Source: a phage
Sequence record: NC_102531.1
DNA: 64,000 bases
Direction: 5' to 3' (one strand)
In this document: in pieces, positions 1-64,000 of the stretch
How the letters are laid out: each line of letters starts with the position of its first letter
Position numbering within the stretch: position 1 is the stretch's first letter
The notes under the pieces: generated by a model
Databases searched by the model: none
What the model was told of the DNA's origin: nothing
Seen by the model: only the letters and a program-made list of their open reading frames with translations
Program-made: the position numbers and the translations under genes

Positions 1-100
1 AACAATCGTGGAATCCCCATTCAAAAGGTATGGTGGCCTCTTCGTCAAACACTTTCCACAATCTTTCTTGCCAATCCACTAAACGAGGGTGTGTGCTCAT
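1..100 (-). CDS. hypothetical protein, N-terminal part only (gene continues beyond window start)
   Basis: Minus-strand ATG at 98-100 preceded by GGAGG, overlapping the stop of the 100..666 gene (TAATG); reading frame open to window edge. Confidence 0.3.
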   Translation of the reverse strand, partial: MSTHPRLVDWQERLWKVFDEEATIPFEWGFHDC

Positions 101-666
101 TAAACCTCCCAAATGATCGGGCGGCTCGCCACCTGATCCACATATTTAAAAAATCTGTCGTTATCGTTTCTTGAACTGTGGCTTTCCTCCGTGTATCGAT
201 AAGGAAAACCTCTTAACCAGCTGTTGAAGATAGAAGAGATGGATATGGACAAAGCGCTATTCTCCCCTGTCTGAATAGCCATATCTGTTATAAGGCCGTC
301 AAACAAGCCATTAGTTGTAACAGGCAGACCATTCTCCATAGCGGTAATGTACAGTGTGGCACGACAACCAGAATACTCTGTCTTCAGCAGATCACCCACA
401 TACTTAGGATCAAACCCGTTCAATGTTGCTACCACAGATCCGAAGTTGGTGGCATCTTTCTCAGACACAGCAGTCAATGTTGCTGATCCACCTATCCCTA
501 TAAAATGTTGCCCCTCAATTACCACAACACCAGTGCCTGAGCACACCCTGACAGTTCCTGTCGGTAGCTCCAGCTTTGCAGCAATTAAGATCTCAACACC
601 ATCAAGCTCCAGCTTTTCAAGAAATAAATTATCTAATGGCGCTCTGATCATCTTAGAAATCCTCAA
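100..666 (-). CDS. hypothetical protein in tail-fibre region
   Basis: 188 aa ORF in tightly packed minus-strand operon downstream of the long fibre gene; no motif recognised. Confidence 0.35.
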   Translation of the reverse strand: MRISKMIRAPLDNLFLEKLELDGVEILIAAKLELPTGTVRVCSGTGVVVIEGQHFIGIGGSATLTAVSEKDATNFGSVVATLNGFDPKYVGDLLKTEYSGCRATLYITAMENGLPVTTNGLFDGLITDMAIQTGENSALSISISSIFNSWLRGFPYRYTEESHSSRNDNDRFFKYVDQVASRPIIWEV

Positions 667-678
667 AGAAGTTGATAA

Positions 679-1242
679 CTATATTATCACCTTTTTGCAT
701 AGCATCGACTTTTTGCTTAATTTTATAAATATCTCTGATATGAAACCTACCCTTTGGGGATTGGTTATTATCTTCATAGTATCCCCTGCGGCAATAGGTT
801 TTCTAAGTCTTGGAGATATGCTTATAACAGCAGACCCAACACCATCGCTGCGCACTGGAGCTGTTACCACTTTCAATTCATCATTGACAGATATTTTATC
901 TCCAGCTCTGGCTATGTCTCTGTTCGGCTCCCACCCGACCGTCTTCAAAAAATCGTCGTTACCAGTAGGCCCAAGGGCGATTGGCTCATTAGCTGTTACC
1001 GAGTGACCATAAGTTTTAATAAGAAAGATGTTTCCATCTTTATACACCTGATCAACAAAGCTCTTAAGCTCTAGCAACTGTGACTCGCTGATATTGGAGA
1101 CCGTCAAAGTGCCTTTCCAGTTAGGTGTGGCATAGGTTACTTTTTGCGTTTTACCTGTAAACGGACTTTTAAACGTAACAATATCTGCCAGCAGCTCCAA
1201 TCTAATATCTGGAAGGTATCTAGGCCTTTCCCATAAAAACAT
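679..1242 (-). CDS. hypothetical protein in tail-fibre region
   Basis: 187 aa ORF, same operon; no motif recognised. Confidence 0.35.
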   Translation of the reverse strand: MFLWERPRYLPDIRLELLADIVTFKSPFTGKTQKVTYATPNWKGTLTVSNISESQLLELKSFVDQVYKDGNIFLIKTYGHSVTANEPIALGPTGNDDFLKTVGWEPNRDIARAGDKISVNDELKVVTAPVRSDGVGSAVISISPRLRKPIAAGDTMKIITNPQRVGFISEIFIKLSKKSMLCKKVII

Positions 1243-1304
1243 TGTGCCTCCAGGTTAAACAATCATGATAGCTATTTTACCAGATTTTGAGTTAATACGC
1301 AATA

Positions 1305-1334
1305 CAAACAAAAAGCCCCCGCCGAAGCGAGGGC
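1305..1334 (-). terminator. rho-independent terminator (minus strand)
   Basis: GC-rich hairpin (minus strand GCCCTCGC-TTCG-GCGGGGGC) followed by TTTTTGTTTG, immediately after stop of 1341..1673 gene. Confidence 0.55.
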
Positions 1335-1340
1335 AATACT

Positions 1341-1673
1341 TTAAAGTGCTTCCAAGGTAGATACTGATTGGTCGAACATGTTCAACCTTATCGGATCTAC
1401 AACTTTTCCGCTTTTCGAGACGATGTTTTCTGCATTCTCGTCCAAGGCCAGAACGTTGACATAAAACAATTTACTTTTCTCGCAAACTGGATAGACAACC
1501 ATGTTGCCAAACTCATCCTCGGCCTCATAAGTGTCTTCAGTTTCTGTGTAAATGAACCCGACAACCTCTACAAGAAGGGTGTTTTGCAACACCTCATTCT
1601 CGTAAAAGCCAATTTCGTCCATGAAACCGTTAAAATCCTCCCTGTCAGTAAACCCAAGGGTAAAAGTATTCAT
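1341..1673 (-). CDS. hypothetical protein
   Basis: 110 aa ORF; start codon overlaps stop of the 1481 aa fibre gene. Confidence 0.35.
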   Translation of the reverse strand: MNTFTLGFTDREDFNGFMDEIGFYENEVLQNTLLVEVVGFIYTETEDTYEAEDEFGNMVVYPVCEKSKLFYVNVLALDENAENIVSKSGKVVDPIRLNMFDQSVSTLEAL

Positions 1674-4600
1674 TATTCAACACTCTCCATCATAAGCTGG
1701 GTATCTGTCAGTGCAGAGTTCCAAACTCTTATGTCCTTAATATGACCAAATAAGTGTCTTTCACCTGTCGCCGTTTGCCCACCAATGCGGATGAAAGCGC
1801 CTCCTGCTAGGAATTCCCAAGAAGACTGCGTTTCCGTGCTCACCAGTCCGTTAGCAAAAGAGCAGGTTTTACCGTCACCTTTTATCCTGAACCCGATTTT
1901 CAATTTACGGGCTTTAGCCATTTCGTAAACACGTCTGTTTGACCCTCCAATATCACAGTATGGATAGCCATCATCCGCAATATTTGTTGCAGAGCCAAAC
2001 CCCATGATAAATGCAGCACCAGATTGATGACCCTCTGTATCGATAACCCTAGGAGCTGCGTTAGGAGCTTTACCCCAACCTCTCCAGTTGGCATCCACCG
2101 TAGCAGCGATAGTGAATGGTCTAGGCGCTAAGTTATCCGTCATTGGGAATTTACAAAGATCTGCCGCCCTGGTTACAGATGAAGACCCTGTAGGGATAAA
2201 CGAGGACTCACAGGACCCTAACTCAAATTGAGGTATTGCAACATCAACCCAATCTCCTACGGCATGTTGAGCACCTTCTGGTGGAGCAATTTGGAACTGG
2301 CACCCGATCTTATTGTCAGAGGCCACTGCTTCAAACGTAGCAGCAATCCTTATCCAAGCAGGACCTGCTGTTTGCCATCTCTCAGCTTTTACTTTAATTC
2401 TCCCAGCTGCATCCCCTGTTGTTTTAACTTCAAGTGTTGACAGGTTAACATAAGCGTCACCTTGGAACACCGTGGTGGATCCATTGTACATGTCGAATCT
2501 TACACGCAGTCTCTGGTGGGCTTTACCACCTCTTGCAATAATAGACCCAGTACAGAATTTCTCAGCACCTGTCACATCGGCACCCCTAGTGGCTGGAACA
2601 GTGGCAAGGTTTAACGCTGTTGTTTCTACACCGGATGTGGTGTTTACTGTAAATCTTGCGCCTTTTGTGCCGTTAGTATTTGTTACAGTGCTACCGACAG
2701 TAATCGCTTGCTGTGCACCCCACTTGCTTGGGTCCTCACTGTTGAGCATGAGGTTTGTCCTTTGCCCCTCGATAAGCAACCCATCTCTTTCAAAACGTGG
2801 TTGGTTTGCTTGTGCAACAGCCATAACACCCCGCTTAGTGAAATAGGTTGCTGTGGAAGGTCTGGAGAAGACCATCTCACCTTCACCCAATGCAGGTTTT
2901 AGGTTAGAGGTTAAAGGCAACCACAAGTCAGGCATAACTGGAGCAGTTGTGTTTTCTGGGAAGCTTGTTCTCTTCCAAGGACTCCAAGCCATTCCGCTGC
3001 CAAGGTTATTGTAATACCTTTCCCATGTTCCACCAAGATACATTTTATATATCTGGATACAACCTGTTCCTTCATTAGCGGAGTTTCTAAGAACGATCAG
3101 CGTACCAGCCATCTGCTGTCCTGGTGGGTAATTTCTTTCCGCTGTGGCGTTGGCATTTGCCTCTTGATGGTAAATCCCTTCACGATCTGCCTTGTAGTCG
3201 TTAAGGTCATTAGTTCCCAACCCTTGACCACGGTGCTGAATAACTTTGTTCCACGCTCTGTGGTCTCCCTGCTCTATGGAACGAGTATACAGCTGGTCTA
3301 AACGACCTGCCATCTGGAAAGCGTAGTTTCCAGAAAATGCCACAGACAACCCGCCAACAACCATTGAACCTTCAGGTCCGTTGACGTTGCCAGCCAGTAT
3401 TTTGGATGGGTTGTTAGGCCCAAACTGGTTGTTCCAGTCTGCACCAGTATGACATACAAAACCACCCGGTGCTGAGAAAGTGCCATCTTTGTTGAAGTTG
3501 TAGAATCTATGAGCTGTGCCTACAACATCGCGAACGATAACTTGACCAGCTTCCGGAGTAGATCTGAACTCTGCCTGGCCTTGCAGTCTTGCACCATTAC
3601 CACATTTAGAGGTAAAGGTGTTGTTGATCAGATCCTCTGTTCCTTCCGATGCAGCTTGGAACCCTGCGTTAGAGAACAGTGCTTTTCTAGTGGTCTGACT
3701 ACCAGGACAAATGTAGTCAATACCGTCTGCCCAAAGCTCGACTTTGGGCATGTTCATTTTGCTCATCACTGCATAGCGTTCAGGAGTCCCCAGGTAGTGC
3801 CACATAGTTCCACCACCAGTGTAGAAACCTGATGTTCCTTTGAACTCAACCAGAGGTCTGGTGTTTGTTACATCATCACCTTTGATTGCAAGACTCAAAT
3901 CTGCAGATTCCAGAGGAGCACAGAACTTGACACCATCTTGGTTACCTGTCACGTTGCCTACCTGCCAATCAGCCTCCCTGGTTGACACTTCTATTACAGT
4001 AGCGCCAGCATATACTGTAACAGGGAATGCACGTGCCTCTACATAGAATGCAACATACTCCTGCTTACCTCTGGTTGGAGATACACATCCGAGGATTGCT
4101 TGCTCGTTTTGGTAGAAATTAATAACCCCTTGGAAAGAATCACCTCTGTCTGTCCAGCCACCAGTTCTGTAGTGACACTGTAGTGTAGCACAGTTCATTG
4201 GGTCGCCGCCAGAAGAAGATCTGGTGACAATGGTTAAATCTGTCCCGATAGTTGCTGCAAAGTTGGGGTCAGTTCTGACGATAATAGGATAATACTTACC
4301 GTCCTGCATAGCTGCAGTTCTAGGCAGGTTTACATATGGTCTAGCACCTGCTGCCAGAGGGATTCTGAATTGTGCTTGAGCATCCCCTACAGTCCTGGCA
4401 CTGGTACCACCACAAGCTATCGGTAGTGGTTCCCATTTGGCTTTCCGGTTGTTATAAACACCCCACTCAAGCGTTCCTTCACCTTGCTCGTCCATACCGC
4501 CATCCCAGATGACCATCTTGGCGGCTTTCTTGGACCCCCAGAAACCTCTTTCTGCCCCTGAACTACGGATCCACTCTCCAAGTCCCCAGTTTGTCAGCTG

Positions 4601-6118
4601 ACCAGTAAGATCCCCAACTTGCATATATTTAGGGCAGTCTAATACACCGTCTTCGCGGAAACCTAAATATCTATGAGTTTCAGATCCTTTTGCACCTTTG
4701 TGGAGGTGGATTGTCAACCAAGCCTTATTGTCGTTTCTTACCTCAGAGTAGATCCTATATCCATGCTCAAGGACACCGTCAGCGCTGTATTTGTCCCCGT
4801 TAACAATACCGGATGCTGACTTAACATCAGCAGAACTTTGAGACAGGTAAAGGTGCCCGAAGGTAGGAGAATTTCTAGACCCGAGACCGATGTGCGATCT
4901 AAAGGTATCATCGTTACGAGGTCTAACCATCGGCTGCCATGCAGTCCACTGATTTGTGTTGGCCTGATAGGTTCTCAAATACCAAACATCTACGTTAGAG
5001 AATGGGTAGTATTCCTGACGACAACCTGTACCGCCGTTAGCATTGTTCTGCCAAACAATCAAGTGACCAGCACCAGAACCTGCAGGGTAACCATTTGCCT
5101 CAGTTGCATAAGCAGTCATCGGCTGGTAGTATACACCATCCTGATTACCAGTCAAGTTATTGATATTGAAATTTGGCTCAAGGGCTGCACGTTGCTTATA
5201 GAAAGCACCGATATTGATACGGACTCCAGCGGCATCTCTAGCCCCTGTGCCGCCTTGCTCTATAGCAAGAGGTTGCCACGAAGCTGTTTGTTGGTTCCAC
5301 ATACCCCAACGGCCTGTTGCATCAAGCTGCAAGTACCCTGCCGTATTTAAATCATCTCCAGCACGGATAACTGTTCTTGTTGGGTTGTTTGCCTCTAGGC
5401 GTTTAAATTCATCACGAAGTGCTATTCTTTTCGTTGTTGCTACACCGTTGGTTACTGCAATGGTGTACATGGCTCCGGTGGTAGCGCCACGGAAAATACC
5501 ATCAACAGTTGTAGTATCACGGCGAGATACCACACCGTTCAGAAATTTTTCACCAGCTGCTACAGAAGGGTAGTTGGTGGTTCTTCCCTCTTCAATAACT
5601 GCAGGGCCAACAAAGTTATCAAGGTGAATAACATCGCCTACGGTGTGCACTGTACCAAAATCTACACGCTGTGCAAGTGCTTTAGCATCGTTAGCTGTCT
5701 GAACAGTAACATCCATTACATCCTGGACAGACTGCCCTTCGGCTGTCATGATCATAGATGCGCCAATGGTAGATTCCAGCTCCTCCCTTAGGGACGGGTC
5801 AGTATATACCATCCATGCAGCGTCAGTAATCCCACCATCAGCGTACGGTGAAGACAGTGCAGGAACAGTGTGCGGAAATTCGCCTTTCCAACGCAGGTAG
5901 AGGTCTTCCTCTTCGAAGTAGGCAAAATCCATTGGGCCGTTTAACTTACCACCTTCCTTAAAGGAGATTACATGAGAAACAGTCCCATCCACATGGACAA
6001 CATCGCCAATTTTTACACGACGGGTCAGGTCTGGTTGCTGAACAACCAGGTAATCATCCTCTGTCACTGCGGTAGTGGCAGGAAGAGATTCAATTCTGAC
6101 AACTTTAATATCAGCCAT
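1673..6118 (-). CDS. long tail fibre / receptor-binding protein with C-terminal LamG (concanavalin-like lectin) type domain
   Basis: 1481 aa; N-terminal ~45 aa motif shared with the 8754..9422 protein (LVVQQPDLTRRVKIGDVV vs LVVNQTDGTRKAKIDDVV); C-terminus ends ...IKDIRVWNSALTDTQL, typical of LamG domains; Gly/Thr/Asn-rich middle. Confidence 0.55.
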   Translation of the reverse strand: MADIKVVRIESLPATTAVTEDDYLVVQQPDLTRRVKIGDVVHVDGTVSHVISFKEGGKLNGPMDFAYFEEEDLYLRWKGEFPHTVPALSSPYADGGITDAAWMVYTDPSLREELESTIGASMIMTAEGQSVQDVMDVTVQTANDAKALAQRVDFGTVHTVGDVIHLDNFVGPAVIEEGRTTNYPSVAAGEKFLNGVVSRRDTTTVDGIFRGATTGAMYTIAVTNGVATTKRIALRDEFKRLEANNPTRTVIRAGDDLNTAGYLQLDATGRWGMWNQQTASWQPLAIEQGGTGARDAAGVRINIGAFYKQRAALEPNFNINNLTGNQDGVYYQPMTAYATEANGYPAGSGAGHLIVWQNNANGGTGCRQEYYPFSNVDVWYLRTYQANTNQWTAWQPMVRPRNDDTFRSHIGLGSRNSPTFGHLYLSQSSADVKSASGIVNGDKYSADGVLEHGYRIYSEVRNDNKAWLTIHLHKGAKGSETHRYLGFREDGVLDCPKYMQVGDLTGQLTNWGLGEWIRSSGAERGFWGSKKAAKMVIWDGGMDEQGEGTLEWGVYNNRKAKWEPLPIACGGTSARTVGDAQAQFRIPLAAGARPYVNLPRTAAMQDGKYYPIIVRTDPNFAATIGTDLTIVTRSSSGGDPMNCATLQCHYRTGGWTDRGDSFQGVINFYQNEQAILGCVSPTRGKQEYVAFYVEARAFPVTVYAGATVIEVSTREADWQVGNVTGNQDGVKFCAPLESADLSLAIKGDDVTNTRPLVEFKGTSGFYTGGGTMWHYLGTPERYAVMSKMNMPKVELWADGIDYICPGSQTTRKALFSNAGFQAASEGTEDLINNTFTSKCGNGARLQGQAEFRSTPEAGQVIVRDVVGTAHRFYNFNKDGTFSAPGGFVCHTGADWNNQFGPNNPSKILAGNVNGPEGSMVVGGLSVAFSGNYAFQMAGRLDQLYTRSIEQGDHRAWNKVIQHRGQGLGTNDLNDYKADREGIYHQEANANATAERNYPPGQQMAGTLIVLRNSANEGTGCIQIYKMYLGGTWERYYNNLGSGMAWSPWKRTSFPENTTAPVMPDLWLPLTSNLKPALGEGEMVFSRPSTATYFTKRGVMAVAQANQPRFERDGLLIEGQRTNLMLNSEDPSKWGAQQAITVGSTVTNTNGTKGARFTVNTTSGVETTALNLATVPATRGADVTGAEKFCTGSIIARGGKAHQRLRVRFDMYNGSTTVFQGDAYVNLSTLEVKTTGDAAGRIKVKAERWQTAGPAWIRIAATFEAVASDNKIGCQFQIAPPEGAQHAVGDWVDVAIPQFELGSCESSFIPTGSSSVTRAADLCKFPMTDNLAPRPFTIAATVDANWRGWGKAPNAAPRVIDTEGHQSGAAFIMGFGSATNIADDGYPYCDIGGSNRRVYEMAKARKLKIGFRIKGDGKTCSFANGLVSTETQSSWEFLAGGAFIRIGGQTATGERHLFGHIKDIRVWNSALTDTQLMMESVE

Positions 6119-6154
6119 TCTTTCTCCTGAAAGGGGGCAAACAGCCCCCCTATG

Positions 6155-8752
6155 TTAAAGGTACAATCCACGGTATTGAGCATAAAGGCCCAGACCGCGA
6201 AGGATTTCGCCAGAGTGATAGCCAACCGGATCAGAAACTGCCCAGCAGCCGTTTAAAATATTATCCCCATTAATGAAGTGGTGCTTTTGCAGTAGCTTCA
6301 CACAGGCTTCTACAACAATATCTATTTGAGGTATTGTCTCTGAATACCCGCACAGACCTAGCCAGCAGCAACCTGCAAGCCATTCACCTACCACCCACAT
6401 CCTGTCCCCTCTGTCTTGATAAGAGTATCCCCCAGAGGTGTTAAAGTCTGTAGGCAGATTTCCTGAATGAGATGACTGGAATCTGTTGAGGAACCATGCC
6501 CATTTCTGGCAGAACAGGAATAGTCTTTCATCAACAGGTTCTTTATGTTTCTTGAGCTCATATATTGTGCGGCACGCAGCAACAAAAGATCTTGACTGTA
6601 GTTTAGAGTTATCTACCATCTCCCACCAACCAGTCAACCCTTCATTGCCTCTCTGCCATACATAACGCGAGGCAACTGGACCTTCTGTCTTAAATGTATT
6701 GTTATACCAGACTTGAGCGTCATACAGAAAGCCTATTGTATTTGACAATCTATGGCGATCTATGTTTTCTGCACCCATGCAGTAGACTGCTGGGTATTGC
6801 ATGCCAGGGTAGGGCCAATTTGGCCTTTCCTCCAAGAGATAGTTTTCCTTATCTATCACCTTTCCGGCAGGGAACACACCGGGTGTGTGCCTGTATGCAC
6901 CTTGCTTGTAGTTTCTGACATAGCAATCGCCAACCTTAGCGGTTGATTCTGTCTTGCTTGCCATCCATACGCTAAACCAGATTAGATAAGCATCCCTATC
7001 TGCAATATAAAATTGCGGCAGTGTGTTGACGCAATACAGATCAAACAAGCCATTACCTATCTGCCTGTCGCTTAGGCTGAAATCTACAGAGGTGAGCCCC
7101 TTAGGATTAGCAAAGAAAGGTTTAATCTCTTCTTCGGCGTGATGAGGCTGTGTCGGATCTAGTTTGAAATCTCCTAGAGTAAGAGTTTCTGTTATCCATT
7201 GTCCATTAGTGGCATATAGATCAGCATACCATAACCACCTGTCTTTGTCAAGAAATTTGACCCTTACCATCTCATCATCTGATCGATAAGTTACTGAGTT
7301 TAAAGAAATCTCTCTTCCAAAATTGAAAGTTACTTTACCTCTTGCTATATTACAACGGGTGAAGTTGTCAGAGTGGTTGTAAATGTCGGTATCATACTGC
7401 ATACTAACACTAGCACCACCGCTTACGGCAATGTTTTCCTCTTTAGGTAAGAGATACGGATTACCGTCTTTACCAACTACCTCTACGAAATCAGTAACCT
7501 TGGCAACTATTTCTGTTACCTCTGCACCTCCAAAAGGGACACCTATCCTGTACTGTTTTTTGTTATTGTTGCCATCATTAAGGATGAAATGCGGCTGGAA
7601 CAGAACACCTTCTCCTCCGAAATTCATAACAATTTCAGCATCTCTGCCTATTTTGTATGTAGTCCCTTTTTGAATTATTTCGCAAGGCTGGCGTGCGTTC
7701 ATTCTAAAATTGATATACCCGTCACTGTCCCTGCTCATGACAGGAACTGTTCCTGCAACAAGACAAGTACCATCTGTGAACGGTGCCTTAATCAACGTGG
7801 TCTTTCTAAACAGTTTGTCGTAGGCGTTTATATCACTGAAATTAAGCAACTTGTTGTAAGACTGTTCAAACGCGGTGTAATACTTTTCCTCACCTGTCAA
7901 GGTGTAGAGTTGATAACAAGCGTCACACCACATCTCTTCCCCGTCCAACTCCGGGGCTTGATTATCTGCAATCACGTTTATAGGATTTACAATTACAGGG
8001 GATCCTGCAGGTATCACCGATCCACCCTGCTCTTGAGGTAATCTTACACAATAGGTCACCTTGTGGCTGCCTGTAACACCCTTATCTTGTAATTGGATTG
8101 TGCCGAACTCTACAGACGTATGACCACTGTCGGCTATGCTACCGTTAGCCCAATAGCGGTTACCATCCCATGCTATGTACCACTCAACCCACCAACTTAA
8201 TCCGGATGTTGTCCAATCTGGGTTAGCATCTGTGCCACCGTAAACATCAGAGTCTACAGTGTTTCTTCCTAACACACCGTTATACGCTTGGAATGCCTTG
8301 TCCAGATATTCCCCCCATGTCGGAGATCCGGCTGGGATTTTTCCTCTACCGTTGGTAAAAGACACCACCACATCTTTAAACCCACCGTGTGATGGAACCC
8401 CATCTGTGGATAGAGGGTAGTGGGACAATCTTTGCATTTTACTTTCTACGGCATATGCACCCAGAAGATGACTATTGTAAGCTTCCCAAGCATCTTTTGC
8501 CCTATCCAGATAGAAATCGCTTTTCGATGCCCTATATGCTTCAATGTATCCCAGAATCAACACAGCTTGGGACTCATGCATTGCCCAATCATTATTTATC
8601 TTATTACCTGCCCACCCTGCAGCTATAAGACCATCAGGGTTTACTAGCTTATTTTGTGTAGGGGTGTTGGTAATACCTGTGTTGTTATCGAGGCACTTCC
8701 TGTGCCCCTCAATCATCTGAAATACGTTATCAATGTTGTGTTGAATACGCAT
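6155..8752 (-). CDS. tail fibre/tailspike-associated protein, possible glycan-degrading domain
   Basis: 865 aa ORF between two fibre genes, Trp/Tyr/Asp-rich composition; function inferred from context only. Confidence 0.35.
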   Translation of the reverse strand: MRIQHNIDNVFQMIEGHRKCLDNNTGITNTPTQNKLVNPDGLIAAGWAGNKINNDWAMHESQAVLILGYIEAYRASKSDFYLDRAKDAWEAYNSHLLGAYAVESKMQRLSHYPLSTDGVPSHGGFKDVVVSFTNGRGKIPAGSPTWGEYLDKAFQAYNGVLGRNTVDSDVYGGTDANPDWTTSGLSWWVEWYIAWDGNRYWANGSIADSGHTSVEFGTIQLQDKGVTGSHKVTYCVRLPQEQGGSVIPAGSPVIVNPINVIADNQAPELDGEEMWCDACYQLYTLTGEEKYYTAFEQSYNKLLNFSDINAYDKLFRKTTLIKAPFTDGTCLVAGTVPVMSRDSDGYINFRMNARQPCEIIQKGTTYKIGRDAEIVMNFGGEGVLFQPHFILNDGNNNKKQYRIGVPFGGAEVTEIVAKVTDFVEVVGKDGNPYLLPKEENIAVSGGASVSMQYDTDIYNHSDNFTRCNIARGKVTFNFGREISLNSVTYRSDDEMVRVKFLDKDRWLWYADLYATNGQWITETLTLGDFKLDPTQPHHAEEEIKPFFANPKGLTSVDFSLSDRQIGNGLFDLYCVNTLPQFYIADRDAYLIWFSVWMASKTESTAKVGDCYVRNYKQGAYRHTPGVFPAGKVIDKENYLLEERPNWPYPGMQYPAVYCMGAENIDRHRLSNTIGFLYDAQVWYNNTFKTEGPVASRYVWQRGNEGLTGWWEMVDNSKLQSRSFVAACRTIYELKKHKEPVDERLFLFCQKWAWFLNRFQSSHSGNLPTDFNTSGGYSYQDRGDRMWVVGEWLAGCCWLGLCGYSETIPQIDIVVEACVKLLQKHHFINGDNILNGCWAVSDPVGYHSGEILRGLGLYAQYRGLYL

Positions 8753-8753
8753 C

Positions 8754-9422
8754 TTAGATAGCTCCTGCGATAATCAGTGCCCCGTACCAAGTTAACCCGT
8801 TGTCGTAGGTTTCCAACTTGAAAATGTCTGTTGCACCAGCTGTAAATGTTAGGATAGGATCTCTTCCGTAGGACCATTTAACATTACCAGGCCAATAGAC
8901 TTTGTTGCCGCCAGAGGTCTGAGTAATGCATACGGTTATAGTTCTCGCCACCCCTTCAAGACCTTCTGTTTGATTTTCAAAAGAGATTGTGGTATTTGAA
9001 GTTAGTCGAACCTTAAAGGTATCCGCAACTTCAAGATCCATATCAAGCTGACCACCGATAGATCCGTAATCAACTATTCTGCCAGAAGAAGTTGCAGCAA
9101 GCTCACCAAAAACAGACCAGGCATTTGCAGACACACCCCCAGCACCCTCTACAGTGGAGTCTGGGAGGATTATTTTAGGATAATCCCCGTTCCACGTGTA
9201 GTAGCGCTTAGTTTCTGGATCATAAGCAAAGTCCTTCTTGCTCTTAAGATAACCACCCTCTGTGAAATAGACTATTTTAGTAATGCTGAGATCGTTGACA
9301 ACATCATCAATCTTAGCCTTTCTTGTCCCATCAGTCTGGTTGACAACCAAGAAGTCATCACTCAGGACTGTTTCTGCATCTTCAAGATCTGGAATTGGTA
9401 TTGTAGGATAAGCTACAGCCAT
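8754..9422 (-). CDS. tail fibre protein / fibre adaptor (shares N-terminal attachment motif with the 1481 aa fibre)
   Basis: 222 aa; N-terminal homology to 1673..6118 product. Confidence 0.45.
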   Translation of the reverse strand: MAVAYPTIPIPDLEDAETVLSDDFLVVNQTDGTRKAKIDDVVNDLSITKIVYFTEGGYLKSKKDFAYDPETKRYYTWNGDYPKIILPDSTVEGAGGVSANAWSVFGELAATSSGRIVDYGSIGGQLDMDLEVADTFKVRLTSNTTISFENQTEGLEGVARTITVCITQTSGGNKVYWPGNVKWSYGRDPILTFTAGATDIFKLETYDNGLTWYGALIIAGAI

Positions 9423-9431
9423 GATTTCTCC

Positions 9432-10148
9432 TTAGTTAACATCAATAGCACGACCAGACTGGTTGGCAATAGCCTCATCATTGGAGGTAGCAATAACACC
9501 AGAGTATTCGCGCTCATCTGGAGCAAGCGTCCAGGTATTGCGGTTAATGGTTTGTTCTGCCTCAGTCATCAGCAGATCTTTATCCTGAGTCAACAGAGAG
9601 CCTACAGGGATCGGGTTTTCCATCTCAGGACCAGCATACTGGTTCCACCATGTGGCATCTCCGGTTCTAGGCAATCTGAAGTTGATCAGGTAGTACAGTT
9701 TATTAGCCCACTTAATCCAACCTTCATCATCACAGAGAGAGGTTGTCCCAGAATCAGGCTGTGGGTAGGTAAACTGATCAAGACCTACAAAAGCCAGCCT
9801 TACAATCTCGTTCTCTTTGGTAACAACCTCAAAGAACGCTTGGTATGTTCTCGATCTTCGATCCATGGTAGACTGGAAGTTTACGATGTTTAGTACATCC
9901 GGCTCTTGTCTTGCCACTTCCATAATCTTGTTATCAAGAACAGTCTTCATGACCTTCTTACTGAGAAAGTCCATATAAGGGAAGCCAAACAACTCGTCAA
10001 AGTACCAGCTCCCCTTCCACGTATTAAACCTCATCCACAAGCGCTGGCGTAGACTTACCTGGTTTGAATCTATCAACTCAAGACCTTTGTCTATCGCCAA
10101 ATCGCCTGTCTGTGGGTCCATCAATATATCACTATAAAGCGTAGCCAT
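9432..10148 (-). CDS. baseplate/tail protein (hypothetical)
   Basis: 238 aa ORF in baseplate-position gene block. Confidence 0.3.
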   Translation of the reverse strand: MATLYSDILMDPQTGDLAIDKGLELIDSNQVSLRQRLWMRFNTWKGSWYFDELFGFPYMDFLSKKVMKTVLDNKIMEVARQEPDVLNIVNFQSTMDRRSRTYQAFFEVVTKENEIVRLAFVGLDQFTYPQPDSGTTSLCDDEGWIKWANKLYYLINFRLPRTGDATWWNQYAGPEMENPIPVGSLLTQDKDLLMTEAEQTINRNTWTLAPDEREYSGVIATSNDEAIANQSGRAIDVN

Positions 10149-10160
10149 GAAAGCCCTCTA

Positions 10161-10838
10161 TTAGTGCGGTCCACTTGTCTCGCCATCAGGGCAAGAGTGG
10201 GTATGACCTTTATATTCTGCATAGAATGAATCCAAATCCACACCAGCAGCAGTTATAATTCTACCAGATGGGTCTATTGTGGCACCATTCATTCTGATAT
10301 TTCCATCCACAGCAGCTCGCAAATTGGCAGCACCGTTAGTGAAAGAAAACTCCCCGCTGCTGTCGCACCGTAATGTCCCACCCGGTGTTTGAAGCTCAAA
10401 ATCTCCAGAAGGTGTCAGTTTAAAATAGACCTTATCATTCCATAACTCTACGTTATCAGGATCGATCTGTAAAGCGTTTGAGTCTGAATGAACAGAGGTT
10501 ATTGCCCACCCAGGAAACAGGCCGTGAGTTTGTTGATCGTCGTTATTGTTTTCATTTCTCTCTGAAAACTGCAATCCTACAACATCACCAGCTTTAATAG
10601 GAAGTGTTAACCTTGCCTTTCCACTGTTTGCAGACATCACCTGAATTGGAACGTCATAGATAAGAGGGTATCTCTCCACATCTCCGTCATCAAACGTGGT
10701 TTCAGCTATTGGCTGCACGGCTGCAGAAGGGATACTGTAGTCTACACTGACAACTCTGGCCCTGATACTGGTGTGGTAGTCCCTCATTATTTTTTCTATA
10801 AAGGATCTTACAGCAGCATCTTTCCTATTTATTGCCAT
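10161..10838 (-). CDS. baseplate spike-like protein (hypothetical)
   Basis: 225 aa; position between tape measure and fibres; C-terminal GHTHSCPDGETSGPH reminiscent of baseplate spike tips; weak. Confidence 0.3.
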   Translation of the reverse strand: MAINRKDAAVRSFIEKIMRDYHTSIRARVVSVDYSIPSAAVQPIAETTFDDGDVERYPLIYDVPIQVMSANSGKARLTLPIKAGDVVGLQFSERNENNNDDQQTHGLFPGWAITSVHSDSNALQIDPDNVELWNDKVYFKLTPSGDFELQTPGGTLRCDSSGEFSFTNGAANLRAAVDGNIRMNGATIDPSGRIITAAGVDLDSFYAEYKGHTHSCPDGETSGPH

Positions 10839-11842
10839 TATACCTCCTCAGTTTTGTCAACAACCCCACCGACTGTTTCCCCAAGGCCAAGCTCTGTGAT
10901 GTAATCACCTCCTTCTATGGTTCCTTTATGATGCACCGTGATCACCTTATAGAAGCCTGTATATTGCTTGCTTTTAAGATAAATAGTGGACTCTGGGAGG
11001 ATAGCTCCGTTAAGGCATGTGGTTACAGTAAGGCCAACATCCTCTCTCGGGTTTTTCTTTTTCTTTTTAGATGTCGAACCACCTTTGGCAGCAGCTTTAG
11101 CTTTTCGTTTTTTAGCAGGTTCTGGATTTTTAGGGGTAGGAGATCCGTGCATCCCAGACTCTGCACTTATTTCAAACACAGAGTCTTTGAACCTTTTTCC
11201 AACCTTGGTCCAATACAAAGCCCCATCCTGAACGCTAAATGTGGAGTTGGTCAGCCTTGCAAACCTGCGGAGGTTCTCTGCAGTGTTTCCAGAGAAAGCC
11301 ATAGAGTATTGCAAAGTCTGGTTTCCAAAACCAACAACCCTACCTTTTGGCAAGTTCATATCCTTCAGCAGGTCATTAAGCACAGAGTTCAGAGGTGTGC
11401 CTTTCTGATAAGATCTTGTGCTTTGGCACTTAATGATGTTCTCAGTGCCATCCCCGAAGATGAACTTAGTTTTTCTGGTCGGACCTTCCCATCTGTCTTC
11501 AACAAACTCCACAGTTCCGGAGAATATTAACTGGTTCTCATTATCATAGCCAGCTTCAAACATAACTGCAAGGGCATCAGCCTGATGCATATCCAAATAG
11601 TTAACTGTATCGTCAGACAGGTTGTAAACTGTCACATAACCTTTGTTTGGCTCTTTGGTATTGTCCTTTTGTATGTCAAACTCTATATTGGCAGCACCAG
11701 TGTCCGAGCTAACTTCATAAACTCCGGAATCACTCTCCCCTTTCTTTTCAACAGATTTTGGGATATTGGTTTTTGATTTACCGCCATGTTCTACAGGACG
11801 ACCAAACAATAATCGCCATGTTCTACGTCTGTACTCTGCCAT
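10838..11842 (-). CDS. baseplate/tail protein (hypothetical) with basic low-complexity tail
   Basis: 334 aa; KKRKAKAAAKGGSTSKKKKK stretch; gene order. Confidence 0.3.
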   Translation of the reverse strand: MAEYRRRTWRLLFGRPVEHGGKSKTNIPKSVEKKGESDSGVYEVSSDTGAANIEFDIQKDNTKEPNKGYVTVYNLSDDTVNYLDMHQADALAVMFEAGYDNENQLIFSGTVEFVEDRWEGPTRKTKFIFGDGTENIIKCQSTRSYQKGTPLNSVLNDLLKDMNLPKGRVVGFGNQTLQYSMAFSGNTAENLRRFARLTNSTFSVQDGALYWTKVGKRFKDSVFEISAESGMHGSPTPKNPEPAKKRKAKAAAKGGSTSKKKKKNPREDVGLTVTTCLNGAILPESTIYLKSKQYTGFYKVITVHHKGTIEGGDYITELGLGETVGGVVDKTEEV

Positions 11843-12222
11843 TATTCTAACCCTTGCTGTTCCTTGTAAAGATCAACCGGGGTGCCGTATACAAGTTGTA
11901 GCTCAGATCTCGCCCCAAGGTTATATCTTCCAACCCTGCCCCAATATTGATCGTCTTTAAACGACAGCGCCATCAGTCTACCTTTCGGTAAATCATCTCG
12001 GTAATGCAGTCCGTCTAAAATATCTTGACAAGCTGTTACTTTTCTGGTTACTAAAGGGCTGTCACCTACTGGACCAAGAGATAACCACCAGGACTCATCC
12101 CTCTCATTCCATTGCATACGCATTTCATACGTTTCATTGTCTAAAACAACACGCATGGTTTGATCAGGAAAGCCGTCAATGTCCCACACAAAGGTAATTA
12201 TGCACCAATCTTTAAGCTCCAT
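11842..12222 (-). CDS. hypothetical tail protein
   Basis: 126 aa ORF, start/stop overlap with neighbours. Confidence 0.3.
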   Translation of the reverse strand: MELKDWCIITFVWDIDGFPDQTMRVVLDNETYEMRMQWNERDESWWLSLGPVGDSPLVTRKVTACQDILDGLHYRDDLPKGRLMALSFKDDQYWGRVGRYNLGARSELQLVYGTPVDLYKEQQGLE

Positions 12223-12234
12223 TATACGCTCTCC

Positions 12235-13146
12235 TTATTTCCCGTTAACTTTGTTGTAGTTTCCCTGCTCAGAGGGGACTATGGTAGAAGGTCTTCCATA
12301 TTCCTGATAATACCAATCCGCAGCCGATTTGGTAACACCGTTTTCATCTGTCCACATCATAGATTTGTATGGCTGCCACTCCTCTGCAGCGTTTGTGGAT
12401 GCAGTGTCTGCGAATGCTCCTGTGTCCCTCTTGTTACCCACGTTACTGCCATTCTTACAGTCGTTGACAGCACCTTTTTGCTGGGTTTTGCCTACTTTCT
12501 TAGGATTGCTGTATACAGTTGCATTAACAACCTTATTCAAGTAGAATGTGCGGAACTCTGTAAGCTCTACATCAAACACCATTGCAGCGCCTTCACCAAC
12601 AGACTTGTTGGCAGAAAGACTGGTTATGATGTAGTTCTCAAGAAGTCTCTCCTCGGTAACCAAAGAAACCAACTGTCGCTTATTGATAATCTCAGTCAAA
12701 GCCTCCAATGCAGCGCCTGGTCGCATAGATGCTGCAGGGTTTTTAGAGTCAGTATTCCTATCAATGTAGTTTTGCTCATAAATTATGTGTGGAGATGTAT
12801 TTACCCTACCAGTAAAAGAAAATACACCATCTTTAATTACAGCGTGGTCTGACAGGGTAGATTTATCTTCCACCGCAAACCCAGTCTTATCAACAGAATG
12901 TTTGAAAGAGTAATTCTCAACCTGATCGAAGATAATGGCAAGATCGTTAGTAAAGTTTTTACCCTTCATCTCCGTATTGCGACCGCCATAGTTAAGACCG
13001 CTGACAAACATAGTGTACTTTACATCGCTTTCAGTTTGCTGCTCTGCCTTTTCAGCCTTTGGAGATTTAACCTCTTGAGGCTTGTACAGGTCTTTTTCAT
13101 CAACTATATTGCTTGGCATAACCTCTCCAGGACACTCCGATACCAT
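12235..13146 (-). CDS. hypothetical tail protein
   Basis: 303 aa ORF directly downstream of tape measure gene. Confidence 0.3.
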   Translation of the reverse strand: MVSECPGEVMPSNIVDEKDLYKPQEVKSPKAEKAEQQTESDVKYTMFVSGLNYGGRNTEMKGKNFTNDLAIIFDQVENYSFKHSVDKTGFAVEDKSTLSDHAVIKDGVFSFTGRVNTSPHIIYEQNYIDRNTDSKNPAASMRPGAALEALTEIINKRQLVSLVTEERLLENYIITSLSANKSVGEGAAMVFDVELTEFRTFYLNKVVNATVYSNPKKVGKTQQKGAVNDCKNGSNVGNKRDTGAFADTASTNAAEEWQPYKSMMWTDENGVTKSAADWYYQEYGRPSTIVPSEQGNYNKVNGK

Positions 13147-13184
13147 CTAGATATTGTATCATAAAATAGCCGTTTTTACAACAC

Positions 13185-13214
13185 CGATAAAATAAAGGGG
13201 GGCCGGAGCCCCCC
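13185..13214 (-). terminator. rho-independent terminator (minus strand)
   Basis: Hairpin GGGGGGCTCCGGCCCCCC followed by TTTATTTTAT on minus strand, just after tape measure stop. Confidence 0.55.
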
Positions 13215-13225
13215 TGCACAGTTTA

Positions 13226-15562
13226 TTACCAAAGGTCGGTAGACATGAAGTTGATATCTTTATTGTTCTCCCACTCAAGTTTTGCATCAAATATTTTGTT
13301 AAACTCACCCTCATCTATTGAAATCGTGATTTTCCCATCACTGATCTCTAAAGGTAGCATTTCCATAGTTCTTAATTGAGAAGCAAAACCAGGTCCACCC
13401 GGCAACGGAAGAGTCCCGCCCGGTAAGGTGTCCAAAGGATTAACAAGCCCGTTACCTCCCGATATGATATCTTTGCGAATCATATCGCTGATAGTATCCA
13501 GCTGCTGATTTCTTTCACTTAGTGGGTTGTAACGGTCATTAAATAATTCCCCGGCGCTTAGTATTGTACCGATAATGCCCAGCTTACCGAGCAGACCAAC
13601 TTTGCCACCAGGTGTCTTGAGGCCACCTCCACCTTTTCCTGCCGGAGCTCCACCACCAGATCCTTCTGTAGTAGCGGCACCCGCTGCTCCAGCTGCACCC
13701 CTTAGAAAGTTAAGGAATTTAAAGGTTTTTACAAGCATAGATGCCATGACAAAACCTTTTGTTAGGGCGTTGACGACCAGCATGATGGCAGCAGCAAACC
13801 CTGCCCATTTAGCGTAGCTAAAGGTGTCATGAAGCTCTTCAGAATATTCCTTCGTCTTGGCTGTTATGAACCCCCATTTAATCCCCCATTCAAGGAAAAA
13901 CATGCGGATCTTGACTATAGTGTTGTTTAGTTCACCAACTACCCAGTTAAGGCCTCTCACAAACCCGCTAACAAAATCACCAGAGGCATCCCACACAAAT
14001 TGCAGAGTCTCACCAGTGCGGATTAGTGTATAATAGAACTCTGTTAGTTCGTCAGACCAACGGGTGAACAGTTTCTGACGAGTCAGTTCGATAAAGGTTT
14101 TCAGTCTGTTTTCTGCCAGCACGTTAGACTTCTGCATTCTTTCATAACCAGCTGCAGATGCCTCGTTCATGTACTTAGCCACATACTTCATGATCTTGGC
14201 TGTTTTAACCTCGCCTTTCTTCATCATATCCATGAACTGATCCATGGAGAGTTCAGAAAGACCAAAAGCCTCTTTGGTGGCCTTGATAAAAGGTTCGTAT
14301 GCACCAGGCAATGCTTCAGCAAGCTGTTGCTTCAGTTCCTCGGACATTACTTGTCCCTTGCCAAGCATCTGTTGGATTGCCATAATACCGCGCTGGTATT
14401 TTACCTCATCGGCACCATAAGCAGCAGCATACTGGGAGTATGCAGAAAACAGCTCATGCACTTCCTGATTTGTCATCTGGTTTTTGGCGTTTACCGACAT
14501 CTGGGCGTAACCTTGAAGACCAGATTTGAGATCAAAACCAAGACGCATAGCCTCTTGCTGGACAAACGCAACCTCACTGTTGGCTTTGTTTGGATCTCCA
14601 GTAACAGCAGTAAGAGCAGCACTTGCCCCCTCCATCATGTGACCGGATCTGTTAACCGCAGCAAATCCAGAAAAAGCTGTATACGCAGCTGTTGCATTAA
14701 TAACAGATCTACGTAAGTCTCTCATGGCATCGCCTAGTGTAAGCGTTTGGCTGGTGGCGCTTTTAAACCCAGACTGCAGCGCTGACAGGTGGGCGTTAAA
14801 GGTTGACTTCTTCATCTCCCCGCGAGCAAACCTGGACTCTAACTCTGAGTATCCTGGCAAGCTTCCACGGAATCCGGCCCCATACTTGGCAGAAAGTCTT
14901 ATCGCGGAGTTGTAGAGGTGGGTTCTCCTTGCCTCACGATCCGACATAAGCCTATTATCCATACCAGCTTTACTGTCTCTTCTTAGCTGTCTATGATAAC
15001 GATTCATAGCGGCTGTCTGAGCTTTCACAAGGTTAGGGTCGGAAGCCACACCACCCATATTAGGGTTACCGGGGATATATTTGAAAGATTTGGCATTAGC
15101 CAAAACTCTTGCCTTAGGTGCCTTATAACCACCGTAAGACACTGGTGCAGATTTGGCAGCCTTTTTGGCCTCTTTAGCTTGCTGCTGGTAGAACTTACGC
15201 ATCCTAGCCATTTCTGGATTTTTAGCGGTAAGATTACCTACAGCTTGTTTACGTCTCGCATTCTCCCTACGTTCTATTGCAGCCCTTACTGCAGCCTCTT
15301 TCTTGGCCTGTGCTACGCTCTCTCTGTGCAGTTTAGCATTTGCCTGAGATTGCTGTCTGGCAACCCTCTGCATTGTCTGCTGGGTTTTAACAGCTACCGC
15401 CTGCCATCTACTCATGGGGTTGGCTGAGTTAAAATCCTCGCCCAGTTTCCTGAACTCCCTCCCAATACTGCGAATTTTCTCTACAGCTTTTTTGTAGGAG
15501 GAGTTCTCTATCTCAAAGCCAATCTTGTTGACTGTTGTGGCAACTATTTTGTTTGTAGCCAT
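13226..15562 (-). CDS. tail tape measure protein
   Basis: 778 aa, Ala/Gln/Lys-rich helical composition, C-terminal Gly-rich block (GAAGAAGAATTEGSGGGAPAGKGGGG), located after two small chaperone-size ORFs. Confidence 0.55.
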   Translation of the reverse strand: MATNKIVATTVNKIGFEIENSSYKKAVEKIRSIGREFRKLGEDFNSANPMSRWQAVAVKTQQTMQRVARQQSQANAKLHRESVAQAKKEAAVRAAIERRENARRKQAVGNLTAKNPEMARMRKFYQQQAKEAKKAAKSAPVSYGGYKAPKARVLANAKSFKYIPGNPNMGGVASDPNLVKAQTAAMNRYHRQLRRDSKAGMDNRLMSDREARRTHLYNSAIRLSAKYGAGFRGSLPGYSELESRFARGEMKKSTFNAHLSALQSGFKSATSQTLTLGDAMRDLRRSVINATAAYTAFSGFAAVNRSGHMMEGASAALTAVTGDPNKANSEVAFVQQEAMRLGFDLKSGLQGYAQMSVNAKNQMTNQEVHELFSAYSQYAAAYGADEVKYQRGIMAIQQMLGKGQVMSEELKQQLAEALPGAYEPFIKATKEAFGLSELSMDQFMDMMKKGEVKTAKIMKYVAKYMNEASAAGYERMQKSNVLAENRLKTFIELTRQKLFTRWSDELTEFYYTLIRTGETLQFVWDASGDFVSGFVRGLNWVVGELNNTIVKIRMFFLEWGIKWGFITAKTKEYSEELHDTFSYAKWAGFAAAIMLVVNALTKGFVMASMLVKTFKFLNFLRGAAGAAGAATTEGSGGGAPAGKGGGGLKTPGGKVGLLGKLGIIGTILSAGELFNDRYNPLSERNQQLDTISDMIRKDIISGGNGLVNPLDTLPGGTLPLPGGPGFASQLRTMEMLPLEISDGKITISIDEGEFNKIFDAKLEWENNKDINFMSTDLW

Positions 15563-15570
15563 GGTTTCCT

Positions 15571-15611
15571 CATAATAAAAAGGGCCAGATCCCAGAAAAG
15601 GAATCCGGCCC
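15571..15611 (-). terminator. rho-independent terminator (minus strand)
   Basis: Imperfect hairpin GGGCCGGATTCC...GGGATCTGGCCC followed by TTTTTATTAT on minus strand. Confidence 0.45.
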
Positions 15612-15616
15612 TTAGA

Positions 15617-15865
15617 TTATCCTCTCCTGCGCTTAGCTTTCGCAGCAGCTGCGGCAGCCTTCTGCTCCCGCTCCATTTCCCTGTTTTGGACGGTATCTAG
15701 GAATTCTTCGATATCAAGATACTCACAGAGCTTCAGGAAATACGCCATATCTGCAAGATTTAGCGATTCAAAATTTTCCCCTTTGAAATTCTTGAGCACC
15801 CTGCACCAAAGAAAGTCGAACCAGTTGAGTGAACTGTTCTTGGCTGCCCACTCACTGGCCCTCAC
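15617..15865 (-). CDS. putative tail assembly chaperone
   Basis: 82 aa ORF immediately upstream of tape measure gene; positional inference. Confidence 0.3.
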   Translation of the reverse strand: MRASEWAAKNSSLNWFDFLWCRVLKNFKGENFESLNLADMAYFLKLCEYLDIEEFLDTVQNREMEREQKAAAAAAKAKRRRG

Positions 15866-15876
15866 AACAACCTTGC

Positions 15877-16350
15877 TTATTCCTGCTCTTCCGGAGTCTG
15901 ATCCAGGTTGTTCACCTGCTGAATCATACCCATCTGCTGTAACATCTCCAGAAGGCTTCCTAAACCGTCTTGTGTGAAAAAACAGCCGTAGTTAACCTCC
16001 AGAACCTTACCTGCCAGCTTAATCATCCCCAGCAGATGCCCTGCAAACACAACATCCGGGTTAAGCTTATCCACACCATCTACGGTAATATCTTCGAACA
16101 AGATTTTAAATAGCTCTTCAATAGAGTTATCATCAAGTTCTTGGAACAGGTAAGCCAGAGCTGTAGGAAGGACCTCTGCCATGTTCTGACCGCCTGAGAT
16201 AATAGATCCACCGATAGCACCTAGCGGGACAGCCACAATCTTACCGATTTTAGGCATGTTTTTCATTGCTTTCATCGGTCCCCAGTGGGTGATCACAAAG
16301 TTGTGCCCTGCTAAATCAATCTCTGTTGTAGGTCTAAAGTTTATAGCCAT
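15877..16350 (-). CDS. putative tail assembly chaperone
   Basis: 157 aa ORF between tube-size and tape measure genes. Confidence 0.3.
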   Translation of the reverse strand: MAINFRPTTEIDLAGHNFVITHWGPMKAMKNMPKIGKIVAVPLGAIGGSIISGGQNMAEVLPTALAYLFQELDDNSIEELFKILFEDITVDGVDKLNPDVVFAGHLLGMIKLAGKVLEVNYGCFFTQDGLGSLLEMLQQMGMIQQVNNLDQTPEEQE

Positions 16351-16461
16351 TTTATAGCATCCTTATTAGTCATGTTGTGCACCATATTTGTGTATTTTAC
16401 CATGATTATGGTGCATTGTCAATTTAACCTTTCAAGCAATTCAAGAACGTGTGTCAAAACC

Positions 16462-16494
16462 ATAAAAGCAAAAAGCCCCACCCGAAGGTGAGGC
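16462..16494 (-). terminator. rho-independent terminator (minus strand)
   Basis: Hairpin GCCTCACC-TTCG-GGTGGGGC followed by TTTTTGCTTTT on minus strand, after the 16513..16986 gene. Confidence 0.5.
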
Positions 16495-16512
16495 TTATGC
16501 TAAAGTGTGCCC

Positions 16513-16986
16513 TTAGATAATACCTGCAAGACCTGCGAGGCCAGTAAGAGCACCAGTGATGTTATCACGGTTGAGCCATGCATCCAGAATACCGATATCC
16601 CAGTCCAGCTGACCTACTTCGGTTCCGTAAGTCAGGTCAGGCTGTTTCTGGATCCAACCAATTGTGGAAATACCAGGGCCCTGGCTACCTTCCAGCAGAA
16701 CCGGGAAGAATACCAGGCCAGTAATCGATGCCTGTTTCTGCCAGTCAGAAAGGTAAGCGTTCCATACAGAAGTGTTCTGCAAAGATACAGTCATAACACC
16801 AGATTGGTTACGAGACAGGGCAGCAGACATTTCGCCATCCACACCAACGTGAGGGTAGATGTTGTCTTCGTTTCTTGAAACAACGATCTTGGTGTCAGCA
16901 GCGAAGCCAGTGACACGCTGCTGCATCAGATACAGTTTGACCTTTTTAGGGTCATACGCATAAGGAGTTAAAATTTGAGTTTCCAT
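16513..16986 (-). CDS. putative tail tube protein
   Basis: 157 aa ORF directly downstream of a 458 aa gene, followed by a terminator; sheath-tube-chaperone-tape measure order. Confidence 0.35.
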   Translation of the reverse strand: METQILTPYAYDPKKVKLYLMQQRVTGFAADTKIVVSRNEDNIYPHVGVDGEMSAALSRNQSGVMTVSLQNTSVWNAYLSDWQKQASITGLVFFPVLLEGSQGPGISTIGWIQKQPDLTYGTEVGQLDWDIGILDAWLNRDNITGALTGLAGLAGII

Positions 16987-16996
16987 CTAGTCTTCC

Positions 16997-18373
16997 TTAT
17001 TCAGTCATTGCAACAGCATTGGTGGATTTAGAACCAACTTTGTCCAGAAGAACGTTGATCCGGATACGAACGAAGTGCAGGGCGTTGTTATACACCAGTT
17101 CTACTTTCACACCTTCCAGAACACGAGCAGCCAACTGATTGGTTGGGATTTCTGCACGTTTAGGAACTGTGATGATCGGGTCGTAGAATACATTATTGTC
17201 TTCGTCGAAACCTGTCAGGATCGCACCATTCTTAATGCCAGTGTTGATTGGGTTGTTCATCAGGACAGACTTGATAACCGGAAGATCATCATCAGACATC
17301 TTCATGCTTAAACCCATGTTGGAGCGACGATGCATGTACCCAAACATAGATTCTTCAGATCTGAACTTGATCCAGTGTGCAAAACGAATAGCGTCTGCAT
17401 ACTGACCTGAAGCACACTTACCTTCCCAGAAAGCGCCAACACCGTTAATCATTCTGTAGAAGTTAACGTGGTTTTCCCAAATAGCCATACGCTGAGTTAA
17501 AGTCAGAGACGGTGCAATCACACCTGGCATCTGTTTTAAGTGCAAGCTGTCGCCGTAAGACGGATCGTTGGATGCCATAGCACCTATGATACCACCCTCC
17601 GGGAAGTCCTTATCTGCACGAGGATCGTACATGCCGACACTGTCATATTGTGCAGCTTTCAGTTTGGTGGCGATGTTATTATCTTTACCAGTCACATCTT
17701 CTGCAGTAGAGTAGACATGCAGCTTGTAGTTAGCCTGAGCCCACTTAGCACATGCTTCGATGTCGGTGTGGTCTTCATGGCACAGGAAGTACCAATTGTC
17801 ACGCTCAGCATTGATCTTATCAACTACTGTAGAAGGTTTTTCAGCATTGGCGATATTTTTGATTGTATAGTTACCAGTATGATAACCAACGGTACAGTCA
17901 CCAGTGATGGTGAGAACACCTTCAGCAGCCTCTACAGTGATATCGTTCAAGCTGTCATCTGCTTCAATTTTAGTCTTCATTGACTCTGCAATCTGAGTTG
18001 CACCTGTTCCACCAGAGATAGGCACTATCAAAGAAGTATTGTAGCTACCTTTTGCAATAGTCATTACGACATCGGTATCAGCTGCGGCAGCAATACCTTT
18101 AAAATCTACAGTGGTCTTTTCTTTGGCCTGTCTGCCGATCATAACGTATTGTGGAGGGAATACACCACCAAAAGCTTTTGCTGCAAACTCATACGCTGCA
18201 GAGCCTTGTGCGAAACCATCTTCCACCATCTGATCCAGCTCTGCATATACGCGAGCTCGCTCAGTAAAGTTGTTGTGGATAGCGATGAACAGGGGAGTTT
18301 CGAAACCTACAGTGTCAATAGGCTGGGTTCCGAGGTTAACTGTAACATCTACCACTTTATCTAAATATGGCAT
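16997..18373 (-). CDS. putative tail sheath (or major tail) protein
   Basis: 458 aa; position and size only. Confidence 0.35.
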   Translation of the reverse strand: MPYLDKVVDVTVNLGTQPIDTVGFETPLFIAIHNNFTERARVYAELDQMVEDGFAQGSAAYEFAAKAFGGVFPPQYVMIGRQAKEKTTVDFKGIAAAADTDVVMTIAKGSYNTSLIVPISGGTGATQIAESMKTKIEADDSLNDITVEAAEGVLTITGDCTVGYHTGNYTIKNIANAEKPSTVVDKINAERDNWYFLCHEDHTDIEACAKWAQANYKLHVYSTAEDVTGKDNNIATKLKAAQYDSVGMYDPRADKDFPEGGIIGAMASNDPSYGDSLHLKQMPGVIAPSLTLTQRMAIWENHVNFYRMINGVGAFWEGKCASGQYADAIRFAHWIKFRSEESMFGYMHRRSNMGLSMKMSDDDLPVIKSVLMNNPINTGIKNGAILTGFDEDNNVFYDPIITVPKRAEIPTNQLAARVLEGVKVELVYNNALHFVRIRINVLLDKVGSKSTNAVAMTE

Positions 18374-18445
18374 TTGTTTCCTCTTAATATCTGTGCACGG
18401 ATATCAAACACGCAGTGTAATCATTACACTACACAATTATAACGA

Positions 18446-18997
18446 TTACTGACCACTGTCTGTAACCGCTTTACCAGAATTGGGTGAAGGGAAGTGTGTG
18501 GTTATTTCAGCCTTAATTCCCTCAAGATCCTCAAAAGCCCCAATGTCTGTTTCAACAAACCTTACGTTAAATGTCAGCATCACAGTGGCTCTATTTTCAT
18601 ACGTCTGCTTATTCAACGGCACTCTTTGAGGTGAGATTGTTGAATTGTTAGAGTAGGCAAAGCACGATCCCAGAGGGAAATACTTGTCATAAAACATTGG
18701 AAGGTTTATTGCTTGCAATACTCTGCTAAGTGCAGCATATGCCCTGCCACGATAAGCTGTTAGCAGATAGGTAACAGTGTAGCTGTGGGTGACGTAAGCA
18801 TTACCCTCCGCATCTTGAAACTCATTATCTTCCCAAGTGGTGGGATTGATCGCCAAGGTTTGTAAGAGTACAAACTCACCTTCCGGCTTCGGTATGGTAG
18901 AGCTTTCTGCCAGAACTACAGTTCTTCCTGTGGCAACCTTGACAAGCTTAGCAATGGCTGTTTCAAGATCAGAAAAAACTTTTTCGAAAGCTTCCAT
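18446..18997 (-). CDS. hypothetical head-tail joining protein
   Basis: 183 aa ORF between capsid and tail modules. Confidence 0.3.
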   Translation of the reverse strand: MEAFEKVFSDLETAIAKLVKVATGRTVVLAESSTIPKPEGEFVLLQTLAINPTTWEDNEFQDAEGNAYVTHSYTVTYLLTAYRGRAYAALSRVLQAINLPMFYDKYFPLGSCFAYSNNSTISPQRVPLNKQTYENRATVMLTFNVRFVETDIGAFEDLEGIKAEITTHFPSPNSGKAVTDSGQ

Positions 18998-19422
18998 CAG
19001 TTTTCTCCTTCAGGCTCTTCTACCACAAAAAATCTATATCTCCCACCACCAGAGGTAACATATGCATCGCATTTTAAAACGGTAAACCATTTCAAGTCAC
19101 CACGGATGTTAGGAAGTTGAATTTGATCAGCCATTGCATATGTTCCTTCATCCGGACTATACAACTTGGTTGAGGAGTAAACTGTAAAAGCCTCGTACTG
19201 TCTGTCACCTTCAGGGTTTATTTGAGAGGAGTAATCTTTGGCTGCCCTTCCTGTCAACGGCTGCACAACACACTCTAAGACATCAAACTCTTCATACTCA
19301 AGTTCTAACCCCTCGTTGGCAAAAGGGCCACCAACTGTTTTGTTATACACTCTGTGGCGACCTTTGAATGTTTTACGAGGTATTAGTCTGTTCTTTCCTA
19401 TCAGCTTATAACCTGCTGCCAC
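18997..19422 (-). CDS. hypothetical head-tail joining protein
   Basis: 141 aa ORF, overlapping start/stop with neighbour. Confidence 0.3.
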   Translation of the reverse strand: MAAGYKLIGKNRLIPRKTFKGRHRVYNKTVGGPFANEGLELEYEEFDVLECVVQPLTGRAAKDYSSQINPEGDRQYEAFTVYSSTKLYSPDEGTYAMADQIQLPNIRGDLKWFTVLKCDAYVTSGGGRYRFFVVEEPEGEN

Positions 19423-19437
19423 TCAACCCCCTTATTT

Positions 19438-19908
19438 TTACTGTCCGATTTTAAAGGTTGCAGATTCAAGCAGCACATCGTAATGCCGCATAGCCTCGTT
19501 GAAGCCTTTCTCTTGTGCCCACTGCTCGCTAACAGTAGGATTACTAAACTGCCCAGCCTCAATAACAAACTGGATAGCTTTGGCCCCTGTGTCCCCCATC
19601 TGCTTAAGAATAGCCTCTGCACTTGATCCTCTAGCCATAGCTCTCAACAATTTTTCTGTCAAGGTCTGTAATTGAGTGCTGTGAAATGCAAAGGCTGTCT
19701 CCATGAAATTGCGAACAGGCAGCCCGTTCCAACCGAAGTTGTGAATGGCTGCCAATGTTGCCATATTTAAGCCTGACGGGTGAGGTTCGTCATAAAAGCC
19801 GTAGGTTATTGTTTTACTTTCAAGTCTCACAAGTTCTTTGTAGAAGCGATCTAAACGCTTTAGGTTGAACCTTGTTTGACATTTAACCTTTAGCATTATA
19901 TCCCTCAC
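19438..19908 (-). CDS. hypothetical head completion protein
   Basis: 156 aa ORF. Confidence 0.3.
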   Translation of the reverse strand: MRDIMLKVKCQTRFNLKRLDRFYKELVRLESKTITYGFYDEPHPSGLNMATLAAIHNFGWNGLPVRNFMETAFAFHSTQLQTLTEKLLRAMARGSSAEAILKQMGDTGAKAIQFVIEAGQFSNPTVSEQWAQEKGFNEAMRHYDVLLESATFKIGQ

Positions 19909-19949
19909 TAATGTATTTTACCACAAAGATACATCAAAAGCAACAATTT

Positions 19950-20627
19950 TTAAAAACTGCGTTTGCGTCTTGGGTGTCGAGGAGGTTGGTTATTTAGACC
20001 ACTGATAGGTGTAATCCCCTGGACATCGAACGGTCCGTTGCTGTTTTCATTAAATTTAACCCGAATTCCTTCGTCTACACGAACACCACCAATGATAATC
20101 ATTCTGCTGTAAGCATCTAGCTCAGAATCTACATAGTCTGGGTGTGCCAGCAGCCAATCAAGGAAATCCTTCCATTGGGCGTAGGAAGATCCACCACGAA
20201 TCTCTATGGTCTCATCACCTATTTTTTCCAGACGGGAAGTTATACTTGCATTACCACTGGACACTTCCTGCATCATCAGCCACCGCACAAGCTGCACAAG
20301 CACATTGTACTTAAGCAGAGGTAGCTTATCAGGGTCTGCTGGATAATTTAGTTTCAGCTTCTCCATGTCAAGGAATGTTTTAATTACCTCGTCAGGGAGG
20401 GTTTCCTCATCAACATTGCCAAGCAACAACCTCATAATATTAATAAGGGGTTGGTCTGGATCAGGTTCCGGAGGTACAGGGTCTTCTTTTGGTGGTTCTT
20501 CTGGGGTATCAACTACACCATCATGGTTAGGCGGGGACTGGATAATCTCTTCATCTTCATACCATGCCATTTGAAAATACCTCGTAAAAATAAAGCCCCA
20601 TTCCTGATTTGGAAGGGGCCTTAACAA
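19950..20627 (-). CDS. hypothetical structural protein with Pro/Glu-rich segment
   Basis: 225 aa; PEEPPKEDPVPPEPDPDQP stretch. Confidence 0.3.
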   Translation of the reverse strand: MLRPLPNQEWGFIFTRYFQMAWYEDEEIIQSPPNHDGVVDTPEEPPKEDPVPPEPDPDQPLINIMRLLLGNVDEETLPDEVIKTFLDMEKLKLNYPADPDKLPLLKYNVLVQLVRWLMMQEVSSGNASITSRLEKIGDETIEIRGGSSYAQWKDFLDWLLAHPDYVDSELDAYSRMIIIGGVRVDEGIRVKFNENSNGPFDVQGITPISGLNNQPPRHPRRKRSF

Positions 20628-20629
20628 AA

Positions 20630-21478
20630 TTATGCCAGTGCAGCCTCAAAATCTTTCATCATATTTTGGAAAGTTTTTGCCTTACTTAAGGTAACACCGT
20701 ACTCTTTGGCGAAGGTTTGGAGTGCATCTTTTGAACCACTTTTGTCATCTTCGTTGTTAAGAGCTGCGGCCTGCTGTAGTATGGCATCAACATCACTGCG
20801 AGAAGATCTTGATTCTTGTGCCTGTTCAGGATCCTGCTCAGTGCCTTCCTCCGGTGCAGTCGGGCCTTGGGATTCTTCACCACCACCACCAGGTTCAGTA
20901 GGACCTACAGGCGGCTCCGGCTCTGGTTCAGGCGGTGGAGCTATCGTAGAGACCAGTCCAAGATTTACAACCTGAGAACGTTTCTTAGGCCACTCAATGG
21001 TGAAAGTTTGGGTATCTTCTTCATAAACAATGCTGCATTGCTCATCGTTTATGGTCACTTTTTTAGGCATCCCTACAGGGTCCCATAGATGGCCCTCTGC
21101 CACGGAAACTTGGAAAGCCGCATCTACCTCTTTAAACACTGACGGGGTGAGTGTGATATTGACATCCCCGCTTTGCAGTGTTAAAGTGCTTTCATCAAGG
21201 TTCTCTGTGAAGAACAGAAGAATAACACCCATACGGATAGTTGAAATACCAGTATCAATTGGCAGTCCTGTATGTTTTGCAATCTTCTCGAAGAAGTCTA
21301 CAATCGTTCTGCACGGATAGTGAACACTGCCGATAACGAATTCTGTTGGTGGCAGAAGGGCTGATAAGCCAACATTGATTTCTGGGTTATATTGTGCTAA
21401 AAATTGATAAAAACTTAACTGATTGTTGAAAACTCTTAATAGAGGATCATACTCAACTGGGTAGACGGTTCGCTTCAC
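20630..21478 (-). CDS. hypothetical structural protein with Pro/Glu/Gly-rich linker
   Basis: 282 aa; PPPEPEPEPPVGPTEPGGGGEESQGPTAPEEGTEQDPEQ low-complexity region. Confidence 0.3.
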   Translation of the reverse strand: MKRTVYPVEYDPLLRVFNNQLSFYQFLAQYNPEINVGLSALLPPTEFVIGSVHYPCRTIVDFFEKIAKHTGLPIDTGISTIRMGVILLFFTENLDESTLTLQSGDVNITLTPSVFKEVDAAFQVSVAEGHLWDPVGMPKKVTINDEQCSIVYEEDTQTFTIEWPKKRSQVVNLGLVSTIAPPPEPEPEPPVGPTEPGGGGEESQGPTAPEEGTEQDPEQAQESRSSRSDVDAILQQAAALNNEDDKSGSKDALQTFAKEYGVTLSKAKTFQNMMKDFEAALA

Positions 21479-21499
21479 GGGACACTCCTGTTAAACCCT

Positions 21500-21535
21500 A
21501 ATAAATAAAAAGGGGAGGGGGAGAACCCCCTCCCC
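21500..21535 (-). terminator. rho-independent terminator (minus strand)
   Basis: Perfect hairpin GGGGAGGGGG-TTCT-CCCCCTCCCC followed by TTTTTATTTATT on minus strand, after major capsid gene. Confidence 0.6.
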
Positions 21536-21559
21536 ATATGGGATGAATCACCGTAGTGA

Positions 21560-22573
21560 TTATTCACTTTTCAGAGTTGCTTTAACAACCAGCTCTGGAC
21601 GGGTGTTAACTGCCAGCATAGAGGTTTCAGATTCGATTTTCTGTTCTCTCAGGTAGGCAGAGTGTTTATACCACATATACAGTTCTTGTGCTGGGGTATT
21701 TGCATCTTCCACAGTGTCAGCTGGAGCAAAGTGCAGCTGGAACATCTGATCGATACCCATAGGCATCAGGCGAGCCTCACCGTCCGGAATGTTACCAGAG
21801 ATGTCTTCGATGAAGGTCATGCCTTTGTGTTCGAACACACGGTAAATGCTCTGTTCGCCACCTGCACCCAGACGACGACGCAGCGGTTCCTGAGAAGAGC
21901 TGTAGTAGGTGTAAGCCAGCTCTACCAGCGGATGATGAACCAGTGCAGAGAAGAATTTCGGAGAGCACAGCGCGATGATGTTGTAAGCACCAGCGTTGTC
22001 GCCAGCCTGAAGAGCAATGTGCAGACGTGCATCTTCGATTACTTCCATCGGGTCCTGTGCTGCATTTTTAGGATCGATTTCGATAGATTTCTGGGAAACG
22101 CCCCACAGTTTGTAATAGTCATACTGACAGGTTGCATCACCAGGTGCATAGGATTTACCCAGAACTGCAGCAAAAAGAGCTTTTTCACGTAGGGTTTCGT
22201 GGCTCAGACGAATACGACGAACTACACGAGTAACCACGTCTTGCACAGTTTTCGGTGCATCCGGAGTGAAGTAGCGACGGAAGTTCTGAACGTCCGCAGC
22301 AGTGATTCCCTTATCCAGCGGGAAGAACGGGATGTTCAGGTTTTTGATCTGTGCACGTTCGCTATCAACGTAGTTACGTTCACCACCACGACGACGAGCG
22401 GCGATATCACCAACCACTTCATCAACACGTTCGATCTGTGCGATTGTTGAGGTGCCAAGATGGGTTTCAAACAGATCCATACCAGTGATCAGGCGATATT
22501 GGCGCGGAACCAGTTCAAGAGTAGCACCTAAATCAACAATACCAAAATCATCTTTACGCATTATTTTCTCCAA
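21560..22573 (-). CDS. major capsid protein (candidate, lambda gpE-like size)
   Basis: 337 aa, preceded by decoration-size and scaffold-like genes and followed by a strong terminator. Confidence 0.45.
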   Translation of the reverse strand: MEKIMRKDDFGIVDLGATLELVPRQYRLITGMDLFETHLGTSTIAQIERVDEVVGDIAARRRGGERNYVDSERAQIKNLNIPFFPLDKGITAADVQNFRRYFTPDAPKTVQDVVTRVVRRIRLSHETLREKALFAAVLGKSYAPGDATCQYDYYKLWGVSQKSIEIDPKNAAQDPMEVIEDARLHIALQAGDNAGAYNIIALCSPKFFSALVHHPLVELAYTYYSSSQEPLRRRLGAGGEQSIYRVFEHKGMTFIEDISGNIPDGEARLMPMGIDQMFQLHFAPADTVEDANTPAQELYMWYKHSAYLREQKIESETSMLAVNTRPELVVKATLKSE

Positions 22574-22608
22574 ATAACTTTAAAATTTTGTTTCCCAAAG
22601 ATCTAGGA

Positions 22609-22983
22609 TTATTCCTGAACTTTGTTGCCTTTGGCTTCGAGAGCTTCCAGAACTGCAGCAGGTGCAGCCGTGCCGCCAGCCACTTTAAGATGTTTTTTAG
22701 CGAAAGTAACGCCACGAACAGCAACAACCAGTTTATACTTCTCGCCAACTTTCAGAGGCTCTGCCAGATTAACTTTACCAGAATCGTCAGGCAGAAGAGC
22801 GCGGTCAACCAGTACACCAAAGGTATCTGAGCCATCTTGATTAGCCAGAGTGCCAGTTTTGGTAACTACTGCGCCAGCAACGTGATCAGCAGTAAGGGTA
22901 ATTTCAATCTCTTTAAAGTTGAAACCTGCATCGCTTGCATCTACTTTGCCGAGCACGATATCAGAATATTGAGTGGTGATCAT
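22609..22983 (-). CDS. head decoration protein (candidate)
   Basis: 124 aa Ala/Gly/Val-rich protein immediately upstream of capsid gene. Confidence 0.4.
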   Translation of the reverse strand: MITTQYSDIVLGKVDASDAGFNFKEIEITLTADHVAGAVVTKTGTLANQDGSDTFGVLVDRALLPDDSGKVNLAEPLKVGEKYKLVVAVRGVTFAKKHLKVAGGTAAPAAVLEALEAKGNKVQE

Positions 22984-23004
22984 TATTTTCCCCTATTACG
23001 CAAA

Positions 23005-23985
23005 TTATTTATTAGATTCTTTACGTGCACGAGCCAGAGCTTTAGCGACGTTTTCAGCAATAATATCTTCAGCAGATTTAGCAATGTCATCTACTACGAC
23101 ATCACCATCTTTGCCTTGCTCGGTAGTTGCGAACTCATCTTTAGCTTTTTCAACCTCAGCTTCCAGTTCAGCAATACGAGCTTGGGCTTTTTCCAGCAAT
23201 GCAACAACAGAAGCATTAGCTTTGTCCAGCATGAATTCGACCAGAGTTGTGTGATCTTCTTCAGTAGCGAAGCTTAACGCTTGAGCTTTTTCCAGCATTT
23301 TAGCTTTTTCAACTTCTACCTGAGCCTTGATGATTTCTTCAGCTTTTTCATTGGTAGCCTTCAGTTCTTCGAACTGTTTCAGCAGGTCCAGGTACTCTTG
23401 AGACTTGGTTACGTCTTCCACCGGATTCTCCTCGGTATTTGCGGATTTATCAACATTGTCCACAGCATCAGTAACAACCTCTTCTGTGGTTTCCTGTGCC
23501 GCTTTAATAAGTTTCCCTTCTTCATCGAAGAGATCAGCGGTCATCTGCTCAAAAACTTGTTGGGTTTTTAACAGGGTGTATTGGTCAACAATACTTAAAT
23601 CTTTACCTTCTTTAGCAGCTTTGTGAATGGTTACGTTGTCACAACGTTCTTCTAACCACCGCACACAAGCCTCTGCATCAGCCTGCGCCCACTCCCAATC
23701 TGGGTGTTCTTTTGCCCAAGCTTCTTCTTCAATCTCGAACCCGAGCAGGTGAGCCAGTGCCTTAGCATCGTCATACCACATATCGAAGAAACGACGAAGG
23801 TATTCTTCAAAGCTAAGTTCAACAGTAACTTGGCGAAGAGCCTTAACAATATCCTCTGTCAACTGCTCAGGCTGAAGATCGCTCTTCATTAAAAGAGATA
23901 CAGGTCGATTGTTAGCGCTATAGCCTTGCGCCTTATGGCACAGGGCAATCCCTTTCTCTTTAATAGTGATTGTTTTTTCAGACAT
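23005..23985 (-). CDS. scaffolding protein (candidate)
   Basis: 326 aa, highly acidic, Glu/Lys/Ala-rich heptad-like repeats; between portal and capsid. Confidence 0.4.
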   Translation of the reverse strand: MSEKTITIKEKGIALCHKAQGYSANNRPVSLLMKSDLQPEQLTEDIVKALRQVTVELSFEEYLRRFFDMWYDDAKALAHLLGFEIEEEAWAKEHPDWEWAQADAEACVRWLEERCDNVTIHKAAKEGKDLSIVDQYTLLKTQQVFEQMTADLFDEEGKLIKAAQETTEEVVTDAVDNVDKSANTEENPVEDVTKSQEYLDLLKQFEELKATNEKAEEIIKAQVEVEKAKMLEKAQALSFATEEDHTTLVEFMLDKANASVVALLEKAQARIAELEAEVEKAKDEFATTEQGKDGDVVVDDIAKSAEDIIAENVAKALARARKESNK

Positions 23986-24419
23986 TACTCATTGCCCTCT
24001 TCTACAACACTGATCCCGAAGTTTACGTTGGTGATCTCTCCAGTTTCTTCATCAACATTACCAGTTGCCTGAATGCTTAGGCCACCAACAATGCCAGCCT
24101 TCTTAGCTTCCCATAACTCAGGATTATTGTATTTAACTTTAGCAACCCAAGAGCCAGCCTTGATGACCTGCTCAGTGCCAATTACTACAACATCAAACTC
24201 TTCTTGAATCCACGTCTTTTCAATAGTGAAAGCATCTGTAGAGGTCAAGTGAAAAAGGTTTTCAGAAACTAGGCCTGCGGCGTATGCTGCGTCCCAGTTA
24301 TCTTTAGCCTTTTTGATGGTGTCTTTACTCATCCACTCACCGTGAGCATCTTTAGTGTCAGGTTCGTAGATGATTTCGTAGGAAATCATTTCTTCCTGTG
24401 GCATCTTATTCCCCATGTG
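23985..24419 (-). CDS. putative head morphogenesis protein / prohead protease candidate
   Basis: ORF track gives 23985..24560, but its N-terminus overlaps the portal gene; likely start at internal Met (MGNKMPQEE); position between portal and scaffold. Confidence 0.25.
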   Translation of the reverse strand, partial: HMGNKMPQEEMISYEIIYEPDTKDAHGEWMSKDTIKKAKDNWDAAYAAGLVSENLFHLTSTDAFTIEKTWIQEEFDVVVIGTEQVIKAGSWVAKVKYNNPELWEAKKAGIVGGLSIQATGNVDEETGEITNVNFGISVVEEGNE

Positions 24420-24471
24420 GATTATTTTATCACGCCAAAGGAGGTTTTGCAACCCCCTGTGTTGATAATTT

Positions 24472-26028
24472 TTAATTTTCCATGTTGGATATGGAATTAT
24501 CTCTGGTTGATGACATCTTAGAAGTGCCGTTGCCAGTGGATCCTGCAGCCATTCCATCACCAGCCCTACTAATGTCCTGGCCCAAGAGCTTCATCAGCTC
24601 TTCCTGATCCATGTCCTCGTCAAATCTTTCATCAAACCCGCCTACTTCAAGAATCTTATTAATTACCGCAGGAGTTTTTGGCAAGTAACCTACAGCACCG
24701 ATCCTCTGGACAAACTTGGAGAAGCTCTCCATATCCACTTCTTCAATCAGACCAGGTTTCAGTTTAGGCATATCATCATCTTCAAGGATGATACCATTCA
24801 ATGCCAGAAGCTGTGGAATAAGATCTTTATTGAAGGCCTCAGTGATAATATCTATATCACGCTGAACAAAATGACCATGGATAGACTGTTTTGACTCAGA
24901 CAGAGAGAAGGATCCAACGTTATCGTTACCGAGGTTAATAAAGCCAGCACCGAAACGGTCAAGAATCGCCTTCTTACGGGCATCAATCAAATCTTTAGTG
25001 GAATACTGCTTACCCATACCGTCAACCCCCTTCAGGGTCATGGAGTAAAGCTCTTTACCAGACTTATCTCTATCAGACGGAAGTATAAAGAAACTTTGCT
25101 CACCACTATGGGCGTTTGCTGCGTCAAGCATAAGGTCTGCAACCATCCTCCCTTCCATTGAATTCGGGTCAATGCTGGCCTTGTTCAAAATATTGGAAGG
25201 AATTTTCAGCTCAAGCACACCACCAAGGTCTTTGGAACAGCCAACAACCTCAAGGTTTTCAATCAGAACTTTCTCACGGAAAGATCTGTAGCAACCTATC
25301 ATCGGTGACACACCTGCGGGGTTAGATTCTGTTCCTGACAGGGTCATGAGCATAAGCTTTTTAGCAGGGATGAAAATTTCAGGCTCATTAAAGCCTTTTG
25401 AAGGCATTGCAGCAAGAGGTCCAGCCCAGCGTGCATTCTGAGTGTTTAGAAATGCATTAGGTGATTGATAAATACCTGTCAGTGTTCTACTATTCTTGTC
25501 AAAGACAAACGGCTCTGATCTGGACAAACTGGCCTGAGGTCGGAATGCAATTTTATCAATAAGAAGCATCCCGGCATATTTACCTTCTTTCTCTCTGCGG
25601 TATACTTTCTCAAACAGTGAAAAACCATACTCGTTAAAGGTAGCCGCGCTTCTTGCAATATCTCGAAGAGTTTGTTGGTTTGCCAAATTACGCAAAGAAT
25701 ACTCTATAAGCTCGGCAGCTTTCTTAGAGTCTTCACTTTTAACATTATAAAGGATCTTAAAATCATTGAATGCTTTCGTGATGAAAACATATTTTGTATC
25801 TAAGGCAGTAGCAACTGTGGAATCACATTTCATAGTCTCCACTGTAGCAATCAGTTGAGGCCAACGCAATTCCTCAACCATCATAGATTGCGATTCTGCC
25901 ATAATTTGGGAAAGTGCGCCAGAACCGATCTCACTCATACGAACATTATGAGTTGGTGCGCCTGCGTTCCCAGATTTATTCACAGTTTTGGCTGTGGCGT
26001 TGTGTTTCCTGCGGTTCTTTTTGGACAC
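24472..26028 (-). CDS. portal protein (candidate)
   Basis: 518 aa ORF directly downstream of terminase; size and position. Confidence 0.45.
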   Translation of the reverse strand: MSKKNRRKHNATAKTVNKSGNAGAPTHNVRMSEIGSGALSQIMAESQSMMVEELRWPQLIATVETMKCDSTVATALDTKYVFITKAFNDFKILYNVKSEDSKKAAELIEYSLRNLANQQTLRDIARSAATFNEYGFSLFEKVYRREKEGKYAGMLLIDKIAFRPQASLSRSEPFVFDKNSRTLTGIYQSPNAFLNTQNARWAGPLAAMPSKGFNEPEIFIPAKKLMLMTLSGTESNPAGVSPMIGCYRSFREKVLIENLEVVGCSKDLGGVLELKIPSNILNKASIDPNSMEGRMVADLMLDAANAHSGEQSFFILPSDRDKSGKELYSMTLKGVDGMGKQYSTKDLIDARKKAILDRFGAGFINLGNDNVGSFSLSESKQSIHGHFVQRDIDIITEAFNKDLIPQLLALNGIILEDDDMPKLKPGLIEEVDMESFSKFVQRIGAVGYLPKTPAVINKILEVGGFDERFDEDMDQEELMKLLGQDISRAGDGMAAGSTGNGTSKMSSTRDNSISNMEN

Positions 26029-26130
26029 AAGCTTTACCCCTCAAAACAGTATAACAAAATAGCCCTCGTGTTAGAGGGCTAGTATCTCCGATTACTCTAT
26101 TCTACCACATCTAATTAAGATTGGCAACAC

Positions 26131-27252
26131 TTAGATAAAACGCTTGAACATAGAAGGTGATGAGATTGATGGAATCACACAAGGAAGTGCTACCTCCTCT
26201 TTCTCCAGGAAATTAATCGCAGAAGCTACACAGTCAGCCCAGTCGTCTTTTCTGTTAAATGTTGATCTTTCCCCGTTGAATTTTTCAAGTTCGGTCAGAA
26301 ATGCTTCCAGAGTATCAGGATGGAAACTGGATTTTACAATCCTTACCATTCCTTGTTGGGCAAGATTGGCAAAAGGTGAGAACCTTGTCAGTTTAGACTT
26401 GTTGGAAGGCATTGGGTCTTCTTCAACCCTAAACCCTTCGGCAAGCAAGGATCTGGAGGAGGTTAAGAACTCACTCTTACCTGCCTGACCGGGGTCCACA
26501 GAGAATACGATTATACAATCATCACCATCAAACTGCGCCTGTTTCCTGATGATCACATCTCGTTCACCAGCCTTTTTACAGAACTTACCTTCCAGACCTG
26601 TGGAATACCTCCCGTCATCCACGTTCTCAGGACAATAATCCCCGGACAGGTAATAAAAGCCGTCGCTATCTTTACTTACCTTAACACTGGCGGTAAAGTC
26701 AGGAAATTTATTACCGGAAGTTCTCTCGGTTCCTGCTTTATCCCATGCCCTGCAAGACACTGATCCAAGGGGTACTCTATCGGCATCACGAAGGAAAGAT
26801 CTTTGAAAATAGTTTGCACCCTCAGGCTTTGCAAACCAGTTACCATGGAGAAGCTGAGCTTTTTCAAGCTCGGGCAGACCTTCAAGGAAAGCAAGGTATT
26901 CTGGGTTGTCTCTCAAGCAGACAGGATTATCGAATATTGTTGCGCCTATAAACGAGAATGACAACGGTCTCGGCTTGATCTCTACACCCAGTCCGTTAAC
27001 AGTGGTGTATTTCTCTATCAACTCTTCTTTAGAGTCTCCCCAGATAAATTCACCGTCGCGTCGGATAAAATATCTTTTCTTACCGCATTTCTCCGGATCT
27101 GGATACCCCTCATCGTCCAACCACCACCTAACCAGTTTGGCAAGCATGTGTTCTGAATCGGGGTTACAGCTGATAACCATTCTTGATGGATACTTTGACT
27201 GAGATCGCAGACGAGACATCAGGTAGTCTATCTGCTCCCATTCGAATTGTGT
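26131..27252 (-). CDS. terL: terminase large subunit, exon 2 (nuclease domain)
   Basis: Reading frame open upstream of the annotated Met back to the predicted 3' splice site; joins in frame to exon 1 (…MVCFDEG|TQFEWEQIDYLMSRL…). Confidence 0.6.
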   Translation of the reverse strand, partial: TQFEWEQIDYLMSRLRSQSKYPSRMVISCNPDSEHMLAKLVRWWLDDEGYPDPEKCGKKRYFIRRDGEFIWGDSKEELIEKYTTVNGLGVEIKPRPLSFSFIGATIFDNPVCLRDNPEYLAFLEGLPELEKAQLLHGNWFAKPEGANYFQRSFLRDADRVPLGSVSCRAWDKAGTERTSGNKFPDFTASVKVSKDSDGFYYLSGDYCPENVDDGRYSTGLEGKFCKKAGERDVIIRKQAQFDGDDCIIVFSVDPGQAGKSEFLTSSRSLLAEGFRVEEDPMPSNKSKLTRFSPFANLAQQGMVRIVKSSFHPDTLEAFLTELEKFNGERSTFNRKDDWADCVASAINFLEKEEVALPCVIPSISSPSMFKRFI

Positions 27253-28134
27253 CGTTTATGTTCGGGCAAGGTCGCTAGTCTTGCCCCGCCATTTTCAGGC
27301 AGCTGCATGTCTCCATGCAGACCAGACTATATCTTATGAATGTGTAAATACTCTGCCGCTCTAAGAATAGTTTCCTCATCTTCTTGGAAGAAACCTAAAG
27401 CTCTGTTGCATTTATCACAAAGCAACCCTCTTACAGCACCAGTTTTATGGTCATGATCAACACAAAAGAAATCTCTGTACCCTTGCATCCTATACTCATT
27501 AAGAGATATTCTACAAATGGCACACTTATGATCTTGATCTGAGAGTAGACGATAGTATTCATCTTTTGTTATGTGAAATTTCTTCTCAATCTGATAAAAC
27601 TTTTCACACATCTTACACCTGTTCGTAACCAGATATACTTTACCATAGTCACGTTTTGTGTAAAAACTATCAGCGAGCATACTTTCATGACAAGATTTGC
27701 ATTCAAAAAGTTCACCTTTCTTCAGCAAGTCTTGAATAAACAATGCTGCGTCATCTCTCTTAACCATATTTTTATTTTTACGAGATCCACCCTTCCTGTA
27801 GTACATATAGCATTCCTTGCATGTACCTGAGTATCCATCCTTGCTCTTAGATGATAAAAAGAAATCATCAATAGGCAGAACTCTTTGGCAATCCATACAT
27901 TTTTAGTATTACACATTCACCCTCCCGTTTCGAATCGCTTGATTCTACGTCTTTCGACTAGTCGTTGAACGTTCATCCTCTCGGATGCTTCGCTGCGGAT
28001 TATCTAAATTAACACACTGTTACCCTACCTTCGATCTCTCTTCGAAGCCTCTATTATGTTACCATAACAGGTTGGTGGTGTCAATAATAAAGATTTCCCC
28101 GCAATTAGGGAGGTTTTACGAGAGCTACAAATTA
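27253..28134 (-). mobile_element. group I self-splicing intron carrying an HNH homing endonuclease gene, inserted in the terminase large subunit gene
   Basis: Exon 1 ends GGU followed by in-frame UAA; minus strand contains UAAUUGCGGGGAAA (P4-like), GUUCAACGACUAGUC (R/P7 5' strand) and AAGAUAUAGUC (S/P7 3' strand) with GACUA/UAGUC complementarity; internal ORF 27327..27896. Confidence 0.7.
27327..27896 (-). CDS. intron-encoded HNH / Endonuclease VII-like homing endonuclease
   Basis: 189 aa; Cys-rich N-terminus with CxxC pairs; C-terminal CVDHDHKTGAVRGLLCDKCNRALG matches the T4 EndoVII-type His-Me finger; stop codon lies inside the intron S element. Confidence 0.7.
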   Translation of the reverse strand: MDCQRVLPIDDFFLSSKSKDGYSGTCKECYMYYRKGGSRKNKNMVKRDDAALFIQDLLKKGELFECKSCHESMLADSFYTKRDYGKVYLVTNRCKMCEKFYQIEKKFHITKDEYYRLLSDQDHKCAICRISLNEYRMQGYRDFFCVDHDHKTGAVRGLLCDKCNRALGFFQEDEETILRAAEYLHIHKI

Positions 28135-28560
28135 ACCCTCATCGAAGCAAACCATGGTGTACTCAAGACCCTGATGGTTAAGCTTATCTTGCACATACTC
28201 CATATGGCAGTATTTTACAACAGCTCCCTTTTTGCTTCTATCCCACTTACCAGTGTTCGGATCAAACCGTGGAAAAATGAACTTATGATCCTTCTCTCTG
28301 AACTTTGGCTTAATGTTTTCAGGCAGATCACTATAAATAGCTACTGCTTTAGGCCATAGTCCACCCTCACCTTCCAACTGTGGGGTTGTTCTTCGGAACA
28401 TAACCACAGAGCTGTGTGGGTCATCAATAATTTTAAGTGGCATCAACTGCAAGAGGAACGACTTGCCAGACCCTGCGGCACCGCCGATTACCAAGATATC
28501 TGCATCGTTTTCGAGGATCATCTTCTGCTTTTCAGAACACGGTCCGTAAATCTTAGACAT
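28135..28560 (-). CDS. terL: terminase large subunit, exon 1 (ATPase domain)
   Basis: Walker A VIGGAAGSGKS, Walker B MVCFDE; ORF ends with stop right after the predicted 5' splice site. Confidence 0.8.
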
Positions 28561-28847
28561 TAACCTCTCTCCTTTGGAAACAGTGTTCTAATATAGTCTT
28601 GCAAAATGATCAATTTAGCTCTATCATTGCTACAAGACAGATTATTATCCCTCATAATGCCAGAATTCACTGCATCTGGCGCACCTTTCTTCAAAGGCAT
28701 AGCTTTAGCAGGTGGTTTCATGGCACCTTCTGGGGGTTTAACAATCAACCTTCCTACATCCGGAGGGTCAATCTTGTATTCTCTCTCAACGCTGGTTGCA
28801 CACCCACATAATAACAAGCACGCAATAAACAGTGTGGCAACTCTCAT
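28560..28847 (-). CDS. outer-membrane spanin (Rz1-like lipoprotein) candidate
   Basis: 95 aa; N-terminal signal with Cys (LLLCGCATS), proline-rich mature part; overlaps end of upstream coiled-coil membrane protein. Confidence 0.45.
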   Translation of the reverse strand: MRVATLFIACLLLCGCATSVEREYKIDPPDVGRLIVKPPEGAMKPPAKAMPLKKGAPDAVNSGIMRDNNLSCSNDRAKLIILQDYIRTLFPKERG

Positions 28848-29242
28848 CGATCCTCCTGATTGATACTCTCATTATAAATATCTATAAGCTGATCAGGAAG
28901 TGTTGACTTCTTACCTTCAGGTGATTGGAGGTAGATAATCTGCTTTTCTCTACCTGCCCTCTCAGCTATATTTAATTTATCCTGTAGATCAGAAAGGGAT
29001 TTTTCAAGGTTTTTAACCTCCTCTGCGTGGCCCATTTTAATTTTGTCGGCCTGCTTTTGTTGATGATCAAGGATCCGTTCCCACTTCAACTCTGTTGCTA
29101 ACACACCTTCTTGGTAGGCTTCATTAAGCTTAGAGTTAAACCAATACACGGCCCCAAGATAAGCTGTACCTATAGCCGCTGCAAAAACTAAACCTTTTAT
29201 GATCCCTCTATACCTACTCAGCCATGTTAAACCTGAAATCAT
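28844..29242 (-). CDS. inner-membrane spanin (Rz-like) candidate
   Basis: 132 aa; N-terminal hydrophobic helix (LVFAAAIGTAYLGAVYWF) then charged coiled-coil-like region. Confidence 0.45.
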   Translation of the reverse strand: MISGLTWLSRYRGIIKGLVFAAAIGTAYLGAVYWFNSKLNEAYQEGVLATELKWERILDHQQKQADKIKMGHAEEVKNLEKSLSDLQDKLNIAERAGREKQIIYLQSPEGKKSTLPDQLIDIYNESINQEDR

Positions 29243-29254
29243 TTTAAGGCTCCA

Positions 29255-29295
29255 GAAACGAAAAAACCCCGCAGCTATACAGCTAACGGGGCGGG
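29255..29295 (-). terminator. putative terminator (minus strand)
   Basis: Hairpin CCCCG...CGGGG with internal AGCTGTATAGCT palindrome followed by TTTTTTCG on minus strand. Confidence 0.4.
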
Positions 29296-29347
29296 TTAAA
29301 ATTTAGTAACCTAAATAGATCGAAACTAACTAAAAGGAGACTAATAC

Positions 29348-29617
29348 TTATCGAGGCACTCGGTGGATGATTCTAACAGTAACTGCGTTTTCATTCATCA
29401 AGTATGCATCTACATCTCTGTAAATATAAAACTTCTGCTCACTATCAACAACACAAGCTACCGCCCCTTCAGAGTTGTCTTCAAAAAAGACCACCACTGC
29501 ATCGCAGCTGAGTTCATGATATGACTCTCGAAGATTTACAGACAGAGGATTGAAATCGTCACGAAAATCTACGGTATGGGTTGGATTTACACGCTCTACA
29601 ATTTTAAGTGTATACAT
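29348..29617 (-). CDS. hypothetical protein
   Basis: 89 aa ORF between tRNA array and spanins. Confidence 0.3.
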   Translation of the reverse strand: MYTLKIVERVNPTHTVDFRDDFNPLSVNLRESYHELSCDAVVVFFEDNSEGAVACVVDSEQKFYIYRDVDAYLMNENAVTVRIIHRVPR

Positions 29618-29663
29618 TTTAAAGGTTCCTTTTGTTTATATATGTTTAAAGTATAACTGAAAG

Positions 29664-29740
29664 TGGTCTCCACGGAGTGATTCGAACACTCGACCTCCTG
29701 ATCCCAAATCAGGCGCTCTACCAAGCTGAGCTACGCGGAG
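29664..29740 (-). tRNA. tRNA-Pro (anticodon UGG)
   Basis: Manual fold: 7 bp acceptor, D arm, anticodon stem CCUGA/UCAGG with loop UUUGGGA, T loop GTTCGAATC, encoded CCA. Confidence 0.75.
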
Positions 29741-29751
29741 TATTTACTATT

Positions 29752-29826
29752 TGGTGGCCCTGGGTGGAATTGAACCACCGTCTGGCGATTATGAGTCGCT
29801 TGCTTGAACCTTCCAGCTACAGGGCC
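29752..29826 (-). tRNA. tRNA-Met (anticodon CAU; initiator/elongator/Ile2 not distinguished)
   Basis: Manual fold: acceptor GGCCCUG/CAGGGCC, anticodon loop CUCAUAA, T loop GGTTCAATTCC, encoded CCA. Confidence 0.7.
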
Positions 29827-29827
29827 T

Positions 29828-29903
29828 TGGTGCTGATGGCAGGACTTGAACCTACAACCTATTGATTACAAATCAATTGCACTACCGATTGTGCTACATC
29901 AGC
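29828..29903 (-). tRNA. tRNA-Thr (anticodon UGU)
   Basis: Manual fold: acceptor GCUGAUG/CAUCAGC, D arm GCAC/GUGC, anticodon stem AUUGA/UCAAU with loop UUUGUAA, encoded CCA. Confidence 0.75.
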
Positions 29904-29908
29904 AAAAA

Positions 29909-30007
29909 GGTGCTAGGTGATGGAATCGAACCACCTATGTATTCAACGACTACCTCGTCTATTTTCAGGATTAAAAATCCTCGCCCTTGCCAAAGGGCTT
30001 ACCTAGC
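29909..30007 (-). tRNA. aberrant tRNA-like element (anticodon unresolved; possible UUU loop)
   Basis: Perfect 7 bp acceptor (GCUAGGU/ACCUAGC), D arm GCCC/GGGC and T arm GGUGG-UUCGAUU-CCAUC, but ~99 nt long, anticodon region is a palindrome GGAUUUUUAAUCC, ~30 nt extra arm, 3' end ACCU rather than CCA. Confidence 0.35.
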
Positions 30008-30105
30008 TCAGTATGTTGACCATGTTGCTAGTCGGCGATGACGACTGTAACATTTGATAATCCGGTTCTGCTTCCGGCTTTCGCTTAATTACAAGGTCAA
30101 CAATG

Positions 30106-30196
30106 TGGCGGAGAGTAATGGAATCGAACCATCATCGAGTCATACCCAACGGGACGGTTTTCAAGACCGCTTGAGCACCATTGCTCCCTACCCTCC
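30106..30196 (-). tRNA. tRNA-Ser (anticodon UGA)
   Basis: Manual fold: type II tRNA, acceptor GGAGGGU/ACUCUCC, anticodon stem GCGGU/ACCGU with loop CUUGAAA, long variable arm, encoded GCCA. Confidence 0.75.
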
Positions 30197-30310
30197 TTTA
30201 TAAATTATACTGATAATGACACTGATTTTCGAGCAGTTAGTGACTAGTATAAACGACGATAAATATCAATGCCATTATCTGTATTATTTATGCATCTAAA
30301 AATATAAATT

Positions 30311-30397
30311 TGGTGGGGAGTGGTGGAGTCGAACCACCCGAGTCGCAATGACAATAGATTTACAGTCTACACCGCTACCTCTACGGGATAACTCCCC
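30311..30397 (-). tRNA. tRNA-Tyr (anticodon GUA)
   Basis: Manual fold: type II tRNA, acceptor GGGGAGU/ACUCCCC, anticodon stem GUAGA/UCUAU with loop CUGUAAA, T arm GGUGG-UUCGACU-CCACC, encoded CCA. Confidence 0.75.
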
Positions 30398-30401
30398 AAT
30401 T

Positions 30402-30476
30402 TGGCACCCCGTACTGGACTCGAACCAGTGTCAACGGCTTAGAAGGCCGCTGCTTTATCCACTAAGCTAACAGGGC
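30402..30476 (-). tRNA. tRNA-Arg (anticodon UCU)
   Basis: Manual fold: acceptor GCCCUGU/ACGGGGU (two G-U pairs), D arm GCUU/AAGC, anticodon stem GCGGC/GCCGU with loop CUUCUAA, encoded CCA. Confidence 0.7.
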
Positions 30477-30572
30477 ACTGGGTGGCTTTCTTTTACACCT
30501 TAGCCGCCAGAAAAGGTGGGAGACCATGTTTACAATATTACACTGTTAAGCAAAGTTTGTCAAGAAAATATT

Positions 30573-30913
30573 TTAGCTATTGCCAACAGGCTGTATTTCT
30601 GTAGTAAATGGCATAAAAGGTGCTGGTTTTTCAGCCTCTTCCACTACCACCTCTTCCTCTTCACCAAACATCTCATCATATTCTTCCTGCATTCGGTCTG
30701 CCTTATCAAGAACATACTCTGCAATGCTTTGACGAATATTTTGTTTGGTTTTCGGGTCCAACATCAGCTCTCTTAAAACTTTGTGAGCTTCTGGAACCAT
30801 CGCTATAAAAGATTCCTTCATATCAAGGATGTTCTTCTCTAGCTGAATGGCGTTGGACTCCTCTTTCAGAGGTCTGCCTCTACGGCGACGCTTTTTAGTT
30901 GTATCCGCCATGT
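30573..30913 (-). CDS. hypothetical DNA-binding-like protein (basic N-terminus, acidic C-terminus)
   Basis: Likely start MADTTKKRRRRGRP preceded by GGAGG; ORF track extends it to 31031 via alternative start. Confidence 0.35.
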
Positions 30914-31257
30914 TTCCTCCATTATCACGTGATAGGTGGATTTTATCATAGCAAATACTGATTGTCAAGTTCGCCGCAGGGTGGTATTCCCTGCGACTTG
31001 TCCAGCGTCCTGGACCAGCAAGACCCAACAAGTGGGTTACCAGAGGCCTATTACCCGCGCTTCGGCTCGACCTTGTTACAGGTTGGCTGGGGTCACATCG
31101 TCATGTGCTGGCTGCCCCTACCATTTTAAGTGTGGTGCACTATCAAGCCCTCTAAGGGGAACTCAGTCTTCTCTGAACCCTGTTTCAAAGCATCCAGAGA
31201 TAAAGCCATCAAATTCATCTTTAAATTGGATATTCATCATGATACACGAAAACAACC

Positions 31258-31500
31258 TCATTGTAAAGCACAAATAAATAAAACATACTTAATTTGTTTG
31301 TTATCAGGCTCAGGGTAGAAGTAGAAGATCTTGCTATCACCGATCTGAACACCACCATCCCAACAACATAGCCCATAACCTGTATTCATACAAGCTAAGT
31401 CGTTGGCAAAATCTATTGCATCATCCAGTGCACGAAATTCACCTTCATCTTCTAAATAATCCTCATTCATGGAACGAAAAACGAGCTTAACCTTAAACAT
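31258..31500 (-). CDS. hypothetical protein
   Basis: 80 aa ORF. Confidence 0.3.
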   Translation of the reverse strand: MFKVKLVFRSMNEDYLEDEGEFRALDDAIDFANDLACMNTGYGLCCWDGGVQIGDSKIFYFYPEPDNKQIKYVLFICALQ

Positions 31501-31576
31501 AGCATTACCTGTAGACCTCGTAAGTTAAAATTGTATAACATCATATTGCAGATCTTATCAGGTAACATTATTTTTG

Positions 31577-31765
31577 TCAACAGATTCCGGCCTTATCTCG
31601 CCTGTCTGCGTATTCTTTAATCGCAACCTCATCTGCATTAGTGACTAAATCTTCAAAGTAATTCTCAAGCTCCTCGTCAATGTCAGGAGACCAGCTCTTT
31701 TTCCTGTCAGTGTGAATCGCAGACTTGTTAAACTTATTACAGTTCTTTGCTACCGGATTGTTCAT
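31577..31765 (-). CDS. hypothetical protein
   Basis: 62 aa ORF. Confidence 0.25.
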   Translation of the reverse strand: MNNPVAKNCNKFNKSAIHTDRKKSWSPDIDEELENYFEDLVTNADEVAIKEYADRRDKAGIC

Positions 31766-31776
31766 TAATCACCCCC

Positions 31777-32355
31777 TCATCGTTCACAGTAAATCTTATT
31801 TAACATTACCTCATCATTTGCAGAAAGGATATCTAGATATGCATCACCAAATCTACCTGCAACAACCTCTGCATGATACATCACTTCGTTAATATCGTCA
31901 AGAGTGATAACCGGATGACCGTATCTCTCTGAGTATTGTCTCAGAGTGCGATGTAGAGAGTCGTCATCATAGGAAGACTTTTTAATATCACAAACACGAC
32001 GAATAGCCTTGATGTCGAAAAACCCTGTACGATACCAACCAAGAAAAAGGTTTCGTACAGTGTCAACACCTACATCAACACTATCAAGAACCTTATCTAC
32101 AAGATAGCTGTCATCCTTTGGACCTGCTTCCTTAGTGCGAATGTAGTTGCCATCTTTTCCAGGCGACATCTCCTTCTCATCCCCAACCTGCATGCCATCA
32201 TTTGGCGGTGTTAGCCACTTATCCGGATGCTTACGATCACGAGCGTTAGAATGATTACGCTGGAAACCGGGCTTCCACTTGAAAGTTTTCTCCATCTGTT
32301 CTTCATTCTGATAACGTTTTGCAATCTTTTCACGGTCATCTTTGCGTGAACCCAT
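31777..32355 (-). CDS. hypothetical protein
   Basis: 192 aa ORF downstream of the long intergenic region. Confidence 0.35.
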   Translation of the reverse strand: MGSRKDDREKIAKRYQNEEQMEKTFKWKPGFQRNHSNARDRKHPDKWLTPPNDGMQVGDEKEMSPGKDGNYIRTKEAGPKDDSYLVDKVLDSVDVGVDTVRNLFLGWYRTGFFDIKAIRRVCDIKKSSYDDDSLHRTLRQYSERYGHPVITLDDINEVMYHAEVVAGRFGDAYLDILSANDEVMLNKIYCER

Positions 32356-32858
32356 AGCTGCCTCCTCTTCAAGTTATAGAAAAACTCACTGTATCGCTTT
32401 GTAACGAGCTTTTCTATCAAACTGGTGCGATTGCATTACCTGGTATAGTTTATATAGCTGTGGAGCGATTTAGGGGCCTTCTTGTCAGTTTCCACACATA
32501 AACTTCATCCAAGCTCGCGCGGGAGACTCTCAACCGACTCCTTACGGCGCTGGCAAGCTTTCGTCGGTGGTCCACATCAGTGCTAGGCCTTTGGCCTGCG
32601 CTATCGCTTCGCTCCCACACATGTTAACAGACCTGCATGTATGAACTTCTGTTATTGTGTGCACCAAGGAGGCCCGGCATCTCGCCCCTCGTAGGCGAGT
32701 GCCAATGAAGGGCCGACACTGCCCATAGTAAGTAATAAATTTAAAACATGGTACTTAGGATCTAGTATATTCTACATAAGTTAAGTATATGTACTTAGTA
32801 CCATAAGTACTAGATCTTTTATTTTTTATTATTTAGTTATTTTAGTTATATTCTTTAT

Positions 32859-32941
32859 GTGTCCGTATCACGGACAGTTAGTGTCCGTATTACGGGCAGA
32901 TGTGTCCGCGTGACGGACAGTAGTGTCCGTATCACGGACAG
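32859..32941. repeat. four tandem palindromic 19-mers (iteron/operator-like array)
   Basis: GTGTCCGTATCACGGACAG x4 (variants ...TATTACGGGCAG, ...GCGTGACGGACAG) at 21-22 bp spacing; each unit is an inverted repeat TGTCCGT-N3-ACGGACA; AT-rich tract immediately upstream. Confidence 0.7.
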
Positions 32942-33015
32942 TTAATAGTATCCGTTCCATGGCGAACATAAAACATACGAATCCTTATAGTACAGATATT
33001 TAAGTTTTTACTGGT

Positions 33016-33366
33016 CTAACCAGTTGTTGACATCCGAATAACTTCTTCTGGTGGCAAAACTTTGGAAAATGTGCATCTTTTACCTCTCCCTTGTGTGGAT
33101 GTTTCAACCACTCCTGCACATTCTAAAGTTTTAACGCACGCTGCTGCTTTTGTTTTCTTTATCCCAACATCTGCTGCAATTTTCCTTGTGCTTGGTGTGA
33201 AGCGTGAATTTCCTCCAAGCTTATACCAGTTGTGCAGGTAGCAGTATACGATCTTGTCATACAAGTCAAGAACAACAACCTCCCCAGTTGTGTCATTCAA
33301 AACTTTTGACATAGATAGTATTTCAAGGGGGACTTTAAGATATAGCAGCTTATCCCCATCTTTCAT
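33016..33366 (-). CDS. putative helix-turn-helix DNA-binding protein
   Basis: 116 aa; C-terminal segment STRKIAADVGIKKTKAAACVKTLECAGVV resembles an HTH; sits next to the iteron-like array. Confidence 0.35.
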   Translation of the reverse strand: MKDGDKLLYLKVPLEILSMSKVLNDTTGEVVVLDLYDKIVYCYLHNWYKLGGNSRFTPSTRKIAADVGIKKTKAAACVKTLECAGVVETSTQGRGKRCTFSKVLPPEEVIRMSTTG

Positions 33367-33413
33367 ATCTCCTGATTCTCCTTGTGTGGCAATTTTCTTT
33401 AAAATAGCAGGGA

Positions 33414-33968
33414 TTACTCCCTGCTGTCAATATCAAAACTCATTGCAATACGGTATGCCTCTTCTAATGGTAAGAGTCTCCCCCACACATCCCAACCGAC
33501 ATCAAGCTGCCTGCCAAACAACTGTTGTGTGGTTCCGTGAGCATGACCGAACAGTTGGACTGATCCGTGAGGCTTTCTGTTCCACTTTGCAAACTGGTAA
33601 TGGCTCATACAGATCAAATTCTTGTTGTGGCGAAGCTCGTAATAATCTACAACCTCATGACCGAACTCTTTCATAATTCTGACAGTCGTCCTTGTGTCAT
33701 GGTTGCCACGAACAAGAATAATATGTCCGTTCAACATATTTAGAATATCTGGAAGTAAGTTGTTGATATTCTTATCATTAGTGCACGCAATATCTCCCAA
33801 GTGGAACACAGTGTCTGCAGGTGACACAACAGAGTTCCACTCGGCGATGATTCCTGCATTCATACTGTCAAGATTACGATTATACTGAGATCTGTGTTTT
33901 TGACATGAATCAAACTCCATGACCCGCTGGTGGAGAAAGTGTGTGTCGCTTGTTACAAAGTATTTCAT
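33414..33968 (-). CDS. calcineurin-like metallophosphoesterase (candidate RNA 3'-phosphatase, Pnkp-like)
   Basis: Signature motifs SDTH, GDIA, GNHD, GHAH in order; likely start at MKYFVTSDTHF (ORF track 33414..34073 extends into the kinase gene). Confidence 0.6.
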   Translation of the reverse strand: MKYFVTSDTHFLHQRVMEFDSCQKHRSQYNRNLDSMNAGIIAEWNSVVSPADTVFHLGDIACTNDKNINNLLPDILNMLNGHIILVRGNHDTRTTVRIMKEFGHEVVDYYELRHNKNLICMSHYQFAKWNRKPHGSVQLFGHAHGTTQQLFGRQLDVGWDVWGRLLPLEEAYRIAMSFDIDSRE

Positions 33969-33975
33969 ACATTCC

Positions 33976-34386
33976 TCATTTAAGTTTAATGCAGTTTTTA
34001 AGCTGGCGTTCCATACGATCCACAACCCTGTCTGGAACATCATGAATGCTTTTATTACCGTGGCGGTTTTCAACCACGATCACGGTATAACTATACCCAT
34101 TACTGATTGCCATGTCAATATATTCTTGCACATGTTTTTCTTTTGTAAACGTATTACTTACCACGATACGGTCGTATCCCATACGCATCATATCTTCTAC
34201 GTTATCTTTGCACCATTTTGCTGCAAGTGTTACTTTACTTGCATCCCAGTTGTAATTTCCGTCATCGTCGTACCAGAACATGTCGTTCTCAAAATGTGGA
34301 TACAGACCTTCTAAAGATAGCGCATTTGCCAGTGTTGATTTGCCAGACCCTGGTAGACCACGCACGATATATAGCATTTTAGACAT
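33976..34386 (-). CDS. P-loop polynucleotide kinase-like protein (candidate 5'-OH kinase)
   Basis: Walker A GLPGSGKST close to N-terminus, T4 Pnk kinase-domain-like; likely start MSKMLYIV preceded by GGAGG. Confidence 0.5.
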   Translation of the reverse strand: MSKMLYIVRGLPGSGKSTLANALSLEGLYPHFENDMFWYDDDGNYNWDASKVTLAAKWCKDNVEDMMRMGYDRIVVSNTFTKEKHVQEYIDMAISNGYSYTVIVVENRHGNKSIHDVPDRVVDRMERQLKNCIKLK

Positions 34387-34486
34387 AGTAATCCTCCGTT
34401 TTAATTTTAATGATAGTATACCTAACTGTTTTGTTAATTTCAAGTGTTGACACTAGGTTATTTGTGTGGCAGGATAGACTGACAAA

Positions 34487-35422
34487 ATGACAAATGAGGA
34501 ACGTATGATGAAGTATTTTAATGCAGACGACTTGGTTGACAAAGGTCTTGTAACCAGTAGATATTACCCAGATCTTGGGTTAAAGATCTATAAATATGCC
34601 AGAAAAGTATTTTACAACAATTTATGGCATTTGTCCCCTCGTTTACTAGAGTGCCGAGGCATTGTTGTCGGTAATGAAGGAAATGTTGTGGCATGGCCCT
34701 TCACAAAAGTGTTTAACTTGGGAGAAAACTCCACCAACCTGCCTGACAATAAGCTTGTGACGGCGGTAGAGAAAAAGAACGGATTCCTTGGTGTGGTATC
34801 ATCTCATAAAGGTGAACTATTGTTCTCAACAACCGGATCTATTGATTCTCCATATTGTAACCTCGCAAAGGAAACCATCCAGGAGCAATGTGGTAATTTA
34901 GATCTTATCAAGAAGGTTATGGGTAATGAAAACATGACATTCATGTTTGAAATTTGTCACCCTTCAGATCCGCATATTGTTCAGGAAGATCATGGCGCAT
35001 ATTTGATAGGTTGCAGATATAATGATTCTGGAATAATGCTACCAGAGGCAGCTTTAGATGGGATTGCCAAATACCTTGGTGCAAAACGTCCTCACACTGT
35101 GCGTGAAATTCCGTTCAGCTATGCAAAAGAATTAGCTGCAGAAACAAGAGGCGAAGGGTATATGATCCGTAAGCCTTACTACCCTTATGACCTGCAGCTG
35201 AAGATCAAGTCTCCATACTATCTGGCACGGAAGGCCGTAATGAGGTGTAAAGCTTGGAAGATTTGGGATGATGATATCTTTAAACGTGTTGACGAAGAGT
35301 TTTACGGCATGGTAAACTTCATTCGTAGCAATTACACAGAAGATGTGTGGAACTGTCTCCTGGAGCAGGAACGCCGCGAGATACTTGACTGCTATTTCCA
35401 CAACGAGGACTATATGCAATGA
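34487..35422 (+). CDS. RNA ligase, T4 Rnl1 (RnlA)-like
   Basis: Recognisable similarity to T4 Rnl1 N-terminal region (LECRGIVV, KVFNLGEN, adenylation motif EKKNGFLG, STTGSIDS). Confidence 0.6.
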   Translation: MTNEERMMKYFNADDLVDKGLVTSRYYPDLGLKIYKYARKVFYNNLWHLSPRLLECRGIVVGNEGNVVAWPFTKVFNLGENSTNLPDNKLVTAVEKKNGFLGVVSSHKGELLFSTTGSIDSPYCNLAKETIQEQCGNLDLIKKVMGNENMTFMFEICHPSDPHIVQEDHGAYLIGCRYNDSGIMLPEAALDGIAKYLGAKRPHTVREIPFSYAKELAAETRGEGYMIRKPYYPYDLQLKIKSPYYLARKAVMRCKAWKIWDDDIFKRVDEEFYGMVNFIRSNYTEDVWNCLLEQERREILDCYFHNEDYMQ

Positions 35423-35769
35423 AGAAGTTGATTGTGTGGCTGGATGACTTGAGAGATCCGTCAAATTATGGGCTCCCAGACGCTATTTGGCTAAAGAATT
35501 CCTCCGAGTTTATGGATTTTATTGACGATAATAGAAAGCTCTACAGACGCGTTTCTGAGTGGCATATGGACAACGACCTTGGAGAGGTATTCGAAGGGTA
35601 CGATTGCCTATCTATGTTGGAGGAAAAATTTGTATTTGGTAAGCCTCCTGTAGTTGACAACGTGAAGATTTTCGTGCATACTTCTAACCCATCAGCTGCT
35701 CGTAAATTCATGCTTGCAGCTGACTCGTTTAAAAAGTTCGGAATAGAGATTAAACAAAACATCTACTGA
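35419..35769 (+). CDS. hypothetical protein (partner of Sir2 gene)
   Basis: 116 aa ORF overlapping the Rnl stop and ending 9 nt before the Sir2 start. Confidence 0.35.
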   Translation: MKKLIVWLDDLRDPSNYGLPDAIWLKNSSEFMDFIDDNRKLYRRVSEWHMDNDLGEVFEGYDCLSMLEEKFVFGKPPVVDNVKIFVHTSNPSAARKFMLAADSFKKFGIEIKQNIY

Positions 35770-35777
35770 GGACACTT

Positions 35778-36539
35778 ATGCGACGACTGATCATTATCTC
35801 CGGTGCTGGTTTGAGCGCTGAATCTGGTATCCCCACTTTCCGGTCTGGTGGCACTGCAATGTGGGAGAATTTCAGCATCAATGAGGTGTGTAACATCCAC
35901 ACCTTCGCCAAGAACTACTATAAGGTGCATGACTTTTACAATGCACGACGTGTAGCTCTGGGCAGTGTTGATCCTAACCTTGCACATCTCCGGATCGCTG
36001 AGTGGTATTCCCGCTGGTCTGGTCGTGTGATCAACATTACCACCAATGTGGATGATTTGCTGGAGCGTGCTGGTGTAAAACATGAAGATATTTTACATGT
36101 CCACGGGTATTTGCCAGAAATAGTCTATGAGGACGATGAAGGAAGTAACGTTATTAAGGACATTGGATACTCTGAGGTAGATGCAGGAAAGTATACCTGG
36201 GTTAAGCCTAATGTAGTGTTCTTCGGAGAAGTAGCTCCGAAGTATACAGACATGTACGACCTGTTGACTTCCCTTACGAGTAATGATATGGTTATCCTTG
36301 TAGGGTGTTCCAACACAGTTATCAATTTTAACTGGGAGCTATTCCCTGCCTGCAATAAGGGAACCAAACTACTGATCGTTAACAAATACGACTCACAGCA
36401 TCTAGAGGAGAATGGCATTTCACGTAGTGATATTTACCAATATGAGGATCGCGGCATCCCAGTTTGGTTTAACGGGGCGGTTGATGCTTTCTCTGATAAA
36501 ACATTCATTGAGATCGTAGAAAACTTTATGGAACTTTAA
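35778..36539 (+). CDS. Sir2 (sirtuin) family NAD-dependent deacylase/NADase-like protein
   Basis: N-terminal GAGLSAESGIPTFRS (NAD-binding), TNVDDLL and HVHG motifs; no CxxC zinc module seen. Confidence 0.65.
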   Translation: MRRLIIISGAGLSAESGIPTFRSGGTAMWENFSINEVCNIHTFAKNYYKVHDFYNARRVALGSVDPNLAHLRIAEWYSRWSGRVINITTNVDDLLERAGVKHEDILHVHGYLPEIVYEDDEGSNVIKDIGYSEVDAGKYTWVKPNVVFFGEVAPKYTDMYDLLTSLTSNDMVILVGCSNTVINFNWELFPACNKGTKLLIVNKYDSQHLEENGISRSDIYQYEDRGIPVWFNGAVDAFSDKTFIEIVENFMEL

Positions 36540-36552
36540 AAGGAGACCTTTA

Positions 36553-37266
36553 ATGCTGAATACCAAATTGATTGACAACCTGGAAAAACTGTCCCAACCT
36601 GAAAACTACCTTTGGTCTGCTAACTGGGTGGAAAACTGGAACCGTGTGGCAGCTAAAGTGAAAAAATCATACACACCGTTCGAATTACAGCTTAGCTTCA
36701 TTGAGGAAGAGTTCAATGAAGTTTTGGAAGAGCTGGAGAAAGGTGATGGTGGAGATCACCTGCTAAAAGAGGCCTGCGATCTTCACGTTGTCACAAGTTA
36801 TGCCGCTTATCTTGTTAATGACAATCACGAAAAGTGGTCAAGCCTGTTTGATAATCCACGAGGCCTTAAGTTCAAGATCGGTGAGTTCTATGATACCCTG
36901 ATCGCTGCGAAAAACACACCTAAGCAAAGAGCGTCAGCTTACCGCTTAGCGGAGTTGTCAACAGCTTTGCTGTTCCAGCTTCGCGGCGATGTGTGCGGGA
37001 TGATGCGTAAGGTTCTCAAATCGAATGACAGCAAGTTTGCAAAGATTAACCATCTACGGTATTCACACGGTGCCAGTGCAGATATGCCTGCTGAACAACT
37101 CGTAGAGTTGGAGATTAAAGATCTTGAGCGACGCTTTGATGGTCGATATGAAGGTTTTGTTGCTAAGGAAGAATTCTACAACGGTAATAAAGTTATCATA
37201 TTCCTTGACAGTAAAGGTAAGATCATGAAGCCTTCAAGCTTCAAGGATGTAACAGAGTATATTTAA
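36553..37266 (+). CDS. hypothetical protein, possible MazG-like nucleotide pyrophosphohydrolase
   Basis: EEEFNEVLEELEKGDGGDHLLKEACDL resembles the MazG EExxE...D helix pair; weak. Confidence 0.25.
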   Translation: MLNTKLIDNLEKLSQPENYLWSANWVENWNRVAAKVKKSYTPFELQLSFIEEEFNEVLEELEKGDGGDHLLKEACDLHVVTSYAAYLVNDNHEKWSSLFDNPRGLKFKIGEFYDTLIAAKNTPKQRASAYRLAELSTALLFQLRGDVCGMMRKVLKSNDSKFAKINHLRYSHGASADMPAEQLVELEIKDLERRFDGRYEGFVAKEEFYNGNKVIIFLDSKGKIMKPSSFKDVTEYI

Positions 37267-37299
37267 CAACATAGCCGGGATCACCCGGCTTTACTTGTT

Positions 37300-37638
37300 G
37301 TGGAAAGTATGCAAGTGAGGCAGATAGTTATGTACAAGCACTCCAGAGATCTTGAAAACGATGCTGTGTTTGGGGATCAGATGAAAGAGTTGGTTAAACT
37401 CATAGGCAGAATAGAGGATAAGTTTGACACTAAGATCTACATCGACAGCAAAGTATTCAACCACAAAATATGGACAAATCTGTGTGTTGGACTACATGGA
37501 GATAAAGATGTGGTAAATTTAGTTGTAATTAAGTTCATAGTGTGGCAGAATAAAACTATAAATTATTACGATCCACACCTGCTGGTTTACCCGATAAAAG
37601 ACCTATTAGATAAGGAGGACTGCAATGCCGTTATTTAA
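37300..37638 (+). CDS. hypothetical protein
   Basis: 112 aa ORF. Confidence 0.3.
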   Translation: MESMQVRQIVMYKHSRDLENDAVFGDQMKELVKLIGRIEDKFDTKIYIDSKVFNHKIWTNLCVGLHGDKDVVNLVVIKFIVWQNKTINYYDPHLLVYPIKDLLDKEDCNAVI

Positions 37639-37894
37639 TCTTGCTAAACCTGTAGAAGCACACCAGTTTGACGGAAGCTCTTCATCAGTATCTGATCTGC
37701 AACGGTGGATTGATACAGGTGTGTTTACATCGTCACCTGTTCGGACCAGAGATCTTCGTCGCATGTGTGAGCTTGTAGAGCCGTTTGGTAACCTAGTCTT
37801 GTACCATGGAGATTGGTTAGTTGACTTTATGGGAGACTGGTTGGTAATGAGTAAAGAAGAGATGTTTAAAATTTTTAAGGAAGAGGCCGAGTAA
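37625..37894 (+). CDS. hypothetical protein
   Basis: 89 aa ORF, overlapping neighbours. Confidence 0.3.
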   Translation: MPLFNLAKPVEAHQFDGSSSSVSDLQRWIDTGVFTSSPVRTRDLRRMCELVEPFGNLVLYHGDWLVDFMGDWLVMSKEEMFKIFKEEAE

Positions 37895-39177
37895 TGCATC
37901 AAATCAAAACAACACTGTACGCACTGAATAAAGATGGCAGCTACCAACAGTGGAAAGTATTCACGGATGGTGATAAGGTTATCGTAGAGTTTGGCAAGCT
38001 TGATGGTAAACTGCAATACAAAGAGACGATCTGCACACCTAAGAACGTGGGTCGCGCCAATGAAACTACAGCTGAGCAACAGGCCGAGCTGGAAGCGATC
38101 AGTAAGTGGGAAAAACAGGTCCGACTTGGGTACGTGGAGAGTATGGAAGATTGTGAGCAAGGTGTTGATCTTCTACCCATGTTGGTGCATGACTACCTGA
38201 AGCGTGGCAAGGCACTTAAATTACCTTGCTGGATCTTGCGTAAGTTAGATGGCCTTCGTCTACTTGTTGTTTTCCAGAATGGTGAGCCTAAATTTATTTC
38301 CCGTGGTAATAAGTCCTACCCTATTCAAGGGAAGCTTCTGGAGCAACTTCGCTCTTTCCACCTAACCACCGGGATTAAACAGCTCGACGGAGAGCTCTAT
38401 ATTCATGGTCTGCCTCTGCAGAAAATAGTATCTCTTGCTAAACGGTGGCGCACACAGGAAGAAATTCAGGCCGAGATCGATAAAGACTACGAGGCAGATA
38501 AAAAACGCCGTCAGGCTGCGATTAAAGCAGGTTTAGCAACATACAAAAACTTCAACAAGATGGACATTCCTGTTGATGTTGAGCCTGTTCGTGATGATTT
38601 GCGTTACGGAGGGTACTGCAGCTACGACTTAGAGTATCATATTTTCGATATTCCTAGCGATAAGGTGTGGTGGGATCCTGAAACAGAGTCTGGACGCTGT
38701 AAGGATCTTATGGAGGCAAATGGTGCTATTGCTTCTTTGATGCTTGATCATATTAAGGTTGTTGATGCAGAGCTTGCATACACAGTTGATCGGTGCGAAG
38801 AGTCTGTTGGTATATTTATGTCTGAGGGATATGAAGGTACCATTATGCGTAACTTCTGTGGTAAATATGAGTATGGTCAGCGAACATCTGAAGCATTGAA
38901 ATGGAAAAAGTTCAACGACGCAGAGGTGAAAGTTATTGACGTTGAGAAAGATAAGAATGATGAAGGTGTTCTTATCTGTGTTGACAAGGAAGGTGTTGTT
39001 GTTAAAATGAAGATGAAAGGCACGCACGAGGAGCGTAGCTATGACAGGATGCAGGAAATGATCGGCAAGTTTATCACCTTCAAATACCAAGCAAGGACAG
39101 AAGACAACAACTACCAATTCCCTGTCGGTATCTGCGTTCGAAATGTTAACCCAGACACTTGGGAGGTGCTGGAATGA
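37894..39177 (+). CDS. DNA ligase (KxDG nucleotidyltransferase; cofactor class unresolved)
   Basis: 427 aa; motif I LRKLDGLRLLVVF (KxDGxR) and downstream nucleotidyltransferase-like organisation. Confidence 0.55.
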   Translation: MHQIKTTLYALNKDGSYQQWKVFTDGDKVIVEFGKLDGKLQYKETICTPKNVGRANETTAEQQAELEAISKWEKQVRLGYVESMEDCEQGVDLLPMLVHDYLKRGKALKLPCWILRKLDGLRLLVVFQNGEPKFISRGNKSYPIQGKLLEQLRSFHLTTGIKQLDGELYIHGLPLQKIVSLAKRWRTQEEIQAEIDKDYEADKKRRQAAIKAGLATYKNFNKMDIPVDVEPVRDDLRYGGYCSYDLEYHIFDIPSDKVWWDPETESGRCKDLMEANGAIASLMLDHIKVVDAELAYTVDRCEESVGIFMSEGYEGTIMRNFCGKYEYGQRTSEALKWKKFNDAEVKVIDVEKDKNDEGVLICVDKEGVVVKMKMKGTHEERSYDRMQEMIGKFITFKYQARTEDNNYQFPVGICVRNVNPDTWEVLE

Positions 39178-39301
39178 TGTAGGAAGGTTCAGTAGGTAAC
39201 GGTAGCCAATTGAATGATGGTTTTTCAATTGGAACCTACATAACCACACCATGCAGTGTTGTTGATCGGGTTAGTTATGAGTAAACTGGAGAGTATGAAA
39301 A

Positions 39302-39772
39302 ATGAAACTTGATAAAAATGTTCAACGAAAAGCTTTCTTGGATATGATCGCATATTCGGAAGGCACAGATAATGGTAGACAACCTACCAAGGATCGGGGA
39401 TACGATGTCATAGTCGGAGGCAAGCTGTTCAGCGATTACAGCAAGCATCCCGGTGTTTACGTTAAGCTAAATGCTAAACTTACCTCCTCCGCTGCTGGGC
39501 GTTACCAGGTTTTGGAGAAGTTTGCTAAGCACTACATGAAACAGTTAGGATTACCAGATTTTGGCCCTGCCAGTCAGGACAAGATTGCGTTGCAACTGAT
39601 TCGTGAGTGCAAGGCTCTCGTCGACATTGACGAAGGGCGTATCCACGAAGCTATCCGCAAATGCCGTTCCCGCTGGGCTTCGTTACCCGGTGCCGGATAT
39701 GGTCAGCATGAACAGAAGATCGAGAAGTTGATCGAGGTGTTTAAAAAGGCAGGCGGCATTGTCCTGGATTGA
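39302..39772 (+). CDS. endolysin, lambda R-type lytic transglycosylase
   Basis: Near-collinear similarity to lambda R (QRKAFLDMIAYSEGTDNGRQ, GYDVIVGG, AAGRYQ, WASLPGAGYGQ). Confidence 0.85.
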   Translation: MKLDKNVQRKAFLDMIAYSEGTDNGRQPTKDRGYDVIVGGKLFSDYSKHPGVYVKLNAKLTSSAAGRYQVLEKFAKHYMKQLGLPDFGPASQDKIALQLIRECKALVDIDEGRIHEAIRKCRSRWASLPGAGYGQHEQKIEKLIEVFKKAGGIVLD

Positions 39773-39775
39773 TCA

Positions 39776-39804
39776 TTGACATAACCACACGGACGTGGTA
39801 TTGT
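39776..39804 (+). promoter_or_regulatory. sigma70-like promoter
   Basis: TTGACA - 17 nt - TATTGT upstream of the 39836 gene. Confidence 0.45.
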
Positions 39805-39835
39805 TGCCTTATGAAATGTTCAGTAGGGTTTAACC

Positions 39836-40042
39836 ATGAAAGATTTTCTGTTGGCAATTTTGTTCATGGCAGCATGTCTGGCCTGTGGTGTTGTGTTTGC
39901 AGGTGAAACAGCGTATCTTGTCGATGTATATCGGGACAATGGTAAACGTATTTGCCTTTATGAGACAAGTCAAGGTGAGCTATACGAGCTTGTGAAACAA
40001 GGCGAGGCTGGATCTTGTCCTCGGACTCACTTCTTCGAATAA
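39836..40042 (+). CDS. small secreted/lipoprotein-like protein
   Basis: 68 aa with N-terminal hydrophobic signal (LLAILFMAACLACGVVFA). Confidence 0.35.
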   Translation: MKDFLLAILFMAACLACGVVFAGETAYLVDVYRDNGKRICLYETSQGELYELVKQGEAGSCPRTHFFE

Positions 40043-40052
40043 GGTTGGTAAT

Positions 40053-40271
40053 ATGGCTTTAGAAGGCACCGATTATATTCACGATTACCGTGGGAGTGCA
40101 GTGTATGTAGGTGATACTGTTGCAGTATACTACGGTTATGGTTCCCTGGAAACAGCGAAGGTCATACAGATCAAGAATGACCGTGCTAGGCTTGAAGTTT
40201 ATTACTCTAATGGCGAAAGATCGATTTCTAAGTGGAAAGATGGTCATTGTATGGTCAAATTGGAGGACTGA
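40053..40271 (+). CDS. hypothetical protein
   Basis: 72 aa ORF. Confidence 0.3.
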   Translation: MALEGTDYIHDYRGSAVYVGDTVAVYYGYGSLETAKVIQIKNDRARLEVYYSNGERSISKWKDGHCMVKLED

Positions 40272-40735
40272 TGGAAGACGGACGTTTAATGAAGTCTGAA
40301 CGCAGGCTTATTGTGCAACTGATCCCAGAAACAGCTTGGTATAATAACCTCCGAAACGCTGTGAAGAAGAGTGAGTGGGATAAGATCCGTAAGAAGTGCT
40401 ACAGAGAAGCCAACTACACTTGTGAGGTGTGCGGCGGTAAAGGCAGCAAACATCCAGTGGAGTGTCATGAACTTTACACTTTCGAAGAGGGAGTGATCCG
40501 GCTTGTAGGACTGATAGCGTTGTGCCCAGATTGTCACACATCGGTACATCCTGGGTTAGCAAATATCCGTGGAAAGTATGCTCAGGCAGTTAGTCAGTTA
40601 GCTAAGGTGAATAAGATCACCAAGGGTATGGCAGAGGCGTATTACCGAGACTGCTTTGCAGAGTGGCGTGAGCTTAGTAAAGTTCCAGAATGGAAGACTG
40701 ACTTTTCGTGGATAGAGGGTTACCTTGATGGCTAA
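40271..40735 (+). CDS. HNH-type nuclease-like protein
   Basis: CEVCGGKGSKHPVECHE...LCPDCHTSVH (CxxC...H...CxxCH); likely start at internal Met MEDGRL after GGAGG. Confidence 0.4.
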   Translation: MEDGRLMKSERRLIVQLIPETAWYNNLRNAVKKSEWDKIRKKCYREANYTCEVCGGKGSKHPVECHELYTFEEGVIRLVGLIALCPDCHTSVHPGLANIRGKYAQAVSQLAKVNKITKGMAEAYYRDCFAEWRELSKVPEWKTDFSWIEGYLDG

Positions 40736-41018
40736 GAGACCTGTAAAAGAGAAATTCGATAAGACAGCTTTTGTATTCGATACACCTCTGGACGATATCA
40801 TCAGAGGTATGCAAGCCTTGTATCGGAAGGCTGAATCTGAGCAGTTGTCTGAATCAGAACTTTACTGGCTTAGTTGGTGGGAGTTAAACCTGCCTAAAGC
40901 TGAAAGTTCTTGTCTGAGAACTGTTAAAACGTGCGCCCAAGAAAACGCTGCACTTGGAATCTACCACAAAAGGAAAAGATCAACAAAAAGCTCTCCAAGA
41001 AAGACTAAAAAGTCTTGA
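40725..41018 (+). CDS. hypothetical protein
   Basis: 97 aa ORF. Confidence 0.3.
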   Translation: MMAKRPVKEKFDKTAFVFDTPLDDIIRGMQALYRKAESEQLSESELYWLSWWELNLPKAESSCLRTVKTCAQENAALGIYHKRKRSTKSSPRKTKKS

Positions 41019-41044
41019 CAAAAGTGTTATTAATCTGATATTAT
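41015..41044 (+). promoter_or_regulatory. sigma70-like promoter
   Basis: TTGACA - 18 nt - TATTAT upstream of the 41078 gene. Confidence 0.5.
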
Positions 41045-41077
41045 CGGTCAGATATCTATAAACTAGGAGAACTAGAT

Positions 41078-41386
41078 ATGCTTAAAATTTTTATTGTTGA
41101 AGATAAAGATATTGTCCAGTTGTATGCAAACGAGAATCATAAAGGTATGATTCTGAAGAAGGCAAGCAACCTTCATGAAAACACAATTCAACCTGGCGAT
41201 GTAATTAAGATCTGTGGTTATATGATACCAGACTCCTTGATGAAAATAACCCACCACTGGGGGTCTAATCCGTTCCTTTTTGAAAAGTATTGGGATGTTG
41301 AGTCACTTATTGCAGAGAGTGATGATGCATTCCATTACAGCATCCAACCATCTTGCAGAATAACTAACAGGAGGGTCTTTGAGTAG
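41078..41386 (+). CDS. hypothetical protein
   Basis: 102 aa ORF with RBS AGGAGA. Confidence 0.35.
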   Translation: MLKIFIVEDKDIVQLYANENHKGMILKKASNLHENTIQPGDVIKICGYMIPDSLMKITHHWGSNPFLFEKYWDVESLIAESDDAFHYSIQPSCRITNRRVFE

Positions 41387-42518
41387 AGAATATCCACTTA
41401 TTGAGTCCATAGATTGTCTGGCTGATCTTCTTGAACCTGACGCTATAGTTTATTATGACTTCGATCAGGTTGCATATCAAGCTGCAGCAAGTTGTGAAAA
41501 AAGGACAATTGAGGTAACACACAAAGCCTCCGGACGTAAGAAGATGTTTAAAACACGAACAGAGTTCTGGGGGCGGCAGAAGAACACCGTTGGTGGTTGG
41601 TTAAAAGCTGAGAATACCAACCGTGAAGCTGCATGTAAAAAGGCTGGCAAGGAGTTTATTCCGTGGACACGAGAAGATTTCGATGTCTTGGATATCCAAA
41701 CCCCTGATCCTGTAGAGAACTGCTTGCACACAATTAAGTGTAAAGCTAATGCAGTCCTTAATTATCTCGGTATTCCGGAAGATCGGTGCGTGGGGGTACT
41801 TGGAGGCACAGGTAATTTCAGACTAGATCTTCCCATGCCGGAAAGATATAAAGCCAACCGTAACAATACTCTTCGACCACTGCTGCTTGGAGATGCAAGA
41901 CAGTATCTCCAAAAGCAGTATAATGCTCAAGTGATCAACGGTATCGAGGCTGACGACTGGTTAGCTATCCAGCAATTTGAAGGTTGGAATCACTACCAAA
42001 AAACAGGTAAGTTCAACAAGTTTATTATCTCTATTGATAAGGACCAAAGAACACTACCGGGGCTTGTGTTCGATCCTATGCGAAACGATAAGGGGGATTT
42101 TGTAAGGGAAACCCCTATGCTGATCGATAACGGTATGGGGAACATCTTCATGAAGCCTAATGGAGAGGTTGGTGGTTACGGAATGCTGTTCTTCGGATAC
42201 CAAATGCTGTGTGGTGACTCTGCTGACAACATCAAGCCGTATCAAGGACTTATCGGTAAGGGTAAGTTCGGAGATGCCTCAGCATTCTACCTACTGTCTC
42301 AGTGCAGCACTCCAAAGGAGATGTGGGTGGCTATTATTGATCAGTACAAGAAGTGGTTCCCGAAAGGTGTTGTTAAGTATACTGACTTCAATGGTATTGA
42401 TCGTAGAATTTCCGTAGGTCAATGGATGAGTATAATTTTTGACTGTTTGTATATGAAGCGAACATTCAATGATCAAACAAAACTTGTTAACGTTCTTAGA
42501 AATGTTGGAGCAATTTGA
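41379..42518 (+). CDS. 5'-3' exonuclease / flap endonuclease (FEN, T5 D15 / RNase H-like)
   Basis: LCGDSADNIKPYQGLIGKGKF matches the GDxSDNIPG...GxGxKTA helix-hairpin-helix signature; acidic ISIDKDQ motif. Confidence 0.65.
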   Translation: MSREYPLIESIDCLADLLEPDAIVYYDFDQVAYQAAASCEKRTIEVTHKASGRKKMFKTRTEFWGRQKNTVGGWLKAENTNREAACKKAGKEFIPWTREDFDVLDIQTPDPVENCLHTIKCKANAVLNYLGIPEDRCVGVLGGTGNFRLDLPMPERYKANRNNTLRPLLLGDARQYLQKQYNAQVINGIEADDWLAIQQFEGWNHYQKTGKFNKFIISIDKDQRTLPGLVFDPMRNDKGDFVRETPMLIDNGMGNIFMKPNGEVGGYGMLFFGYQMLCGDSADNIKPYQGLIGKGKFGDASAFYLLSQCSTPKEMWVAIIDQYKKWFPKGVVKYTDFNGIDRRISVGQWMSIIFDCLYMKRTFNDQTKLVNVLRNVGAI

Positions 42519-42850
42519 TGACTAAAAATTCTGTAGATAACGCAATTATGGAAGCTGTTTTTGAGGATGATCACACAACAGGGACACTTAAAACAAAAAA
42601 TACATTCGTTGTTGCCACAGGTATGTGGCGGTTGTACGAAGATGACACCATTTCATACATCCTGTACACGGATGATTACGCAGATGACCGTGTATGGTCT
42701 GCTGTTTTAAAAGAGGATTGTGAGCTGATTGAGGGCGAGCGGTTATGCATGTTCACCAGTGTGGAAACAGATGTTAAGCTTTGCTCTCTCGTCTTGTTCA
42801 AAGATAAGGCTTATGCTCCTGATGAAGGAGAGGAGGATGAGGAAGCATGA
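42515..42850 (+). CDS. hypothetical acidic protein
   Basis: 111 aa ORF, C-terminal EGEEDEEA. Confidence 0.3.
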   Translation: MMTKNSVDNAIMEAVFEDDHTTGTLKTKNTFVVATGMWRLYEDDTISYILYTDDYADDRVWSAVLKEDCELIEGERLCMFTSVETDVKLCSLVLFKDKAYAPDEGEEDEEA

Positions 42851-43476
42851 GAGAGCGTCTATTATCCATAGACCAGTCGTTGACACACACAGCTTGCGTT
42901 GTATGGGACGATGGAAAGCCTGTTCATAAGGTTGTGTTACGAACTCAAAGCTCATCTGCAAAAGAGAAGAAACCAGGGACGGTTTCTTTTGCAACAGCTG
43001 CTGAGCGTATTGACTGGATCTGCAAACAGGTCAGATATTATATCCACACGCACGGCGTTGACACCGTAGTTATGGAAGGGCTTTCCTTTGGATCACGCGG
43101 GGATGCCACACGTGAACTGGCCGGGTTGTTTTACGGTCTTGAAATTATGCTTTGGGATGCCTTAGCTGATTGTGCAAATGACGGCCTGTTTAAGGTCCAC
43201 ACAGTGACACCAACAACCGCCAAAAAGTTTGCTCGCAGTCATCTTCCTGAAGAACTTGCTTTTGAGGAGAAGAAAAAGCTTGACAAAAAGACAGGTAAAG
43301 AGCATACTGTGAAGAAACCTGTTACAATGGATAAAAAGTTGATGGTTAAGGCCTGCGAAGTATCTGAACCTGGGTTCCTAGACGGAATCAATTTGGTACA
43401 AGGTAAGGCCGATCTCGCAGATGCTTATTGGATAGGCAGGGCTCATCTGGAGGGATTATCGCAAAGCGTAAAATAA
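42847..43476 (+). CDS. RuvC-like Holliday junction resolvase
   Basis: N-terminal LLSIDQSLTHTACVVWD and VVMEGLSFGSRGDATRELAGL match the RuvC-fold catalytic motifs. Confidence 0.5.
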   Translation: MRERLLSIDQSLTHTACVVWDDGKPVHKVVLRTQSSSAKEKKPGTVSFATAAERIDWICKQVRYYIHTHGVDTVVMEGLSFGSRGDATRELAGLFYGLEIMLWDALADCANDGLFKVHTVTPTTAKKFARSHLPEELAFEEKKKLDKKTGKEHTVKKPVTMDKKLMVKACEVSEPGFLDGINLVQGKADLADAYWIGRAHLEGLSQSVK

Positions 43477-44033
43477 GAAAGAAAGCTGTCAAAGCCCCAG
43501 TTCATAACGGGTGGTTAAAAGATTCTAAGGACATAGCCAACTTTCGAAAAGAATTGTCAGAGGAGCAGGATGGTCTTGATCCGATCTTGTGCGAGCCACT
43601 TCGTAAGCCTTGTTTAGATCATGATCATCTGACTGGTCGTTGCAGGGGTGTTTTGTCTCAATGCACTAATACCTTTGAGGGGTATGTGCTTAAATACTGG
43701 ATGAAATACTGTAACGAGTATACAGATTGCAGTTTATCAGAGGCGTTGCGCCGGATGGCTGACTATTTGGAGAAAGACTACAGCGACTTCCCGCTCCACA
43801 AAAACTACAGAGATGATATGACAAAGTTCTTGAGGAGATGCTCTAAAGCTACGATTATTGCACGAGCAGAATCTGATCTCAATCTTGTCATTAATCCAGA
43901 GTGCACCAAGCATGAGGCTATTGAGTTCTACATGCAGGAGTTTATAAAGAAAACTGAGGAGAGAGATTTCTATGGGGATGAAAAAGGTATTCAATCCTTG
44001 CGACTCAGTCCTGATCAGGATGAAATACCGTAA
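43428..44033 (+). CDS. Endonuclease VII-like HNH endonuclease (free-standing)
   Basis: PCLDHDHLTGRCRGVLSQCTN matches the EndoVII His-Me finger; start uncertain (overlaps RuvC-like gene end). Confidence 0.5.
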   Translation: MDRQGSSGGIIAKRKIRKKAVKAPVHNGWLKDSKDIANFRKELSEEQDGLDPILCEPLRKPCLDHDHLTGRCRGVLSQCTNTFEGYVLKYWMKYCNEYTDCSLSEALRRMADYLEKDYSDFPLHKNYRDDMTKFLRRCSKATIIARAESDLNLVINPECTKHEAIEFYMQEFIKKTEERDFYGDEKGIQSLRLSPDQDEIP

Positions 44034-44193
44034 CTGGAAAGGTGTTGTTGCAGATCGCTGCGTTACTGAGCCTAATTTATGGTTTGGCTCTACAGAGTAT
44101 CATAAAGAAGAGCAGTGGTTGATGCATGCCTTTGATGTAGACAAGGGCGAATATCGTGACTTCGCTTTAAAAGACATTCTTCAGTTTTACTAA
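43972..44193 (+). CDS. hypothetical protein
   Basis: 73 aa ORF overlapping the previous gene; may be spurious. Confidence 0.2.
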   Translation: MGMKKVFNPCDSVLIRMKYRNWKGVVADRCVTEPNLWFGSTEYHKEEQWLMHAFDVDKGEYRDFALKDILQFY

Positions 44194-44199
44194 GGAATC

Positions 44200-45189
44200 T
44201 TGACGATGATGACAAAGTTAACTCTTGAGCAAATTTTAACACTAAAGCAACAGGGATACACTAATAGACAAATTGCTCGTGAATTTTTAGGCCGTGAGTC
44301 ACGTGAGAGCTGGATCCGACTACAGCTTAAACGTGCACAAGAGAATATGTCAGAGATTGTAGGAGAAGCAACGGAGCGCTTCCTTGAAGAGCACAAAGGT
44401 GCTAAAGTTTGGGTGTATGATACAGAAACATCCCCAACAAACGGCTGGTTCTTTGGGCACTATAAGACCAACATTCAAACCTGTGGTATTGAAGTTATGC
44501 CCTATATGCTAACTTTCGCAGGTAAGTGGTTAGACAGCCCTAGTGTGGTTGACTGCGCTCTTCCCGATTACAAAATGTGGGATGAGGATATTCACAATGA
44601 TCTCGAATTGATTCAGGATTTGTGGTATTATCTGGATAAATGTGATGTCGCAGTAGCCCACAATTCAGGTTTTGACTGCGGGTGGGCCAACCAACGATTT
44701 GCATTTCACGGGTTGCCTCCAACAAGCCCCTACAAAGAGGTTGACACCCTTAAAATGATCAAGAAGGCATTCCGTTTGAATGCAAACACTTTGGAGTATG
44801 CATGCAAATACTTCCAACTTGCCCGACAGAAACTGATTGACCACACATTTGAAATGTGGATCAAGTGTGTTCACGGTGACCTTGAGGCGTTTAAACAGAT
44901 GCGGGAGTACAATGTTGGTGATATCTTGTCTCTGGAAGGCCTGTATTTGCTGGCTCGCCCGTTTACTAAGCAGCACCCAAATATGTCATTGTACTATCAA
45001 GACGAGGAGCCAAAAGTTCGTTGTCCACGCTGTGGTGGAGAACACCTTCACGAGGAAGAAGCTTTGGCGTATACTCAACTGAGCGCATTTAAAACATACC
45101 GCTGCGAAGGTTGTGGATCTGTTGTTCGTGATCGTAACAACATCCGTACCAGAGAAGAAATGAAAAACACCCTGATTCAGATAATCTAA
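44200..45189 (+). CDS. DEDDh 3'-5' exonuclease with C-terminal zinc ribbon
   Basis: VYDTETS (Exo I), AHNSGFD (Exo III, DEDDh type), C-terminal CPRCGG...CEGCG. Confidence 0.5.
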   Translation: MTMMTKLTLEQILTLKQQGYTNRQIAREFLGRESRESWIRLQLKRAQENMSEIVGEATERFLEEHKGAKVWVYDTETSPTNGWFFGHYKTNIQTCGIEVMPYMLTFAGKWLDSPSVVDCALPDYKMWDEDIHNDLELIQDLWYYLDKCDVAVAHNSGFDCGWANQRFAFHGLPPTSPYKEVDTLKMIKKAFRLNANTLEYACKYFQLARQKLIDHTFEMWIKCVHGDLEAFKQMREYNVGDILSLEGLYLLARPFTKQHPNMSLYYQDEEPKVRCPRCGGEHLHEEEALAYTQLSAFKTYRCEGCGSVVRDRNNIRTREEMKNTLIQII

Positions 45190-45197
45190 CAATTATA

Positions 45198-45225
45198 GGG
45201 AGGCTTGTGCCTCCCTTTTCCTTTT
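45198..45225 (+). terminator. rho-independent terminator (plus strand)
   Basis: Hairpin GGGAGGC-TTGT-GCCTCCC followed by TTTTCCTTTT right after exonuclease stop. Confidence 0.6.
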
Positions 45226-45234
45226 GGAGGCACT

Positions 45235-46053
45235 TTGAGCAAGAAAGAGTCCAACGACAAATATTACACAAACCCTGAGTATGCAGAATATCTTGTTGAT
45301 AAAGTAAAAGATAAGTATGGGAATTGTGCATACGTTGAGCCTTCTGCTGGAAGGGGTTCTTTTTCAAAACTATTTTCAGAGATACTGTCGTACGATTTAG
45401 TACCAGATCCTGAATTTGAAGGACCAACACCATGCATTCAGGCAAACTTCTTGGAGGTGCATCCCAAGGCAGATGTCTTCATAGGTAACCCACCATTTGG
45501 CAAGAATTCATCCTTAGCTTGCAAATTCTTTAACCATTGTGCATCATTGCTAGAGCTTGGAGGGGCTATAGCCTTCATCTTGCCACGGACATTTGAAAAA
45601 ATATTTTTTGCAAACAAACTGGACATGTCGATGCACCTTGTCTACAGTGAAAGGTGCCCTAAGAACTCGTTTTTACTTAATGGCAAACCTTATGACGTGC
45701 CATGTGTTTTCCAAATTTGGGAGAAAAAGGCGTGCAATAGGGATCCTGTAGAGATTGGAGAGAATAAGTTATTTTCTTTTAGCACACCAGATGACTACGA
45801 CTTCTGTGTAAGACGTGTTGGGTATAATGCTGGAAAAGTATTGGGGGAGGATGATCCAAAATCTGAAGAATCTACATATTTCATAAAATCTTTAGTTGAC
45901 GGTGTTGACAGAGTGTTTGCTGAATGCTATTCTTCTTTTCAAGAAGAAGCAGGTAAGACTGCTGGAATGAAGAGTATAGGCAAGAAAGAACTACAATACA
46001 TTTTGGAGACCCGGTATGATCAAAAGCATAGACTTGACCAAAGAACTTACTGA
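45235..46053 (+). CDS. DNA N6-adenine methyltransferase
   Basis: VEPSAGRGSF (AdoMet-binding) and IGNPPFG (catalytic NPPF); start set at TTG after GGAGG because the ORF-track start lies inside the terminator hairpin. Confidence 0.55.
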   Translation: MSKKESNDKYYTNPEYAEYLVDKVKDKYGNCAYVEPSAGRGSFSKLFSEILSYDLVPDPEFEGPTPCIQANFLEVHPKADVFIGNPPFGKNSSLACKFFNHCASLLELGGAIAFILPRTFEKIFFANKLDMSMHLVYSERCPKNSFLLNGKPYDVPCVFQIWEKKACNRDPVEIGENKLFSFSTPDDYDFCVRRVGYNAGKVLGEDDPKSEESTYFIKSLVDGVDRVFAECYSSFQEEAGKTAGMKSIGKKELQYILETRYDQKHRLDQRTY

Positions 46054-46474
46054 TGCAAAAGCTTTTGGTGAGACAGCGGTACAAAGGGGGCAGGCGATGG
46101 GACTGGCACTACCTTTCGTCTTAAAAGAGCACTTTACAGATTTTCAACTTATCAAAGGTGATAAGGGAATTCTTATCCTGGAGCATAAGTTGAGTAAGAA
46201 ACGCTATAAAGTCGTTTTTAATTCTAAAGCTCCAACAAAACTGGGATTCAGAACTTACAATCTTAACCCATCCTACACTAAGGGTGTTGGAAGGGTAGAA
46301 CAACAGCATTTCAGTGCCAGAGCTTCTTTAGCTCCTTTGATGCTAAATTTCTCAGGGGTGGCTTTAGGATACCTTGATAAGAAAAGAGTTCTTCATGTTC
46401 GTTTCACAGACTTTGTAACGCTTTTAGCTAACAATGAGGTTGATGAAAAGGGACGTGTAAAAACAAACTTCTAA
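46016..46474 (+). CDS. hypothetical protein
   Basis: 152 aa ORF. Confidence 0.3.
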   Translation: MIKSIDLTKELTDAKAFGETAVQRGQAMGLALPFVLKEHFTDFQLIKGDKGILILEHKLSKKRYKVVFNSKAPTKLGFRTYNLNPSYTKGVGRVEQQHFSARASLAPLMLNFSGVALGYLDKKRVLHVRFTDFVTLLANNEVDEKGRVKTNF

Positions 46475-46489
46475 TAACGCATAGTATGA

Positions 46490-46693
46490 TTGGAGACCGA
46501 AATGACACTAGAGTTAACAATTCCAGACAGCTTTTCAGAAAACTTTATCCCAGAAATGATGAGTAAGATGCGATCATTGCTTGATCAGATTGAGGAAGCT
46601 GTTTGGGAAGACGATGCTGTAGTGGCTAACGAGCTGGTAGATAAGTGTAAAAGTATTATTGATGCAGTTGAAGAATACCACGGAGGTTTTTGA
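46490..46693 (+). CDS. hypothetical acidic protein
   Basis: 67 aa ORF. Confidence 0.3.
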   Translation: METEMTLELTIPDSFSENFIPEMMSKMRSLLDQIEEAVWEDDAVVANELVDKCKSIIDAVEEYHGGF

Positions 46694-47307
46694 TGGATAT
46701 TATTGTTCTTAACGCCCCACCTAGCAGTGGCAAGGATCACATTGCAGATCTCTTGTTGGAAGCTATTCCTAACTCACACCACCGTGAGGTTAAGGAAATG
46801 CTCTTCAGTGTGGCAATTAAGGCAGCTGGTGTAACCCCTCAACTCTGGAATGCACTTTATGACCGCCACTACAAGGAAGAGCCTTGCCCTTTCTTAATGA
46901 TAGACGGCAAGCATGTTTCTCCGCGAGAATGGATGATCCATTGTAGTGAAAATCTGATTAAACCTATCTTTGGTGAAGATGCTTTCGGTAAAGCCGCAGT
47001 CGCATCTTTGAAGAAAGATTTCCCTGAAGGTAAAGGGGTTGTTGTTTACTCCGATGGTGGATTCAAAGAGGAGCTGGCATGCCTTAGTGAGTACGCATAC
47101 AGCACAGGTGGAGATCTGTTGTTGTTCCGTATTCACCGTGTAGGATATGACTGGGGAAATGATTCCAGAACCTATCTAAGTCTGGAAAAGAACGGAATAA
47201 AAGGGGTTGAGTTTGATGTTGTAAACCCTGAAGGTGCACCTTGGGAATGTGCATCGGAGATTGTGTGCAAGTATATTGATGCTAAAGAGGCCCAAGCAGA
47301 ATGTTAA
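46690..47307 (+). CDS. deoxynucleoside monophosphate kinase-like P-loop protein
   Basis: N-terminal IIVLNAPPSSGKDHIADLL resembles the T4 gp1-type dNMP kinase P-loop. Confidence 0.4.
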   Translation: MMDIIVLNAPPSSGKDHIADLLLEAIPNSHHREVKEMLFSVAIKAAGVTPQLWNALYDRHYKEEPCPFLMIDGKHVSPREWMIHCSENLIKPIFGEDAFGKAAVASLKKDFPEGKGVVVYSDGGFKEELACLSEYAYSTGGDLLLFRIHRVGYDWGNDSRTYLSLEKNGIKGVEFDVVNPEGAPWECASEIVCKYIDAKEAQAEC

Positions 47308-47894
47308 TCGGAATTGATGTAGATTTGACACTGGTAGATTCAGGAACAGCATGGTGGGAGTGGTTGGAGCGTTTGTATGGTCCAGCCAGTAAGACAGTCG
47401 CTAAACCTTCTAACGGGCTGATGTATTACGATCTGTCAAAGTATTGGCCTGATCGCCCAAAAGAAAACATCATAGGGCCTTTTGATTTTTGGAGTGACCC
47501 GTTCCTCTACGACTTTCTTAAGCCTGAAGGGGGGGCTATTGAGGTTATGAAAGATTTGGTGGCTCGTGGTCACAAGCTTGCATTTATCTCGGTATGCAAG
47601 AAAGGTCACCTTGCATCTAAATCAAGGTTCTTAAAGCGTTGGACCAGTGATTTTATGGATCTGGACGATCACACCCAGGGCCACGGCTTCTACGCCACAC
47701 ATTTCAAAGGAAATGTGGCTGTAGATGTTATAATTGACGACAGGCATGAATACCTGAACCAATTCGCTTCACGACCTGAAGTTATTAAAATCCTAAAAGA
47801 TACGCCTTATGAGCAATTCGAGGAGTTAAAGGTCAGTGTTGACTATACCGCTAATAGCTGGTATAAAATAGGAAAGTTTTTAGAAGGTATTTGA
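47301..47894 (+). CDS. HAD-superfamily hydrolase (putative 5'-deoxynucleotidase)
   Basis: N-terminal IGIDVDLTL (HAD motif I DxDxT). Confidence 0.4.
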   Translation: MLIGIDVDLTLVDSGTAWWEWLERLYGPASKTVAKPSNGLMYYDLSKYWPDRPKENIIGPFDFWSDPFLYDFLKPEGGAIEVMKDLVARGHKLAFISVCKKGHLASKSRFLKRWTSDFMDLDDHTQGHGFYATHFKGNVAVDVIIDDRHEYLNQFASRPEVIKILKDTPYEQFEELKVSVDYTANSWYKIGKFLEGI

Positions 47895-47895
47895 A

Positions 47896-48096
47896 ATGGG
47901 TAGATGTTCTAAAGGTGGCGATCCTGTAGTCAGATATGGAGACTGGCTAGAGGTATATAATCTGGAGGGGAAGCTGGTGTATGCTTCCAGGATCACCCAG
48001 GATATGTGCTCTGATATGTTTAACAGGTACCTTGCATTTAAGGCCAACATAAACCCAGACGAAATTTCCAAAATTAAAACAAGGAGAGCTAAATAA
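47896..48096 (+). CDS. hypothetical protein
   Basis: 66 aa ORF. Confidence 0.3.
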   Translation: MGRCSKGGDPVVRYGDWLEVYNLEGKLVYASRITQDMCSDMFNRYLAFKANINPDEISKIKTRRAK

Positions 48097-49079
48097 TGCT
48101 AAAACTGTGCACTGCAAAGATTATTGCTGACAGCATTTCCGAGAAAGGTAAGCGTATAACCACTTTTGAGCTAGAGTATCCTAGAATCATTCACTCTGAA
48201 CTCATGACACACCGAGTTTTCAGCAGAAACGCCATGTCCTCTCGTGCAGTACCTGTTAACAAAATGCTGCAGCAGGTTGTGGAAAATCCTGCAATGCCAG
48301 TTCGTTTTGGTGTAAACCAGCGAGGTATGGAGGATGGTGGCGATCACGATCAGAAGATCCGTGTCGAGTATACTGATCTTGAGTTCTCTCCTGAAGAGTT
48401 CTGGAAAGAAGCTGCCAAAAATGCAGCCTGGCATGCTGAGAAGTTTGCTCTTGCTGGATACCATAAGCAGGTGTGTAACCGCTTAGTAGAGCCGTTTCAG
48501 CGCATGAAAACAGTTGTAACAAGCACCGAGTGGAATAATTTTTTCCACCTCCGTTGCTGGCACGATGCGGATCCTACGATTCAGATGTTGGCTAATTGTA
48601 TGTGGGAGGCTATGGCTAATAGCACTCCTGAAATCCTTAAACCCGGTCAATGGCACACCCCATATGTAGAGCACATTTATTTGGACGGTGAGTTTAACTA
48701 TGCTGTACGGGATGCAGAAGGAAAGCTCTGCGTTCTCAATACTGAAGAAGCTCTGTCTATTAGTGCAAGCTGTTGTGCACAAGTATCTTATCGCAATATT
48801 GACAGCACGTTTGAAAAGGCAGACAATGTGGCTAAAAAATTGATTGGTGGGGATCGTATTCATGCAAGCCCTTACGAGCACCAGGCAACACCTATGGATC
48901 ACGATAATGCAATGGAACGTTTAAACTACTATCTGTCTTCATGTGAAATCACACAAGACAGTTGTGTTTGGCAGGAAGGTGTAACCCATCAAGACCGTGA
49001 TGGTAAATTCTGGTCTGCCAACTTTTGTGGGTGGGTTCAGCACAGACAACTGCTTAATAACCACTTCATGAAAGGTTAA
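48096..49079 (+). CDS. thyX: flavin-dependent thymidylate synthase ThyX
   Basis: ThyX signature ELMTHRVFSRNAMSSRA (RHRxxSxxxxSxR). Confidence 0.75.
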   Translation: MLKLCTAKIIADSISEKGKRITTFELEYPRIIHSELMTHRVFSRNAMSSRAVPVNKMLQQVVENPAMPVRFGVNQRGMEDGGDHDQKIRVEYTDLEFSPEEFWKEAAKNAAWHAEKFALAGYHKQVCNRLVEPFQRMKTVVTSTEWNNFFHLRCWHDADPTIQMLANCMWEAMANSTPEILKPGQWHTPYVEHIYLDGEFNYAVRDAEGKLCVLNTEEALSISASCCAQVSYRNIDSTFEKADNVAKKLIGGDRIHASPYEHQATPMDHDNAMERLNYYLSSCEITQDSCVWQEGVTHQDRDGKFWSANFCGWVQHRQLLNNHFMKG

Positions 49080-49108
49080 TCCTATCACAGTGATAGGTAA
49101 CTTTTGTG

Positions 49109-49137
49109 TTGACTAATAGTATCAGATAATCTATAAT
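49109..49137 (+). promoter_or_regulatory. sigma70-like promoter with adjacent palindrome
   Basis: TTGACT - 17 nt - TATAAT; perfect palindrome CCTATCACAGTGATAGG just upstream (49081..49097). Confidence 0.5.
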
Positions 49138-49138
49138 A

Positions 49139-49639
49139 ATGGCTCACTTTGTTGGTGAGCCAGAAATGGAGACAGATATGAGTAATGTTATGATTCCTAA
49201 AAAGACATTTATTTCAGTTACTTTAGATTTCCTAGCTACCGTCCCTGGGTTTAACGTTCGCACACGAAACGGTCTCCGAGCTGCACTCTTCGCCGTAGGG
49301 TTTGATTTAAAAAATATTGATGTTCTTCGTGGAAAAAACGTTCGATGCAAAAATAAGCCAACCCATTATCGAAAGGCAGATGTATTTGCTGGTGTCATGC
49401 GTGCAGACTTTAGATACCCACAAATGTATAACGGTGTAGATATTTTAGATGTAGATAAAGCACCTGGTGAGGCAATGCTTGTTCAAGATCTCCCGTATGA
49501 TATCCCCGTAGAGGATCGTGTTAATGTAAGAAAGTATACAAAACAATCTGAAAAGGCTGAAGATATTCATATTGTTGATGAACCTTTCAATTTTGAAGAT
49601 CTGCATCGCCTGGAAAAATTATTCGGTATTGAAAGCTAA
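49139..49639 (+). CDS. hypothetical protein
   Basis: 166 aa ORF; first ATG is only 2 nt after the -10 box, so true start may be a downstream Met (about 49178). Confidence 0.3.
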   Translation: MAHFVGEPEMETDMSNVMIPKKTFISVTLDFLATVPGFNVRTRNGLRAALFAVGFDLKNIDVLRGKNVRCKNKPTHYRKADVFAGVMRADFRYPQMYNGVDILDVDKAPGEAMLVQDLPYDIPVEDRVNVRKYTKQSEKAEDIHIVDEPFNFEDLHRLEKLFGIES

Positions 49640-49649
49640 GGTGGTGAAG

Positions 49650-49880
49650 ATGAGTCATAACTCCAAGTGGAAGGATCTTGGTTTTGCAAGTCGGGCAGAA
49701 TATGTTGGTTGGCTTTGGTTCAACGGCCTGACAAACGATATTAAAATGTATGATGATGTTTATTATGACGAGTATACAGGTAAGATTATAAATATCTCTG
49801 TAGAAGAGGATACCTTTATCCAGCAAGATACTGATACCTGCCTTGATAAATACGTTAATGAAGTGGAGGAAGCAAATTGA
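49650..49880 (+). CDS. hypothetical protein
   Basis: Start at ATG (MSHNSKW) after AAGGTGG; ORF track begins earlier at an alternative start. Confidence 0.3.
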   Translation: MSHNSKWKDLGFASRAEYVGWLWFNGLTNDIKMYDDVYYDEYTGKIINISVEEDTFIQQDTDTCLDKYVNEVEEAN

Positions 49881-52192
49881 TCACCAAGGTAATTAAAAGC
49901 AACGGATGTGAAGTGGCATTCGATCCAGAACGTTTAAATAAGGCAGCTATTTTCGGTGACGACGGTAACGGCAATTGGTCACATATTGCACTGGATGCAT
50001 ACAAACGACTGTATGATGGATGTACAACCAAAGAAGTTAACCAAGCTATTATAGACTCCTGTGTTAGCCGTAAAGACGAAGCACATTCCCGTATGGCTGG
50101 TCGTGTTCTTATTGGTCAGATTTATAAAGAGGCTTTTGGAGGGTTTACAAAGATCCCTTCCTTACCATCATTTTACAACGACATGGTTGAGAAAGGGTAT
50201 TGGGAGGATATGGGTTACAGCTTTACCGAGTTAAACACTTTAGGCACTGTTATTGATCACAGTAAAGATCTCGGTTATGGCTATGCAGTCCTTAAACAGT
50301 TTCGCGACAAATACGGGATCAAGGATACTCTTAAAGACACCTTGTTTGAATCTCCCCAGATGATGTTTATGGGGATAGCAATGGCTGTCATGAAGAATAT
50401 GCCGAAAGAACGTCGTATCAACGATGTTGTAAAATTATACACTTATCTGTCCGACTTAAAGATCAATGCCCCGACACCGTACTTAAACGGGCTGCGCACA
50501 GGTAAGACAGGATATGCATCTTGTTGTGTAATAAAAGCTGACGATACAGCAAAATCTATTGGTGTGGCACGTGAAGTTGCGTACACAATGACGGTTAACC
50601 AAGCAGGCATCGGCTACTACTTATCCTCAAGATCTGCAGGCGATGGTGTTCGTGGTAACACTATTAAACATATGGGTAAGATTCCATATTATCGAGGTAT
50701 TGATGCTGGTGTTAAGGAGAACAGACAACAATCACGTGGCGGTTCTGCAACAGTATCATTCCTTGCACTGGACCCGCAGATTGATGAGCTAATCCGTTTG
50801 AGAAACCCTATGACTGTTGCTTCAAAAAGAATCAACACCATGGACTACTCCATCGGTATTAATAGGTCGTTTATCAACCGTGTGGCTAAGAATTTGGATT
50901 GGATGCTTGTTTCTTATAAGCACGCACCTCAACTGCATGAGGGTATCTTCACCATGTCTATGGAGGAGTTTGATGCAGAGGTTGATCGTATTGCTAAAGA
51001 TGACAGTATTCCTAAAACATGGATCCGAGCCAGAGATCTTGCTGTTGAACTGATCACGCAGCGTACTGAGGTGGGAAGGCTGTATGTATACTGGACAGAT
51101 GAGATGAATAGGCATACACCTTTTAAAGATGTGATCTATTCAAGCAACCTGTGTGCAGAAATAGCCCTCCCGACAAAAGGCTATTCAGACATGCGTAATA
51201 TCTTCAAGTACGATGTTGATGATGGTGAGGTTGCATTGTGCTTCCTGTCATCTCTTGTAGCTGGAAGGGTTACCCCAGAGGAGTATGAGGATGTTGCATA
51301 CTACACGGTGCTTATGATTGACAATGTTATGGAAATCATGACATATCCGTATGAAAATATGGAGAGCACTGTTAAAAAACGCAGATCCATCGGGGTTGGC
51401 CTTACCAATGTTGCACATTTTATTGCCAGCCACAAGGTTACTTACGGATCTCCTGAAAGTAAACAGCTTGTTCACGATCTTGCAGAACTTCACAGCTACA
51501 GCTTGCATAAGGCAAGTTTACGGTTGGCAAAAGAGCGTGGTGTCTGCGAGTGGATGTATAAAACAAAATATCCAGAAGGCTGGTTACCAATCGACACTTA
51601 TAACAAAGAGGTCGATAGTGTGGTGAAAGATCCTTCTCTTAAACAGGATTGGGAAGGGTTACGTAAAGAAATCATTGAAAATGGTGGGCTACGTAATAGC
51701 GTTCTTGAAGCATATATGCCTAATGAAAGCTCTTCGCTGGCAACAAACACCACTAACGGGGTTTATCCTGTCCGTGAGCACATTATCTTTAAAAAGTCGC
51801 CACAAGGGCAGGTGCTGTTTATCGTTCCTGACTATGATGAGTTGAAAGAGTATTACACTTCGGCTTGGGACGTTGATACTAACGACATGATCGATATGTA
51901 TGCTGTGATTCAAAAATTCACAGGTCAGGCAATCAGCGCGGATTTATACATAGACTACACCAAGTTGAAAGATGGTAAAATTTCAATGAAGGAGCAGCTA
52001 GGGTACCTTATCCGTGCCACTAAATTCGGGATGAAGACATGGTATTATTTAAACTCTAGGGTTGGTGCTGGTGACTCCTTGGCAGAGGAACTTCATGCCA
52101 AGAAACAGGCTGAAGATGAAACCAGAAAGAACTATCCTTTGATTGCAGATAGTTCAGTTGAAGATCCGTATTGCGAAAGTTGTGCACTATAA
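49877..52192 (+). CDS. nrdA: ribonucleotide reductase class Ia large subunit NrdA
   Basis: N-terminal ATP-cone (VIKSNGCEVAFDPERL), active-site SNLCAEI, C-terminal Cys pair (CESC). Confidence 0.85.
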   Translation: MITKVIKSNGCEVAFDPERLNKAAIFGDDGNGNWSHIALDAYKRLYDGCTTKEVNQAIIDSCVSRKDEAHSRMAGRVLIGQIYKEAFGGFTKIPSLPSFYNDMVEKGYWEDMGYSFTELNTLGTVIDHSKDLGYGYAVLKQFRDKYGIKDTLKDTLFESPQMMFMGIAMAVMKNMPKERRINDVVKLYTYLSDLKINAPTPYLNGLRTGKTGYASCCVIKADDTAKSIGVAREVAYTMTVNQAGIGYYLSSRSAGDGVRGNTIKHMGKIPYYRGIDAGVKENRQQSRGGSATVSFLALDPQIDELIRLRNPMTVASKRINTMDYSIGINRSFINRVAKNLDWMLVSYKHAPQLHEGIFTMSMEEFDAEVDRIAKDDSIPKTWIRARDLAVELITQRTEVGRLYVYWTDEMNRHTPFKDVIYSSNLCAEIALPTKGYSDMRNIFKYDVDDGEVALCFLSSLVAGRVTPEEYEDVAYYTVLMIDNVMEIMTYPYENMESTVKKRRSIGVGLTNVAHFIASHKVTYGSPESKQLVHDLAELHSYSLHKASLRLAKERGVCEWMYKTKYPEGWLPIDTYNKEVDSVVKDPSLKQDWEGLRKEIIENGGLRNSVLEAYMPNESSSLATNTTNGVYPVREHIIFKKSPQGQVLFIVPDYDELKEYYTSAWDVDTNDMIDMYAVIQKFTGQAISADLYIDYTKLKDGKISMKEQLGYLIRATKFGMKTWYYLNSRVGAGDSLAEELHAKKQAEDETRKNYPLIADSSVEDPYCESCAL

Positions 52193-52199
52193 TTTTAAA

Positions 52200-52219
52200 G
52201 GGGCTTCGGCCCCATTTTA
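52200..52219 (+). terminator. hairpin/attenuator between nrdA and nrdB
   Basis: GGGGC-TTCG-GCCCC followed by ATTTTAG. Confidence 0.4.
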
Positions 52220-52231
52220 GAGGTTAGAATA

Positions 52232-53320
52232 ATGGCTGTATTTAATGCTGAGAACACCGCTCATAAAACTGGTGACTATCCGCTGTTTCTGGGACAGCAA
52301 ATGGGTATGTACGACTCTATCAACAAAAAATATCCACAACTGTTTGAACTGTACAAAAAACAAAAAGAACAAGATTGGGCAGAGGATGAAGTGGATTTGT
52401 CGCAATCTATTTCAGATTTTGTAACATGCTCAAAGTCAACTTATGACGTGATGGTGCAGACCTTGATGTGGCAATGGGAGGCTGATAGCGTTGCGGCAAG
52501 ATCGATCATCTGCCTCTTTTCACCATTCATCACTAATAGTGAGCTTTTCACTCTATTGATGAAACAGTCAGAGATTGAAGTTCTTCACGCACTAACCTAC
52601 TCAGAGATTGTTAGACAATGCCTCCCTAATGCTCGTGAGATCATAGAAGAGATTCAGGAAAACCAAAACGTTCTGAGCAGATCCGGCGTTATTGTCAAAT
52701 ACATGCAGGAACTCGAGGTTATTGGTGCAAAATACCGACTGGATCCTTCTAGTGTTGAAGAAGATATTGTGCGGAAATGCATTCTTAGGGCGCTTTTTGC
52801 ACTTTTAGCTCTGGAAAGTATTGAGTTTATTGCAAGTTTTGCATGCACTTTCGCAGTAGCTGAACAGGGTATTTTTGTTCAGGTGGCGCAGCTTGTTCAA
52901 AAAATCATGCTTGACGAAATGCTGCATTCGAAAGGTGATTTTGCCATCATTGATATCCTGCTTAATGATCCCGCATGGGAGAAAAGCTTCCTTGAGATAA
53001 AGGGAGAGTTAAAAGAGATTCTTGATGAAGTACGAACCAAGGAGTACGGTTGGAGCGACTATATTTTCAGCGAAGGAAGAGCGATTATAGGTCTTAATTC
53101 ACCATTGCTTAAAGAATGGGTTGACTATAACTGTTCACCGATTTATGATTACTACGACATCGACAAAGACTTTGTGCCGCCAACAAAGGACCCGCTACCG
53201 TTTATGCAGGTGTGGATGAAACCTTCATTGCAACAGACGGCGAACCAAGAAATGTCGAACACTGACTACCGCGTCAACACAACTGTTAACGACGCTGAAG
53301 AAGAAATTTGGGAGTTTTAA
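52232..53320 (+). CDS. nrdB: ribonucleotide reductase class Ia small subunit NrdB
   Basis: R2-type ferritin-like composition; C-terminal ...AEEEIWEF tail typical of R2. Confidence 0.75.
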   Translation: MAVFNAENTAHKTGDYPLFLGQQMGMYDSINKKYPQLFELYKKQKEQDWAEDEVDLSQSISDFVTCSKSTYDVMVQTLMWQWEADSVAARSIICLFSPFITNSELFTLLMKQSEIEVLHALTYSEIVRQCLPNAREIIEEIQENQNVLSRSGVIVKYMQELEVIGAKYRLDPSSVEEDIVRKCILRALFALLALESIEFIASFACTFAVAEQGIFVQVAQLVQKIMLDEMLHSKGDFAIIDILLNDPAWEKSFLEIKGELKEILDEVRTKEYGWSDYIFSEGRAIIGLNSPLLKEWVDYNCSPIYDYYDIDKDFVPPTKDPLPFMQVWMKPSLQQTANQEMSNTDYRVNTTVNDAEEEIWEF

Positions 53321-53323
53321 TAT

Positions 53324-53602
53324 ATGAGCTGTGAAAAATCTTTTTTCTTTATTATTTACGGTAAAGATAACTGCCCACATTGTGTAAGAGCAAAAGAATT
53401 TGCAGTCAGTAAAGGTCTGCCTTTTGTATATAAGACACTTGGCGAGGGTTACACAAAAGAAGAGCTTATTGAGAAGTGTAGTCCAATCGTGCCCAGAACG
53501 TTGCCGCAGATCTTCTTAGAAAGCAATCTTGAAAGTGTCCATATAGGCGGTGCCGACGATTTCATCTCTTTTGTTAAGAATGGTTTTGGAGAGAAAAAGT
53601 GA
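53324..53602 (+). CDS. glutaredoxin/thioredoxin-like redoxin
   Basis: 92 aa with CPHC active site near N-terminus, between nrdB and nrdD. Confidence 0.6.
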   Translation: MSCEKSFFFIIYGKDNCPHCVRAKEFAVSKGLPFVYKTLGEGYTKEELIEKCSPIVPRTLPQIFLESNLESVHIGGADDFISFVKNGFGEKK

Positions 53603-55722
53603 AAGTTGTAAAACGGGACGGTAGAGAAGAGTTCTATAACGGAATTAAGGTGATCAAGGCGGCAGAGTCCGCCTTACTTGAGTCTGGACATACTGAAGAA
53701 GAGGCTTACCGGATCGCCTGTGCGGTTAATGAAGTTGTTGCTAACAATCTACCAACCGACCAGTGCACGATCTCTGTAAAAAATATCCATATCCTTGTTG
53801 AAGACGCTCTTATGGATATGGGTTTAAAATGTGCAGCCAGAGAATACATCCAGTATAGACAGACAAGAGATAATAACAGAGAGGCAGGTGGAAAACTGCT
53901 TGCAGATATTAGTGGCTTCTTGGATCGCACTTGTGATGAATTTACAAAAGAAAACGCAAATAAGCCCACCAATCATGTACACACTCATCGTGACCTGCTT
54001 GCAGGCATCCTTAGCAAACACCTTGCATCAACACAGATCCTGCCAGACCGTGTCTCAGAAGAGCACAATAAAGGCTTCATCCATGTGCATGATCTTGACT
54101 ACCTGATTAGTCCGTTAACAAACTGTTGTTTGGTAAATTATCCAGATATGTTGGAAAACGGATTCAACATTGGTAACGCCCATGTCAGTAAGCCGAAGTC
54201 AATAGGGGTTGCAACAACAATCCTTAGCCAAATCTCTAGTGCAGTAGCTAGTGCTCAATATGGTGGTCAGACTATGAGCCATATTGATCATTATCTGGCA
54301 CAGTATGCTGAGGCGACTTATGAGAAGAACCTTAAATTTTGCCAGGAACATTGGTTGCCAGATGCTGAGACTGTTGCAATGCAAATGACAGATAAAGACG
54401 TATTTGACAGCATGCAGACTTTGCTCTATCAAATCAATACGTTAACTTCTGTCAACGGGCAAACTCCATTTATCACATTAAGTTTAGGGCTGGATACCTC
54501 GGTCTTTGGTAGAATGATTACCAAAAACTACTTGAAAGTCCACAAAATGGGTCTTGGTGAAGAACGTATCACACCTGTGTTCCCTAAAGTGCTGTTCTTC
54601 CTGGAAGAGGGTGTCAACATGAACCCTGGGGATCCTAACTATGATTTGAAACGATTAGCTCTGGAGTGCTGTGCAGAACGTATCTACCCTGACTTCGTAT
54701 CTGTACCACTAAATAGAAAAGTGACAGGCTCGACAGATGGCAAAGTAACGAGCATGGGTTGCCGGAGTTTTCTTAGCAAATACAACGACTTGGAAACAGG
54801 TGAGGAGAAATACCTAGGCAGATTCAACTTGGGTGTTGTTAGTCTTAACCTGCCAATGATTGCGGCAAAAGCTAAGACGGAAGGTGTTGATTTCTTTGCC
54901 GTTATTGACGAGTATCTGGATTTGGCATATGAAGCTCACCTTGTAAGGGTTAACCGTCTGAAAGGCACTAAGGCAGGGCAGAACCCTATCATGTGGTGTG
55001 AAGGCGCTCTTGCTCGCCTGGATCCTGAAGAGAGTATTGATAAACTCTTCTATGACGGGTACGCTTCCATCAGTATTGGGTATATTGGTGTGTATGAAAC
55101 CTGTCAGATTTTGGGTAGAGAGGGTGACAAGGCTTTAGCTCTTGGAATCCTTCAGCACATGAGAGATGCTTGTGAGCGATACAAGAAGGAAAGTAGACTA
55201 GCGTTTAGCTTGTACGGCACTCCTTCTGAGAGTCTATGCTATAAAGCTGCAACCTGTCTGGATCGTGAATATCCGGAAGTGTTGAAGCACGAGCATGAAT
55301 ATCTCACCAACAGTTTCCATCAGCCAGTATGGATAAATAGCTCTCCTTTTGATAAGTGGAAGTATGAGGAAGGTTTTGCTATGATCTCCTCTGGTGGCAA
55401 CATCGGATACGTAGAGACACCTAACCTGAAAAACAACTTGGATGCTTTAGAGGCTCTTGTTGACTTCGGGTATAAACACATTATGTATTTTGGTATTAAT
55501 CAACCTGTGGATAAATGTCTCAAGTGTGGTTTCTCTGGTGAGTTCAGTGCAACAGCTAAAGGGTTCTGCTGCCCTGCGTGCGGATGCCACGATGAACAAT
55601 ATATCTCAGTGATCCGAAGAGTGTCTGGATACCTTTCCAGTCCTAACTCCCGTCCTTACAATAAAGGTAAGCAAGCGGAAGTTATCGAGCGAGTTAAGCA
55701 CTATGGAAGTTGTAGTTGCTGA
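53599..55722 (+). CDS. nrdD: anaerobic ribonucleotide reductase NrdD (class III)
   Basis: N-terminal ATP-cone (VVKRDGREEFYNGIKV), C-terminal Cys cluster (CLKCG...CCPACGC) and glycyl-radical-type motif RRVSGYL. Confidence 0.8.
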   Translation: MKVVKRDGREEFYNGIKVIKAAESALLESGHTEEEAYRIACAVNEVVANNLPTDQCTISVKNIHILVEDALMDMGLKCAAREYIQYRQTRDNNREAGGKLLADISGFLDRTCDEFTKENANKPTNHVHTHRDLLAGILSKHLASTQILPDRVSEEHNKGFIHVHDLDYLISPLTNCCLVNYPDMLENGFNIGNAHVSKPKSIGVATTILSQISSAVASAQYGGQTMSHIDHYLAQYAEATYEKNLKFCQEHWLPDAETVAMQMTDKDVFDSMQTLLYQINTLTSVNGQTPFITLSLGLDTSVFGRMITKNYLKVHKMGLGEERITPVFPKVLFFLEEGVNMNPGDPNYDLKRLALECCAERIYPDFVSVPLNRKVTGSTDGKVTSMGCRSFLSKYNDLETGEEKYLGRFNLGVVSLNLPMIAAKAKTEGVDFFAVIDEYLDLAYEAHLVRVNRLKGTKAGQNPIMWCEGALARLDPEESIDKLFYDGYASISIGYIGVYETCQILGREGDKALALGILQHMRDACERYKKESRLAFSLYGTPSESLCYKAATCLDREYPEVLKHEHEYLTNSFHQPVWINSSPFDKWKYEEGFAMISSGGNIGYVETPNLKNNLDALEALVDFGYKHIMYFGINQPVDKCLKCGFSGEFSATAKGFCCPACGCHDEQYISVIRRVSGYLSSPNSRPYNKGKQAEVIERVKHYGSCSC

Positions 55723-55785
55723 TACTTGACAAAAGCCACAAGGATGTGGCATATTATTGACACACCGTGAGTTAGGAGGTGCAGT

Positions 55786-55902
55786 ATGTCATCAGGTATT
55801 TATAAAATTTGCAAGTGCGGCTGTAGTTGCAATCTTCGTTGGTGCAAGGCACTAGACGATTTTATTTGGCATTGCCCTAAATGTGATGCGGAGTATCTAT
55901 GA
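55786..55902 (+). CDS. small Cys-rich zinc-ribbon-like protein (38 aa)
   Basis: MSSGIYKICKCGCSCNLRWCKALDDFIWHCPKCDAEYL; RBS AGGAGG 6 nt upstream; stop overlaps nrdG start (ATGA); below ORF-track size cut-off. Confidence 0.4.
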   Translation: MSSGIYKICKCGCSCNLRWCKALDDFIWHCPKCDAEYL

Positions 55903-56372
55903 ACATTGTCGGATACACAGAAATATCTTACACCGAAGGGCCAGGTATTAGAACTGCCTTGTGGGTATCTGGGTGCCCACACGCTTGCCATGGTTGCTTT
56001 AATCAGGCATTTTGGTCAAAAGATAAGGGGAGAGAGTTCACTGAAGAAGACTTGCAAAAAATCTTGTCAGATCTAGATAACCCGTCTGTGTGCGGTATCT
56101 CTCTGCTGGGTGGAGAACCCTTAGCATACTATAATGAGCCAGGTATTATTAGCCTGATGGAGAAAATTAAGGAAAAATTTGGTGACAAGAAAACCATTCT
56201 TGTATATACTGGGTTCACATTTGACCATATCTCTAGTGATGTTCTTAAACTGGCTGATATCATCATTGACGGTAAGTATGTAAAAGATTTACCAACCAAG
56301 AAACCGTTCCGAGGCAGCGATAACCAAAGAATGTTTAAAAAAGTAGCAGGCGGTTGGGTTCAGGTAGACTAG
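55899..56372 (+). CDS. nrdG: anaerobic ribonucleotide reductase activating protein NrdG
   Basis: Radical-SAM cluster motif GCPHACHGCFN. Confidence 0.8.
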   Translation: MNIVGYTEISYTEGPGIRTALWVSGCPHACHGCFNQAFWSKDKGREFTEEDLQKILSDLDNPSVCGISLLGGEPLAYYNEPGIISLMEKIKEKFGDKKTILVYTGFTFDHISSDVLKLADIIIDGKYVKDLPTKKPFRGSDNQRMFKKVAGGWVQVD

Positions 56373-56375
56373 TTG

Positions 56376-56405
56376 TTGACAAAGCTTGGTGTAGATAGGT
56401 ATAAT
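56376..56405 (+). promoter_or_regulatory. sigma70-like promoter
   Basis: TTGACA - 18 nt - TATAAT immediately after nrdG. Confidence 0.55.
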
Positions 56406-56436
56406 TATCGTAAAATGAAAGCAGAGGAGGTGCCAA

Positions 56437-56550
56437 ATGGCTAAAAAAGCCTTGAATAAGGCGTACAAGAAAGAGATTGCGCTTGAGCTTAAGAAAAAAC
56501 ACAAGCGTGAAAAGAAACATCATGAAGATGAAGAGGGGGTGCAACAGTGA
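56437..56550 (+). CDS. small basic protein (37 aa)
   Basis: MAKKALNKAYKKEIALELKKKHKREKKHHEDEEGVQQ; RBS AGGAGG; downstream of a consensus promoter; not in ORF track. Confidence 0.3.
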   Translation: MAKKALNKAYKKEIALELKKKHKREKKHHEDEEGVQQ

Positions 56551-56897
56551 CACAAGAACGTATCGATTTGGCTAATAAGTTTGTAGATCTCATTTTGCCA
56601 CGGTTAGTTACTCAACATGCAGATGCTATTTCTACTAATCTTGATGGCTTACGCCTAATGCTGAATCGCACAGATGACCCTCGTATTCGGGCTGATTTAG
56701 AAGCCTCTGCCAACAAACTGGAAAAGTTCTTGCAAGTAGACACGCAAGAAGCCTTGCACAAGATTATGGTGGAAGGTTTCTCTAAAGAATTTACCATTAA
56801 AGAGCTTAAGGAGCTGATCCACCAAGAAGAGATGAATATCCGAGTTCAGGCTGTTGCAAGCAGCATGGAAGCGGCTATTGAAAAACTGTTGCAGTAA
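56547..56897 (+). CDS. hypothetical protein
   Basis: 116 aa ORF. Confidence 0.3.
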   Translation: MTQERIDLANKFVDLILPRLVTQHADAISTNLDGLRLMLNRTDDPRIRADLEASANKLEKFLQVDTQEALHKIMVEGFSKEFTIKELKELIHQEEMNIRVQAVASSMEAAIEKLLQ

Positions 56898-56935
56898 AAG
56901 TACTTGGCACATCTAAATCTGAAAGGAGTCCCAAC

Positions 56936-57724
56936 ATGGGTCGAGCTAAAGAAACAAAACGCATGCGTGATGAAGCTAGAGAGGCTCGAAAATCTGATCG
57001 CCTGCGTAAGGCTGCTGAGAAATTTGCTGACGAAAGAGAGCACACCGCTCCAGCTCTCCGACCAATGAATAAGAAGCAGCAAAAGTATCTTGATTATCTA
57101 GGGTCACGTAAGATTATTATTGTAAACGGTGTGTTTGGATCCGGTAAGACATTCATGGCATCTGCATATGCAGGTGATCTTCTGCGTAAGAACGAGATTG
57201 ATAAGATCATTGTTGCACGTCCTTACGTCCAGACAGGAAAGACTTCAGGATTTAAACCCGGAAATGCAATGCAGAAACTGTGGCCCTATCTTCGAAGCAT
57301 GATGGACACGATTTGTCGTCGTGTTGGCAAAGGTGCTTTTGCCGCAATGCTGGGAGACGGTCAGAACAGTCGTATCGAGATTTGTGAGGTTGAAAGCATT
57401 CGTGGTCGTAGTTTCGATGAGCGATGCTTTGTCCTGATTGACGAGGCACAGCAAACTAACCCTGAAGAAATGTTGTCAATTATCACAAGGATCTCTGATC
57501 AAGCCACCCTTGTAATTATGGGTGATAATAGCCAACGTGACATCCCTGGTAAATCTGGCCTTGCGTGGGTGACGGATTTCTTTACTCGTCATCCAGATCC
57601 TGAGGTTGGAATGATCAGCTTTGATAGTCCAGACGATGTCGTTCGTTCCGGGTTGGGCCGTCAGATCGCACTCAATCTTATTGAGGATCGTGCAAATCAT
57701 GTTTGGACCCCTGTTTCCGAGTAA
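56936..57724 (+). CDS. phoH: PhoH-like ATPase
   Basis: Walker A IVNGVFGSGKTF and Walker B VLIDEAQ in PhoH-like arrangement. Confidence 0.75.
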   Translation: MGRAKETKRMRDEAREARKSDRLRKAAEKFADEREHTAPALRPMNKKQQKYLDYLGSRKIIIVNGVFGSGKTFMASAYAGDLLRKNEIDKIIVARPYVQTGKTSGFKPGNAMQKLWPYLRSMMDTICRRVGKGAFAAMLGDGQNSRIEICEVESIRGRSFDERCFVLIDEAQQTNPEEMLSIITRISDQATLVIMGDNSQRDIPGKSGLAWVTDFFTRHPDPEVGMISFDSPDDVVRSGLGRQIALNLIEDRANHVWTPVSE

Positions 57725-57768
57725 TACAGAAGGGTGGTTATTCCACCCTTAAATATCTAAAACAGTTG

Positions 57769-57797
57769 TTGACAAATAGGTAAGCTTTAGATATTAT
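57769..57797 (+). promoter_or_regulatory. sigma70-like promoter
   Basis: TTGACA - 17 nt - TATTAT, preceded by hairpin AAGGGTGG-TTAT-TCCACCCTT. Confidence 0.55.
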
Positions 57798-57825
57798 TAT
57801 CGGACAAAACAGAGAGAAGGACAGT

Positions 57826-58137
57826 ATGGCTACAATACAAGAGAAACTGAATAAAATATACTGCCTGTTTGTCTATAACGGCGAGACAATTTTGGCAAAT
57901 AAAGGATCCAAGAATGTGTGGACCAAGGACAGCGGTGGTAATATAATTAACTTAGCGTTGCTACGTGAGCGCCGACACAGATTCTTTATCGAGTCTCGAA
58001 TTATTGAAAGCAGCACTTGCTACAGAACAGGCGATAAAGTAATTGTTGACAATGATACGTGGTATGTGGTAGACTGGCAATCATTGAGTTGTGATGCTTC
58101 TGACAATCGTAAGTATTCCATAGTGATTGCTAAATAA
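57826..58137 (+). CDS. hypothetical protein
   Basis: 103 aa ORF. Confidence 0.3.
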   Translation: MATIQEKLNKIYCLFVYNGETILANKGSKNVWTKDSGGNIINLALLRERRHRFFIESRIIESSTCYRTGDKVIVDNDTWYVVDWQSLSCDASDNRKYSIVIAK

Positions 58138-58197
58138 AGGTAAATGTGAATCAGGTTTAAATAAATAGCTTTCAACTTCCAATATTAAGGATTTCTC

Positions 58198-59247
58198 ATG
58201 AATTTAACACCTCGCAGCACCATGGTACACGGCATGAAAGAGAAACAGAACGGTTTCGAACCTATGAGTAATAAAATGTTTGGTATGCCGGGCGGTATCA
58301 TGGAAACATACAGCTACCCAACACCTGTTGTTGACCACGTTCTTTATATCGACGATTTGGAAGACCTGCAGGATCATATGTCTCGCCTGCAGACGATCCG
58401 TATGGCTCAGCCTGAAGAAAGCATTCGAGTGATCATTAACAGCCCTGGTGGTTGCGTGCACATTGCGATGGCTTATCTGCAGGCATTCCGCGAGTCTCAG
58501 GCAAGCGTTGTTGCACATGCGGAAGGGATGTGCTGCTCTGCTGGAACAATCTTATGGCTGGGTTGCAAAGAACGTACTGTGGCTCCGGACACAGAATTTA
58601 TGTTCCACTACTATCAAGGTGGCACTTATGGTAACGGTGTGAACATGAATACTCAGGTCAGCTACTGGAAAAAGCGTTTCGAACGCCTGATCGAAAAATA
58701 CTACGGTTGGGTGCTGACAGAAGATGAGATCGCATCCATCACAGCTGGTGGTGAAGTGTGGTTGGACGGAGAGGAGCTGGCAGCTCGAACTGGAGCTATC
58801 ATTCTGGATGAAGGTAACATACAACGCATCCAGAACGGACAAAAACCGAAAAAGCTTCTGGCAAAAGGTGATGAAGAAGGTGTGCTAGGTGAAGCAGGTC
58901 TCCCGGAGATTCACCAGTGTACCTCTTTAGATGAGTTAGTTCATGCTGTTGAATCTGCAAAAGCTGGTGGTTCGAAAGGTGATGTTCACACTGTGTTCCT
59001 GAACCTGCAGATGGAAAGTGGTGAGACCGTTAAGATTGCCTTAGGTGAGATTACCTCAGAAGATCTGCAGCGATTCTCTGTCGTTGAACTTCAAGACATT
59101 TTGTCCCAATTGAAGACAACCCTAAACGGCGGTGAAGAGGTTAAGGTAAAAGATAAGACTCGCAAGCGTCTGGTGGACAATATTATTAAAACAGCAAAAG
59201 AGCTCAATGAAAAAATCCTGGGTGCAGGAATTGTCGAAGAAGCTTAA
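58198..59247 (+). CDS. ClpP-like serine protease (S14 family) with C-terminal extension
   Basis: VIINSPGG, GMCCSAG (catalytic Ser region), EFMFH (His) in ClpP order; about 140 aa acidic C-terminal extension. Confidence 0.6.
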   Translation: MNLTPRSTMVHGMKEKQNGFEPMSNKMFGMPGGIMETYSYPTPVVDHVLYIDDLEDLQDHMSRLQTIRMAQPEESIRVIINSPGGCVHIAMAYLQAFRESQASVVAHAEGMCCSAGTILWLGCKERTVAPDTEFMFHYYQGGTYGNGVNMNTQVSYWKKRFERLIEKYYGWVLTEDEIASITAGGEVWLDGEELAARTGAIILDEGNIQRIQNGQKPKKLLAKGDEEGVLGEAGLPEIHQCTSLDELVHAVESAKAGGSKGDVHTVFLNLQMESGETVKIALGEITSEDLQRFSVVELQDILSQLKTTLNGGEEVKVKDKTRKRLVDNIIKTAKELNEKILGAGIVEEA

Positions 59248-59257
59248 ACATTAATTC

Positions 59258-59283
59258 TAAAGCCCTCTTCGGAGGGCTTTTAT
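59258..59283 (+). terminator. rho-independent terminator (plus strand)
   Basis: Hairpin AGCCCTC-TTCG-GAGGGCT followed by TTTTAT. Confidence 0.6.
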
Positions 59284-59298
59284 GATCTGGAGATTTGC

Positions 59299-59832
59299 AT
59301 GACTTGTGCTCGAAAACCTGATGAACAACGTAACGCCTACGATGAGTATGTGACACCGGAGTGGTGTGCAGAAGGGCTGTATGACCTTATTCCGTTCCCA
59401 GAAGACTGGACCTACTTAGAGCCTTGCAGGAATAGTGCCTCAGGTGTGTTCTACTCCCGTATGCCGTTAGGATCTGCATGGGGAGAAATACAAGAAGGTG
59501 TTGACTATCTGAATACAGAATACAACCATGTTGACTGTATTATCACCAACCCACCATACAGCCTGGCTCGTGAGTTTGTAGACAAGGCGTTGAAAGATGC
59601 TGACGTAGTTATTATGCTTTTGCGTCTTAATTTTCTGGAAAGCAAAGCCAGATTTGAATGGTGGCTTGATAATGCACCTACTACTGTGATCACAATATCT
59701 AAGCGTCCATCATTTCAATCAAACGGCAGAACTGACGGGCAAGCATATGCATATTTTGTGTGGGATAAGAAAAACCGTTTAGACTTGCCGCCGTTTATGT
59801 GGTTGGCACCCCCAGAGGTAGACCTGAAATGA
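59299..59832 (+). CDS. DNA N6-adenine methyltransferase (small phage Dam-like)
   Basis: 177 aa with catalytic TNPPYS motif; start uncertain. Confidence 0.5.
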   Translation: MTCARKPDEQRNAYDEYVTPEWCAEGLYDLIPFPEDWTYLEPCRNSASGVFYSRMPLGSAWGEIQEGVDYLNTEYNHVDCIITNPPYSLAREFVDKALKDADVVIMLLRLNFLESKARFEWWLDNAPTTVITISKRPSFQSNGRTDGQAYAYFVWDKKNRLDLPPFMWLAPPEVDLK

Positions 59833-60113
59833 AAATGAGTGCTAAGGACAAATTACACCAGTTAGCGCTAAAACGTCCTGTAACGCTTCCTGACGAGCTT
59901 AACTCCATTTATGATGCGATTGTAGGAGAGATACAAAATAAAGCGTTAGCAGGCTTTCTGGGGTGCGGATTTTCGATAAATCTACCCTCGCATCTCTCAG
60001 ATTACTTCCCGCACATTGTTGGAGATTTAAGGGCAGGAGGTCTGCAGGTAGATGTTGTTGGCATCTCCCCAGAGAAAAATAATACGGTTGCCTACTTGAC
60101 AGTAACCTGGTAG
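59828..60113 (+). CDS. hypothetical protein
   Basis: Start at ATG (MKMSAKD) overlapping methyltransferase stop. Confidence 0.3.
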
Positions 60114-60149
60114 TTGTGTATTGTTGTTTTCAACAAGAGGGGGTCATTT

Positions 60150-60389
60150 ATGTACAAGTCATTTTCAATCTACTCAAGACAGGCGAAACACTACACAGAG
60201 ATCCTGATCACTCAGAAAAAATCTGTGGAAGGTGAGTGGGAATATCACCATAAAATGTTGCGTCCAGACTGGGTTTTTGATAGACTTATTGCTATGATCC
60301 CTCTCGGAGAAGTATACCCTCTGACAGCCCATCGCGATGTTTGGGATTTAATTGATTACATAGATTCATTTAAGGAGCCTAGATTATGA
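60150..60389 (+). CDS. hypothetical protein
   Basis: Start MYKSFSIY preceded by AGAGGGGG. Confidence 0.3.
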   Translation: MYKSFSIYSRQAKHYTEILITQKKSVEGEWEYHHKMLRPDWVFDRLIAMIPLGEVYPLTAHRDVWDLIDYIDSFKEPRL

Positions 60390-60787
60390 AGATTGAGATT
60401 ACTAAAGAAGGTAAGAAAGTGTCCGGCAACTATGCAACAGTAATTCGGGATTTAATGTTTGAAGCCACTAAGATCGGTACATCTAAAGTTGGTCAAACTG
60501 TTAGTGTGCAAAGTAATATCGCCACAGGAGAGAAGGTATTCATTGTGGTCAAAGGGCAGGATCCTGTGGAAGGAACAGTGGGCCGAGGAGGTTACCTGTG
60601 CATTTCTGAAGAGCCTCGTATGTTAGTGGCTGACTCCGCTACTATAGGTGGGAAACGTGTGGGCGAGGCGGATGAGGTAATGATTATCCAGCCTGTTGAC
60701 CCAGATGATCCAGCAACTTGGGTGGTAGGAAATGAAATCTTCTCTTTAGAAGAGTTATCCTTCCCAGCCCCGCGCTCTGTTCAGTAA
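60386..60787 (+). CDS. hypothetical protein
   Basis: 133 aa ORF with RBS AAGGAG. Confidence 0.35.
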   Translation: MKIEITKEGKKVSGNYATVIRDLMFEATKIGTSKVGQTVSVQSNIATGEKVFIVVKGQDPVEGTVGRGGYLCISEEPRMLVADSATIGGKRVGEADEVMIIQPVDPDDPATWVVGNEIFSLEELSFPAPRSVQ

Positions 60788-60826
60788 TAATTTATCTTAC
60801 CAGGGACGGTAGAAGCAGGAGGTAGC

Positions 60827-61060
60827 ATGAAAGTTAAATTTCTTACAGATTTAGGGTACCCTTCCTTGGTTGACTGTGTTGGTAAAATTGTGGAAGCAAA
60901 ACGGCTATCTGCAAACGAGAATGTTGTCCTGGTTAAAGGGAAGGATTTACTAGCTGCAGGTGCAGAGTCTGGCAGGATCTCTCCTGATTATATGTATTAC
61001 CTATCTTTAAGTAATCTGCCAGAGCGAGGCGGTAAAGGCCTTGAAGTTGTGGAGGAGTGA
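60827..61060 (+). CDS. hypothetical protein
   Basis: 77 aa ORF with RBS AGGAGG. Confidence 0.35.
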   Translation: MKVKFLTDLGYPSLVDCVGKIVEAKRLSANENVVLVKGKDLLAAGAESGRISPDYMYYLSLSNLPERGGKGLEVVEE

Positions 61061-61590
61061 CAGGTATGCTTCTGATTAACTGGGAAGACCTCTATGGGGA
61101 CAAAGACCCTGTTGCGTTTGTTGATCGTAGGTGGAGATACACTGAAGAACAACTGGCGGCAAAAAATTTAACTGCAAAACGCAGAAAGATCATCCAGTGC
61201 AAGTACAAATACGCACAGTTTGCTGCAAAAGTGTCTCCACAAATCGAGAGCTTTGTGCTTAAATTGTATGACGAGTACCTCAAATTCAAATTGGATTTTG
61301 TACAGATATACCGTGCACAGATACGCCCAGATACCAGCATTTGTAGATGGAAGGTTGTTTGTGACGGTAAAGATTTGCCACTCAGCTTGACAATTGAGCA
61401 GCGTTGGGGGTATCATGAGTGCGGTCTGTATGAGACTTGGGATGTCATTGCAGATCCTGCTAAGTACCTGAACACAGAGGAGCTGGAATATATCAATAAG
61501 GTTATTCTAGACATGTTTTTCAGCTACACTCGTGAAAACTCTGAGAAAGAACGGGATAATTTTCTTAACACCATCAGCAACCATCCGTAG
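61057..61590 (+). CDS. hypothetical protein
   Basis: 177 aa ORF. Confidence 0.35.
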   Translation: MTGMLLINWEDLYGDKDPVAFVDRRWRYTEEQLAAKNLTAKRRKIIQCKYKYAQFAAKVSPQIESFVLKLYDEYLKFKLDFVQIYRAQIRPDTSICRWKVVCDGKDLPLSLTIEQRWGYHECGLYETWDVIADPAKYLNTEELEYINKVILDMFFSYTRENSEKERDNFLNTISNHP

Positions 61591-61620
61591 TATACAATTT
61601 AACCTACAAAGGGAGGACCA

Positions 61621-61857
61621 ATGAGTATAAATGTTGTGCTAATAGGTTACCTGGTAATGTCCGTTATAACAGCGGTATTCTTGACAGGTGTATGCATCGT
61701 GTCCAGACGAAGGGTGAAGTTTGATGATTTTATCACCATCATCACTGCTGCACCTTTTTGGCCTGTTGTTATCTTCATCGTGATAATGTGCCTGGTTGAT
61801 TACTACAAGAATATCCGTAAGGAGAAAAAGGAGGGTAGGGATGGAGACCGCACCTAA
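61621..61857 (+). CDS. small membrane protein with two predicted transmembrane helices (holin-like candidate)
   Basis: 78 aa; two hydrophobic segments and charged C-terminus (KNIRKEKKEGRDGDRT); RBS AAGGGAGGA. Confidence 0.35.
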   Translation: MSINVVLIGYLVMSVITAVFLTGVCIVSRRRVKFDDFITIITAAPFWPVVIFIVIMCLVDYYKNIRKEKKEGRDGDRT

Positions 61858-62076
61858 AACTGTTTATACTGTTCTTAAAGAGATTGCGTTCTACGCAGAT
61901 CTTAGCCAGGCACCTTTATGGGAAAAGAGCATGTATTTAAAATGGTGCGTTAATTTAGGGAGGCCTTCCAGTGTTTCAAGCCATGTTTATTGAGATGCTA
62001 TCTGGGGTATTGTTACTGGTAGCCATCTTAGGTGGTGCAGTTCTGATGTATAACTATCTTGAAAAAGGAGACAGCA

Positions 62077-62262
62077 ATGGTAAAAAATAAATCTTTAGAG
62101 CAGGCTGAAAACCTTCTCCACGAGCTGGTAAAGGAGTGGAAAGTTGAATACTCAGATTTTAATGCACGAGAGGGTGAAGATTATTGGCCTACGGAGCGCT
62201 CAGAGGGAGAATGGTATCAAGATTTTATAGAGTGGTTATATCAGACGTGCGATGAGGGGTGA
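62077..62262 (+). CDS. hypothetical protein
   Basis: Start MVKNKSLEQ preceded by AAGGAGA. Confidence 0.3.
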   Translation: MVKNKSLEQAENLLHELVKEWKVEYSDFNAREGEDYWPTERSEGEWYQDFIEWLYQTCDEG

Positions 62263-62729
62263 CGATGTTTGTTAAATATGTAAAAACGTGCCTCAACAGT
62301 CTTGGCAGAGAGCATTGGTACACCTTGCTTGAAAAAGGGGAAATTTTAACAAAATCTGGAAAGATAACTTTGATACCTCTTGATAGTAAAGGTAAAGACC
62401 CGTCACGACTTGTTATAGATGATTACGTTACAGGTGTGACGTTCGAGGTCTCTGTGGAGAGGTTAATACGCAGAGCTGGCGGCCCTTATGACCGAAGAGA
62501 GTATGTTTTCGATTCCGTTACAGAGATGGGGGAGCATCCGTCTTTAATGTTCAGGATGGTAATCAGGGATATGAGGTCATCTATAGATAGGATCGTAAAG
62601 GACATTAAGGAACCTTTTAGAGTAAAAGTTAAGAAGTTTTTCGATTCTAAGATTAACATACTCGCCGTTGCACTAGGTGTAGTTCAACTTCTGTTAATTT
62701 TGCACTATTTTGAACTACCATTTAAGTAG
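62259..62729 (+). CDS. hypothetical protein with C-terminal hydrophobic helix
   Basis: 156 aa ORF; C-terminal ILAVALGVVQLLLILHYF. Confidence 0.3.
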   Translation: MTMFVKYVKTCLNSLGREHWYTLLEKGEILTKSGKITLIPLDSKGKDPSRLVIDDYVTGVTFEVSVERLIRRAGGPYDRREYVFDSVTEMGEHPSLMFRMVIRDMRSSIDRIVKDIKEPFRVKVKKFFDSKINILAVALGVVQLLLILHYFELPFK

Positions 62730-62791
62730 TAGTTGAGATATGGCACAAAGGATGTGCCATAGTGAAATAAACTAAGAAAGAGGTAGAGAGA

Positions 62792-63139
62792 ATGCCAAAG
62801 ATTAAAACGTTATTACTGTGGGTAGCTGTTTTAGCTTTTATAGGGTACTGGACTTGGGAAACTGAATTAAAAGATATCGGATATACCAGTCTTGAGAGCA
62901 AGGCGTGCATTGGCATAACCGATGCGTTCAGGCAAAATGCTATGGATCACGAATGTGTTGATGCAGATATAGATGAGAAACTGTCTAAGGACAAAGATTT
63001 TTACCATGGGCATGCTTTACTTGATAGTGGTGACACTGTAGAGTTCTGGTCGTGGTTTCGTGAAGATGGAACAATAAAAACAGCAGTAAAGATCTCTAAC
63101 AAAGAGTTAATGCTGTTGCAGCAAAAGGAGGCTCAATGA
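62792..63139 (+). CDS. hypothetical membrane-anchored/secreted protein
   Basis: 115 aa; N-terminal hydrophobic segment TLLLWVAVLAFIGYW; RBS AAGAGG. Confidence 0.35.
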   Translation: MPKIKTLLLWVAVLAFIGYWTWETELKDIGYTSLESKACIGITDAFRQNAMDHECVDADIDEKLSKDKDFYHGHALLDSGDTVEFWSWFREDGTIKTAVKISNKELMLLQQKEAQ

Positions 63140-63423
63140 TCTGGATATCCTATGCTGATGGCACCATGCTGTATACTGCAGGTACCAGATATGAAGTTCA
63201 GGAGAACGATAAAAAATTTATCGTAAAAACATTTGACAAGGACGACAACCTTTTGCTAGAATTGACTTACAAAGTTGGAGAGGTATCCAATATCCAGTTG
63301 GATTGTGGTCATAAAGATAATCCACTCAAAAAACCTGGAGTAGGTAAGGCTTCAGAAGAACGTCTGTCTCGTATTGCAGAAAGCGTTTCTCCCCAAAAAT
63401 CTAAGAAGAGGACTAGAAAATGA
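63136..63423 (+). CDS. hypothetical protein
   Basis: 95 aa ORF. Confidence 0.3.
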   Translation: MIWISYADGTMLYTAGTRYEVQENDKKFIVKTFDKDDNLLLELTYKVGEVSNIQLDCGHKDNPLKKPGVGKASEERLSRIAESVSPQKSKKRTRK

Positions 63424-63614
63424 AAAACTTACATTTTAACACTTATTACTACAACACATTGAATGATTTGTATTATATTGTTCGAAGTAAAAGTCCTGAA
63501 ACAGTCCTATTCTGCCGCGAACCTTTCAAAGGGGAGGAAGTAGAGTCTGAGATGAATGTTAGCCAGATCACCTCTTTGTTGCTCTCAGGCGCAATGGAAG
63601 AAGCAATATTCTAA
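63420..63614 (+). CDS. hypothetical protein
   Basis: 64 aa ORF. Confidence 0.3.
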   Translation: MKNLHFNTYYYNTLNDLYYIVRSKSPETVLFCREPFKGEEVESEMNVSQITSLLLSGAMEEAIF

Positions 63615-63632
63615 ACCAGGCGGGAGGGTTTT

Positions 63633-63818
63633 ATGAAGCACTATTGCCTGTCTGGTAGAATGGGTGCAGATTGTGATTGGGTTTTCTTAAAACTTGTCAG
63701 CATTCGAGAGTTCATCCCAGAGGAAGAGCAAGAAAGCGAGCTGATGTCATGGATCAACCATTACGGTAACACTTTTCGGCATGTTAAGGTAGAAGAGTTG
63801 CCAAGCGAGGCTGATTGA
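63633..63818 (+). CDS. hypothetical protein
   Basis: 61 aa ORF with RBS GGGAGGG. Confidence 0.3.
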   Translation: MKHYCLSGRMGADCDWVFLKLVSIREFIPEEEQESELMSWINHYGNTFRHVKVEELPSEAD

Positions 63819-63819
63819 C

Positions 63820-63909
63820 TATGATTGCATCAATATTAACGTTTATGGGTGGCGTGGCATTCGGATTCATTGTTTGCCTGTTTATAGTGATTATGTCTAT
63901 GCGAGGCTG
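63820..63909 (+). CDS. possible small single-pass membrane peptide (29 aa)
   Basis: MIASILTFMGGVAFGFIVCLFIVIMSMRG; tiny ORF, speculative. Confidence 0.15.
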
Positions 63910-63912
63910 AAT

Positions 63913-64000
63913 TATGAAACTTTTTGAGTGGTTTAAAAAGTTTAAATATAAAGCTGTAGCCATCGTGCCGTGGTCCATTCAGTGGGTTGATGAAGGTGGT
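63913..64000 (+). CDS. hypothetical protein, N-terminal part only (runs off window end)
   Basis: ATG (MKLFEWFKKFKYKAVAIVPWSIQWVDEG) with open frame to the window edge. Confidence 0.25.

Follow-up and report, generated by a model that had tools for sequence, protein, structure and literature searches.

What receptor-recognition equipment do three neighbouring fibre genes of an E. coli myophage encode, and how is it attached to the virion? These genes lie in a 64,000-nt stretch of phage DNA (NC_102531.1; hereafter the window), and an earlier note, based on the letters alone, had assigned them to two fibre proteins (1481 and 222 residues) with a common N-terminal attachment motif and different distal domains, and to an 865-residue protein that could be the partner of the smaller one. 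The three open reading frames were found as described (1673..6118, 6155..8752 and 8754..9422), all on the minus strand, which carries every gene of the fibre block.

Layout of the fibre locus and the shared anchor

The whole window showed ~96% DNA identity to phage JeffSchatz, which identifies its source as a Vequintavirus (rV5-like) myophage; over 12 kb the match reached 100% coverage and 95.9% identity, with the same gene order. The genes are orthologous to, and fully syntenic with, those of annotated Vequintavirus genomes: behind the sheath initiator, rV5 (gp41, gp42 and gp43) and the BASEL Vequintavirinae locus (JeffSchatz bas55_0024-0027) have an identical gene order. In this rV5-like E. 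coli myophage the region forms the proximal portion of the lateral-tail-fibre locus, a side-fibre locus that is already known and annotated and is ordinary in kind. Within the baseplate operon, its 222-residue gene directly follows that of the sheath initiator. In rV5, gp41, gp42 and gp43 were found in virions by mass spectrometry (PMC3606486). The features of the locus are as follows.

8754..9422, minus strand: 222-residue protein, the proposed adaptor, orthologue of rV5 gp43, bas55_0024 and bas54_0025; N-terminal peptide of ~45 residues, PF18668 domain (residues 51-105) and C-terminal partner domain (residues ~110-222)
9108..9422, minus strand: anchor module of the 222-residue protein (residues 1-105), common to the 1481-residue fibre
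8757..9095, minus strand: C-terminal domain of the 222-residue protein (residues 110-222), co-occurring with the 865-residue family
6155..8752, minus strand: 865-residue protein with a predicted (α/α)6 barrel, orthologue of rV5 gp42, bas55_0025 and phi92 gp141
1673..6118, minus strand: 1481-residue long lateral tail fibre, orthologue of bas55_0026 (phrog_6578)
5804..6118, minus strand: anchor module of the long fibre (residues 1-105), N-terminal peptide plus PF18668 domain
2969..5803, minus strand: shaft of the long fibre (residues 106-1050), ending at the recombination junction
1676..2968, minus strand: exchangeable distal tip (residues 1051-1481), GTA_spike_fiber domain followed by a concanavalin/LamG-like β-sandwich
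1341..1673, minus strand: 110-residue gene, overlapping the fibre stop codon (TAATG; phrog_1361)
1315..1334, minus strand: terminator-like hairpin with an 8-bp stem (seven GC pairs), followed by TTTTTGTTTG

The stop codon of the 222-residue gene and the start codon of the 865-residue gene are indeed 1 nt apart (TAA G ATG), with AGGAG upstream, and the terminator-like hairpin closes the unit 3' of the 110-residue gene. A promoter scan returned 12 matches compared with 14.2 expected from the shuffled background; as none rose above that background, no internal promoter is claimed.

Comparison of the 1481- and 222-residue proteins by BLASTP revealed 38% identity over 99 N-terminal residues (E=2e-18). 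The similarity postulated in the earlier note is significant in a proper alignment, while its extent, given there as ~45 residues, is really ~100. Both proteins contain a PF18668 Tail_spike_N domain (i.e. the TSP1/Gp66 N-terminal domain), with scores of 38.5 bits in the fibre (residues 46-103) and 41 bits in the 222-residue protein (residues 51-105), each exceeding the Pfam gathering threshold of 25 bits, and a shared attachment module is thereby supported by alignment and domain assignment alike. When each N-terminus was compared with the whole 64-kb window by tblastn, the sole match was the other copy (E ~5e-18); no third copy was detected there, the next matches having E>0.1, and none of the remaining JeffSchatz fibre proteins matched PF18668. 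The anchor of the long fibre further matched the N-terminal regions of tailspikes in the PDB (Sf11 gp13 and G7C gp63.1, 4qnl). The N-terminal peptide, here ~40 residues, recurs at the start of nepoznato gp027 and gp030, of phiEa21-4 gp70 and gp71, and of phi92 gp140 and its endosialidase gp143; unlike the 222-residue protein, phi92 gp140 (157 residues) is without the PF18668 domain. The anchor consists of two separable sub-modules, the N-terminal peptide and the PF18668 domain.

The 222-residue protein and its 865-residue partner

The earlier note regarded the 222-residue protein (phrog_7760) as a second fibre with a distal domain of its own, a description that is replaced here by that of a short adaptor, the Bas54 orthologue of which is essential. 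According to published transposon data, this orthologue (bas54_0025) carried insertions at 7 of 47 TA sites, whereas bas54_0026, the orthologue of the 865-residue protein, carried them at 94 of 189, and the long-fibre orthologue also tolerated insertions. An essential adaptor with a dispensable proposed cargo must have a function beyond carrying an enzyme; equally, the non-essential 865-residue orthologue is not a load-bearing part of the baseplate.

Every 865-residue homologue inspected had, immediately upstream, a small gene in which the C-terminal ~110 residues of the adaptor recur, with E values of 1e-15 to 1e-28 for the small upstream genes of four other lineages. In all five other lineages inspected, the small gene retained the C-domain and carried a different N-terminus. 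The C-domain was present in 525 phage records and the 865-residue family in 524, with adaptor and partner counts of 239 and 242 for Escherichia and 60 and 62 for Vibrio, and equal counts for the other genera; wherever both were listed, their coordinates were adjacent. This two-gene module corresponds to VOG5264 and VOG1347, and to phrog_7760/9017 and phrog_2871. In Rosemountvirus and in Crifsvirus A24 the pair adjoins head and neck genes, not baseplate genes. Such near one-to-one co-occurrence, including these head and neck contexts, would be difficult to account for if the two proteins did not function as a unit. Based on these sequence comparisons, we propose that the C-domain of the adaptor recruits the 865-residue protein, to which it would physically bind. 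A profile of the C-domain yielded no meaningful match among solved structures.

A Rosetta-stone fusion of adaptor and enzyme was also considered and was rejected, as none with the parts in the expected order was found. When 5.8 billion proteins were searched with a C-domain profile, all 42 homologous clusters consisted of small proteins (84-208 residues); neither these clusters nor the large-protein representatives contained a fusion of the C-domain with the 865-residue protein. Neither a C-domain HMM searched against 150 representatives of the 865-residue family (best match P0037, E=0.24) nor a comparison of the C-domain with the N-terminal extensions of longer family members gave anything significant in that order; the only joint protein, P0063, has its parts in an unexpected order.

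Structure prediction suggested that the 865-residue protein adopts an (α/α)6 toroid of the glycoside-hydrolase type, bearing two β-rich insertions (residues ~100-260 and ~330-615); the model is moderately confident (pLDDT 71, pTM 0.56) and was built from a seven-sequence alignment. An anchor module is absent from this protein. Its description as aromatic-rich applies only mildly, phenylalanine, tryptophan and tyrosine together accounting for 12.9% of residues compared with 9.7% and 11.3% in the other two proteins. Across 119 representatives of the family with pairwise identities below 50%, the candidate catalytic residues E60, D270 and E849 are conserved in 89-95%, and Q62, Q680 and R721 in 89-98%; several of the conserved acidic or polar residues are located at predicted helix starts. 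Searches of the full protein and of its halves against Pfam and NCBIfam produced no family match, even at E≤10, a comparison with the sequences of solved structures gave no meaningful match, and a BFVD fold search yielded nothing but phage tail proteins with a generic name or none. Judged by the predicted model, the protein is of a glycoside hydrolase or epimerase type with β-sandwich insertions, and its most likely role is to bind and to cleave or modify a conserved surface glycan, an activity and a ligand that we infer. Strict co-occurrence, adjacency across phage families and the glycosidase-type fold all favour the suggestion that it is the enzymatic partner of the 222-residue protein.

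Within Vequintavirus, amino-acid identity is 95% or higher for both the 222-residue protein (119 records) and the 865-residue protein (117 records), a genus-wide conservation that a structural role could explain equally well. A core baseplate protein, named in the earlier note as the outcome that would contradict a receptor-binding role, was nevertheless rejected, since the 865-residue family occurs in virion-gene contexts that differ between lineages and its Bas54 member tolerates insertions.

The long fibre, its tip alleles and the unit of exchange

T5-like phages have fibres that share ~31-34% identity with the shaft of the 1481-residue fibre, the matches covering residues 168-1048; this shaft contains two duplicated knob-like domains (residues ~318-370 and ~970-1022; internal repeat E=2e-11). 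Beyond the shaft, residues 1115-1319 matched the full GTA_spike_fiber profile (NF048003, positions 1-182) with 74.5 bits (E=1.5e-20), above the curated NCBIfam cut-off of 36 bits, and the tip likewise matched Rcc01080 in PDB 6tb9 (E=1.6e-8). The head-spike fibre of RcGTA, to which the latter belongs, binds capsular polysaccharide (PMC7296036, PMC10218006). The LamG-like end proposed in the earlier note is supported at the fold level, the tip being structurally similar to solved lectin-type jelly rolls of the concanavalin A-like/LamG fold; at the sequence level its support is sub-threshold, as the PF13385 Laminin_G_3 match (19.6 bits, E=0.001, residues ~1426-1474) falls below the cut-off of 27.6 and is limited to the last ~50 profile positions. 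The 1481-residue protein contained no match to PF13884 Peptidase_S74 in Pfam.

A different tip is found in most relatives. The long fibre is 88% identical to bas58_0027 up to residue 1050 and shows no identity thereafter, bas58_0027 ending in a PF13884 Peptidase_S74 domain (58.8 bits). In only 34 of ~120 Vequintavirus records does the match extend over at least 80% of the long fibre, the others stopping at residue ~1050, and ~70% of relatives have a Peptidase_S74 tip in place of the GTA/LamG-like one. Accordingly, rV5, Bas54 and Bas58 differ from the window in having a fibre of 1266-1272 residues with a Peptidase_S74 end and no 110-residue gene (rV5 gp41 thus representing the other tip allele), whereas JeffSchatz resembles the window in both its GTA-spike-fibre/LamG-like tip and its 110-residue gene. 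HeinrichReichert, like Bas54, carries the S74 allele and is without the small gene.

The description of the locus as a host-range cassette and recombination hotspot was found to be apt for fibre residues ~1051-1481 together with the 110-residue gene, and not for the 222/865 pair, which is the most conserved part of the fibre locus. Only the tip (residues 1051-1481) and the 110-residue gene are exchanged by recombination.

The downstream 110-residue gene, which the earlier note left out, is part of this exchange unit. In the T1-like phage tunus and the T5-like phage SPLA5b, the same tip is immediately followed by a gene for a 92-residue homologue (E 1e-10 to 1e-11). The 110-residue gene travels with the GTA/LamG-like tip and may serve in assembly or as an accessory factor.

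Candidate recognition devices and their counterparts in other phages

Taken together, these data make it probable that the locus encodes two receptor-recognition devices on one type of anchor, i.e. an adaptor with an 865-residue enzyme, and a long fibre with an exchangeable tip. In the former, the N-terminal peptide of ~45 residues and the PF18668 domain would hold the adaptor on the baseplate periphery, its C-terminal β-domain of ~110 residues would recruit the anchorless 865-residue protein, and the latter, with its predicted (α/α)6 fold, would bind, cleave or modify a conserved surface glycan. The other device would be the 1481-residue fibre, attached by an anchor of this same type, with two knob domains in a shaft resembling T5 fibres and, at its end, a tip of two β-sandwiches (one of the GTA head-spike-fibre type, one concanavalin/LamG-like), which probably binds polysaccharide. 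This tip and the overlapping 110-residue gene are swapped by recombination as one unit, the alternative allele of rV5 and most relatives ending in a self-cleaving Peptidase_S74 chaperone.

A close parallel to the adaptor and its partner outside the rV5-like phages is phi92 (Justusliebigvirus), in which gp140 is 42% identical to the adaptor C-domain (E=1e-28) and gp141 is 35% identical to the 865-residue protein over its full length, both in the same position after the sheath initiator gp139; where the window has its long fibre with a lectin tip, phi92 has an endosialidase. A cryo-EM study of phi92 from 2026 left its fibre II unassigned and did not discuss gp141 (PMC13450770). CBA120 (TSP1-4) and G7C (gp63.1/gp66) resemble the window in carrying PF18668 on several receptor-binding proteins per virion and in the modular exchange of distal parts within their branched complexes. 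However, their proteins are β-helix tailspikes, each with its own enzyme domain, whereas in the window the enzyme is proposed to be a separate (α/α)6 polypeptide held by a small adaptor. By analogy, the adaptor would compare with that of the podophages K1E and K1-5, in which the glycan-degrading enzyme is encoded by a gene of its own and is presented by a small adaptor bound to the virion, an adaptor-endosialidase system mentioned in the phi92 paper (PMC13450770); the enzyme folds differ, a β-propeller/β-helix endosialidase in those phages compared with an (α/α)6 barrel here. As for the long fibre, residues 1115-1319 share a domain with RcGTA Rcc01080 (NF048003; 6tb9), yet the latter is a single chain located on capsid pentamers via an N-terminal Leu-Gly repeat, while in the window the domain is situated at a tail-fibre tip and is followed by a second β-sandwich. 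The C-terminal ~430 residues are 40-50% identical to side fibres of T1-like, T5-like, Queuovirinae and lambdoid phages (1296 homologues), and the small downstream gene is also common to T1-like and T5-like side-fibre loci; these fibres differ in having other N-terminal anchors (e.g. PF08400) and in belonging to siphovirus virions.

Several other readings were weighed against this arrangement. The 222-residue protein might mainly be an integral element of the baseplate periphery, such as a fibre base, its adjacency to the 865-residue gene reflecting co-assembly and not a one-to-one cargo relationship. The essentiality of the Bas54 adaptor orthologue next to two insertion-tolerant neighbours, the position of the gene after that of the sheath initiator, and the attachment of phi92 fibre II to the base of fibre I (PMC13450770) are all compatible with this, but we consider it quite unlikely given that the C-domain and the 865-residue family co-occur almost one-to-one in ~525 phages, that the pair stands next to head and neck genes in Rosemountvirus and Crifsvirus A24, and that it is the N-terminus of the small protein which varies by lineage while the C-domain stays. 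It is also rather improbable that the 865-residue protein is a non-catalytic scaffold or lectin, serving as a rigid arm (e.g. that of an L-shaped fibre) or as a glycan-binding surface: the conservation of E60, D270, E849, Q62, Q680 and R721 is of the kind that an active site or a ligand-binding site would show, and its non-essential Bas54 orthologue argues against a load-bearing part, even though no curated glycosidase family matches the protein, its conservation of at least 95% across Vequintavirus is unlike that of typical host-range depolymerases, and the arm of phi92 fibre I is unassigned (PMC13450770).

A real possibility, if somewhat short of an even chance, is that the shared N-terminus reflects docking of one protein on the other, or on distinct paralogous sites, so as to form a branched complex as in Ackermannviridae tailspikes or with G7C gp66/gp63.1, and not a single baseplate site for both, as the earlier note suggested. 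The proteins on which PF18668 was defined, CBA120 TSP1 and those of the G7C gp66 type, form such complexes, phi92 has one fibre on the base of another (PMC13450770), and siphophage Sf11 docks by an N-terminal helix ahead of a PF18668-like domain (PMC12724387); rV5-type baseplate structures, however, are below the resolution needed to tell these options apart (PMC12143355). Returning to the two-device arrangement, a tentative extension, which we hold to be possible rather than probable, is that the adaptor and the (α/α)6 protein represent a widespread two-component glycan-processing device, found in more than 500 phages of unrelated families and positioned according to the adaptor N-terminus. 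In rV5- and phi92-type phages it might account for phi92 'fibre II' or the fibre I arm density, with the adaptor also acting as an indispensable baseplate element. Phi92 gp140 with gp141 is a testable candidate for the unassigned fibre density.

Recognition of many hosts makes the rV5-like phages, which rank among the E. coli phages isolated most frequently, candidates for therapy. The engineering of host range can make use of a swappable piece that comprises residues 1051-1481 and the 110-residue gene, with its junction at residue ~1050 and the terminator as its boundary; the 222/865 pair is not such a piece. The locus thereby gains a concrete list of parts: an anchor of two sub-modules, an adaptor-enzyme pair and an exchange unit of tip plus small gene.

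Gene layout and baseplate context

Three ORFs were confirmed on the minus strand at the positions assigned to them in the earlier note, encoding a 222-aa protein (8754..9422; the adaptor), an 865-aa protein (6155..8752; the large protein) and a 1481-aa protein (1673..6118; the long fibre). A single base separates the 222-aa stop codon from the 865-aa start codon (TAA G ATG), and the 1481-aa gene is preceded by a 36-base spacer carrying a GC hairpin and an AGGAGA ribosome-binding site. This hairpin is followed by just three T residues, then AGGAGA and ATG, is below terminator-scan strength, and could represent an attenuator or mRNA-stability element dividing the pair from the long-fibre gene. 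The long-fibre stop codon overlaps the start of a 110-aa gene (TAATG), beyond which a terminator-like hairpin marks the downstream boundary of the exchangeable tip cassette.

Features of the locus (position, strand, description)
1315-1334, minus: strong hairpin of terminator type (stem of 8 bp with 7 GC pairs, TTTTTGTTTG tail), immediately 3' of the 110-aa gene
~3053-3211, minus: second knob-like copy of the long fibre (residues ~970-1022)
~5009-5167, minus: first knob-like copy of the long fibre (residues ~318-370)
6133-6150, minus: GC hairpin GGGGGC-TGTTT-GCCCCC, in the gap separating the 865-aa stop codon (6155-6157) from the start of the 1481-aa gene (6118)
10161-10838, minus: 225-aa protein, 5' of the sheath initiator, matching PF18352 (N-terminal domain of the phi92-type membrane-piercing central spike; 38 bits)
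11842-12222: 126-aa protein matching the Pam3 gp18 baseplate plug

Positions 1-12000 of the window matched 124 phage records by megablast, 112 of them at a coverage of at least 80% and 90-99% identity. The top match was Escherichia phage JeffSchatz (a Vequintavirus, rV5-like myophage; 95.9% across the whole 12 kb), in which the coding-strand order is tape measure, tube initiator, plug, hub, central spike and a 'baseplate protein' of the sheath-initiator type. PHROG and Pfam scans of the window ORFs were consistent with this annotation, and the three genes thus represent the start of the known rV5-like lateral-tail-fibre locus. The matches of the 225-aa and 126-aa proteins confirm the baseplate context. 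Elsewhere in the window, GC skew turns from negative to positive at ~34000-36000, in keeping with transcription reversing direction between the structural module and the remaining genome.

Between 18 and 25 records labelled 'Campylobacter phage' (MG0656xx: C2, C12, C14, C15, A12a and others) were 93-96% identical to this Escherichia coli rV5-like locus, and some records of the same deposit match fibres of the T5-like or T1-like kind. Host assignments in this deposit look unreliable and inflate apparent host breadth in counts based on organism names.

The rV5 locus was described in 2013, when gp41, gp42 and gp43 were reported to be present in virions and the gp43 N-terminus was compared to that of a tailspike (PMC3606486), and it is already annotated in BASEL phages. 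The observation in the earlier note thus holds, while its interpretation is borne out in part. The locus is an ordinary, previously annotated phage receptor-binding locus, to which the present analysis adds the sub-structure of the anchor, the cross-family pairing of adaptor and enzyme, fold assignments and the exact exchange unit.

Shared anchor and proposed adaptor-enzyme pairing

The N-terminal likeness of the 1481-aa and 222-aa proteins proved significant (38% identity, E=2e-18, BLASTP) and extends over 99 residues, about twice the ~45 aa originally proposed. Both proteins score above the Pfam gathering threshold for PF18668 (Tail_spike_N). A tblastn search of the window with either N-terminus returned only the other copy, and Pfam scans detected no PF18668 in the other fibre proteins of JeffSchatz. 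An N-terminal alignment together with BLASTP showed that the anchor consists of two separable pieces, i.e. the first ~40 residues, with the pattern …I.I.DLP..T.V…D.LVV.Q.D.T.K… (the block spotted in the earlier note), and a PF18668-type domain (residues ~50-105). The peptide also opens gp140 and the endosialidase gp143 of phi92, the phAPEC8-like equivalents of these two (nepoznato gp027 and gp030), and phiEa21-4 gp70 and gp71. The PF18668-type domain matches phi92 gp151, which is without the peptide, and the N-terminal regions of solved tailspikes (Sf11 gp13, G7C gp63.1 (4qnl) and CBA120 TSPs). Since the virion-bound part seen in siphophage Sf11 is a helix preceding this domain (PMC12724387), the extreme N-terminal peptide would, by analogy, be the likelier docking element of the window's anchor.

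Homologues of the 865-aa protein were identified by tblastn in 524 phage records from very different groups, including rV5-like, phi92/phAPEC8-like and jumbo phages (PBECO4, SPLA3), Rosemountvirus, Kolesnikvirus, Crifsvirus, and phages of Vibrio and Pseudomonas. Searching 1.84 billion representative proteins with a profile yielded 363 clusters at 50% identity. None of the aligned homologues carries an anchor domain. In all five other lineages whose neighbourhoods were inspected (brorfarstad, A24, phiEa21-4, nepoznato and phi92), a small gene (157-259 aa) lies directly 5' of the homologue, and the C-terminal ~80-115 residues of its product are homologous to residues ~110-222 of the 222-aa protein (the C-domain; E 5e-15 to 1e-28). 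The N-terminus of these small proteins varies: brorfarstad and A24 have a coiled-coil-like one, phi92-like phages have only the peptide, and the window has the peptide followed by PF18668. The C-domain alone was found in 525 phage records (tblastn), with a genus breakdown nearly that of the 865-aa family, and the coordinates of the two adjoin wherever both are listed (PBECO4, TacPo2, PHB05, VEcB and Vibrio phages).

Phage records by host genus (adaptor C-domain; 865-aa family)
Escherichia: 239; 242
Salmonella: 101; 101
Vibrio: 60; 62
Erwinia: 33; 33
Campylobacter-labelled: 23; 23
Cronobacter: 12; 12

The 222-aa protein is thus read as an adaptor paired with the 865-aa protein. Most simply, the two form an obligate two-component module, in which the N-terminus of the small protein would fit a given virion and the C-domain would hold the large protein; we infer that they bind physically. 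In Rosemountvirus and A24, the pair adjoins head and neck genes, not baseplate genes. In the related phage S144, gp16-gp18, which may include a homologue, were detected in virions (PMC7432712). No fusion of the C-domain to the large protein was found, apart from P0063, a 293-aa metagenomic representative in which the domain order is opposite to the gene order. In P0063, the match to the (α/α)6 family (its N-terminal ~190 positions) spans residues 12-195 and that to the C-domain spans residues 200-287 (E=2e-20); the protein may be an assembly chimera or a genuine rearranged fusion.

The 865-aa protein itself matched nothing in Pfam, NCBIfam or PDB sequences. An AlphaFold2 model based on a seven-sequence alignment (pLDDT 71, pTM 0.56) placed helices in pairs at 59-95, 269-306 and 663-860, with two β-rich insertions breaking up the series. 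Several of the best conserved polar residues among 119 family representatives (E60, Q62, D270, R341, D502, Q652, Q680, R721 and E849) sit at predicted helix starts, which we read as a putative conserved pocket. The predicted (α/α)6-barrel fold is in line with the BASEL annotation 'glycosidase domains', suggestive of a putative glycosidase.

Exchangeable tip and conserved pair

The long fibre comprises the anchor (residues 1-105), a shaft whose residues ~168-1048 resemble fibres of T5-like phages (31-34% identity) and a tip (residues 1051-1481). The shaft holds a duplicated knob-like domain (residues ~318-370 versus ~970-1022; E=2e-11, 44% identity over 54 aa). Its C-terminal copy ends exactly at the recombination junction at residue ~1050. 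Within the tip, residues 1115-1319 match NCBIfam GTA_spike_fiber (74.5 bits, cut-off 36) and, in PDB, the RcGTA head-spike fibre Rcc01080, which binds the Rhodobacter capsule (PMC7296036, PMC10218006). The LamG-like lectin end proposed earlier holds as regards fold and likely function, the model of residues 1076-1481 being all-β (pLDDT 74), but is not established as regards Pfam family membership, the Laminin_G_3 match of the last ~50 residues being sub-threshold.

Coverage of the long fibre is 80% or more in only 34 of ~120 Vequintavirus records; the remainder match residues 1-1050 at 86-92% and then stop. For example, HeinrichReichert bas58_0027 (1266 aa) is 88% identical over residues 1-1050, shows no identity beyond, and carries a C-terminal Peptidase_S74 chaperone domain; rV5 gp41 likewise ends in this domain, unlike the long fibre of the window. 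The S74 allele lacks the 110-aa gene. About 1300 side-fibre proteins from T1-like, T5-like, Queuovirinae and lambdoid phages have C-termini that share 40-50% identity with the tip found in the window. Both tunus (T1-like) and SPLA5b (T5-like) carry, after this same tip and with stop and start overlapping, a 92-aa gene that is a homologue of the 110-aa gene (E about 1e-10 to 1e-11). The breakpoint at ~1050, together with the 110-aa gene accompanying the tip, defines the exchange unit as residues ~1051-1481 plus the 110-aa gene, up to the terminator.

Identity of at least 95% was seen in 119 records for the 865-aa protein and in 117 for the adaptor C-domain. The proposal of a recombination hotspot in which only distal parts vary between relatives thus applies to the long fibre, where residues 1-1050 are kept and the tip is swapped along with the 110-aa gene, and not to the 222/865 pair, which is the conserved part of the locus.

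Candidate for unassigned virion density and probable fitness contribution

At low resolution, cryo-EM of Bas49 and Bas54 revealed no more than three proximal fibres (PMC12143355). In the 2026 phi92 structure, gp143 was assigned as fibre I and gp147 as fibre III; fibre II was left open with gp140 among the candidates, and gp141 was never mentioned (PMC13450770). As gp140 and gp141 are the counterparts of the 222/865 pair, they are a reasonable candidate for the unassigned phi92 density.

In the reference transposon library of Bas54 (MaxBurger; gene numbers offset by one, Extended Data Table 2), the 222-aa counterpart bas54_0025 was hit at 7 of 47 TA sites (Essential), the 865-aa counterpart bas54_0026 at 94 of 189 and the long fibre bas54_0027 (S74 allele) at 154 of 238 (both Intermediate); the authors concluded from the plate library that the latter two withstand disruptive insertions and are dispensable on K-12 (10.1101/2025.11.20.689424). 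Upon re-reading of the K-12 liquid competition counts (HIDEN-SEQ Data S3), insertions were left at ~29 of 189 sites in bas54_0026 and ~6 of 238 in bas54_0027, whereas counts were present at every site in the listed start of the neighbouring bas54_0028. This difference suggests, in our own reading and not as a claim of that paper, that both genes carry a sizeable fitness contribution even on K-12. The essentiality of the adaptor shows that its role goes beyond carrying the enzyme; baseplate assembly may depend on it, or it may serve as a base for other fibres.

Follow-up and report, generated by a model that had tools for sequence, protein, structure and literature searches.

The 64,000-nt stretch of DNA analyzed here (sequence record NC_102531.1; the window) comes from a Vequintavirus, an rV5-like coliphage. 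Its minus strand carries the genes for the i-spanin, the o-spanin, the large terminase subunit (TerL), and the portal protein in that order, the same as in rV5, with a tRNA cluster upstream of the TerL region. The 2.5-kb region around TerL shares 98.7% identity with that of Escherichia phage inoa, and many other Vequintavirus coliphages are 95 to 98.5% identical to it over the same region. The start codon of TerL overlaps the stop codon of the o-spanin gene in the sequence ATGA (28560, minus strand), and the o- and i-spanin ORFs overlap as well (28844..28847, minus strand). TerL is therefore part of an operon in which the spanin, TerL, and portal genes are tightly coupled.

In several GenBank records, the o-spanin is wrongly called "putative large terminase subunit." The tRNA cluster includes a tRNA-like sequence of 99 nt (29909..30007, minus strand), which ARAGORN returned as tRNA-??? 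with a four-base anticodon (atcc) and which reached an Rfam tRNA score of just 35.5 bits; the corresponding place in the rV5 RefSeq record (locus L014, 7224..7320) has no tRNA annotation. It might be a tRNA that has degenerated, or one whose anticodon loop is unusual or that contains an insertion. Under the name "Campylobacter phage," GenBank has about 18 records (MG065646-MG065677, host C. jejuni) whose TerL is 97 to 98.5% identical to that of E. coli rV5-like phages, and their host labels look doubtful, be it by contamination or by mislabelling.

In the window, TerL is encoded in two pieces. The first (28560..28135, minus strand) comprises 142 codons with the Walker A motif GGAAGSGKS and the Walker B/catalytic motif MVCFDE, ends in GGU, and corresponds to positions 147-273 of the PHROG 979 profile. 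The original prediction had this ATPase part stop directly after GAG GGU, and the ORF (28560..28132, minus strand; 142 aa) is indeed closed by a TAA codon right after GAG GGT. The second piece (27252..26131, minus strand; 373 codons plus a stop codon; PHROG 979 positions 274-621) encodes the rest of the ATPase and the RNaseH-like nuclease domain. Its frame is open from 27255 (minus strand), in agreement with the predicted resumption of TerL about 880 nt downstream. Joining position 28135 to 27252 (...GAUGAGGGU to ACACAAUUC...) yields a conceptual, in-frame TerL of 515 aa that reads ...MVCFDEG^TQFEWEQ... at the junction (^), or, further into the second piece, ...MVCFDEG^TQFEWEQIDYLMSRL.... On this conceptual spliced protein, Terminase_6N spans the junction (residues 25-294; 72.2 bits, cut-off 22), and Terminase_6C matches residues 394-489 (27.9 bits, cut-off 22.6). 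A phmmer search of the same protein against PDB sequences gave no match at E<=0.01.

The insertion lies between codons 142 and 143 (Gly142/Thr143), in phase 0 and one codon past the catalytic DE of Walker B. This position can be read from natural alleles. Seven intronless alleles have the sequence ...TTCGATGA(G/A)GGC^ACGCA(G/A)TTCGAATGG... and are contiguous exactly at the predicted junction, and six intron-bearing alleles read ...GAGGGT^intron^AC(A/G)CA(A/G).... The insert therefore separates codon 142 from codon 143 precisely and neither adds nor removes a codon. The ligated exons (600 nt, conceptual) match many sister phages as a single uninterrupted piece, the uninterrupted TerL of AlexBoehm is 1548 nt long, equal to the conceptual splice product, and the PHROG 979 profile is gap-free across the junction, between its positions 273 and 274. 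Intact TerL homologues had been proposed as the means of placing the junction, and they put it where it was predicted. At the exon-terminal position (-1), 6/6 intron-bearing alleles have a T and 7/7 intronless ones have a C, as expected if a U is needed at this position for the wobble pair of helix P1. At the other end, G27253 directly precedes ACA CAA; the intron ends in omega-G.

Other boundaries were considered and rejected. A splice site shifted by -1, with exon 1 ending in ...GAGGG and the intron in C, would still encode E-G-T-Q, but it breaks the rules of an exon-terminal U and a terminal G, and it is also contradicted by the T at -1, which tracks the presence of the intron. A shift by +1 changes the protein. 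An intein or a translational bypass was rejected on the basis of the in-frame stop codons in the insert and its full ribozyme core.

The insert itself (28134..27253, minus strand; 882 nt) starts with a U at 28134 and ends with the G at 27253, both boundaries being defined by the intronless alleles. It is read as a group I intron by its match to the Rfam model, and as IA-type by its helices P7.1 and P7.2. RF00028 matched it over the full model (positions 1-253; 28144 to 27303, minus strand) with 44.3 bits, at E=1.1e-9 when the region was searched and 5e-8 for the whole window. This falls below the curated gathering score of 50 bits because of a 563-nt endonuclease insertion in the P8 loop. As a result, the whole-window Rfam scan at the default gathering threshold reported tRNAs only, and the intron was recovered only in the E-value mode of the search. 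An ORF-less form of the same intron, 319 nt long, scored 84.0 bits in RudolfGeigy and 84.9 bits in rV5, above the gathering score. The reading of the insert as a group I intron, originally made from a few motifs, is thus upheld by a full-length match in the window and by the scores of its ORF-less sisters. The core has the same length in all alleles, with 214 nt on the 5' side and 83 nt on the 3' side of P8, and its sequence is nearly identical among them; position 118 of the 5' part is a window-only substitution (G, versus T in six other alleles). No further group I intron, for example in the DNA polymerase gene as in LL12, was found in the window at E<=0.001.

The secondary structure of a group I intron can be traced through the insert (all positions on the minus strand). 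The intron starts with UAAUUUGUAGC. In P1 (28140..28120), the exon sequence GAGGGU plus the intron nucleotides UA (28140..28133) pair with UAGCUCUC (28127..28120), the internal guide sequence being GCUCUC; the 5' splice site has U28135·G28125 as its wobble pair, and the minimum free energy of the helix is -8.6 kcal/mol. The 5' strand of P3, CCUCCC (28113..28108), is complementary to the 3' strand, GGGAGG (27926..27921), which doubles as the Shine-Dalgarno sequence of the canonical endonuclease start at 27916. The P4-P6 domain (28107..27966) was delimited by the covariance match, folding, and the comparison of alleles. J3/4 and P4 begin it as UAAUUGCGG (28107..28099), which pairs with UCCGCA (27999..27994) to give P4 as UGCGGG/UCCGCA. 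A long P5 extension (28094..28003) includes a GUAA-capped hairpin, and one compensatory change (U-A to C-G or the reverse) was seen in the P5 hairpin among seven alleles. P6/P6a is a hairpin at 27987..27974.

The 5' strand of P7, GACUA (27963..27959), lies within element R, GUUCAACGACUAGUC, and its 3' strand, UAGUC (27329..27325), within element S, AAGAUAUAGUC. P7 and P3 would form the pseudoknot of the core, as judged from sequence complementarity only, neither pair varying among the alleles. The motifs from which the core had been predicted, from the intron start through J3/4 and P4 to R and S, are present where they had been placed, and GACUA and UAGUC, proposed as the strands of P7, are indeed complementary. 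Two hairpins, P7.1 (27958..27949; GUC-GAAA-GAC) and P7.2 (27945..27932; GAAUC-AAGC-GAUUC), stand between the 5' strand of P7 and the 3' strand of P3. Peripheral helices at this place are typical of subgroup IA, to which we therefore assign the intron by the established classification. P8 (27918..27338) has a stem of 14-15 bp (27918..27905 with 27352..27338), and its loop holds the endonuclease gene: the 563-nt insertion takes the place of a 22-nt P8 hairpin in the ORF-less alleles. Between the ORF-less and ORF-containing forms the P8 stem is swapped en bloc, and it is complementary in both. A P9 hairpin with a GAGA loop (27320..27303) and a P9.1-like hairpin (27286..27264) follow, after which the 3' tail runs to G27253, the end of the intron; P10 is a weak pairing of about 3 bp (ACA/UGU). 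When GAAA was put in place of the ORF, unconstrained minimum free energy folding of the core recovered P1, P3, P4, P5, P6a, P7.1, P7.2, P8, P9, and P9.1.

The gene in the P8 loop is a putative endonuclease VII-type HNH (beta-beta-alpha-Me) homing endonuclease (27896..27327, minus strand; 189 aa in the window). It lies between R and S, as the original prediction had it, and its TAG stop codon (27329..27327) is inside the 3' strand of P7. Residues 103-185 match PF02945 (Endonuclease_7) with 76.4 bits against a cut-off of 23.6, the ORF includes the motif DHDHKTGAVRGLLCDKCN (DHDH...CDKCN), and its relatives in the PDB are Hpy99I and T4 endonuclease VII.

The start of this gene is altered in the window. 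All relatives in the database (27/27) start 21 nt further upstream and encode 196 aa (MCNTKKCMDC...), from an ATG (27916..27914, minus strand) that stands four nucleotides after the Shine-Dalgarno sequence GGGAGG. Beyond this canonical ATG, the window has a run of five A residues (27904..27900), where 27/27 relatives have six. The 1-nt deletion is unique to the window among 28 copies and puts the canonical start out of frame, so that the ATG opens an ORF of just 64 aa in the wrong frame (27916..27722, minus strand). The leftover 189-aa ORF starts at an ATG with no Shine-Dalgarno sequence and is missing the first Cys of the N-terminal CxxC...CxxC pair. With its Shine-Dalgarno-equipped start frameshifted, the endonuclease is therefore probably poorly expressed or crippled, and its impairment in NC_102531.1 is likely unless the A5 run is a homopolymer sequencing error. 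The run could be either such an error or an early decay mutation. That the window has caught the first step of homing-endonuclease decay, with the Shine-Dalgarno-equipped start cut off and the ribozyme core intact, is possible but on balance doubtful. The description of the insert as an active homing element, part of the original prediction, is accordingly doubtful for this phage, whose canonical endonuclease start departs from that of every relative.

Could TerL instead have been split by the insertion of a free-standing endonuclease gene, its two parts being translated separately and reassembling with no RNA splicing? The stop codon at the end of exon 1 is a genuine one, and many GenBank records of the genus list two separate "terminase large subunit" CDSs along with a "recombination endonuclease VII." Endonuclease-associated interruptions that do not splice are documented in phages according to PMC7344957, which recounts the case of Aeromonas phage Aeh1, whose NrdA is split by the HNH endonuclease mobE. 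However, the group I core in TerL is complete, and the alleles with no endonuclease at all score 84-85 bits; since sister phages carry this bare ribozyme form, the interruption is not an endonuclease cassette. Exon 2, moreover, does not open with a start codon. The first ATG in it (27219) comes 11 codons in and lacks a properly spaced Shine-Dalgarno sequence, and a protein begun there would be missing conserved residues that the TerL profile shows to be contiguous. The perfect tracking of the intron by the exon-terminal T is expected for P1 but not for a split gene. We consider a split TerL very improbable.

We are thus highly confident in reading the locus as a TerL gene interrupted by an 882-nt group I intron of subgroup IA that carries an endonuclease gene in its P8 loop. 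Of this explanation, the anatomy of the sequence, the match to the covariance model, the exact position of the junction, and the polymorphism among alleles were observed; the splicing, the activity of the endonuclease, and its homing are predicted from them. An even slimmer chance falls to a real intron that is splicing-defective or decaying in this phage, or to assembly errors in the record, so that the expression of TerL would be compromised or the record unfaithful. The homopolymer deletion inside the intron and the substitution at position 118 of the 5' part of the core, each unique to the window, would fit such an account. Yet TerL is essential, and a viable phage must express it; all of the core helices are intact, as are P1 and the terminal G, and they do not otherwise differ from the alleles of many independently isolated viable phages. 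The deletion affects the P8 loop and not the catalytic core.

For a functional intron, we propose the following course of events. The intron would fold once the late operon of spanins, TerL, and portal has been transcribed, with P1 bringing the exon-terminal U (28135), held in its U·G pair, to the P7 core, which binds guanosine. The intron would be released in two transesterification steps, the cut at its 3' end falling behind the terminal G (27253), and the joined exons would form an mRNA for the 515-aa TerL. This protein would have the same length as TerL of the intronless sisters, where it is contiguous across the junction. In sister phages, the endonuclease start would use GGGAGG, and intron folding and translation would compete; given that this Shine-Dalgarno sequence is also the 3' strand of P3, folding of the ribozyme and translation of the endonuclease should be mutually exclusive. 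Presumably, the endonuclease acts in mixed infections by cutting or nicking TerL alleles that lack the intron, which would then be spread by recombinational repair. In NC_102531.1, the frameshift of its start would probably leave the enzyme scarce or crippled in this role.

We also evaluated how the intron is distributed in the genus, with record counts that are approximate, as the database contains duplicates. At an identity of at least 90%, the exons have matches in about 119 records; 52 records contain the full intron, and 27-29 of the 52 contain the endonuclease gene. Sister genomes show the other states: some lack the intron at this site, some have it with an intact endonuclease gene, and some have its ORF-less form. 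This presence/absence polymorphism among genomes that are >94% identical is consistent with mobility. A second group I intron site lies about 300 nt downstream, within exon 2. The window has no intron there. In rV5 (locus L014, 3884..4900) and HdK5 (locus L003, 2173..3165), the second site is occupied by a 979-nt intron with a different, bIL170-like HNH gene, and in RudolfGeigy (locus L005, 1735..1961) by a 268-nt ORF-less intron (95.6 bits). With this site occupied in some sisters and empty in the window, the intron content of TerL is combinatorially variable in the genus.

The TerL intron has already been published for rV5 and is annotated in phages of the BASEL collection, and finding it here is correct but ordinary. 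The paper on rV5 (Kropinski et al. 2013, Virol J 10:76, PMC3606486) has a section on "Introns in terminase" and describes TerL as three segments, with one of the introns carrying a homing endonuclease and the boundaries set with the help of D. Shub; the RefSeq record (NC_011041) gives rv5_gp065 as a 3-part join. rV5 and the window share the same intron in the same gene and genus, at the same insertion site (GGT^ACA), with a near-identical core. Unlike the window, rV5 has the 319-nt ORF-less copy and, about 300 nt downstream, the second, 979-nt intron with the HNH gene rv5_gp066. The genome announcement of LL12 likewise mentions predicted introns in TerL and DNA polymerase. Among the BASEL phages (Maffei et al. 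2021, PMC8594841), DrSchubert, WalterGehring, HeinrichReichert, and MaxBurger carry the same intron with the endonuclease VII-type gene in P8, at 98% DNA identity to the window and with 187/189 endonuclease residues shared, and their records give TerL as a CDS joined from two parts, between which a "putative homing endonuclease" is annotated. Their intron differs from that of the window in its length of 883 nt, its A6 run, and its 196-aa endonuclease. The frameshift at the endonuclease start, specific to the window, is the sole new detail.

A literature search for splicing data on Vequintavirus returned papers on Certrevirus only. TerL of Pectobacterium phage CB7 (Certrevirus, Vequintavirinae) has an intron whose splicing was shown by RT-PCR (Buttimer et al. 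2020, PMC7344957). Like the intron of the window, that of CB7 is group I-like, accompanied by an HNH gene, and located at Walker B of a homologous TerL; it matches RF00028 weakly over the full length (35.2 bits). Its insertion site is, however, 6 nt upstream (VD^EGTQF versus DEG^TQF), its sequence is different, and it carries another HNH ORF, of 166 aa. The site and the sequence rule out that the intron spliced in CB7 is the same element as that of the window, and because CB7 has a different intron-endonuclease pair, its splicing is only an analogy. The intron of CB7 (locus L013, 385..1350) sits between the D and the E of Walker B. The introns of CB7 and of Vequintavirus point to independent targeting of the same catalytic motif.

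More distant parallels are known. The T4 td and nrdB introns belong to subgroup IA2, and the endonuclease of the td intron, I-TevI, is of the GIY-YIG type. In BLAST comparisons, the 3' part of the intron in the window (P7' to P9) was about 82% identical to T-even td introns over about 80 nt, and its R/P7 region was about 72% identical to the nrdB intron. The T4 introns, too, have an ORF in a peripheral loop, but they differ in host gene, endonuclease family, and P5 extension. A historical precedent is the terminase group I intron of Lactobacillus phage LL-H (Mikkonen and Alatossava 1995, as cited in PMC3606486), which likewise interrupts a phage large-terminase gene; LL-H is an unrelated siphovirus of a Gram-positive host.

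Group I introns with homing endonucleases have thus been known in phage terminase genes since the 1995 work on LL-H, and the locus adds little that is biologically new. Its practical value is for annotation: many records of the genus list TerL as two fragments, and the default threshold of Rfam misses the ORF-containing form of the intron (44 bits, with the cut-off at 50). As the locus shows, homing elements target an essential gene at its most conserved catalytic motif. In related genera, two different introns sit 6 nt apart at Walker B, and all stages of the homing cycle coexist within a single genus. If the A5 deletion is true, the TerL locus of Vequintavirus would be a compact natural system for the study of the homing cycle, from invasion through degeneration to loss, and it could also serve to study the competition between P3 folding and endonuclease translation, as the Shine-Dalgarno sequence is the 3' strand of P3.

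What the first reader, a model, noticed from the sequence alone, without database searches (positions are those of the whole stretch)
29664..30476. Phage tRNA array (Pro-UGG, Met-CAU, Thr-UGU, Ser-UGA, Tyr-GUA, Arg-UCU) on the late strand
Six confidently foldable tRNA genes plus one aberrant tRNA-like element lie in under 850 bp between the spanin/terminase genes and early-region genes. Such arrays can supplement rare codons, but several tRNAs of these amino-acid types are documented targets of host anticodon nucleases and toxins, so together with the nearby RNA repair genes the array may serve as nuclease-resistant replacement tRNAs. Met-CAU and Thr-UGU are separated by only about 1 nt, implying processing from a common precursor.
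Basis: partly seen in the sequence, partly recalled or inferred. Interest (0 to 1): 0.6.

Follow-up and report, generated by a model that had tools for sequence, protein, structure and literature searches.

The report
Known rV5 phage tRNA operon
This is the already published tRNA gene cluster of an rV5-like E. coli phage, which mainly supplies tRNAs for codons the phage uses heavily and the host rarely, plus two small structured RNAs of unknown function in the same operon.

Summary
ARAGORN calls exactly the seven genes at 29664-30476 (minus strand). The window is an rV5-like coliphage (Vequintavirus, 99.3-99.8% identical to published genomes). Its six tRNAs were described in 2013, so the array is already known.

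One correction: 'Met-CAU' is a tRNA-Ile2 (lysidine-type) AUA decoder.

The four codons most over-used by the phage relative to E. coli (AGA, AGG, AUA, ACA) are exactly those read by its Arg-UCU, Ile2 and Thr-UGU tRNAs (permutation p about 5e-4). Five of six anticodon loops are identical to the host isoacceptor. T4-style codon supplementation is the best explanation: five anticodons match T4, as does the Thr-1nt-Ile dimer.

An RNA-repair cassette (kinase, phosphoesterase, Rnl1, cREC) does lie 3-5 kb away, and the anticodon stems differ from host. An added anti-nuclease benefit is therefore not excluded, but it has no specific sequence support.

Two parts are less ordinary:
- The 'aberrant' element is a covariation-supported tRNA-like RNA found across the subfamily. 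It has a Sec-like D arm, a giant variable arm and a non-canonical anticodon loop that varies by lineage.
- The Ser-odd spacer holds a structured element shared with the phage lambda late leader.

Neither has a known function.

The parts
30535..30563 (-). Sigma-70-type promoter of the tRNA operon (TTGACA-17-TAATAT)
   Evidence: Consensus scan, 10 of 12 matches. The same site is annotated P(tRNA) in rV5 NC_011041. Activity and timing were not tested.
30402..30476 (-). tRNA-Arg(UCU), reads AGA/AGG, CCA encoded
   Evidence: ARAGORN; Rfam tRNA 67.8 bits. Anticodon loop is identical to host argU and the stem differs at 3 positions. AGA is 9.7x and AGG 7.8x enriched in phage ORFs.
30311..30397 (-). 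tRNA-Tyr(GUA), class II, CCA encoded, 4 nt after Arg
   Evidence: ARAGORN; Rfam tRNA 29.9 bits, just above the gathering score. Loop is identical to host tyrU.
30197..30310 (-). AT-rich 114-nt spacer forming a long hairpin. It contains a promoter-like site (TCGAAA-17-TATAAT, 30204-30232) just upstream of Ser.
   Evidence: RNAfold z = -4.45; promoter scan. Homologs were found only in Vequintavirus genomes. Function not tested.
30106..30196 (-). tRNA-Ser(UGA), atypical class II tRNA with a 6-bp D stem, G73, CCA encoded
   Evidence: ARAGORN. Missed by RF00005 and matched only by the tRNA-Sec model at 41.6 bits, below its gathering score of 47. Loop is identical to host serT. A homolog (80.7% over the aligned stretch, 3' end of Ser plus spacer) in P1-like phage D6 is followed by the same spacer element.
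30014..30102 (-). Structured spacer element: closing helix plus two hairpins around the core AAUUAAGCGA..CCGGAAGCAGAACCGG..GUCGUCAUCGCCGAC..AGCAAC. It is shared with the lambda late leader, D6-like phage-plasmids and a Salmonella siphophage.
   Evidence: blastn 83% to lambda 44866-44952; alignments A2 and A7. The closing helix pairs in every type using different sequence. More than 120 IMG/VR contigs carry it, as do 426 of 5426 E. coli genomes, never annotated. No Rfam family matches.
29909..30007 (-). Odd tRNA-like RNA with a 7-bp acceptor stem, A8, a 6-bp D stem with 4-nt loop, a 5-bp 'anticodon' stem with UUUUA loop (or 4 bp plus UUUUUAA), a 31-nt variable region with its own hairpin, a normal T arm, and the 3' end A73-CC-U
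   Evidence: ARAGORN 'tRNA-???'; Rfam tRNA 35.5 bits; RNAfold z = -3.66. There are 14 distinct homologs in five Vequintavirinae genera: 99.3% of cells paired, 10 of 22 pairs with compensatory changes, 0 of 500 shuffles as good. RNAalifold recovers the same fold.
29828..29903 (-). tRNA-Thr(UGU), reads ACA, CCA encoded, 5 nt after the odd element
   Evidence: ARAGORN; Rfam 76.8 bits. The loop differs from host thrU only at position 32, U for C. ACA is 3.9x enriched.
29752..29826 (-). tRNA-Ile2 (CAU, presumably lysidine-modified; annotated 'Met' in GenBank), reads AUA, 1 nt after Thr
   Evidence: ARAGORN 'Met'; Rfam 60 bits. Best host match is ileX at 76%, with identical positions 28-42, plus C4:G69, C5:G68, C29:G41, U12:A23 and A73. 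The 5' acceptor strand equals that of T4 tRNA-Ile. AUA is 4.2x enriched while ATG is 0.96x.
29664..29740 (-). tRNA-Pro(UGG), CCA encoded, last gene of the array
   Evidence: ARAGORN; Rfam 66.4 bits. It is 82% identical to T4 tRNA-Pro, with an identical anticodon arm, against 78% to host proM.
33414..35769 (.). Context, not part of the operon: an RNA-repair cassette. It comprises a metallophosphoesterase (33414-33968, minus), a PNK-like P-loop kinase (33976-34386, minus), an Rnl1-family RNA ligase (34487-35422, plus) and a cREC cyclic-phosphate-processing domain protein (35419-35769, plus).
   Evidence: Pfam Metallophos_2, AAA_33, RNA_lig_T4_1 and cREC_REC. PHROGs phosphoesterase, ATPase/polynucleotide kinase, and RNA ligase. 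rV5 annotation gp076-gp079.

Best explanation
This is the tRNA operon of an rV5-like coliphage. It is a polycistronic unit driven by its own sigma-70-type promoter, and host RNase P plus 3' trimming enzymes presumably cut it into individual RNAs.

Six products are ordinary decoders: Arg-UCU, Tyr-GUA, Ser-UGA, Thr-UGU, Ile2-CAU (lysidine) and Pro-UGG. Their main job is to raise the supply of isoacceptors that E. coli keeps scarce, for codons that this 43.5% GC phage uses far more than its host does. Those codons are AGA/AGG, AUA and ACA, and to a lesser degree CCU/CCA and UCU/UCA. T4 uses the same solution, with five identical anticodons and the same Thr-Ile dimeric precursor.

The operon also carries two non-decoding structured RNAs:
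- a tRNA-shaped RNA conserved across Vequintavirinae;
- a roughly 90-nt three-helix element also found in the lambda late leader.

Both are probably released as stable small RNAs by the same processing. Their functions are unknown.

Shown: gene calls, identity determinants, loop identity to host, codon statistics, covariation, and distribution. Inferred: transcription from the promoter, processing, lysidine modification, and the actual benefit to translation.
For: - The seven calls and their scores.
- Identity to published rV5 genomes with the same annotated tRNAs and promoter, and to the 2013 description (PMC3606486).
- Ile2 determinants and identity to ileX and T4 Ile.
- Codon enrichment: AGA 9.7x, AGG 7.8x, ATA 4.2x and ACA 3.9x are the top four of all codons. 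The cognate codons as a set give p = 4.9e-4.
- Loops are identical to host in 5 of 6 tRNAs.
- T4 cluster layout.
- Promoter.
- Spacers of 1-11 nt, and encoded CCA.
- Covariation of the odd element and of the spacer element.
Against: - Tyr codons are not rare in the host (TAC 1.7x, TAT 1.5x), and CCA is only 1.3x enriched. Codon bias does not account equally for every member.
- GGA and CTT are enriched more than 2x, yet the phage has no matching tRNA.
- The host codon sample is 41 genes from one 50-kb region, and phage ORFs were called mechanically.
- A close relative, JES2013, lacks Tyr, Ser and both non-decoding RNAs, so these are dispensable at least in the laboratory.
- There are no expression, processing or modification data.
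Confidence: 0.75

Rival explanations
1. The array exists mainly to replace or outnumber host tRNAs destroyed by anticodon nucleases and related defences (colicin D on Arg, colicin E5 and retron-Eco7 on Tyr, PrrC/PARIS on Lys). It would work together with the nearby RNA-repair cassette.
For: - The RNA-repair cassette is real.
- Arg and Tyr are documented targets, and phage tRNA-Tyr and tRNA-Lys are proven counter-defences in T5 (PMC11555353; PMC11464382).
- Every anticodon stem differs from the host by 2-4 bases.
- Tyr is poorly explained by codon bias.
- A strong consensus promoter would give abundance, which alone rescued T5 from retron-Eco7.
Against: - Anticodon loops are identical to host in 5 of 6 tRNAs, including the colicin D (38/39) and colicin E5 (34/35) cleavage sites.
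- The members best explained by codon bias (Arg-UCU, Ile2, Thr-UGU) are the rarest host isoacceptors.
- Ile2, Thr, Ser and Pro are not known E. coli nuclease targets in the papers read.
- There are no resistance data for Vequintavirus.
Confidence: 0.25
2. The odd element is a working tRNA-Lys(UUU), as annotated in the BASEL genomes. With its altered stem and body it could be a PrrC/PARIS-proof lysine tRNA.
For: - In the window the loop can be read as U-U-UUU-A-A with A73. That gives the LysRS elements (UUU, A73) and the U36-A37-A38 context for t6A (identity sets quoted from memory).
- The loop differs from host lysT only at position 32, and the stem differs at 5 positions including 41.
- AriB cuts between positions 40 and 41.
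- AAG is 2.4x enriched.
Against: - Homologs in other genera have other loops (UAU; CAUCCA, CCUCCA, CAGCCA, CCUCAA; CAUCAAA) and other discriminators (U or C).
- The 32:38 positions covary as a Watson-Crick pair (C:G in 8 sequences, U:A in 4), which leaves a 5-6-nt loop.
- The element has A8, no nucleotide 26/27, a 31-nt variable region and no encoded CCA.
- JES2013 lacks it.
Confidence: 0.12
3. In this phage the odd element is a decaying pseudogene of a tRNA-like RNA that is functional only in other Vequintavirinae genera.
For: - The Vequintavirus and Avunavirus copies have lost the encoded U73-CCA, have a shorter variable arm (31 against 39-40 nt) and a shorter loop.
- JES2013 has recombined it away.
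- The roughly 120 Vequintavirus genomes are too similar overall for conservation to be informative.
Against: - All helices are intact in the window copy.
- Compensatory changes separate Vequintavirus from Avunavirus in the acceptor stem (A:U against G:C) and in the variable-arm stem (ACGA/UCGU against ACGG/CCGU).
- T4 tRNAs also lack encoded CCA.
Confidence: 0.15
4. The odd element is a stop-codon suppressor tRNA, as some GenBank records say ('tRNA-TERM', tta or suppressor).
For: - The annotation in JLBYU08 and pEp_SNUABM_01.
- A central UCA triplet in the Henunavirus, NINP13076 and L185 copies.
Against: - In the window the 'tta' call comes from model register, not from pairing. The paired structure gives UUU or a 5-nt loop.
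- The UCA-type loops have A33 instead of U33.
- The 62 long window ORFs were called with the standard code. Stop-codon read-through was not specifically examined.
Confidence: 0.03

Closest known systems
The annotated tRNA cluster of Escherichia phage rV5 (NC_011041; Kropinski et al. 2013, PMC3606486)
   Same: Same genes at 99.3% DNA identity, in the same order, with the same promoter and the same neighbours. The codon-usage argument for Arg, Thr and Pro was already made.
   Different: The paper lists six tRNAs, calls the CAU gene Met ('seemingly unwarranted') and does not mention the seventh element or the spacer element. GenBank records label the seventh inconsistently: none, OTHER, Lys, TERM or ???.
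Phage T4 tRNA cluster with its stable RNAs rnaC and rnaD
   Same: Five identical anticodons (Arg-UCU, Ile-CAU, Thr-UGU, Ser-UGA, Pro-UGG) and the same Thr-1nt-Ile dimer. The Pro anticodon arm is identical. Both clusters carry two extra structured RNAs of unknown function alongside the tRNAs.
   Different: Gene order differs. T4 has Gln, Leu and Gly and no Tyr. T4 carries a segB homing endonuclease. rnaC and rnaD are not homologous to the two extra RNAs here: my model of the odd element scores at most 25 bits on T4, and only on ordinary tRNAs.
T5 tRNA-Tyr and tRNA-Lys as counter-defence (retron-Eco7, PrrC, PARIS), and the anticodon-loop-mutation hypothesis
   Same: These are phage-encoded copies of tRNAs that defences destroy, expressed from strong promoters. 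This phage also encodes Tyr, and has an RNA-repair cassette.
   Different: Here the loops are host-identical in 5 of 6 tRNAs. No canonical tRNA-Lys is present, and no experiment links Vequintavirus tRNAs to any defence in the papers found.
tRNA-Sec (RF01852) and other class II or non-canonical tRNAs
   Same: The odd element has a 6-bp D stem with a 4-nt D loop, no U8, a long variable arm and a G19:C56-type elbow pair. tRNA-Sec is the best Rfam family for two homologs, and some homologs have a CAUCAAA loop against the Sec model consensus CUUCAAA.
   Different: The acceptor plus T helix is 7+5 bp rather than 13. The discriminator is A, U or C, whereas bacterial tRNA-Sec has G73 (from memory). 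The window has no UCA. All scores fall below the gathering threshold. The loop is 5-6 nt and the variable region is 31-40 nt with invariant A-rich flanks.

Membership tests
Canonical bacterial-type tRNA genes (Rfam RF00005) | Covariance-model score at or above the gathering score of 29 bits | tested here: met
   Thr 76.8, Arg 67.8, Pro 66.4, CAU 60.0, Tyr 29.9. Ser fails RF00005 and is called only by ARAGORN and the Sec model.
Canonical bacterial-type tRNA genes (Rfam RF00005) | 7-nt anticodon loop with U33 and a purine at 37, closed by a 5-bp stem | tested here: met
   Met for all six decoders. Not met for the odd element, whose stem closes to a 5-6-nt loop.
tRNA-Ile2 (lysidine, AUA decoder) for the CAU gene | CAU anticodon with the TilS and IleRS determinants C4:G69, C5:G68, C29:G41, U12:A23 and A73 (determinant set quoted from memory: Ikeuchi 2005, Nureki 1994). 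Must not be an initiator. | tested here: met
   All are present, and G1:C72 excludes an initiator. Positions 28-42 are identical to host ileX. metT is not among the top four matches.
tRNA-Ile2 (lysidine, AUA decoder) for the CAU gene | C34 converted to lysidine and the tRNA charged with isoleucine | not testable with these tools
   Needs tRNA mass spectrometry or sequencing. Indirect support: AUA is 4.2x enriched while ATG is 0.96x.
T4-type phage tRNA operon for codon supplementation | Clustered tRNAs with very short spacers (dimeric precursors) under a host-type promoter | tested here: met
   Spacers of 1, 4, 5 and 11 nt. Promoter TTGACA-17-TAATAT.
T4-type phage tRNA operon for codon supplementation | Cognate codons over-represented in the phage relative to the host | tested here: met
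   Ranks 1, 3, 4, 13, 16 and 24 of 59; permutation p = 4.9e-4.
Nuclease-resistant replacement tRNAs (van den Berg 2023; T5 tRNA-Lys) | Substitutions in the anticodon loop at or near the cleavage site, relative to the host isoacceptor | tested here: not met
   No loop differences in Arg, Tyr, Ser, Ile2 or Pro. Thr has one difference, at position 32.
Nuclease-resistant replacement tRNAs (van den Berg 2023; T5 tRNA-Lys) | Substitutions in the anticodon stem that block recognition (as for PARIS AriB, which cuts between 40 and 41) | tested here: inconclusive
   The stems differ by 2-4 bases, but the recognition rules for the relevant nucleases are unknown.
Nuclease-resistant replacement tRNAs (van den Berg 2023; T5 tRNA-Lys) | Resistance to cleavage, or rescue of infection, shown experimentally | not testable with these tools
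   No Vequintavirus data in the papers found.
tRNA-Sec, for the odd element | 13-bp acceptor plus T helix (8/5 or 9/4), UCA anticodon, G73 (bacterial discriminator, from memory), Rfam gathering score 47 | tested here: not met
   The helix is 7+5 bp. The loop is UUUUA or UUUUUAA and the discriminator is A73 in the window. The best homolog scores 37.6 bits.
tRNA-Sec, for the odd element | 6-bp D stem with 4-nt loop, and a long variable arm | tested here: met
   RNAalifold pairs columns 10-15 with 20-25, loop UGGC or UGUC. The variable region is 31-40 nt and contains a hairpin.
tRNA-Lys(UUU), for the odd element | UUU in a canonical 7-nt loop and A73, conserved among orthologs, with a class I (short) variable loop | tested here: not met
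   UUU and A73 occur only in Vequintavirus copies. Other genera differ. The variable region is 31 nt, position 8 is A, and the stem is 4 bp if the loop is read as 7 nt.

The most novel reading that the evidence does not exclude
The 'aberrant tRNA' is not a failed tRNA. It would be a previously undescribed class of phage non-decoding tRNA mimic, with the following properties:
- It is conserved across at least five Vequintavirinae genera.
- It is cut out of the tRNA operon like a tRNA and carries U73-CCA in most lineages.
- Its Sec-like D arm, oversized variable arm and 5-6-nt lineage-variable loop keep it off the decoding pathway.

It would then act either as a decoy or sponge for tRNA-targeting host defences, or as an aminoacyl carrier outside translation. 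The neighbouring lambda-late-leader-like element would be a second new, horizontally mobile phage RNA.
Probability: 0.2. Interest if true: 0.7.

Novelty: already known. Interest (0 to 1): 0.3.

Why it matters
For the array itself, little changes. It is a textbook-type phage tRNA operon in a well-sequenced phage genus, and the data favour the classical codon-supplementation role over the newer anti-nuclease idea.

Two practical points follow:
- The 'tRNA-Met' label in the rV5 reference and in other Vequintavirus records seen here (JLBYU08, JES2013) should read tRNA-Ile2. That removes the puzzle raised in the 2013 paper.
- The seventh gene is annotated five different ways or not at all, although it is a real, conserved RNA.

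If that tRNA-shaped RNA and the lambda-like spacer element turn out to have functions, they would be new small RNAs in very widely used model and therapeutic phages. The element is present in lambda itself and in 8% of complete E. coli genomes. Simple deletions would make them directly testable.

Tried and rejected
- Rfam at permissive thresholds found no family for the window spacers or for the lambda copy.
- A full-text search for the core sequence of the spacer element found no paper. A search for the lambdoid tRNA genes ileZ/argN/argO returned nothing useful.
- Homology of the odd element to T4 rnaC/rnaD was rejected. My covariance model scores at most 25 bits on the T4 cluster, and only on ordinary tRNAs.
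- The exact T-arm motif of the odd element is absent from 185,579 representative bacterial and archaeal genomes, so it is not a captured host gene.
- A looser 5' pattern gave 92 IMG/VR stretches, nearly all chance. The model confirmed only one new copy, L185.
- The region downstream of the odd element in other genera is not conserved, so it is not part of a larger RNA.
- The Tyr-Ser spacer has no homologs outside Vequintavirus.
- PDB sequence searches for the kinase and the ligase found nothing. The phosphoesterase matched only a hypothetical protein.
- The readings of the odd element as tRNA-Sec, as a suppressor and as tRNA-Lys each fail at least one defining feature (see the membership tests).
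- I did not use the protein homology, structure-prediction or metagenome tools, because the question concerns RNA genes and the phage is already identified.
Full report
**Observation**

ARAGORN on the whole 64-kb window finds seven genes and no others.
- Pro-UGG 29664-29740
- a CAU tRNA 29752-29826
- Thr-UGU 29828-29903
- an unclassifiable 99-nt call 29909-30007
- Ser-UGA 30106-30196
- Tyr-GUA 30311-30397
- Arg-UCU 30402-30476

Rfam's general tRNA model passes its gathering score for six of these: Thr 76.8, Arg 67.8, Pro 66.4, CAU 60.0, the odd element 35.5 and Tyr 29.9 bits. Ser is missed by that model and matches only the tRNA-Sec model, below threshold. Spacers are 4, 114, 98, 5, 1 and 11 nt. 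All genes except the odd one encode CCA.

**Where the window comes from**

The 2.5 kb around the array is 99.3-99.8% identical to rV5-like coliphages of genus Vequintavirus, including the reference rV5 (NC_011041). In that record the same six tRNAs, a sigma-70 promoter 'P(tRNA)' and the same neighbours are annotated. Downstream lie a hypothetical ORF, two spanins and the large terminase. Upstream lie small ORFs, each with a sigma-70 promoter.

The 2013 genome paper reports six tRNAs and argues from codon usage for Arg, Thr and Pro. It calls the methionine tRNA 'seemingly unwarranted' (PMC3606486). The array is thus already known. GenBank records treat the seventh element inconsistently: not annotated, tRNA-OTHER, tRNA-Lys, tRNA-TERM(tta), or tRNA-???(atcc).

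**The CAU tRNA is Ile2, not Met**

I fetched the host genes from E. coli MG1655 and the T4 cluster.
- The best match of the CAU tRNA is ileX, at 76%. The elongator Met tRNA is not among the top four matches.
- Positions 28-42 (GCGA-CUCAUAA-UCGC) are identical to ileX. metT has CAUCA-CUCAUAA-UGAUG.
- It has C4:G69 and C5:G68, which I recall as the TilS determinants. It also has C29:G41, U12:A23 and A73, which I recall as IleRS determinants.
- G1:C72 excludes an initiator.
- Its first seven bases, GGCCCUG, equal those of T4 tRNA-Ile.
- In T4, Thr and Ile are adjacent in the same order and separated by one base, exactly as here (coordinates).

Lysidine modification itself cannot be tested here.

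**Codon usage**

I used 62 non-overlapping ATG-started ORFs of at least 100 codons from the window (16,593 codons). For comparison I used 41 ORFs called the same way from a 50-kb stretch of MG1655 (14,727 codons).

The four codons most enriched in the phage are AGA (9.7x), AGG (7.8x), ATA (4.2x) and ACA (3.9x). These are read by Arg-UCU, Ile2 and Thr-UGU. CCT (2.9x), TCT (2.1x), TCA (1.8x), TAC (1.7x) and CCA (1.3x) follow.

The six Watson-Crick cognate codons rank 1, 3, 4, 13, 16 and 24 of 59. A random set of six codons reaches their mean enrichment in 0.05% of 200,000 draws. AGA and AUA are somewhat more frequent in the structural genes downstream than in the rest of the window. The host isoacceptors concerned are single-copy or low-abundance species in E. 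coli; this is established knowledge, not tested here.

**Comparison with host tRNAs and the anti-nuclease idea**

Overall identity to the host isoacceptors is only 70-78%. The seven-base anticodon loops, however, are identical to the host for Arg, Tyr, Ser, Ile2 and Pro. Thr differs only at position 32. This covers the colicin D (38/39) and colicin E5 (34/35) cleavage sites. The anticodon stems differ by 2-4 bases.

Two experimental papers limit what sequence comparison can exclude:
- PARIS AriB cuts tRNA-Lys in the stem between 40 and 41, and one base-pair swap confers resistance (PMC11464382).
- T5 escapes retron-Eco7 through sheer abundance of tRNA-Tyr. Host tRNA-Tyr under the phage promoter also rescues (PMC11555353).

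My reading is that codon supplementation is well supported. An additional buffering role against tRNA depletion, most plausibly for Tyr and Arg, is possible but has no specific support. I found no paper linking Vequintavirus tRNAs to any defence.

**The odd element**

It folds as a cloverleaf (z = -3.66). blastn finds homologs in 184 phage records. I collected 14 distinct sequences from Vequintavirus, Avunavirus, Seunavirus, Mydovirus and Henunavirus.

On this alignment 99.3% of cells are paired, and 10 of 22 pairs show compensatory double changes. None of 500 shuffles reaches the observed covariation score of 0.441, and slid controls give at most 0.094. RNAalifold independently predicts the same fold.

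Several features depart from a normal tRNA:
- A8 and U14 are invariant, where tRNAs have U8 and A14.
- The D arm is a 6-bp stem with a 4-nt loop, UGGC or UGUC.
- The third loop base covaries with T-loop position 56 (G:C in 9 sequences, U:A in 5). This is the elbow contact of a real L-shaped tRNA.
- The 'anticodon' stem closes with a fifth covarying pair (C:G in 8, U:A in 4), leaving a 5-6-nt loop.
- The loop sequence changes by lineage: UUUUA, UUAUA, CAUCCA, CCUCCA, CAGCCA, CCUCAA. The Henunavirus type has a 4-bp stem with CAUCAAA.
- The variable region is 31-40 nt. Its hairpin is hypervariable but always paired, and its A-rich flanks are invariant.

Most genera encode U73-CCA. The two E. coli-phage genera do not.

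Rfam gives tRNA-Sec as the best family for two homologs, below threshold. It gives no match at all for the PVP-SE1, Ro1 and BIS47 copies, which explains why the element is unannotated there. The invariant T-arm motif occurs in 12 IMG/VR contigs and in none of 185,579 representative prokaryotic genomes. A covariance model built from the alignment found one further divergent copy, L185 at 98 bits with loop AAUCAAG, and nothing in T4.

The element fails the defining features of tRNA-Sec (7+5 bp helix, no UCA in the window). It also fails those of tRNA-Lys (not conserved, class II body) and of a suppressor (A33, register artefact).

In the window it is best described as the Vequintavirus ortholog of a subfamily-wide tRNA mimic of unknown function. 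The close relative JES2013 has lost it, together with Tyr and Ser, through recombination at the shared T arm. It is therefore not essential.

**The spacer element**

The 98 nt between Ser and the odd element contain a roughly 75-nt core that blastn matches at 83% to phage lambda 44866-44952. That lambda position lies between orf-64 and gene S, in the late leader. The core also matches P1-like phage D6, where it again follows a homologous tRNA-Ser(UGA), and a Salmonella siphophage.
- A core pattern hits more than 120 IMG/VR contigs.
- The lambda copy is found in 426 of 5426 complete E. coli genomes, on chromosomes and on roughly 90-kb plasmids, and is never annotated.
- Each sequence type folds with a closing helix built from different sequence: GUUGACCUUGU/ACAUGGUCAAC here, GUUGUGCUG/CAGCACAAC in lambda, and AAGAGUAUUUGGCU/AGCCAAGUGCUCUU in D6.
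- The internal hairpin is GUCG/CGAC here against GGCG/CGCC in lambda.
- No Rfam family matches and no paper contains the core sequence.

It lies on the transcribed strand in both lambda and this phage. I did not get further than showing that it is a conserved, horizontally spread, probably RNA-level element.

**Mechanism and verdict**

The most likely picture is a promoter-driven polycistronic precursor (promoter at 30563-30535). A possible second promoter lies in the AT-rich hairpin spacer before Ser. Host tRNA-processing enzymes would cut the precursor into six decoders, which relieve the scarcity of tRNAs for AGA/AGG, AUA, ACA and some NNA/NNU codons, and two structured by-products with unknown roles. 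The gene calls, identity elements, codon statistics and covariation are shown. Transcription, processing, modification and benefit are inferred.

The array is already known and ordinary, so interest is low. The residual interest lies in the two unannotated structured RNAs.

Noticed in passing
window 30014-102 (minus strand); lambda J02459 44866-44952 (L003:1201-1287): A roughly 90-nt element with a covarying closing helix and two hairpins is shared between this tRNA operon, the phage lambda late leader, D6/P1-like phage-plasmids and a Salmonella siphophage. It occurs in 426 of 5426 complete E. coli genomes, is never annotated, and has no Rfam family.
   Followed up: partly
L009:1311-1532 (Escherichia phage JES2013): This close relative has only Arg, Thr, CAU and Pro. 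The Tyr-to-odd stretch is replaced by about 220 nt that include a Tyr-like 5' part fused, at the shared T arm, to the 3' end of the odd element. This suggests recombination between tRNA T arms.
   Followed up: partly
L065:4061-4174 (IMG/VR contig): A copy of the spacer element has a D6-type 5' flank and a lambda-type 3' flank, so its closing helix cannot form. It looks like a recombination junction inside the conserved core.
   Followed up: no
window 30106-30196 (minus strand); L007:1439-1525 (phage D6): The phage tRNA-Ser(UGA) has a 6-bp D stem like tRNA-Sec and is missed by the general Rfam tRNA model. Its D6 homolog repairs the one A-G mismatch in that stem to C:G. In D6 the gene is annotated on the wrong strand relative to the ARAGORN call.
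   Followed up: partly
window 26131-28560 (minus strand): The large terminase gene is split into three ORFs (26131-27219, 27327-27896, 28132-28560). The region is about 414 nt shorter than in rV5, where the gene is annotated as joined from three pieces around an HNH endonuclease. The intervening-sequence content evidently varies between close relatives.
   Followed up: no
window 35419-36539 (plus strand): A cREC 'cyclic-phosphate processing' domain protein and a Sir2-family protein lie immediately after the Rnl1 ligase gene. This extends the RNA-repair cassette into a possible NAD-linked module.
   Followed up: no
GenBank MG0656xx records (hits H4, H5, H11, H15-H17 and others): Eighteen or nineteen records named 'Campylobacter phage', with host Campylobacter jejuni, are about 99% identical to rV5-like coliphages over this region. 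The host labels are probably wrong.
   Followed up: no
L025:1105-1497 (Raoultella phage Ro1): An HNH endonuclease gene is inserted between tRNA-Thr and the odd tRNA-like element. This recalls the segB homing endonuclease inside the T4 tRNA cluster.
   Followed up: no
window 30197-30310 (minus strand): The 114-nt AT-rich spacer between Tyr and Ser folds into a long, near-perfect hairpin (z = -4.45) that overlaps a promoter-like site. It is found only in Vequintavirus.
   Followed up: partly
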